Assembly: GCF_001194135.2 (NCBI RefSeq)
Contig: NC_068999.1
Span: forward strand, 31,661,070-31,702,008
DNA: 40,939 bases
DNA from: Octopus bimaculoides
Taxonomy: Eukaryota
Reading direction: 5' to 3'
Part shown: piece by piece, positions 1 to 40,939 of the stretch
Layout: each line of letters starts with the position of its first letter
How positions within the stretch are numbered: the first letter of the stretch is position 1
Made by a program: the position numbers and the translations under genes
Notes under the pieces: generated by a model
The model's database searches: none
What the model was told of the DNA's origin: nothing
What the model saw: the letters and a program-made list of their open reading frames with translations, nothing else

Positions 1-40
1 ATATATATATATATATATATATACATATGTATATATACAT

Positions 41-202
41 ACGACAGGCTTCTTTCAGTTTTCGTCTACCAAATCCACTCATAAGGCTTTTGTCGACCTG
101 AAGATATAGTAGAATAGACACTTGCCAAAGGTTCCACACAGTGGGACTGAACCCGAAACCATGTTGTTGGGAAGCAAACGTCTTAACACACAGCCACGCC
201 TG
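41..202 (-). mobile_element. tRNA-derived SINE, family B, 5' half running into (TA)n
   Basis: Minus strand reads caggcgtggctgtgtgttaagacgtttgcttcccaacaacatggtttcgggttcagtcccactgtgtgg...ggatttggtagacgaaaactgaaagaagcctgtcgt(TA)n. It has a B-box-like GGTTCAGTCCC and is homologous to the copies at 14484 and 27794. Confidence 0.8.
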
Positions 203-657
203 TCAAGGAATTTTTGAGAAAATTTATTTCATGAGAAACATGGGAGAAATAATTACAATTCTAATAGCTTCACTCTCTTATAAATTTAGATACATAATCT
301 TTCACCGACTATATATAATATATATATATAAATGCTTGTATGTGAATGCGCATATATGTGTGTGCAAGTGTGTGTATGTATGTGTGAGTATATTATGTAT
401 GGGTGTGTGCAAATGCATTTATGTGTATGTGTACTCAGATTGTAATTCCCTGATAATCAAAATGAAAGTTTTACCACTTATCAATTGCAATATTAGTGAC
501 ATGAATTCATTTGGATATCGAAGTCATAAACTCAATAAATAATTTCGCTTGCTCGTTCTATCGAGGTTTTTATGAAAGACACAGGAAATGTGGGTTTGTT
601 CATTATTCATACTTTTAAATAAAATAATAAATAATCATAATATTGTTGTTATTTATT

Positions 658-822
658 GTTAGCAATGTAGAAGCATTTCGTCTGTCTTTAAGTTCTGAGT
701 TCAAATTCTACCGAGGTTGACTTTGCCTTTTATCCCTTCTGGGTCGATGAAATAAGTATCAGTTATCCACTGGTATCAATACAATCGACTTCCCCCCTCC
801 CACTAAAATTCCAGATTTTGTG
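658..822 (+). mobile_element. tRNA-derived SINE, family A (5'-eroded copy)
   Basis: gttctgagttcaaattctaccgaggttgactttgcc...gtcgatgaaataagtatcagt...aatcgact; alignable by eye to the copies at 16770, 31900 and 33816. Confidence 0.8.
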
Positions 823-943
823 TTGAACTCTTTTTCGTCCGCTACTGATATACTTCTGCGTTATTTAGCACTATAGTGTATACGAGATGTTCTCTTAAGA
901 CAATGTGGTGGCTTTCTTGCATAGTATATCCACGTTCAGTAAG

Positions 944-1048
<105 letters not shown>

Positions 1049-1799
1049 AAGAGAGAGAGGGAGAGGGGAGAGATCAAAGAAGAAATGTGGGTCAAAATAT
1101 GACACAATACAGTGGAACAAGTATATATATAGAGAAGAACAGAGCGACCCCACCCAAAAAGGAGTGAGAAGCTGCTGCCAAGATTGGATCTTCCGCGATG
1201 ATCATTTCTGCCGATCTTGTACTTTCGGAAGATATAAAACTATCATATCTTTTGGCAGTTTAACTTTAGTTATTAATAACCAATTATTGTGGTTTTCCAC
1301 TTACGTACCTGTGTGATGTAGTCGTCTCTGAGTCAGAACAATGCTCTACTTGCTCTCGTGATTATTTTATATTTCTGCGAATTTCTCACTACTAACATTA
1401 GTCGTTTCCACATGCAACATACTCATTTACCTTGCCTTTAGTTTACGTTCATTCTATTTTCTTCCATCTCTCGTTTACTGTCCTACAGATAATGGTTTTC
1501 AGCAGAAGTGTTTATATATATATATATACCCGTTAGCTTTTCATTCTTTCTTTTTATGTTATAGTTTACCGCACATACTGACGTGCATACACATTGATAT
1601 GTCTGTCTTTTTTTCTCTTTCGTCTCCCTTACTATTATTACTGTTATTTTTTTCTTACATATTTATATTGTCCTTTGAAACGCGCGTATGTATTGAATCC
1701 TATTTTGTATTAAATTTAATTTTTATTCAATATTTTTTTCTCCTCCAGTTTTCTATAATCGTTTATGGTATATTTATACCTATAACGATATTTTTCAAC

Positions 1800-1802
<3 letters not shown>

Positions 1803-1875
<73 letters not shown>

Positions 1876-1991
1876 AGAGAGATAGAGAGAGGGAGAGAGA
1901 GATAGAGAGATAAAGAGAGAGATAGGAGGACAAAGAGGGGAGAGAGAGATAGACAGAGATTGATAGATAAATATAGATATTTATAGATACA

Positions 1992-2048
<57 letters not shown>
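1803..2048. repeat. Compound (TA)n/(GA)n/(GT)n microsatellite
   Basis: Direct reading. Confidence 0.95.
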
Positions 2049-2050
<2 letters not shown>

Positions 2051-2581
2051 GCATCCAAGTGTAGTGAAAATCCTTAAAAGGCTTTAACTAAAACAAGATA
2101 AGATAATAAAATAACATACGAATCAAAAAAATGAAAGAACATGAAAGATCAACCATATCAAGCAACGTGCACACCGACGTATATAAAACAAGAGACTGAC
2201 AGAATGTTCTGTATAAGAATCTCTGTAGCCTGAAACTCGAGTCGTGAGCCATATTCCTTCTAATATTTTGCAGTGGGTTTGAGTAGAAATTTGCATTATG
2301 AGCCAAGTATGCGCGTATCCATGTTAGCAACTATCGTTTCAACTTCTTCATTTAAAAAAACTTCGAATTCATCTATGAAAACCTTGTGTGCGCACACTAT
2401 TTTCTTTCCCTGTTGTAAACCTTGTACCCGGGCCCCAGCATACAACTTGGAGAGAAACACTGACCGTCGGAAAGAAATTTATGTTAAATAAATCATATTC
2501 TCCTCAACATGTCTTAAGTACTCTCTCCCTCATTCGTTTGAAGATAGTATACTTACACAAACTGACACAGACAACGTGTGT

Positions 2582-2622
<41 letters not shown>

Positions 2623-2981
2623 TGTGTGTTACATATATGAACGCTATTATAATTTAACTTTTCAAAAAGCCTATGAGGTAAGTGGTTGAGTAATTCATGT
2701 TATGTAATCTATATAATGTTATACATCGTAAACAAATAAACAGTCACGCTATCGAAAGGTGCCTAGCTTCATTTGAACGAAAACTACGCTCTAGTCAAAT
2801 TCGTTTATTATTACTTTATCAACGCGTAACATGTACAGCAAATGTTGCTGCAGATATCGCATTTGCAGAAAACCTAATATAATTTAAGTAGTTGATATGG
2901 CGCTGTTTGCTCAATTGACTGGTTGATAGACTGAGAACATCATCCGATTTCCTCCTGAACACCCTTTTAACAAAGGACACG

Positions 2982-3320
2982 TCGACCAAAGTCTTGTGAG
3001 TGAATTTGGCAGACGGAAACTTAAAGAAGCCCGTCGTGTATGTGTCAGTGTGTGTGTTTGTGTGTGCGTGCGTGCGTGTGAGTGTCTGTGTATATGTGTG
3101 TGTGTATCTCTGTTTGTCCTTCCCCCACATTTGATAACCGGTGCTGGTGTGTTTACGTCCCAGTAACTTAGCGGTACGACAAAAAAAATCGATAGAATAT
3201 GTACCAGGCATTAAAAACAAAACAAAAGTAGTGAAGTCGATTCGTTTGACTAAAGTTCGCTTAGGTGGTGCCCCAGCATGGGCGCAATTTAATGGCTGAA
3301 ACAAGTAGAACATGAAAGAT
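2982..3320 (+). mobile_element. SINE family B, bipartite with internal (TG)n
   Basis: cgaccaaagtcttgtgagtgaatttggcagacggaaacttaaagaagcccgtcgt-(TG)n-ttgataaccggtgctggtgtgtttacgtcccagtaacttagcgg...ccagcatgggcgcaatttaatggctgaaacaag; same layout as the copies at 14484 and 27794. Confidence 0.8.
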
Positions 3321-3754
3321 AATAAAAAAAGTTAAGGCAATAAAAATTCAACAATAGTCATAGAATCTTCAACGTTAATTACGTACAAATGCTAAAAATA
3401 AAGAAAAGAACTGTTTTAACATTTCTCATATCTGTTTTCTAGAGATGCAGCGAAACTCTTAGTGGTAATGTGTAATGTATAAACCTTAAATTCAAATAAA
3501 TATATTTCACTCTCTTGCTAGATATTGAATCCCATTTTTGTTGATGCTTGTATAACGTTCGTAAAATTAAGAGTGTATATACATGGATCTGGATGCATCA
3601 ATATTTACATGTGCATGTGTATTTGTATGCGGGTGCGTTGTTGATTAAAAGCTGAATATTAGAACATCGAATGTGTGTGCGTGTATGTATAGGCAAACAC
3701 ATACGTATATATCCATATATATGTATATGTGTGTATGTGTACGTTTATATGTAT

Positions 3755-3812
<58 letters not shown>

Positions 3813-5600
3813 NNNNNNNNNNNNNNNNNNNNNNNNNNNNNNNNNNNNNNNNNNNNNNNNNNNNNNNNNNNNNNNNNNNNNNNNNNNNNNNNNNNNNNNN
3901 NNNNNNNNNNNNNNNNNNNNNNNNNNNNNNNNNNNNNNNNNNNNNNNNNNNNNNNNNNNNNNNNNNNNNNNNNNNNNNNNNNNNNNNNNNNNNNNNNNNN
4001 NNNNNNNNNNNNNNNNNNNNNNNNNNNNNNNNNNNNNNNNNNNNNNNNNNNNNNNNNNNNNNNNNNNNNNNNNNNNNNNNNNNNNNNNNNNNNNNNNNNN
4101 NNNNNNNNNNNNNNNNNNNNNNNNNNNNNNNNNNNNNNNNNNNNNNNNNNNNNNNNNNNNNNNNNNNNNNNNNNNNNNNNNNNNNNNNNNNNNNNNNNNN
4201 NNNNNNNNNNNNNNNNNNNNNNNNNNNNNNNNNNNNNNNNNNNNNNNNNNNNNNNNNNNNNNNNNNNNNNNNNNNNNNNNNNNNNNNNNNNNNNNNNNNN
4301 NNNNNNNNNNNNNNNNNNNNNNNNNNNNNNNNNNNNNNNNNNNNNNNNNNNNNNNNNNNNNNNNNNNNNNNNNNNNNNNNNNNNNNNNNNNNNNNNNNNN
4401 NNNNNNNNNNNNNNNNNNNNNNNNNNNNNNNNNNNNNNNNNNNNNNNNNNNNNNNNNNNNNNNNNNNNNNNNNNNNNNNNNNNNNNNNNNNNNNNNNNNN
4501 NNNNNNNNNNNNNNNNNNNNNNNNNNNNNNNNNNNNNNNNNNNNNNNNNNNNNNNNNNNNNNNNNNNNNNNNNNNNNNNNNNNNNNNNNNNNNNNNNNNN
4601 NNNNNNNNNNNNNNNNNNNNNNNNNNNNNNNNNNNNNNNNNNNNNNNNNNNNNNNNNNNNNNNNNNNNNNNNNNNNNNNNNNNNNNNNNNNNNNNNNNNN
4701 NNNNNNNNNNNNNNNNNNNNNNNNNNNNNNNNNNNNNNNNNNNNNNNNNNNNNNNNNNNNNNNNNNNNNNNNGACAAAAACATGATTTCATTCCACTTTA
4801 ATTTTCCTCCAGCCGTGAGTTAACAATAATAAAATAAATGGCTGCAGAATCACATCCATTTCCTTGTAAAAGTTATTCGGACGATTTTGAGAAGAGATAT
4901 TTTAAATGTTTTTCGTGCTGTGTATTTTTCATTTCATTTCAAAGTTTCAGCTCAGAGCTGCGGCCATGCTGATGCACCACCGTGTATGTATACAGAAGCA
5001 TAGGTACACGTATAGACGTAAAAGTTCACACGTTCATAGATATATTTCTTTTGCCTCTGTGAAGGATGAACTTGTTTTAGGTTGTTATTTGTATTGATAC
5101 AGTAGTTATATTTAGAATGGTGGGGACTGGGTAGATTTTGCTTCATTGTGTTATTTTCTATAGTATATTTTTGCACATACAAATACACACTCTTATGTAT
5201 ACATGCATATATATAATTTCTATACACATACACGCACACACACACATATGAGTGTGGTGTGTGTGTGTTGATTTGCTTTCTTTAGATTCGCAAATGAATG
5301 AAAATATAAAAAGATGTTGGCATTATCACATAAGTGTTATTGTGAACAGCATCCGGAGATTTTTAGAATCGCTGTGTATCTCTGGCACCCATTCGTCCAT
5401 CCACTAAATCATCCATCAGTCTATCTATCCACCCAGCCAAGCAGCCAGCCAGCCATGTATACATACGAAATACAGATGAAAACAAAGAGAGAGAGAGAAG
5501 GGGAGGGTCCAGATCTAGTGTTCGTGAAAATCTATAATTAAGGAAAAATACAGTGCAATAAAACCCCGTCCATTTGTGATGAATGAATCTAATTACCATA

Positions 5601-5927
5601 TTTAAGAAATTCAGCTGCTCACTTTTTGCACTGTTGATAAAACTGGAGCGTCATCCCCTAATGTAGTAATCATGTCAGCATGAATGTTCTAAGGGACTAA
5701 ACCCTTTTTCAACAGGTGCTTGATAACACTATGGTGCTAAATTTTGTCCATCTTAAGAGTAGTCGCAACGAGTTACTCTGGAAGTCTTTTTTGAAGAATC
5801 AGATCTTTGTCTACCTGCAAATAAACAATGCAGTTATTAATAAGAAGCGTTGAAATGAATGCATTCAAAATTTCACAGTTGTAGCATCACTCCATAATCA
5901 GCCATTGAACTTTTCAGCCTCCCTTCG
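5601..5927 (-). mobile_element. Mariner-family DNA transposon 5' fragment (TIR plus decayed N-terminal HTH)
   Basis: Minus strand begins cgaagggaggctgaaaagttc (mariner-like TIR) and encodes MDKI*HHSVIKHLLKKGLVP*NIHADMITTLGDDAPVLSTVQK*AAEF, matching the mariner N-terminal pattern IxFxxxxG...IHxxM...GxxAP...VxxWxxxF. Homologous to 13708-13990. Confidence 0.8.
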
Positions 5928-7661
5928 CTTGTCTATCTATCTATCTCTCTACAATAGGTCTCCACACTATACTACAACTCTTCCTCGCTACTATATCTAT
6001 TTACCATTTCAGTGCAGCTCTCTATCTCTCTAACCAACGAAGATTTCTCCACGTGGTTAGCTGACTGGATAGAAATGGCAGCCAGGCCGTCTTCAGATCT
6101 TGTCCTACTAACTTGGAAATGAAGGACGTATCAGTTAATTTGGGTCTGGATTTTCTGTGCCAGGGCAAAGGACGGATGTTCACAGCTGATTATACGCCGA
6201 TTCAATCGCAGCCTAGACGGGTTCTAAAGAAGAGAACAACCACAATAACAACAGCAACGACAACGATGACAACAGCAGCAACAGCAACAATAACAGCTTC
6301 CCTGCTTCCGCACTAACTGAATTATCATGAGGCTGCGATGTACCGAAAATTAATAATTTGTCAATAACTATGGACTTTGATAGTTTGTGTGACAGTGGAA
6401 GGAAAATAAGATTGCGTGATCTTGATGACTCAGGTAAATAAATGATCGATGTAGGTGAAGCAGCTTTAATTCAGAATCAAAACCAAATGACGGAGTTGTT
6501 TAACCATAAAACTACTGCCACTACACGCCAGAGAAATTGTTATTAAAAATAATGATTATTAGTTCAGACGTTTCTATAATGGTTGCATGTGAAGCGATTT
6601 GTTATATTGCTTGTCTAAACACACTCACACGCACGCACGAGATCATTAGTATTTACGAAACACTGGCACTAGATGGCACTGTTTACTTGGAATTGATTCA
6701 AAATTGCTTAAGAGAAAACACCTTCAACACTATACTAATATATTTCAGTCTCATGGGTTCTAGGAATTAAGATGGACATTTATGGTCAATTAGGTGCTTA
6801 AAAAGGTGCGTCGATTCGAATCAAACTTTTCAGTAAACAGATGCGAATACTTATTTTAAGATATCGCTGTATCATTAACTGTAAAATATTTGCATAACCA
6901 TCGGCTATAATAGCTACCTGGTATATGATTTTGCTGAAATAACATCGTCTGTTTATAGGCTTTCGTCTAAGGATCTCTATGAAGATAACATGCTGCATAT
7001 AATAAACTGGCATTTGAACAGAATGATTTCCTATTTCTTATTACATTCAGACACACAGATCTTATGTTAATATCTCCATATTTCACTTTTACGTTCAGCA
7101 ATTGTTCCTTTGATTGGGTCATTTCAAAAGTATCTTTCCAGTGATTGACGACATTTCGTACAAATGCTAACTGAGACATCGAAAGTTACTGAACTTGTAA
7201 CAAATTCTTAAAGCTTTAAACCTGACATAATACATTTGTATGATGACCAGAAAGTATCTATATGAATATGCTGTATTGGAAGATAATTCAGTCATGATCG
7301 TATGTCAAATGAAATATTATTGTTTAGCTCGTTCGATTCCCATAGCTAATAACACGTGACAACGTTTCGAATGTTTAGTAGATTATGTTCAAGAACTATA
7401 CTTGATTCGACACAGCAGTGTCATATTTATTATGCCAACATCTATAAATATGCCGCTGTATGTAAATATAATCACTTGAATTCTAGGGAACCACTCGTAA
7501 TCTAACCGTCAGAAAGAATCAACGCAATAAAAACAAATATATGTTAATTTGTCGCTGAAGACTTCTGCTCGGTGTGTTAGGCATTTTGGGGGCGGCAGAG
7601 TACACATGCGCCCCACATTTAACATTTATAGAATATACAGTATATAAACATTGACCCAGCT

Positions 7662-7783
7662 AAAATTTGGTCGTGGGTTCGATTCCCGGCGGCGCGATGT
7701 GTCCTTGAACGAGACACTTTATTTCACGTTGTTCCTGTCCACTCAGCTGGAAAAAATGAGTAGTACCTGAAATTCAAAGGGCC
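7662..7783 (+). mobile_element. tRNA-derived SINE, family C fragment
   Basis: B box GGTTCGATTCCC followed by gtgtccttgaacgagacacttt (conserved central-domain-like motif of invertebrate SINEs) and ccactcagctgg...aatgagtagtacctg. Confidence 0.7.
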
Positions 7784-9129
7784 AACTGTACACCCCCACC
7801 TCCATTGCACACACTATTTTTATCTATCCAATCAATATCTATGCAGATTAGGATAAAATCAGGAATACAAAGAAACTGGTGTTAGTCTTTATTAACGACA
7901 GCAGTTCATAAAATGGCTTTCTAGGTTTAATTGATGCAAGGAGTGAAGAATTTAATATTTTGGGAGTGAGAAAGAGAGAGAGGGGAGAGAGGAGAAGAGA
8001 TAGAGAGTGGTGTCGTGGCTTGGATTGGTGGAAAATAATTCTACATGGAGTGTTCACTCTATAGTCTACATCTATACTCAATGTTTCGCTTTCCAATCAA
8101 CATCCACGCTGGCTCTATCTAATTGATTACCATCTACACGTTGTACCCTTCTAACAGGGTGTCCATAACAGAGCGAGGTGTATCAAAGTGAAGCATGCCA
8201 AATGTTAGCTAGACAAATTAACGCAACACAGACAGTTATCAAAGCACGGAACGCATCGATGAAGGGACGTTCAATGCTGTTAGATAATCCACAACTCCAA
8301 TAATGTCCGAAAGTATCCAATGATGAATGGAACCTTAAGCATGGCGTAAAACATAATAAAAACAGACGACTGGGTTACGTAGTTTTGCTACAAATGTTTC
8401 GTAAAGATTCCTTATTATGATATAAGCATAGTACTGACAATTATACAGTGTACACATCAACAACATTACATAATACGTAGCGCAACTCTCAACCCATCAG
8501 GCTAACCAAATAGACAAGCGGGCAGAGACATGTTGATTATTCAACAGATTATTAACAAGTCAAATTTCTAATCAGAATTACCGACATTTAAGAAATGTAA
8601 AGTGGGTGAAACTACAATCTTTCAGTCGAACGAGGGTGAATAGCAGAGTGATATTGTAAATTCAGAACAATTAAAGGCATTTTTATTCCAAGGATGTCAT
8701 TAAACTTCATAACCTCGCTCATCAAGACTAGTAGAGGTAGAAAATGCTTGTATACCGGTGGATAGCTGGTGCCGAGCAGAGCAATAAGTTCCATAAGCTA
8801 TTTTTGTCTAACGACAAATACCGATGACTGTAACTTCATTTGATCGATATTTTATATAAATCGATTTAATAACTTTATTCAATTTGCTTCTAGCCCTGGG
8901 CAATATCTTCATAAAATTCAATAAATTCTTTATAAACCCTTTATAATTCTTTATAATTCCTTACTCATAATAGTTTTAGATTATCATAGTAGTGTTTTAG
9001 CTATCTACTGAATTGTTTTCGTTATTTATCAGAAATAAGGATATTTACCCGTTCTTCTAAGCTATCTTGAGTTCGAGAATTTCTTTATTTTTTCTAGAAT
9101 ACCAACTTACTCAGTGCTTCTATGTTTTT

Positions 9130-9176
<47 letters not shown>

Positions 9177-10423
9177 TATACACAGATACACACACATACA
9201 CACAAACACACGCCATCTGATCAAGCACACACCAACTGCTAAACACAAGCCTTTGCACGTGCGCGCACACGCACGCATACACACGACAGCTTCATACATA
9301 TACACACGTTCATACGCACACATATACACACTAATACACAAAACACACATCACTCCACACAATGCATACACTAGGTTACTTATACACATACACACGCACA
9401 AGTACATGAAATGCACATCACTCCACATAATGCACGCGCTAGGTTACATATACACATACACACACACAAAAGCCCAAATAATTTTCAGCTCGCCCACACA
9501 TACATACCCATGCACATGCATACCCATTCACACATACACACTCACACCCACACCATTCTCACATACACACTTGCCATTGCACACTTTAGTTTGTCCAGGG
9601 CACCAATATTATTATCTCCTTTTCATTCAGCCACTTCCTTCCGACCATATGTTGGACCGTTAACTACTAAGCATTTTTTCTCACTCCGTTTTATTTTTGT
9701 TCTCTCTTCCACCCCCACCACTCCTAATCCTTTCTGTTGAAGAGTGTAAGATCGAAACGTCAAAAATGTTCCATTCTTCCCGAGCGTTACTCTAATACAC
9801 CTATTTGTTGTTCCTTCATCTGTCTTCGTCTTTTATTTTCTGTAAATTTGAACTATGTATGTACGTATGTACGTATGTATGTATGTATATATCGAGAGAG
9901 AGAGAGAGAGAGAGATTGAATGAGAGACAGAGAGAGTGAAAGACATGCAACATGCATGTATATTATCAGAGATGTACCTACATATAAAGAAACTAGCTGA
10001 CACGTTGCCAACTCAATCCAATACGTGTAATGTGAGAGATTTGTTGCAAGTGACATGAGTTTGTGGGAATTATATTTAGGAATATCGAGAGAAAAGAAAA
10101 CATCGAAGTATAGTTGAATGATATAAAGTTGCCTCCGATGTCCGCTTGATGGGCATAGAGACATTCAGTAATATTATACATGTGTGAGTGTGTGCGTGTG
10201 TGAGAGAAAGAGAAGTGTGTGAGAGAGAGAGAAAGAAAAAGAAAGGGAGGCAAAGGGAGACAGAGACAGAGACAGAGACAGACAGACAGACAGAAACAGA
10301 GAGAGAGAGAAACAGAGCAGACACAAAAATATACACATTGTAACATGTTGTAGTCAAATAATAAATTCATTTCCTTTTGCTTTAGATAAGTGTCTACTTC
10401 TTTTTCTCTCTCACACTCTCTCT

Positions 10424-10487
<64 letters not shown>

Positions 10488-10496
10488 TTCTCTGTC

Positions 10497-10543
<47 letters not shown>

Positions 10544-10547
10544 ACCA

Positions 10548-10721
10548 CTGTCCTGGCCTCTACTTCACTGCTATACGCTTCTGTCCCTTCCTCCTTGTTC
10601 CACTTCCTCCCTCCACCATCCTCTCTATCTATTTATCTATCTGTCTTCCTCTATCTTCCTATCTACCCCTCTGTCCTGGCCTCTACTTCACTGCTATACC
10701 CTTCTGTCCCTTCCTCCTTGT
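10548..10721. repeat. Direct repeat, 51 bp, period 123 bp, running into a gap
   Basis: ctgtcctggcctctacttcactgctatac(g/c)cttctgtcccttcctccttgt at 10548-10598 and 10671-10721 (1 mismatch); probably a collapsed minisatellite. Confidence 0.85.
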
Positions 10722-11956
10722 NNNNNNNNNNNNNNNNNNNNNNNNNNNNNNNNNNNNNNNNNNNNNNNNNNNNNNNNNNNNNNNNNNNNNNNNNNNNNNN
10801 NNNNNNNNNNNNNNNNNNNNNNNNNNNNNNNNNNNNNNNNNNNNNNNNNNNNNNNNNNNNNNNNNNNNNNNNNNNNNNNNNNNNNNNNNNNNNNNNNNNN
10901 NNNNNNNNNNNNNNNNNNNNNNNNNNNNNNNNNNNNNNNNNNNNNNNNNNNNNNNNNNNNNNNNNNNNNNNNNNNNNNNNNNNNNNNNNNNNNNNNNNNN
11001 NNNNNNNNNNNNNNNNNNNNNNNNNNNNNNNNNNNNNNNNNNNNNNNNNNNNNNNNNNNNNNNNNNNNNNNNNNNNNNNNNNNNNNNNNNNNNNNNNNNN
11101 NNNNNNNNNNNNNNNNNNNNNNNNNNNNNNNNNNNNNNNNNNNNNNNNNNNNNNNNNNNNNNNNNNNNNNNNNNNNNNNNNNNNNNNNNNNNNNNNNNNN
11201 NNNNNNNNNNNNNNNNNNNNNNNNNNNNNNNNNNNNNNNNNNNNNNNNNNNNNATATATATATATATATATATGTATATACATATAAGCTTTCGCACAAA
11301 TACGCTAACTCAAACAAACCTACTCAAATGCACATACACGCGTACACACGTACATTCCTATATGTGTGTGTATGTCCGTCAGTGACATTCACTTTCATCC
11401 CACATTCGAACGCCACGCCATTTTATCGCCATAGTTCTACCACAAATTGCGTCATGTTATGCCAGGTTTCTCCAACCATGAACATATTGACAGCAATAAC
11501 TGCAATATTTCTATTGCAGAACATCATTAGAAAATAAAGATTTTCGGCGGGAAAAGTAATCGCATCCTAGTTGGACAATTGTGTATTGATTGATTGTTTG
11601 AATATAGGTAGGAATATCAAATGCAATTCTTTGAAGGTGACTGAACAATTCTCACATTACTTCTTCCTGACAGAGTTTCATGTGAGGCAAACACAAACGA
11701 CTGAGAGCGTTTGTGCGATAATTTCTGGTTAGTTCTTTCGTAAAGAAAATTAAAGAACACTAATTGATGATTAGATTGGAAATATCTATAATTAACCAAT
11801 GCTTTACTTCGTTTAGTATCTTTTGTTAAACCGTCGCAGAGTCTTTGATATTGGTTTATTCAGCGTTGATAACTATTAAAACCGTTATTTTTGCACAGAA
11901 CACTTGAAATTTGCTGACGTAATAGACTATTTAGAAATTCATCAAGAAGAATAAAG

Positions 11957-11966
11957 ACGATGACAG

Positions 11967-12047
<81 letters not shown>

Positions 12048-12118
12048 CGACGTCGACGATGATGACGATGATGACGATGATGATGATGATGACGACGTCG
12101 AAACGACAACGACAGCGA
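11957..12118. repeat. (GAT)n/(GAC)n microsatellite
   Basis: Direct reading; explains the poly-Met ORF 11960-12160. Confidence 0.95.
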
Positions 12119-12934
12119 TGGGGAAGAGGGGGAGCAGGAGGATTTAGAGGTAGTTTATGAAGAGAGTAGGCATTGTCATCATGACCATCAGCATAGAAAG
12201 TGTTTAAGAAACAAGAGTCTGCTCCTGAAGCTTGTTTTTGATTTTGCTGTCTTTGTTCAAGATGTACTTACCAGTGAAAAAAAAAGTATAACTTTATTAG
12301 AAAAATAATGTTCTCTACACTATATTCTCAATAAACAAAGCTTCGATGTGCACTCTTCACATTTTGATGTTCCGCTATTACACCATCAATAGGAAATGAA
12401 GGGAAGAGAAAGGCAGAGGCAAAGTTGTATGACAGCCTGATGATAGGAATCAGTCAACTGCACGTTTTCAGGGTAATTCTGATATACGTATGTACGATGA
12501 TAAAAATATTCAGATAGAGGGATGTTTCCCGGAATGAGCTAATTTGAGAAATAGCTTTAAAAATATTCATTTACTGATCAATGAGTTTGTGGCAATACTT
12601 TAAGTGTTGTCTCTCAGGTGAAAATCTTGTTTAACGGAAGTGATTTGTGAAATCAATCACATATTTTGACATGGGCTTCAATTATTTGTTATTGATCATA
12701 TCTGTCTTCACACACACATACACCCACAAGTACACACATAAATACACAGAGGCGAGCATACATTTATAGAAACCTACATATATGCACATATATATGTAGA
12801 GAAAGAGAGAGGTGGGGGTGAGATACAGACGTGTATGTGCACACACGTATAAGTGTGTTTATGTGTTTTGCCAACTGCAAAAAAATGTGATATAGATATT
12901 ATCTTCCTATAATGCATGGTAATAGTATCTAGAA

Positions 12935-13149
12935 TGGTGGTTCCCAGCCTGGGGTCCGCAGACCTCTGGTGGTCCGCAAATATAGTACTAGGGGTCCGTG
13001 AACTAAATTCAAAATTTCATATATATAATATATATATATATATATACATAAGGATAAGCATATTAAAAGGAATCCGTGGGAAAACTCATTTAAATAAAAG
13101 GGTTGGGAACCACTGTTTGGAACTACTGTCAAAAGGTTCGGAATCACTG
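12935..13149. mobile_element. hAT (Charlie-type) MITE with 8-bp TSD
   Basis: Left TIR tggtggttcccagcc (consensus CAGTGGTTCCCAACC) and right TIR aaaaggttcggaatcactg. Flanks are atctagaa (12927-12934) and atctagag (13150-13157): 7/8 identical, with the NTCTAGAN target core typical of Charlie-type hATs. Confidence 0.85.
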
Positions 13150-13214
13150 ATCTAGAGACACTGATCTTGAATAGAATAAGGTAAAAAAAATTACCCCAGT
13201 AAAGTTGACTGTAT

Positions 13215-13660
13215 TGAACCTCTCAAATCAAAAGAATATTGATGGAAATTTAAAATCAAACCGCCACAAAGTTGAAACAGGACCGGCCAGATATAGTTGA
13301 GTGGGACATCAAGAAAAAATATCCTCTAATTCAGGATAAAAACATATAGGTACATTGCTGCATAATTTTTTTTCCTCAACAGGCCCTGCCCTGTTTAACA
13401 TTGTCCCGAAACAGATAAAAGAGGAAACAGATCCTATCAGTTTTAAACGGAGTCTAGACAGCTTTCTTCAAAGAATACCAGACAAACCACCCATACCTGG
13501 ATACAACTCACTCAACAAGAACTCACTACTTGAATGGACCATAGACAAAACTTGACTGTAAAAAGGATTTAGATAATCCTATCAGGTGGTGCTATTAAGT
13601 TAGACATGGGCTGGACCAACCTTTGGTCGAAACATATCTAAGTTTTATCTAAGTTTTATC
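13215..13660 (+). mobile_element. CR1/L2-group LINE, 5'-truncated 3' end (ORF2 C-terminus, 3' UTR, tandem tail)
   Basis: HNFFSSTGPALFNIVPKQIKEETDPISFKRSLDSFLQRIPDKPPIPGYNSLNKNSLLEW fits the C-terminal GPxLFN...FKxxLDxFL..IPD.P..PGY...NSL pattern. In-frame stops lie upstream, and the tail is atctaagttttatctaagttttatc. Confidence 0.75.
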
Positions 13661-13707
13661 TGTTGTGGAAATCAGCTGTCCTCTGGATTCCAATACAATC
13701 AGAAATA

Positions 13708-13990
13708 TGAGGGTGGGATGCAAAGTTCATAGGCTGACTATCAAAGAGTGACGCTAGAGGCGTGAAATCTTGTATGCATTAATTTCAAATCCTCTTCGTT
13801 AATAACCGCATTGTTTCTTTGCAGATAATCTGACTCTTCAAAGAAGACTTAAAATTTGGCATCGTGGTGTTATCAAGTACCGGCAGAAAAAGGATTTAGT
13901 CTCCAGGGACATTCAAGCTAATTTGGTAGCCACATTATGGGATGACGTTCCAGCAGTGCAAAAAATGGGCAGCTGAATTTAGTGATGGAA
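13708..13990 (+). mobile_element. Mariner-family 5' fragment
   Basis: Preceded by TA (13706-13707), TIR tgagggtgggatgcaaagttc, then decayed WHRGVIKY..KKDLVSRDIQANLVATLWDDVP..VQKMGS/AEF; homologous to 5601-5927. Confidence 0.8.
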
Positions 13991-14483
13991 GCAGTATTAG
14001 TGTCATAGAGCAATATTTATATCCTGCTTAACATGGATGGCTTCTTAGAATTCCGTATACTGCGTATATGTAGGTTTCTATGCATGTATGTGTGTGTGTG
14101 TGTGTGTGTATGTTTGCGTGTGTATATGTGTGTGTGTGTACCCTTATATGGGCGCATTAAGTATAAAAGTACACACATAAATTGTAGCAGATGAAAATTG
14201 TCTTTTATTGTCGTTGGATTACTTGATGTCAGTTTTTTGGCCTCCTTCAGTAGCAGGCCACATACCCGTCGAATTTCCTTGCCATGATATCTAGAATTTC
14301 AGTATCTTTTCAGTCACTCTTGTCGCAAATAGCTAGCGGGCTTATTAAAAAATAATTATTAGCGACAGAAGCAGTATTATTTCCGGCGCCCATAACAGAC
14401 GATTCTCATCTGCAACGATTTGTCTGTGCTTAAGAGAGGATGTCTAACAAGGCAGTCATATTAAATTGGGTATACATATATAT

Positions 14484-14579
14484 TGCGTGGCATTTTGGGC
14501 AAGTGTCTTATACTATAGTCAAGGGCCGACCAAAACCTTGCGAGAGGATTTGGTGGGCGGAAACTGAAACAAGCCCATC

Positions 14580-14659
<80 letters not shown>

Positions 14660-14776
14660 AATTATGTGTATTATATGTGTATTTCTATGGATCACACAGG
14701 TTGTAATCCTTTGAAACATATGTAGGAATAAAGTATGCAACTATAACGTGCGTTTTCTCCAATCCTTAAATTCTTA

Positions 14777-14813
<37 letters not shown>

Positions 14814-15018
14814 ATATATTTGTGTGTCTGTGTTTATTCCCCCACCTTCGCTTGACAACCGATGTTGGTGTGTTTACGTCGCCATAACCTAATGGATCGG
14901 AAAAACAGACGGATAGAATAAGTATTAGGCTTAAAAAGAATAAGACCTGAAGTCGATTCGTTCGACTACAGGCGGTGCTCTAGTATGGCCGCAGTCAAAT
15001 GACCGAAACAAGTAAAAG
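14484..15018 (+). mobile_element. SINE family B, bipartite, with expanded internal (TA)n and an intervening segment
   Basis: 5' part 14484-14582, (TA)n 14582-14656, about 115 bp of unrelated sequence, then 3' part 14820-15018 (cttgacaaccgatgttggtgtgtttacgtc...ggccgcagtcaaatgaccgaaacaagtaaaag). Confidence 0.8.
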
Positions 15019-15341
15019 TATATGTATATATGTGTGTATGTATGTATGTATGTATGTATGTATGTGTGTATGTATGTATGTGTGTGTGTGTGTATGTGCG
15101 TGAGTGCGTGTGTTATTTTTTTACATACGTTACAAGTGTGAGCATGGGTGTAATATATTTTAAGTTCTTTGTTGTTTGTACGTATTTCCTTACTCATTCT
15201 TGGAGGTAGATCGTTACAGCACACGGGTATTCAACGAATTATTAATGTATTTATATATAGGATGCACCGAATAATCTTATAGAAAGATAGCTGGATATAA
15301 AAATGGATGTATGCATGGCCGAACGGACAGACAGTTCGTTC

Positions 15342-15344
<3 letters not shown>

Positions 15345-15412
<68 letters not shown>

Positions 15413-15588
15413 GGATGGATGGATGGATGGATAGACAAACAGTTACGTACATAGAGAGAGGGGAAGCGAAAGATAGACAGTCAGATCGATAGAGGCAGAG
15501 AGACAAATAGACAGACAAGGGACAGGCAGCTAGTTAAATAATTATACAGATGTTAAATAATTATACAGATGTTAAATAATTATATAGT

Positions 15589-15656
<68 letters not shown>
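15345..15656. repeat. (GATA)n/(GATG)n, 19-bp x3 tandem repeat and (GA)n
   Basis: The unit gttaaataattatacagat occurs three times at 15533-15589, flanked by tetra- and dinucleotide tracts. Confidence 0.9.
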
Positions 15657-15658
<2 letters not shown>

Positions 15659-16365
15659 TGGGGAGAGAAAGACTAACATATTGATTTGGTTCCTAATGAA
15701 ATGACCCATGTGACATTTAACTAAATTTAACAACCAAAGTTATGCAATTACTATTTGGTTAGCAATGACTTCGTGCGAGTTATTGAAACGGCTTAGATGA
15801 AATGAAATTATTCAAACATCAACGATCCTTTACATGTATACATATATATATAGACACGCCCAGAGTCAGAGAATGTCTGGTGTGAATGTGAAAAAGAGAT
15901 GGGTGAATAAACGGGGATAAATTCAAAGGTTATATATATTTAGTTTGAGTAGGTGTATAGTTAAGAGATTGTTCTTAAGGAATATTATTTAAGTTTAAAC
16001 CAACAGTCGATTAAAGAAGTTAAGACACTTTTAGAGAGAAATCTCATCATAATATTGCATCTTCTTCACATACAATCCCATTATATTATCAAATGTCACT
16101 GTCTCCCAGATAAATAAGTTTTGACATATTTCGGATTATCTGATGAAAATAGTTATCGGACTGTATCGTTGTGTGTGTGTTTATGCATTTATGTAGATGT
16201 GTATAGGCATGTATGAGTGTATGCATATATTTTTGAATGTACGTGTGTATGTGTGCATATATGTATACGTATTTACATGTGTGTAAATATATATTTTAAA
16301 TATTCTAAATATTTACGTTTATGAATTTGTTTTAAGATTTCTGATGTAAAAGCTTGTGTTGAAAC

Positions 16366-16745
16366 AGATATTGTTATATTTCGGGATAGTCATTTTTTTT
16401 TTTTTTACCAAATAAACATATGCGTTATATATTCGTTCTTCACTTGTATATTACTGTTCTAATTTTATCTTATGCCCATCATCCGGAAATCTTTCGTCAC
16501 ACAACTGTGGCCTCTTTAGCGACCCTTTCCATCCACGTGTGTTCTCCTGCTCCGTTTAGTCCATGAGGACACAAGTGGACGGAAAGGGTCGCTAAAGAGG
16601 TCACAGATGTGTGACGAAAGATTTTCAGATGATGAACATAAGATAAAATGAGAACAGTAATAAACAAGTGAAGAACGAATAATATAATGCGTGTGGTTTA
16701 TTTGGCAAACAAAAAAAATGACCATCCCGAAATATAACAATATCT
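16366..16745. repeat. 380-bp foldback palindrome (MITE-like)
   Basis: Arms 16366-16546 and 16565-16745 (~181 bp each) are reverse complements around an 18-nt loop; the inner 70 bp have 7 mismatches. Termini are AGATATTG...CAATATCT with AAC on both flanks. Confidence 0.9.
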
Positions 16746-16769
16746 AACTATTTACTTTTCCAAAAACTA

Positions 16770-16990
16770 ATAATAATGGTTTCAAATTATGGCACAAGAC
16801 CACAAATTCCGTGGAGGGTTAAATCGATTACTTCGACCACAGCACTGAACTGGTACTTTATTTTATCGATTTCGAAACGATGAAAGGTAAAGCTGACCTT
16901 GGTGGAATTTGAACTCAGAACATGAAGACGGACGAAATGCCGCAAAGCATTTCACCCAGCGCGGTAGCAATTCTGCCAACTGACCGCTTT
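16770..16990 (-). mobile_element. SINE family A, full-length copy
   Basis: Head gcggtcagttggcagaattgctaccgcgctgggtgaaatgc, B box gagttcaaattcc, tail ggtcttgtgccataatttgaaaccattattatt. Confidence 0.85.
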
Positions 16991-17097
16991 AGTTTTCCCC
17001 CAAAATAATAAACAGTTGCGGAGGCTTTAACTACCGGGGACACTGTTACGCATTACATACCAATGCTTTGTAACGCCTACTAAGGCGACATGCCATA

Positions 17098-17153
<56 letters not shown>

Positions 17154-17316
17154 NNNNNNNNNNNNNNNNNNNNNNNNNNNNNNNNNNNNNNNNNNNNNNN
17201 NNNNNNNNNNNNNNNNNNNNNNNNNNNNNNNNNNNNNNNNNNNNNNNGTGTGTGTGTGTGTGCGTGTGTGCGTGCGTGCGTGCATGCGTGTGTGCTGTGT
17301 GTGTATGTGTGTGTGT

Positions 17317-17348
<32 letters not shown>

Positions 17349-17565
17349 ATACATATATACACGAATTTGGGAGAACCCAAACTGGTGCACATCAGAAAGG
17401 ATGGTATGAAAAAAACCCACTGAAATGGATCTGTAAAACTGTACTGTGTAAATAATGATATCCCCCACTCTGTTGACAAATATACGAGTGTTCGTTTTTT
17501 CTCTGCTTTATGAATTCTTAGACAGTTAAATATACGATATATATTTATATATATATATATATATA

Positions 17566-18902
17566 GACAACTGAATAATAACAGACGATGGATAACTGTC
17601 AGTTCATTACAGCTGTTTCTTACGCATTTTTTAATAGAAGTATGAGAACATTACTCCATTACAAAAAACCGTAATCATCAGACGAAACGTAATTTTACAA
17701 ACAAAAGAATATCCCAAGAATACAGCAGGGACGTGGCTGAAGTCTGCCGAGACTAACTATGAAATGGGAGAATGGCCAACAAAGTTGGCCGTTGTAGGTA
17801 TTAAGGGATGGGATTAGAATATAGTTTGTGATAGGGTGTAATATGATATTTAAGCTCAATGACCTGGGTGAGATTGGAATTTGCTAGACTGGTTCTTTGA
17901 TAGGCTAGAGGTGGGGTGTAGTTGATATTTTATTATAGCAGGCTTAAAGAAGTGGGTAGCTGGGAGATGACCGAAGATAAATTAAGAATAAAGAAATAAA
18001 AAGTAAAAGTGATATATCTTAGCTATTGCTAATGCATAATACTGGGTACACCACAAATAGAATGGTTAGTTCCTTCAATATAGCATACCATGCAAGTATA
18101 GTAAGCGTGGTTAGGAAGTGATGGTAAAGAAAAGCGAGACTAGAACTCAAACAATTAAGCAAATCAATCGAGTTTTGGGTCAACGATAGAGGGAGTAAAT
18201 TAGATTGGCCGTAGGTTAGGAGCTGTTATAGAGGTTGTTTAATGTCCTTAAAATATTTAAAGTGCAGGTAGCCTAGGAAAGACGAAGGTCTAGTTTATTA
18301 TTTATTAGATTTTCATTATTTGATCTCTTTAAAATTTCAAACAGCTCCATGCAGCAAAGCCTGCACTCGTATCTGCTGTTTGAGTACGGTTTAGCGACCC
18401 TAATGATGTCCCAACGCAAATCAAATTTAACATTGTCATCCTTGAGTTCCCAAATCTTCGTGGCTAGAGAAGTCCTGCCTGCACTACGTCTTAATTTAAA
18501 GGAAGAATAGTGGTTACGTAAGTGCTCCTTGAGATTTAAGGAGCAGCCGATATAAATGTAAGTATTGGTCACCGTCACAACATTACATTTGTAAACCACA
18601 TTTAGGGCTAAATATCGACCAGAAAGTGGACATGACATTTTGTCTAAACAGTTGCTCCCAATATTACCTAAGACATGAAATTTATTATTACGAGTACGCG
18701 ATCTTACGTTATTATGGCGTTCAAGCTCGCGAGAGCTACCGATGTTCGCATGGTTGTTACCGGGGTTTATATTACTTGGATTATAACTATTACAATTAGT
18801 TGCCGAACCCTGGGTCGGAGAATGTGGGTACTGAGCATTATCGTAAGAGATTTGACTTTCAGATAGTGACACTTTAGGGTGGACAGTATAACGGAAAATT
18901 TT
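17566..18902 (-). mobile_element. Penelope-like element 3' portion: GIY-YIG endonuclease remnant plus ~700-nt 3' UTR with hammerhead, ending at (TA)n
   Basis: ORF 18273-18872 (open from 18902) reads KIFRYTVHPKVS...SNCLDKMSCPLSGRYLALNVVYKCNV...YIYIGCSLNLKEHLRNHYSSF...TSLATKIWELK...WDII...CRLC..E. This matches the PLE endonuclease pattern CPLxGxCL..VVY..YIG...RxxNH..LS..IWxLK..W.I..CxLC. Some conserved Cys/Arg residues are mutated, and no RT is present. Confidence 0.85.
17603..17686 (-). ncRNA. Type I hammerhead ribozyme with long helix II
   Basis: UUCGU-CUGAUGA-UUACG...(55-nt helix II)...CGUAA-GAAA-C(AGCU)G-UA/AUGAA. All core boxes are present, helix I has 5 bp, and the predicted cut lies between 17608 and 17607. 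Confidence 0.8.
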
Positions 18903-19621
18903 TCAGTACAAGTGTTAGTGTTCTGTGCGTTGTGCATATCGACAACATGAATGGAAGTAAGGTTTCCGTTGATGCTTGGACCGTCATCTCAAGTGTTTTC
19001 CCCTTCCACATCTCGCATCTGGTTCCCGTAGCCTGGAGCACCGCTATGTCGCCTTCACTTCCTTTGTGGACTGCAGCTGCTACCCACGTCTATTTCAGGT
19101 GGAATACATTCGACTTTAATCCTTGCTGCCCGTCTGCCCATATAAGTGGGCAACAACACCACTTCATCCTTTATAATCTTCGCTGCCTGCTTCTTTGCAT
19201 TTTGTTCCTTTGTGAACCTCACCTCCAATGTACCAAATCTTGTTCCTCTCTTTATAAAGGCTATGTTGTGCCACAGGGACCTTAAAACTTTTTCTATTTG
19301 GTTTGTGTTTACATTCTCGATTCTGCTAGCCTTCGTTGAAAATGTTTTGTGCATAATTGTCTTTCTCCTGATACCTTCCAACATTTCCTTTGGAGGGAAC
19401 AATTCCACGTTGTACCTCTCTCTAGAGATCAAATTTGAAAAATTACCAATTTTCTTATTGTCAATTTCTTCTTCCTCCTGTCATGTCACTTCCGTGAAGT
19501 CTTTCTTGTCATTCTCCTTGATTTTCTTATCCATTTCTCTTATCGCTTTTAGTAGTTCTTCCGAAGACTATAATTCAGACCCACTAAGGTCTGAATAAAA
19601 TACACTCTTCTTTTTTCCCAT
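18874..19621 (-). pseudogene. L1/Tx1-like ORF1 (RRM-type nucleic-acid chaperone), decayed
   Basis: ATG at 19621 (MGKKKSVFYSDL...), an acidic/coiled-coil-like stretch, then GTRFGTLEVRF...VLLPTYMGRRAARIKVECIPPEID and, after a frameshift near 19082, WVAAAV...WKGKTLEMTVQ...RTLTLVL. Two in-frame stops and no zinc knuckle; clade assignment is from recall of the pattern. Confidence 0.6.
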
Positions 19622-19776
19622 AGCTAACTCTCGTCAAAAGAGGAGAAAAAGCACAAATTGCTGCAAAGCAGCACAAAAACAATTAACAAAGTGTTTATAA
19701 AAACACTGACACAAAAGCAAAACACTACGGAAAACACTGTCAAAATGACTTGGGTACACCTTGCAAAAGACCGGAA

Positions 19777-19808
19777 GCGTGCTAACGTTTCTGCCAGCTC
19801 GCTGCCTT
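19777..19808 (-). mobile_element. SINE family A head only
   Basis: aaggcagcgagctggcagaaacgttagcacgc, then an abrupt switch into the ORF1 5' UTR (ttccggtcttttgc). Confidence 0.75.
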
Positions 19809-21941
19809 TAAAACAGTTTGAATATTGAGCTACGTATTTTTTTTTTGGAGGGGGGGGGATATATGTCCATGTTTGTGTGTTGTGTAATGGGTACGTGTTG
19901 TGTAATGGGTGTGTGCTGTGTATGTATGTGTGCGTTAAGACAAAGAAAGTGAGATGGGCGCTTCAGTAACTACCTCGTCTATAATAAGCTAATAATCTTT
20001 TAACTTCACCTGTATATATTATTTTAGGAATCTTGATAGAGATGATTTTATAGCTTCAGGTAAAAATGTGAACCTTAAAGCATTACTTGTTACTATTCAA
20101 GAAAGTAACTTCACGAAATAGCGTCATAGAATCATCTGAAACTGTCAGGTATCCAAGCAATTCATATCGATATTCAAATTGCATCGTTTAACATGTAAGG
20201 AAGCAATTCATTTTTATCGTATTTGCTGCAAACACAAATTCAGTATCCTTGCAGATATATGTAAATGTGTGTGTGTTTGTATGTGTGTGTAATGTGTGTG
20301 TGTATGTGCGCGCGTGTGCCTGCATGTGTGTGTGCGCGCGCATGCGTGTAAATTACCAAATGCATTCGAAGAGATGTCTAAGTCACAAATACATACTATA
20401 GCATACATAAACACTTCAGCCTTTTAGCTGCTAATCATGAAATCCCTTGTTTTCATTTATCGCTTTCGATATGTTATTTCAATATTTCCGCTCGTGTTAT
20501 TTTCACGGTTTTTTTTTTTTTTTTACCTGGTTTCGACTGAGGTCATCCATGATTCAACAGACTTCTGATTGAATCTTTTGCAGATATATAGATATCTTCC
20601 TTCATAATCGACTACATTATCAGGTATCAGAAGTAATGTGAATTTTGAGGAATATTAAGTTTCTATTTCTTTACATTGAGTTACCACATGGAGGTGTGGG
20701 AGGTTTCTTTATGGCTTGTCTAAAGTGGAATGTTGTTGAAATGTTTTTACCACCAGAAAACATCAAATTTGTTGCCGTAATAAAAAGCACTGTGTGAGCT
20801 TCTTAATGAGTTGGAGAATCAACGAATCTATGGGTTTCATGGCAAAAAAGTGATGTTTTTGAAGCCTCTCAAGAGTTGGCATTTTCGAGATGCTTTTTTG
20901 AAAGATGATGTGCATAAAATTATAAGCACTTGATACTTATGTGCATTGGCTGAATCGTGCTGCTCGAGTAACATTTAACGCATTTGGCGAACTTTATCTC
21001 ATGTACGGCATAAATACGTAGGAATATGTTTATGAGGCAAATGAGGAGGTTGAACAGCGAGTAGAGAGTTTTTTCATCGAGTGGTCGTTTCTTCGACAAC
21101 CATTTCTGGGCGGAAGACCCTGAGAGAGTCAACTCTTTCCTACTAATAAGATATGAACGAAGCTGTGACTATCCAAATAATAAATCGGCCCTTATTTCAT
21201 TAGTTGTGCTCCCAATAGGGTTAAATATGGCAAAAACCTTTATTAAAAACTGAAATAGGCTTCTACAACGGGGATAGAATATTTTATGGATTAATAAAAT
21301 TATTCACAAGCATTCATTGATCTTTTTAACAACACCTTTAACAAATCCTACAATAAAACGCTTTCTTCATATATATGAAGTGTGTCTGTGTGTATGACCT
21401 GTGTAAATTTACGTCCGAATACTATACACACACACATATGCATGTAGCCTCGGGCCGACCGCGAAATTTTTCCCACGAGAGTCCTGGACCTAAGTTATGA
21501 ACTCATTTGCATACAACCAATCAGAGCTTAACTATCAAACTAATTTAGGGGCACATATATATTTNNNNNNNNNNNNNNNNNNNNNNNNNNNNNNNNNNNN
21601 NNNNNNNNNNNNNNNNNNNNNNNNNNNNNNNNNNNNNNNNNNNNNNNNNNNNNNNNNNNNNNNNNNNNNNNNNNNNNNNNNNNNNNNNNNNNNNNNNNNN
21701 NNNNNNNNNNNNNNNNNNNNNNNNNNNNNNNNNNNNNNNNNNNNNNNNNNNNNNNNNNNNNNNNNNNNNNNNNTGTATGTATGTATGTATGTATGTATGT
21801 ATAGATGAGTTCAGAAAAAAATTAGATTCAGATGAATATGGTACTTAAGTTGAGGCACCAGAATTTAGTACAGTATTATCCATACAATTTCAAAAAAAGG
21901 TGATTAAAATTAAAATAAGCAACAAGGATATCCAGAGGTAA

Positions 21942-22027
21942 TGCAGTACGATCGTTTCACGCGACTCCATTTAATTGAACAATGCAACTATTACATCACT
22001 TTAAATGCAGAGCAATCATCAGCTGCA
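21942..22027 (-). ncRNA. Type I hammerhead ribozyme with long helix II (second example)
   Basis: UGCAG-CUGAUGA-UUGC...(57-nt helix II including CAUUUAA/UUAAAUG)...GCGU-GAAA-C(GAUC)G-UA/CUGCA. Helix I is a perfect 5 bp; the predicted cut lies between 21947 and 21946. Confidence 0.75.
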
Positions 22028-22287
22028 CAAAGACAGAATTTAATTAAATTAAAACAGATGGACACATTAGTATAATTTTGCCTAAAATCTACAAGAAGTT
22101 AAGGAGATAGACAAAGAACATGCTGCCTTCACTTCAGCTTAGAAGCTACTAAGGTATCAAGAAGGAAGACTTGTTACAAATTTTGCTTGCCACTGTTTTA
22201 TGGGTCAGTTTTAATTTATAGACTAGTTCTATCAAATGCTTGTAATTCTATAGTCTATAAATTAAAACTAACACCATAAAACAGTGA

Positions 22288-22346
22288 CAATATTCTTAAA
22301 AGAACGAAAAATTATCCAGTAACTCGGGCTAATACGAGTGAGCCTG
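22288..22346. repeat. 59-bp dispersed repeat (inverted copy at 40794-40852)
   Basis: The reverse complement caggctcactcgtattagcccgagttactggataatttttcgttcttttaagaatattg matches 40794-40852 with about 6 transitions. Confidence 0.85.
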
Positions 22347-23367
22347 TCATTGAATGCTCGAAATGATGAGTAGACAGACAGCCGACAACTGATGAAGGGT
22401 CGTTCTTTGTATTACTTGTCCTGTTTTCAAATTTTTTCTCTCGTTTACGTATTTCATATTGTCTATAGTTGGTAACGTCCTGTACCCATATATACATACA
22501 TATATATGTATATATATATATATATNNNNNNNNNNNNNNNNNNNNNNNNNNNNNNNNNNNNNNNNNNNNNNNNNNNNNNNNNNNNNNNNNNNNNNNNNNN
22601 NNNNNNNNNNNNNNNNNNNNNNNNNNNNNNNNNNNNNNNNNNNNNNNNNNNNNNNNNNNNNNNNNNNNNNNNNNNNNNNNNNNNNNNNNNNNNNNNNNNN
22701 NNNNNNNNNNNNNNNNNNNNNNNNNNNNNNNNNNNNNNNNNNNNNNNNNNNNNNNNNNNNNNNNNNNNNNNNNNNNNNNNNNNNNNNNNNNNNNNNNNNN
22801 NNNNNNNNNNNNNNNNNNNNNNNNNNNNNNNNNNNNNNNNNNNNNNNNNNNNNNNNNNNNNNNNNNNNNNNNNNNNNNNNNNNNNNNNNNNNNNNNNNNN
22901 NNNNNNNNNNNNNNNNNNNNNNNNNNNNNNNNNNNNNNNNNNNNNNNNNNNNNNNNNNNNNNNNNNNNNNNNNNNNNNNNNNNNNNNNNNNNNNNNNNNN
23001 NNNNNNNNNNNNNNNNNNNNNNNNNNNNNNNNNNNNNNNNNNNNNNNNNNNNNNNNNNNNNNNNNNNNNNNNNNNNNNNNNNNNNNNNNNNNNNNNNNNN
23101 NNNNNNNNNNNNNNNNNNNNNNNNNNNNNNNNNNNNNNNNNNNNNNNNNNNNNNNNNNNNNNNNNNNNNNNNNNNNNNNNNNNNNNNNNNNNNNNNNNNN
23201 NNNNNNNNNNNNNNNNNNNNNNNNNNNNNNNNNNNNNNNNNNNNNNNNNNNNNNNNNNNNNNNNNNNNNNNNNNNNNNNNNNNNNNNNNNNNNNNNNNNN
23301 NNNNNNNNNNNNNNNNNNNNNNNNNNNNNNNNNNATATATATATATATATATATATTATTTATATTA

Positions 23368-23405
<38 letters not shown>

Positions 23406-36828: not shown

Positions 36829-36880
<52 letters not shown>
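36722..36880. repeat. (AAT)n/(GAT)n compound microsatellite
   Basis: Direct reading. Confidence 0.95.
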
Positions 36881-36882
<2 letters not shown>

Positions 36883-37199
36883 TGACCCAATAAGGCTAAT
36901 AATTATAAAAGTCGTCTGCAATATTGAATAATATTGATTGAATTTTACGATATGTACCAATGGCGGAAATTATATAACCGAGTGTGATACATATCAGTAA
37001 CTTATCTAGACTTACACACGCATGCACACACACACACATGCACACATGTACACATGTACACATGCACGCACAATAATCATTGGTATTATATTGCAACATA
37101 TATAAAATAATCAGTAATATTTAACAATTGAAAACATGCGTTTACACACACATACATTTATACATTCACACATATATACTCACACGAACACTGTTAGTT

Positions 37200-37933
37200 A
37201 TCTGTAGTGTTGAGTTTGGTTGTGTTCGGCTTAACGTTGATATTGCTTTTTTTATTGTTTGTACTTCTAGCTTCATTGTTTTGGTATAGATGGGTAGTAA
37301 TACATGTTGGTGTTGTTTCTGTTACTACTAATGTTATTGTTGTTGATATTAATGTTAGTCTTGATTTTTCTAATGCTGTATTGTTGTATATGCCTTTGAT
37401 GATAATATTGTAAATGTGGTATTTTCGTTGTATTTGATATTGACGTTGGTGCAGTGGTTATATTTATTGGTGTTAGTGTGGGTGTTAATGCAGTAATTGT
37501 GTTGGGTGTTGGTGTTAATGATTGTGTCGGTGGTGGTGTACTGATTGCGTTGGTGTAGGTGCAGTGCTTCTGTTGGTTTAGTTGGACTGACGCAGTTGTG
37601 TTGATGCTCGTGTTAGTGTTGGTGCAGTTGGTGTGCGATGTAATGGTTTTGTTGGTGTTCATGTTATTGTCTATGTTGATAGTGTTGCTGAAAATGGTGT
37701 TCACAAAGGCTAGTAGTGATAATGATGTTGGCGTTCGTATACTTTGTGATAGTGACAGCGAAAGTGGCGTTGTGGACAGTGAAAGTGGCGGTGAAAGTGG
37801 AATGTTGTTGGCTATGATAGTTGTGGTGGTGATGGCAATCGCCACCGTGGTGGTCATAGTGGTCGTCGTCATGTTGGAATTGCTAGCAGCAGCAGCAGTA
37901 GCATCAGCAGCAACAGCAGCAGCAGCAGCAGCG

Positions 37934-37995
<62 letters not shown>

Positions 37996-38030
37996 CGTGT
38001 TGAAAATAGTTATGTTGTTGTTACGTGGTT
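37200..38030. repeat. Cryptic trinucleotide low-complexity block (GTT/GGT/GAT) ending in (GCA)n(GTA)n
   Basis: Strong 3-nt periodicity; pure (GCA)n ~37885-37932 and (GTA)n ~37933-37993. Confidence 0.85.
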
Positions 38031-38856
38031 TTATGTTCTCTTTTCTGCTGTTGGTTTGGCTCAGTTCCATACACAGAGTTCTACTGAACTTGGAATATCA
38101 TGGGGATAGCTCTCTGTTACAAGACATTAGACATGTCTTTTCTGCAACGATAGTCTCTTGACATAGTTCTGGAACTAATGTGATTACTGTTGATTGAATT
38201 GTCGTAAAGAACTACTGTGGGTAGAATTGCAGAATATTGTAAACAGGTAGATCGATGTAGAGATTACCTCAGAAATAAATATTTTAGGTTGAATTGTAAT
38301 ATAGTAGATAGTTGCCTCATTAAAGATGTGTGATAGAGTAAAGAAGAGAAGGGTGAAGTCGGAGAATGGAGGAAAGATATTTCAGTAAAGCAGCGCTATG
38401 TTTGTAGCGGCAAAATCCAAGATATTTACACGCAATTTCTAATCTAGTTACGTATTTCTGTCAAATAAGAAATGATATTAGCAGCAAAGTCAATTCAAAA
38501 TGAGTGACTGTACATTCTAGGTTATAGGAACATTCCATTAACACACCACACATCATACGTATTAATTAATTTTATGTAAGAGCATATTTCTAATGTTGAT
38601 ATAAAATTGTTTTGCTGTTATAACCTTAAGAGGACGGACGCAATTATGAAATGGGCATGTTTTCTCAAGAGAGAAAACTAGGAATATATTCTTATATTGA
38701 ATTTAATAATTCGTATGTCGTATGATGTGTTAACGTAATTCACCTTCTACAAGAATTGCCAACCAATTCTACACAATCAGTTGATTTATTCTGAATATTG
38801 ATTCATATGTGAGACTGTTTGCGTATGTATGCATTCATATATACATACAAGTGTGC

Positions 38857-38905
<49 letters not shown>

Positions 38906-39554
38906 NNNNNNNNNNNNNNNNNNNNNNNNNNNNNNNNNNNNNNNNNNNNNNNNNNNNNNNNNNNNNNNNNNNNNNNNNNNNNNNNNNNNNNNNNNNNNNN
39001 NNNNNNNNNNNNNNNNNNNNNNNNNNNNNNNNNNNNNNNNNNNNNNNNNNNNNNNNNNNNNNNNNNNNNNNNNNNNNNNNNNNNNNNNNNNNNNNNNNNN
39101 NNNNNNNNNNNNNNNNNNNNNNNNNNNNNNNNNNNNNNNNNNNNNNNNNNNNNNNNNNNNNNNNNNNNNNNNNNNNNNNNNNNNNNNNNNNNNNNNNNNN
39201 NNNNNNNNNNNNNNNNNNNNNNNNNNNNNNNNNNNNNNNNNNNNNNNNNNNNNNNNNNNNNNNNNNNNNNNNNNNNNNNNNNNNNNNNNNNNNNNNNNNN
39301 NNNNNNNNNNNNNNNNNNNNNNNNNNNNNNNNNNNNNNNNNNNNNNNNNNNNNNNNNNNNNNNNNNNNNNNNNNNNNNNNNNNNNNNNNNNNNNNNNNNN
39401 NNNNNNNNATATATATATATATATACATACATACACGTATGCATATATGCGCGCGCGTGTGTGTGTGTGCGTTTATCTTTAATCTTTTACTCGTTTCAGT
39501 CATTAAACTGCTGCCATTTCTGCGTGAATGAATTCATCAACACACTGGTGACTC

Positions 39555-39745
39555 CGTGTCAGTGGCCGCAGTTCATGGTTTGTCCGTTTTTGCTGTTTTC
39601 TCCTTCTTTGAACTTCATCCGTCTGTGCACACTGTTTTTATCAATAGTGTCATCTCTGTAAACAACCTGTCGCCTTCGGACAGCCGCCTCCACCCCAACT
39701 TTGTCTAAAATCCAATGACACCATAATGTTTCTGTTTGGAACCTA
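39555..39745 (-). mobile_element. Mariner-family N-terminal fragment (different subfamily)
   Basis: KQKHYGVIGF*TKLG / VRRRQVVYRDDTIDKNSVHRRMKFKEGENS matches the mariner pattern QRxVIEFL..EG...HxRLxxVYG...DxSxVxRW..FKxG. Confidence 0.65.
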
Positions 39746-40367
39746 TTATTTGCTTGCAGTAAAGAACAGTTAGAAGAATTATAATAGGGAAGAGTTACTC
39801 TACAAACATATACAGTTTGAACAACCTATCAAGAAGTTAAACCTTCATTTGCGTTACTTTCGGTATAGCACTCGTGTGCGTGATTATAACATTCATGTAC
39901 GCATACATATAAATAAGCATTTCGGAAAAAGAAAGTTTGAGTTTGCTATTGAAAAGCATTCTCTACAATTAATAAAACTGCTGGCGTTTTTAGTGGTGTG
40001 AACATACTTTATACACTTTTTTAATCACAACTATTTATAAAAGTCTGTGTGTAGTTCTGACAAAGCTATAGTGTACTAGACGTTGCTTACATTGCAAGCA
40101 CAGCAATAACGGCAAAAAAGGATACACGATGAAGCAAAGCAGAATGATGGCAGTGGGCTGAGGTGTTAACATAATCGAAAGTTTGGGAGGAGATAGAGAC
40201 TACAATTTAAAGCCTGCTTGTTTCTGTATGTATGTCTAATGACATTTCTTCCGATACAACACGCACAAAATAAGTTAACGGCAAACAACAAATAACACTT
40301 AGCTTTTGGTCGCCTCTCTTGATGTGGATTAGAGTGTTTGTCTGTCTGCGCATCTATATGTGTTGAT

Positions 40368-40398
<31 letters not shown>

Positions 40399-40413
40399 CG
40401 CGCGAGTGTATAT

Positions 40414-40449
<36 letters not shown>

Positions 40450-40793
40450 CTATATACATATACATATATCAGAGACGATTCCAGGTCGTCAGCGTCAATC
40501 GGGCTCATCACAGATTTCGTATAAGACACATGCCTGCACAAAGAATTTCACGTTTTTCCGCAATATTTCTAGCCCCAAACAGCTAATTTATTTTATATCT
40601 AGCACTATGTATTCCTCCATTTCTAAGTTAACGGTAAAAATAAAACAACCCTACAAAACACAAATTATCTTTACACACAGACGCACAGAATAACAGCAAT
40701 CAAATAACGACAGCGGAGTGCAAAGCAAACATCAGCGACCTGACTGTCGCCTGTGCTCTTGACAAGAGTACAAAGTTAGTCTTTTACAACTCT

Positions 40794-40852
40794 CAGGCCC
40801 ATTCGTACTAACCCGAGTTGCTGGATAATTTTTCGTTCCTTTAAGAATATTG
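40794..40852. repeat. 59-bp dispersed repeat (inverted copy at 22288-22346)
   Basis: caggcccattcgtactaacccgagttgctggataatttttcgttcctttaagaatattg. Confidence 0.85.
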
Positions 40853-40939
40853 TAGATCTGAATTTAAATCCTAATCTCTATAGAAATTTATGACTTCAAG
40901 AAAACACTGAATTTGAATTACTTTTAACTTTTACGATTA

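What the first reader, a model, noticed from the sequence alone, without database searches (positions are those of the whole stretch)
17566..19776. RT-less retroelement module: LINE ORF1-like gene joined to a Penelope GIY-YIG endonuclease and a hammerhead 3' UTR
Seen: on one strand there is a 155-nt leader, an ATG-initiated ORF1-like frame (19621 to 18874), a GIY-YIG frame that opens at 18902 and overlaps the ORF1 end by ~29 nt, a ~700-nt UTR with a complete hammerhead, then (TA)n. No RT lies anywhere in it, and the missing rest of the LINE (knuckle, APE, RT) is not found beyond the (TA)n as simple nesting would predict. Established: PLE endonucleases normally follow an RT, and L1/Tx1 ORF1 is followed by APE-RT, so the two parts come from different retroelement orders. 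Inference: either (a) a propagated non-autonomous chimeric family supplying chaperone, nickase and a self-cleaving end while borrowing RT, or (b) a one-off 5'-truncated PLE insertion into a Tx1 ORF1 followed by deletion. KIF...KVS at the junction resembles the PLE post-RT linker, which favours (b) unless the junction recurs.
Basis: partly seen in the sequence, partly recalled or inferred. Interest (0 to 1): 0.8.

Follow-up and report, generated by a model that had tools for sequence, protein, structure and literature searches.

The report
Dead truncated Penelope-like element beside debris
This is an ordinary dead, 5'-truncated copy of a 'Hydra-clade' Penelope-like retrotransposon (broken endonuclease, 3' UTR with a hammerhead motif, landed in a TA repeat) lying next to an unrelated decayed gene fragment; it is not a working RT-less mobile module.

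Summary
On the minus strand there is a leader, an ATG frame, a GIY-YIG frame, a ~700-nt UTR with a hammerhead core, then (TA)n, and no RT.

Three details are wrong:
1. The 'ORF1' is not one frame. It has two in-frame stops and needs a frameshift. No tool links it to any LINE ORF1.
2. The endonuclease is of the Hydra clade of Penelope-like elements (PLEs), not the Penelope type. It is decayed: two Zn-ligand Cys are lost, the catalytic Arg is His, and a stop precedes the CxH motif.
3. The junction is misplaced. Homology to a related PLE copy runs through 18874-18902 and begins sharply at 18959. The quoted 'KIF...KVS' lies in a 49-nt indel inside the PLE's RT-EN linker.

Related octopod loci carry RT, or an RT tail, then the linker and EN. 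One O. sinensis copy is near full length. None carries the ORF1-like piece, and neither do the 150 best EN homologues.

Rfam misses the hammerhead. A simple descriptor finds exactly one in the window (0.04 expected). The O. sinensis element has the same architecture at the same place, with three compensatory pairs.

Verdict: a one-off juxtaposition of a 5'-truncated PLE, inserted at (TA)n, with older decayed sequence. Copy number of the junction in the source genome could not be tested. Low interest.

The parts
19777..19808 (-). About the first 32 nt (5' head) of a tRNA-like SINE, cut off after ...GTTAGCACGC
   Evidence: 26-mer found twice in the window, 0 expected. A full SINE copy lies at about 32127-31930 (-).
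19622..19776 (-). 155-nt leader of fragment X (unknown family)
   Evidence: Read directly. No homologue found in the window or in the fetched loci.
18960..19621 (-). In-frame stops at 19570-19568 and 19483-19481, frame-1 stop at 19057-19055, and a frameshift needed after about 19060.
   Evidence: The 141-codon open stretch is reached by 1 of 1000 shuffles. No family assignment.
18959..18960 (-). True breakpoint between fragment X and the PLE-derived sequence
   Evidence: Alignment with L010: no similarity 5' of 18959, and about 85% identity from 18959 onward.
18681..18959 (-). Remnant of the low-complexity (N/S/T-rich) RT-EN linker of an octopod Hydra-clade PLE.
   Evidence: L008 ORF 4255-6684 shows RT tail, then a long N-rich linker, then EN. 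L006 and L010 show an RT tail upstream.
18273..18680 (-). Decayed CxCX5C linker motif plus GIY-YIG endonuclease of the Hydra-clade PLE type. SNC replaces CNC, GRY replaces GxC, KEH replaces KxR, and a stop falls before the CxH.
   Evidence: phmmer: 2511 homologues with E<=1e-3. Alignment. 48% identity, E=4e-43, to the EN of the O. sinensis element. Pfam GIY-YIG only 14 bits, below cut-off.
17566..18272 (-). PLE 3' UTR
   Evidence: Homologous to the UTRs of L010 and L009 down to about 18015.
17603..17686 (-). Type-I, min-HHR-like hammerhead motif. Helix I is 5 bp. Helix II is 5 bp plus a roughly 45-nt insertion. Helix III is the palindrome ACAGCUGU. The predicted cut is after 17608.
   Evidence: Not found by Rfam.
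17537..17565 (.). (TA)14.5 microsatellite at the 3' end, the preferred target of Hydra-clade PLEs
   Evidence: TRF. Target preference from PMC8557442.

Best explanation
The locus is dead composite debris, not a module.

Shown: its 3' 1.4 kb (18959-17566, minus strand) is a 5'-truncated copy of a Hydra-clade Penelope-like element. It consists of a remnant of the low-complexity RT-EN linker, a mutationally inactivated GIY-YIG endonuclease, and the 3' UTR with the clade's hammerhead motif.

Inferred: this copy was laid down by target-primed reverse transcription that began at a (TA)n microsatellite, the clade's usual target, and stopped before reaching the RT.

Its 5' end abuts an unrelated, older, decayed 817-nt fragment X. 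X has a leader and an ATG-initiated ex-coding frame of unknown family, possibly a LINE ORF1. X in turn abuts the first ~32 nt of a SINE.

Inferred: the X/PLE junction arose once, by loss of the DNA between X and the (TA)n, either at the time of PLE integration (a target-site deletion) or later.

Nothing here can supply chaperone or nickase activity today.
For: EN identity
- 2511 homologues were found.
- The long ones (P0087, P0140; the L008 ORF of 809 aa) carry the RWK, DKT and YRDD motifs, the CxCX5C linker, CxxC...CxH around the E and N residues, and no CCHH. This matches the Hydra clade as described in PMC8557442.
- The window EN is 48% identical (E=4e-43) to the EN of the near-full-length O. 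sinensis element. Against a canonical CCHH-type PLE EN in the same locus it reaches only E=0.014.

Truncation and junction
- tblastn of the 809-aa PLE ORF finds only the EN in the window.
- L010, L006 and L008 have RT or an RT tail, then the linker, upstream of the EN.

No recurrence of X
- X is absent from 6 independent related loci and from the 150 best EN homologues.
- Of the 37 homologues with at least 60 aa upstream of the EN, 23 show the PLE RT-tail motif.

Decay
- X has stops and a frameshift.
- The EN has lost two conserved Cys and the catalytic Arg, and is cut before the CxH.

Hammerhead and (TA)n
-, together with the paper's statement that Hydra elements insert in (TA)n and always carry HHRs.
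Against: - The source genome could not be searched, so the copy number of the X/PLE junction is unknown.
- No (TA)n or target-site duplication is seen at the 5' side. The deletion step is therefore inferred, not shown.
- The RT identity of the relatives' upstream region rests on motif matches to a published description. Pfam, a PDB profile search and Foldseek gave no significant RT hit.
- The only close comparator across the breakpoint is one Logan contig of unknown species (L010).
Confidence: 0.75

Rival explanations
1. Single-event template-switch chimera. Reverse transcription primed at the (TA)n copied the 3' 1.4 kb of a PLE RNA. It then jumped to an X RNA and copied it to its 5' end, and jumped again to a SINE RNA and copied its first ~32 nt. 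The result is a tripartite retrocopy.
For: - All three pieces lie on the same strand, with sharp junctions and no filler.
- Each upstream piece looks like the 5'-terminal portion of its RNA. The SINE piece starts at the SINE 5' end, as shown by the full copy at 32127. X starts with a leader and an ATG.
- Bipartite and tripartite chimeras of this layout are known for LINE RTs (PMC2104539).
Against: - No target-site duplication and no (TA)n upstream of the SINE head.
- The true 5' end of X is unknown, because no other copy was found.
- I found no report of template switching by a PLE RT (one search found none in PMC11167929).
- Three same-strand pieces is only about a 1-in-4 coincidence.
Confidence: 0.12
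2. One reading: a propagated non-autonomous family that carries an ORF1-like chaperone gene, a PLE nickase and a hammerhead end, and borrows an RT in trans.
For: - The pieces are co-linear on one strand.
- X has a real ex-coding frame.
- Copy number in the source genome could not be tested.
Against: - Both frames are broken.
- The EN frame has no ATG of its own upstream of the domain.
- The supposed ORF overlap lies inside PLE linker sequence.
- No related locus or EN homologue carries X.
- No protein like X was found among 5.8 billion.
Confidence: 0.04
3. Assembly artefact: the short-read draft joined a PLE copy and an X copy that are not adjacent in the genome.
For: - The window has 8 N gaps and is microsatellite-rich.
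- The element sits in a 4.3-kb contig between gaps at 17154-17247 and 21565-21773.
Against: - The whole composite lies within one gap-free contig.
- No repeat shared between X and the PLE is visible at the breakpoint that could mislead an assembler.
- Nothing positive points to a mis-join.
Confidence: 0.08

Closest known systems
Hydra clade of Penelope-like elements (Craig, Yushenova, Rodriguez & Arkhipova 2021, PMC8557442)
   Same: - EN homologous to proteins that carry the clade's RWK, DKT, CxCX5C, CxxC and CxH features and lack CCHH.
- A hammerhead near the 3' end.
- Insertion at (TA)n.
- 5' truncation.
- The clade is already reported from Mollusca.
   Different: - This copy lacks the RT entirely, and its EN is mutated.
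- The octopod family has a long N/S-rich linker between the RT tail and the EN, and a long UTR. The L008 element is about 4.1 kb, against the '<3 kb' given for the clade.
- Its hammerhead has a ~45-60-nt insertion in helix II and U-A or A-U instead of G10.1-C11.1.
Canonical Penelope/Poseidon/Neptune PLE endonuclease (CCHH type)
   Same: The GIY-YIG core, and its position downstream of an RT in full-length relatives.
   Different: - No CxxC between the GIY and YIG motifs.
- Only E=0.014 against a canonical PLE EN present in L008 9847-10362(-).
Minimal/type-I hammerheads of metazoan PLEs (Cervera & de la Pena 2014, PMC4209133)
   Same: - The CUGAUGA...GAAA...UH core.
- A short palindromic helix III, which implies action as a dimer.
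- Location in the PLE terminal region.
   Different: - Not matched by any Rfam hammerhead model.
- The 10.1-11.1 pair is not G-C.
- A very large helix II insertion.
- A single copy here, so no dimer partner.
Chimeric (bi- or tripartite) retrocopies made by RT template switching (e.g. PMC2104539)
   Same: Same-strand fusion of 5' portions of different RNAs to the 3' part of a retroelement.
   Different: - No flanking direct repeats were found.
- The enzyme would be a PLE RT, for which I know of no such report.
LINE ORF1 proteins (L1 or Tx1 type)
   Same: A leader plus an ATG-initiated frame with a charged N-terminus.
   Different: No Pfam, PDB, homologue or fold support. No zinc knuckle, APE or RT follows.

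Membership tests
Hydra-clade PLE | GIY-YIG EN homologous to clade members and lacking the CCHH motif | tested here: met
   (48% identity, E=4e-43, to the L008 EN). There is no CxxC between GIY and YIG.
Hydra-clade PLE | CxCX5C linker upstream of the EN; CxxC and CxH around the conserved E and N | tested here: inconclusive
   The motifs are present in relatives (106 of 150 have CxCx5CP). In the window they are degenerate: SNC-x5-C is present, the Cys after the G is now Y, the CxxC (CRLC) is kept, and the CxH is lost to a stop. This pattern is consistent with decay of a member.
Hydra-clade PLE | RT with RWK and DKT motifs upstream of the EN in one ORF | tested here: not met
   Absent from the window, as expected for a 5'-truncated copy. 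Present in L008, P0087 and P0140.
Hydra-clade PLE | Hammerhead motif near the 3' end and insertion in (TA)n | tested here: met
   The same layout is seen in L008 (HHR at 7798-7873, (AT)n from 8024).
Naiad (N-terminal EN PLE) | EN followed by a CxC domain and an RT in the same ORF; no canonical HHR | tested here: not met
   The EN is followed by a stop, a UTR and an HHR. Relatives place the EN at the C-terminus.
Hammerhead ribozyme | Conserved core C3-A9, G12-A14, A15.1-U16.1 and H17, flanked by helices I-III | tested here: met
   Descriptor hit. 97% of cells are paired, with 3 compensatory pairs against L008. The MFE fold recovers helices I and II.
Hammerhead ribozyme | Match to a curated Rfam hammerhead covariance model | tested here: not met
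   no hit even at E<=10.
Hammerhead ribozyme | Self-cleavage | not testable with these tools
   Needs in vitro transcription of monomer and dimer constructs.
LINE ORF1p (L1/Tx1 type) | Recognisable coiled-coil/RRM/CTD or RRM+CCHC domains, followed by APE-RT | tested here: not met
   Pfam none, PDB none, no homologues, AF2 pLDDT 55 and Foldseek nothing, no APE/RT downstream. Sensitivity for divergent TE proteins is low, so this lowers the label without excluding it.
Non-LTR retrozyme | Tandem copies of an HHR-bearing unit without coding capacity | tested here: not met
   Only one HHR in the window, and no tandem repeat of the UTR.
Template-switch chimeric retrocopy | Flanking target-site duplication around the whole chimera | tested here: not met
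   The local alignment of the flanks scores no better than shuffles.

The most novel reading that the evidence does not exclude
The composite could be a tripartite retrocopy made in one integration event by a PLE reverse transcriptase. The RT would have switched templates twice, from PLE RNA to X RNA to SINE RNA. To my knowledge this would be the first indication of LINE-like chimera formation by a Penelope-like element.
Probability: 0.1. Interest if true: 0.4.

Novelty: already known. Interest (0 to 1): 0.13.

Why it matters
It matters little in itself. 5'-truncated PLE copies at (TA)n next to other repeat debris are routine in invertebrate genomes.

Three by-products are useful:
- Octopod Hydra-clade PLEs carry a hammerhead variant with a large helix II insertion and a non-G-C 10.1-11.1 pair. 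The Rfam models miss it, so annotation pipelines will under-call it.
- These elements have a long low-complexity linker between RT and EN. Truncated copies therefore look like stand-alone EN genes.
- The case shows how overlapping open frames at a supposed junction can be an artefact of reading decayed linker sequence in another frame.

Tried and rejected
RNA searches
- Rfam at gathering score and at E<=10, on the window, the region, 111-nt slices and the related loci: no hammerhead.

Identifying fragment X
- Pfam on both frames gave only sub-threshold noise and a 14-bit GIY-YIG hit.
- The word-indexed 5.8-billion-protein search found nothing for X and one hit for the EN.
- A PDB sequence search with X found nothing.
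- AF2 on the 125-aa X ORF gave pLDDT 55, and the Foldseek matches were meaningless.
- A back-translated scan of JGI metagenomes for X found nothing.
- tblastx of X against the window and all loci found nothing.

Tracing the source
- Exact-product look-ups of the two window ORFs found nothing on record, so the source assembly could not be traced.

Other tests
- A target-site duplication search around the composite gave nothing above shuffles. A by-eye match (ATATTCAAACTGT... against ATATTTAACTGT...) was dropped as AT-rich chance.
- A search for the 'missing' LINE body beyond the (TA)n found only low-complexity frames.
- Attempts to show an RT fold for the relatives' upstream region failed. Pfam found nothing and the PDB profile search found nothing. 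The AF2 model was poor outside the EN, and the weak Foldseek hits to HIV and group II intron RTs and to I-TevI were not significant.

Readings considered and rejected
- Naiad: the EN would be N-terminal to an RT.
- X as a PLE ORF1: the full-length L008 element has none.
Full report
**What is at the coordinates**

Reading the minus strand from 19808 to 17537 gives, in order:
- the first ~32 nt of a SINE (19808-19777);
- a 155-nt leader (19776-19622);
- an ATG at 19621 opening a frame;
- a frame open from 18902 to a stop at 18275-18273, which holds a GIY-YIG-like domain;
- about 707 nt of non-coding sequence (18272-17566);
- (TA)14.5 at 17565-17537.

The window is a gapped draft with 8 N runs. 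One gap, at 17154-17247, lies about 290 nt beyond the (TA)n.

**The 'ORF1' frame**

It is not one frame. 19621->18874 is 748 nt, which is not a multiple of 3. There is a TAG at 19570-19568, a TGA at 19483-19481 and a stop at 19057-19055. A frameshift is needed to reach the 55-codon frame that ends at 18874.

The piece is nevertheless genuine ex-coding sequence. Its longest stop-free stretch is 141 codons, which 1 of 1000 dinucleotide shuffles reaches.

Nothing assigns it to a family:
- no relevant Pfam hit at E<=10;
- no hit among 5.8 billion proteins;
- nothing in PDB sequences;
- an AF2 model with pLDDT 55 whose Foldseek matches are meaningless;
- nothing in JGI metagenomes;
- nothing elsewhere in the window or in any fetched locus.

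I therefore call it fragment X. 'LINE ORF1-like' remains a resemblance by eye.

**The endonuclease**

A full phmmer scan of 1.84 billion representatives found 2511 homologues with E<=1e-3. Most are short predicted proteins with the domain at their C-terminus.

The long ones (P0087 and P0140, 722 aa each) and an 809-aa ORF in an octopod chromosome locus carry these features upstream of and around the EN:
- an RWK motif and a DKT motif;
- an FDIxxFY...YRDD polymerase-like core;
- a WFNPP(F/Y)...SYS(C/T) tail;
- a CxCX5C linker;
- CxxC and CxH motifs flanking the conserved E and N;
- no CCHH.

The octopod locus is L008, from GCA_006345805.1, which to my knowledge is Octopus sinensis.

This feature list matches, point by point, the 'Hydra' clade of Penelope-like elements described by Craig et al. 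2021. That paper also reports universal hammerheads, insertion into (TA)n and presence in Mollusca for the clade (PMC8557442).

The window's EN is 48% identical (E=4e-43) to the EN of the L008 element. Against a canonical CCHH-type PLE EN that happens to lie in the same locus it scores only E=0.014. So the EN is PLE-derived, but of the Hydra clade, not the Penelope clade.

It is also dead:
- the first Cys of CxCX5C is Ser;
- the Cys after the conserved Gly is Tyr;
- the catalytic Arg (KxR) is His;
- the frame stops before the CxH.

One caveat applies. The RT nature of the relatives' upstream region rests on these motif matches. Pfam, a PDB profile search and Foldseek gave no significant RT hit.

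**Where the junction really is**

The closest nucleotide relative I could fetch is L010, a Logan contig of unknown species. It aligns at 74.7% identity over 18853-18015 and at 84% over 18959-18904.

The pairwise alignment shows no similarity 5' of 18959 and clear homology from 18959 onward. That homology is interrupted only by a 49-nt indel at 18854-18902.

Upstream of the homologous point, L010 continues into an S/T/N-rich coding-like stretch and a '...SYSTLSN...' RT-tail motif. L006 carries RT tail, linker and EN contiguously. L008 shows the RT, then the tail, then a long N-rich linker, then the EN, in one ORF.

So 18959-18681 is a remnant of the PLE's own low-complexity RT-EN linker. The supposed end of ORF1 (18959-18874) is that linker read in another frame. 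The X/PLE breakpoint is at 18959/18960.

**The hammerhead**

Rfam finds none, at gathering score or at E<=10, in the window, in 111-nt slices or in the related loci.

I wrote a simple type-I descriptor requiring:
- helix I of at least 4 bp;
- CUGANGA;
- helix II of at least 3 bp, with a loop of up to ~100 nt;
- GAAA;
- helix III of at least 2 bp, with no loop required;
- UH.

It gives exactly one hit in the whole window on both strands, at 17686-17603 on the minus strand. Composition-matched shuffles give 0.04 hits on average.

The same descriptor hits L008 twice. One hit is at 7798-7873, about 150 nt before the (AT)n that ends the near-full-length element. The other is in an inverted 3'-end fragment at 3712-3624.

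All three hits share one architecture:
- a 5-bp helix I;
- a helix II with a 45-60-nt insertion;
- GAAAC;
- a palindromic or near-palindromic helix III (ACAGCUGU, ACAAUUGU, ACAAAUGU);
- a UA cleavage site.

On the alignment, 97% of cells pair, against 32-43% when partners are slid. One pair in each helix has changed on both sides between the window and L008. That comparison has only three sequences, two of them near-identical.

Outside this island the window and L008 UTRs are not alignable. The MFE fold of the window motif recovers helices I and II.

A short palindromic helix III is the hallmark of metazoan PLE hammerheads, which are thought to act as dimers (PMC4209133).

Two features are atypical: the 10.1-11.1 pair is U-A or A-U rather than G-C, and helix II carries a large insertion. 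I accept the motif as a PLE hammerhead with about 0.8 confidence. Catalysis is untested, and a lone copy has no dimer partner.

**Is there a recurrent RT-less family?**

I could not search the source genome. The evidence I could gather gives no support:
- X is absent from six independent related loci: L001, L006, L008, L009, L010 and L011.
- X is absent from all 150 best EN homologues.
- Of the 37 homologues with at least 60 residues upstream of the EN, 23 show the RT-tail motif and 18 show NPP(F/Y).
- Both frames in the window are broken.
- The EN frame has no ATG of its own ahead of the domain.
- tblastn with the 809-aa PLE ORF finds only the EN in the window.
- No APE/RT-like frames lie beyond the (TA)n.

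**How the composite most likely arose**

The 3' end in (TA)n and the missing 5' part are the normal outcome of target-primed reverse transcription by a Hydra-clade PLE. That much follows from the anatomy plus the published biology of the clade.

The 5' junction to X has no (TA)n and no detectable target-site duplication. I therefore infer loss of the DNA between X and the (TA)n, at integration or later.

The SINE head upstream of X fits an earlier insertion of X into a SINE. The 3' remainder of that SINE would have been lost in the same deletion.

A rival explanation fits the layout: same strand, sharp joints, and each upstream piece being a 5'-terminal portion of its RNA. This is a double template switch during one reverse-transcription event, as documented for LINE RTs (PMC2104539). 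Without a duplication, or knowledge of X's true 5' end, I give it about 0.1. Mis-assembly cannot be excluded in a short-read draft (about 0.08).

**Verdict**

This is an ordinary, dead, 5'-truncated Hydra-clade PLE beside unrelated decayed sequence. The headline (an RT-less module), the clade, the ORF1 label and the junction coordinates are not. Interest is low.

Noticed in passing
window 31930-32127 (-): A full-length copy of the tRNA-like SINE whose first ~32 nt sit upstream of fragment X. It is preceded by (ATT)n/(GTT)n microsatellites.
   Followed up: partly
window 33039-33401 (+), also 33437-33709 (+), 34623-36049 (-), 25582-27012 (-): Decayed LINE-like ORF fragments. One has a sub-threshold Pfam zf-RVT hit (E=2.9e-5). 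None lies downstream of X on its strand, so none is the 'missing' LINE body.
   Followed up: partly
window 13340-13552 (+): A 71-codon open frame ending '...FKRSLDSFLQRIPDKPPIPGY...'. By eye it looks like the C-terminal end of a LINE ORF2. It is on the opposite strand and has no Pfam hit.
   Followed up: partly
window 3813-4772, 10722-11253, 17154-17247, 21565-21773, 22526-23334, 23846-24266, 31395-31487, 38906-39408: Eight assembly gaps, most flanked by microsatellites. (TG)n/(GT)n flank the gap nearest the element, at 17099-17348.
   Followed up: no
L008 3898-8024 (+) with 3590-3860 (-): A near-full-length Hydra-clade PLE in an octopod chromosome. It has an ATG at about 3898, a frameshifted N-terminus with RWK, an 809-aa open stretch, a 1.3-kb UTR with an HHR, and ends in (AT)n. 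An inverted copy of its own 3' end, with a second HHR, lies immediately upstream, next to another (TA)n. This is the inverted-duplicate insertion structure typical of PLEs.
   Followed up: partly
L008 9844-12093 (-) and 1209-1934 (-): Two further PLE fragments of the canonical kind in the same 13-kb locus. They show an RT motif 'FDVTNLYTNIP', 'RYLDDCF', and ENs with CxxC between GIY and YIG, e.g. 'NVIYCITCPTCKENYVGETG'.
   Followed up: partly
L001 about 2544 (+): A possible decayed counterpart of the hammerhead (CTTATGA...GAAAC AAATTT), about 1.8 kb downstream of a related EN. It is too degenerate to call.
   Followed up: no
window 18854-18902 (-): A 49-nt insertion/deletion relative to L010, inside the PLE linker. 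Which lineage gained or lost it is unknown.
   Followed up: no
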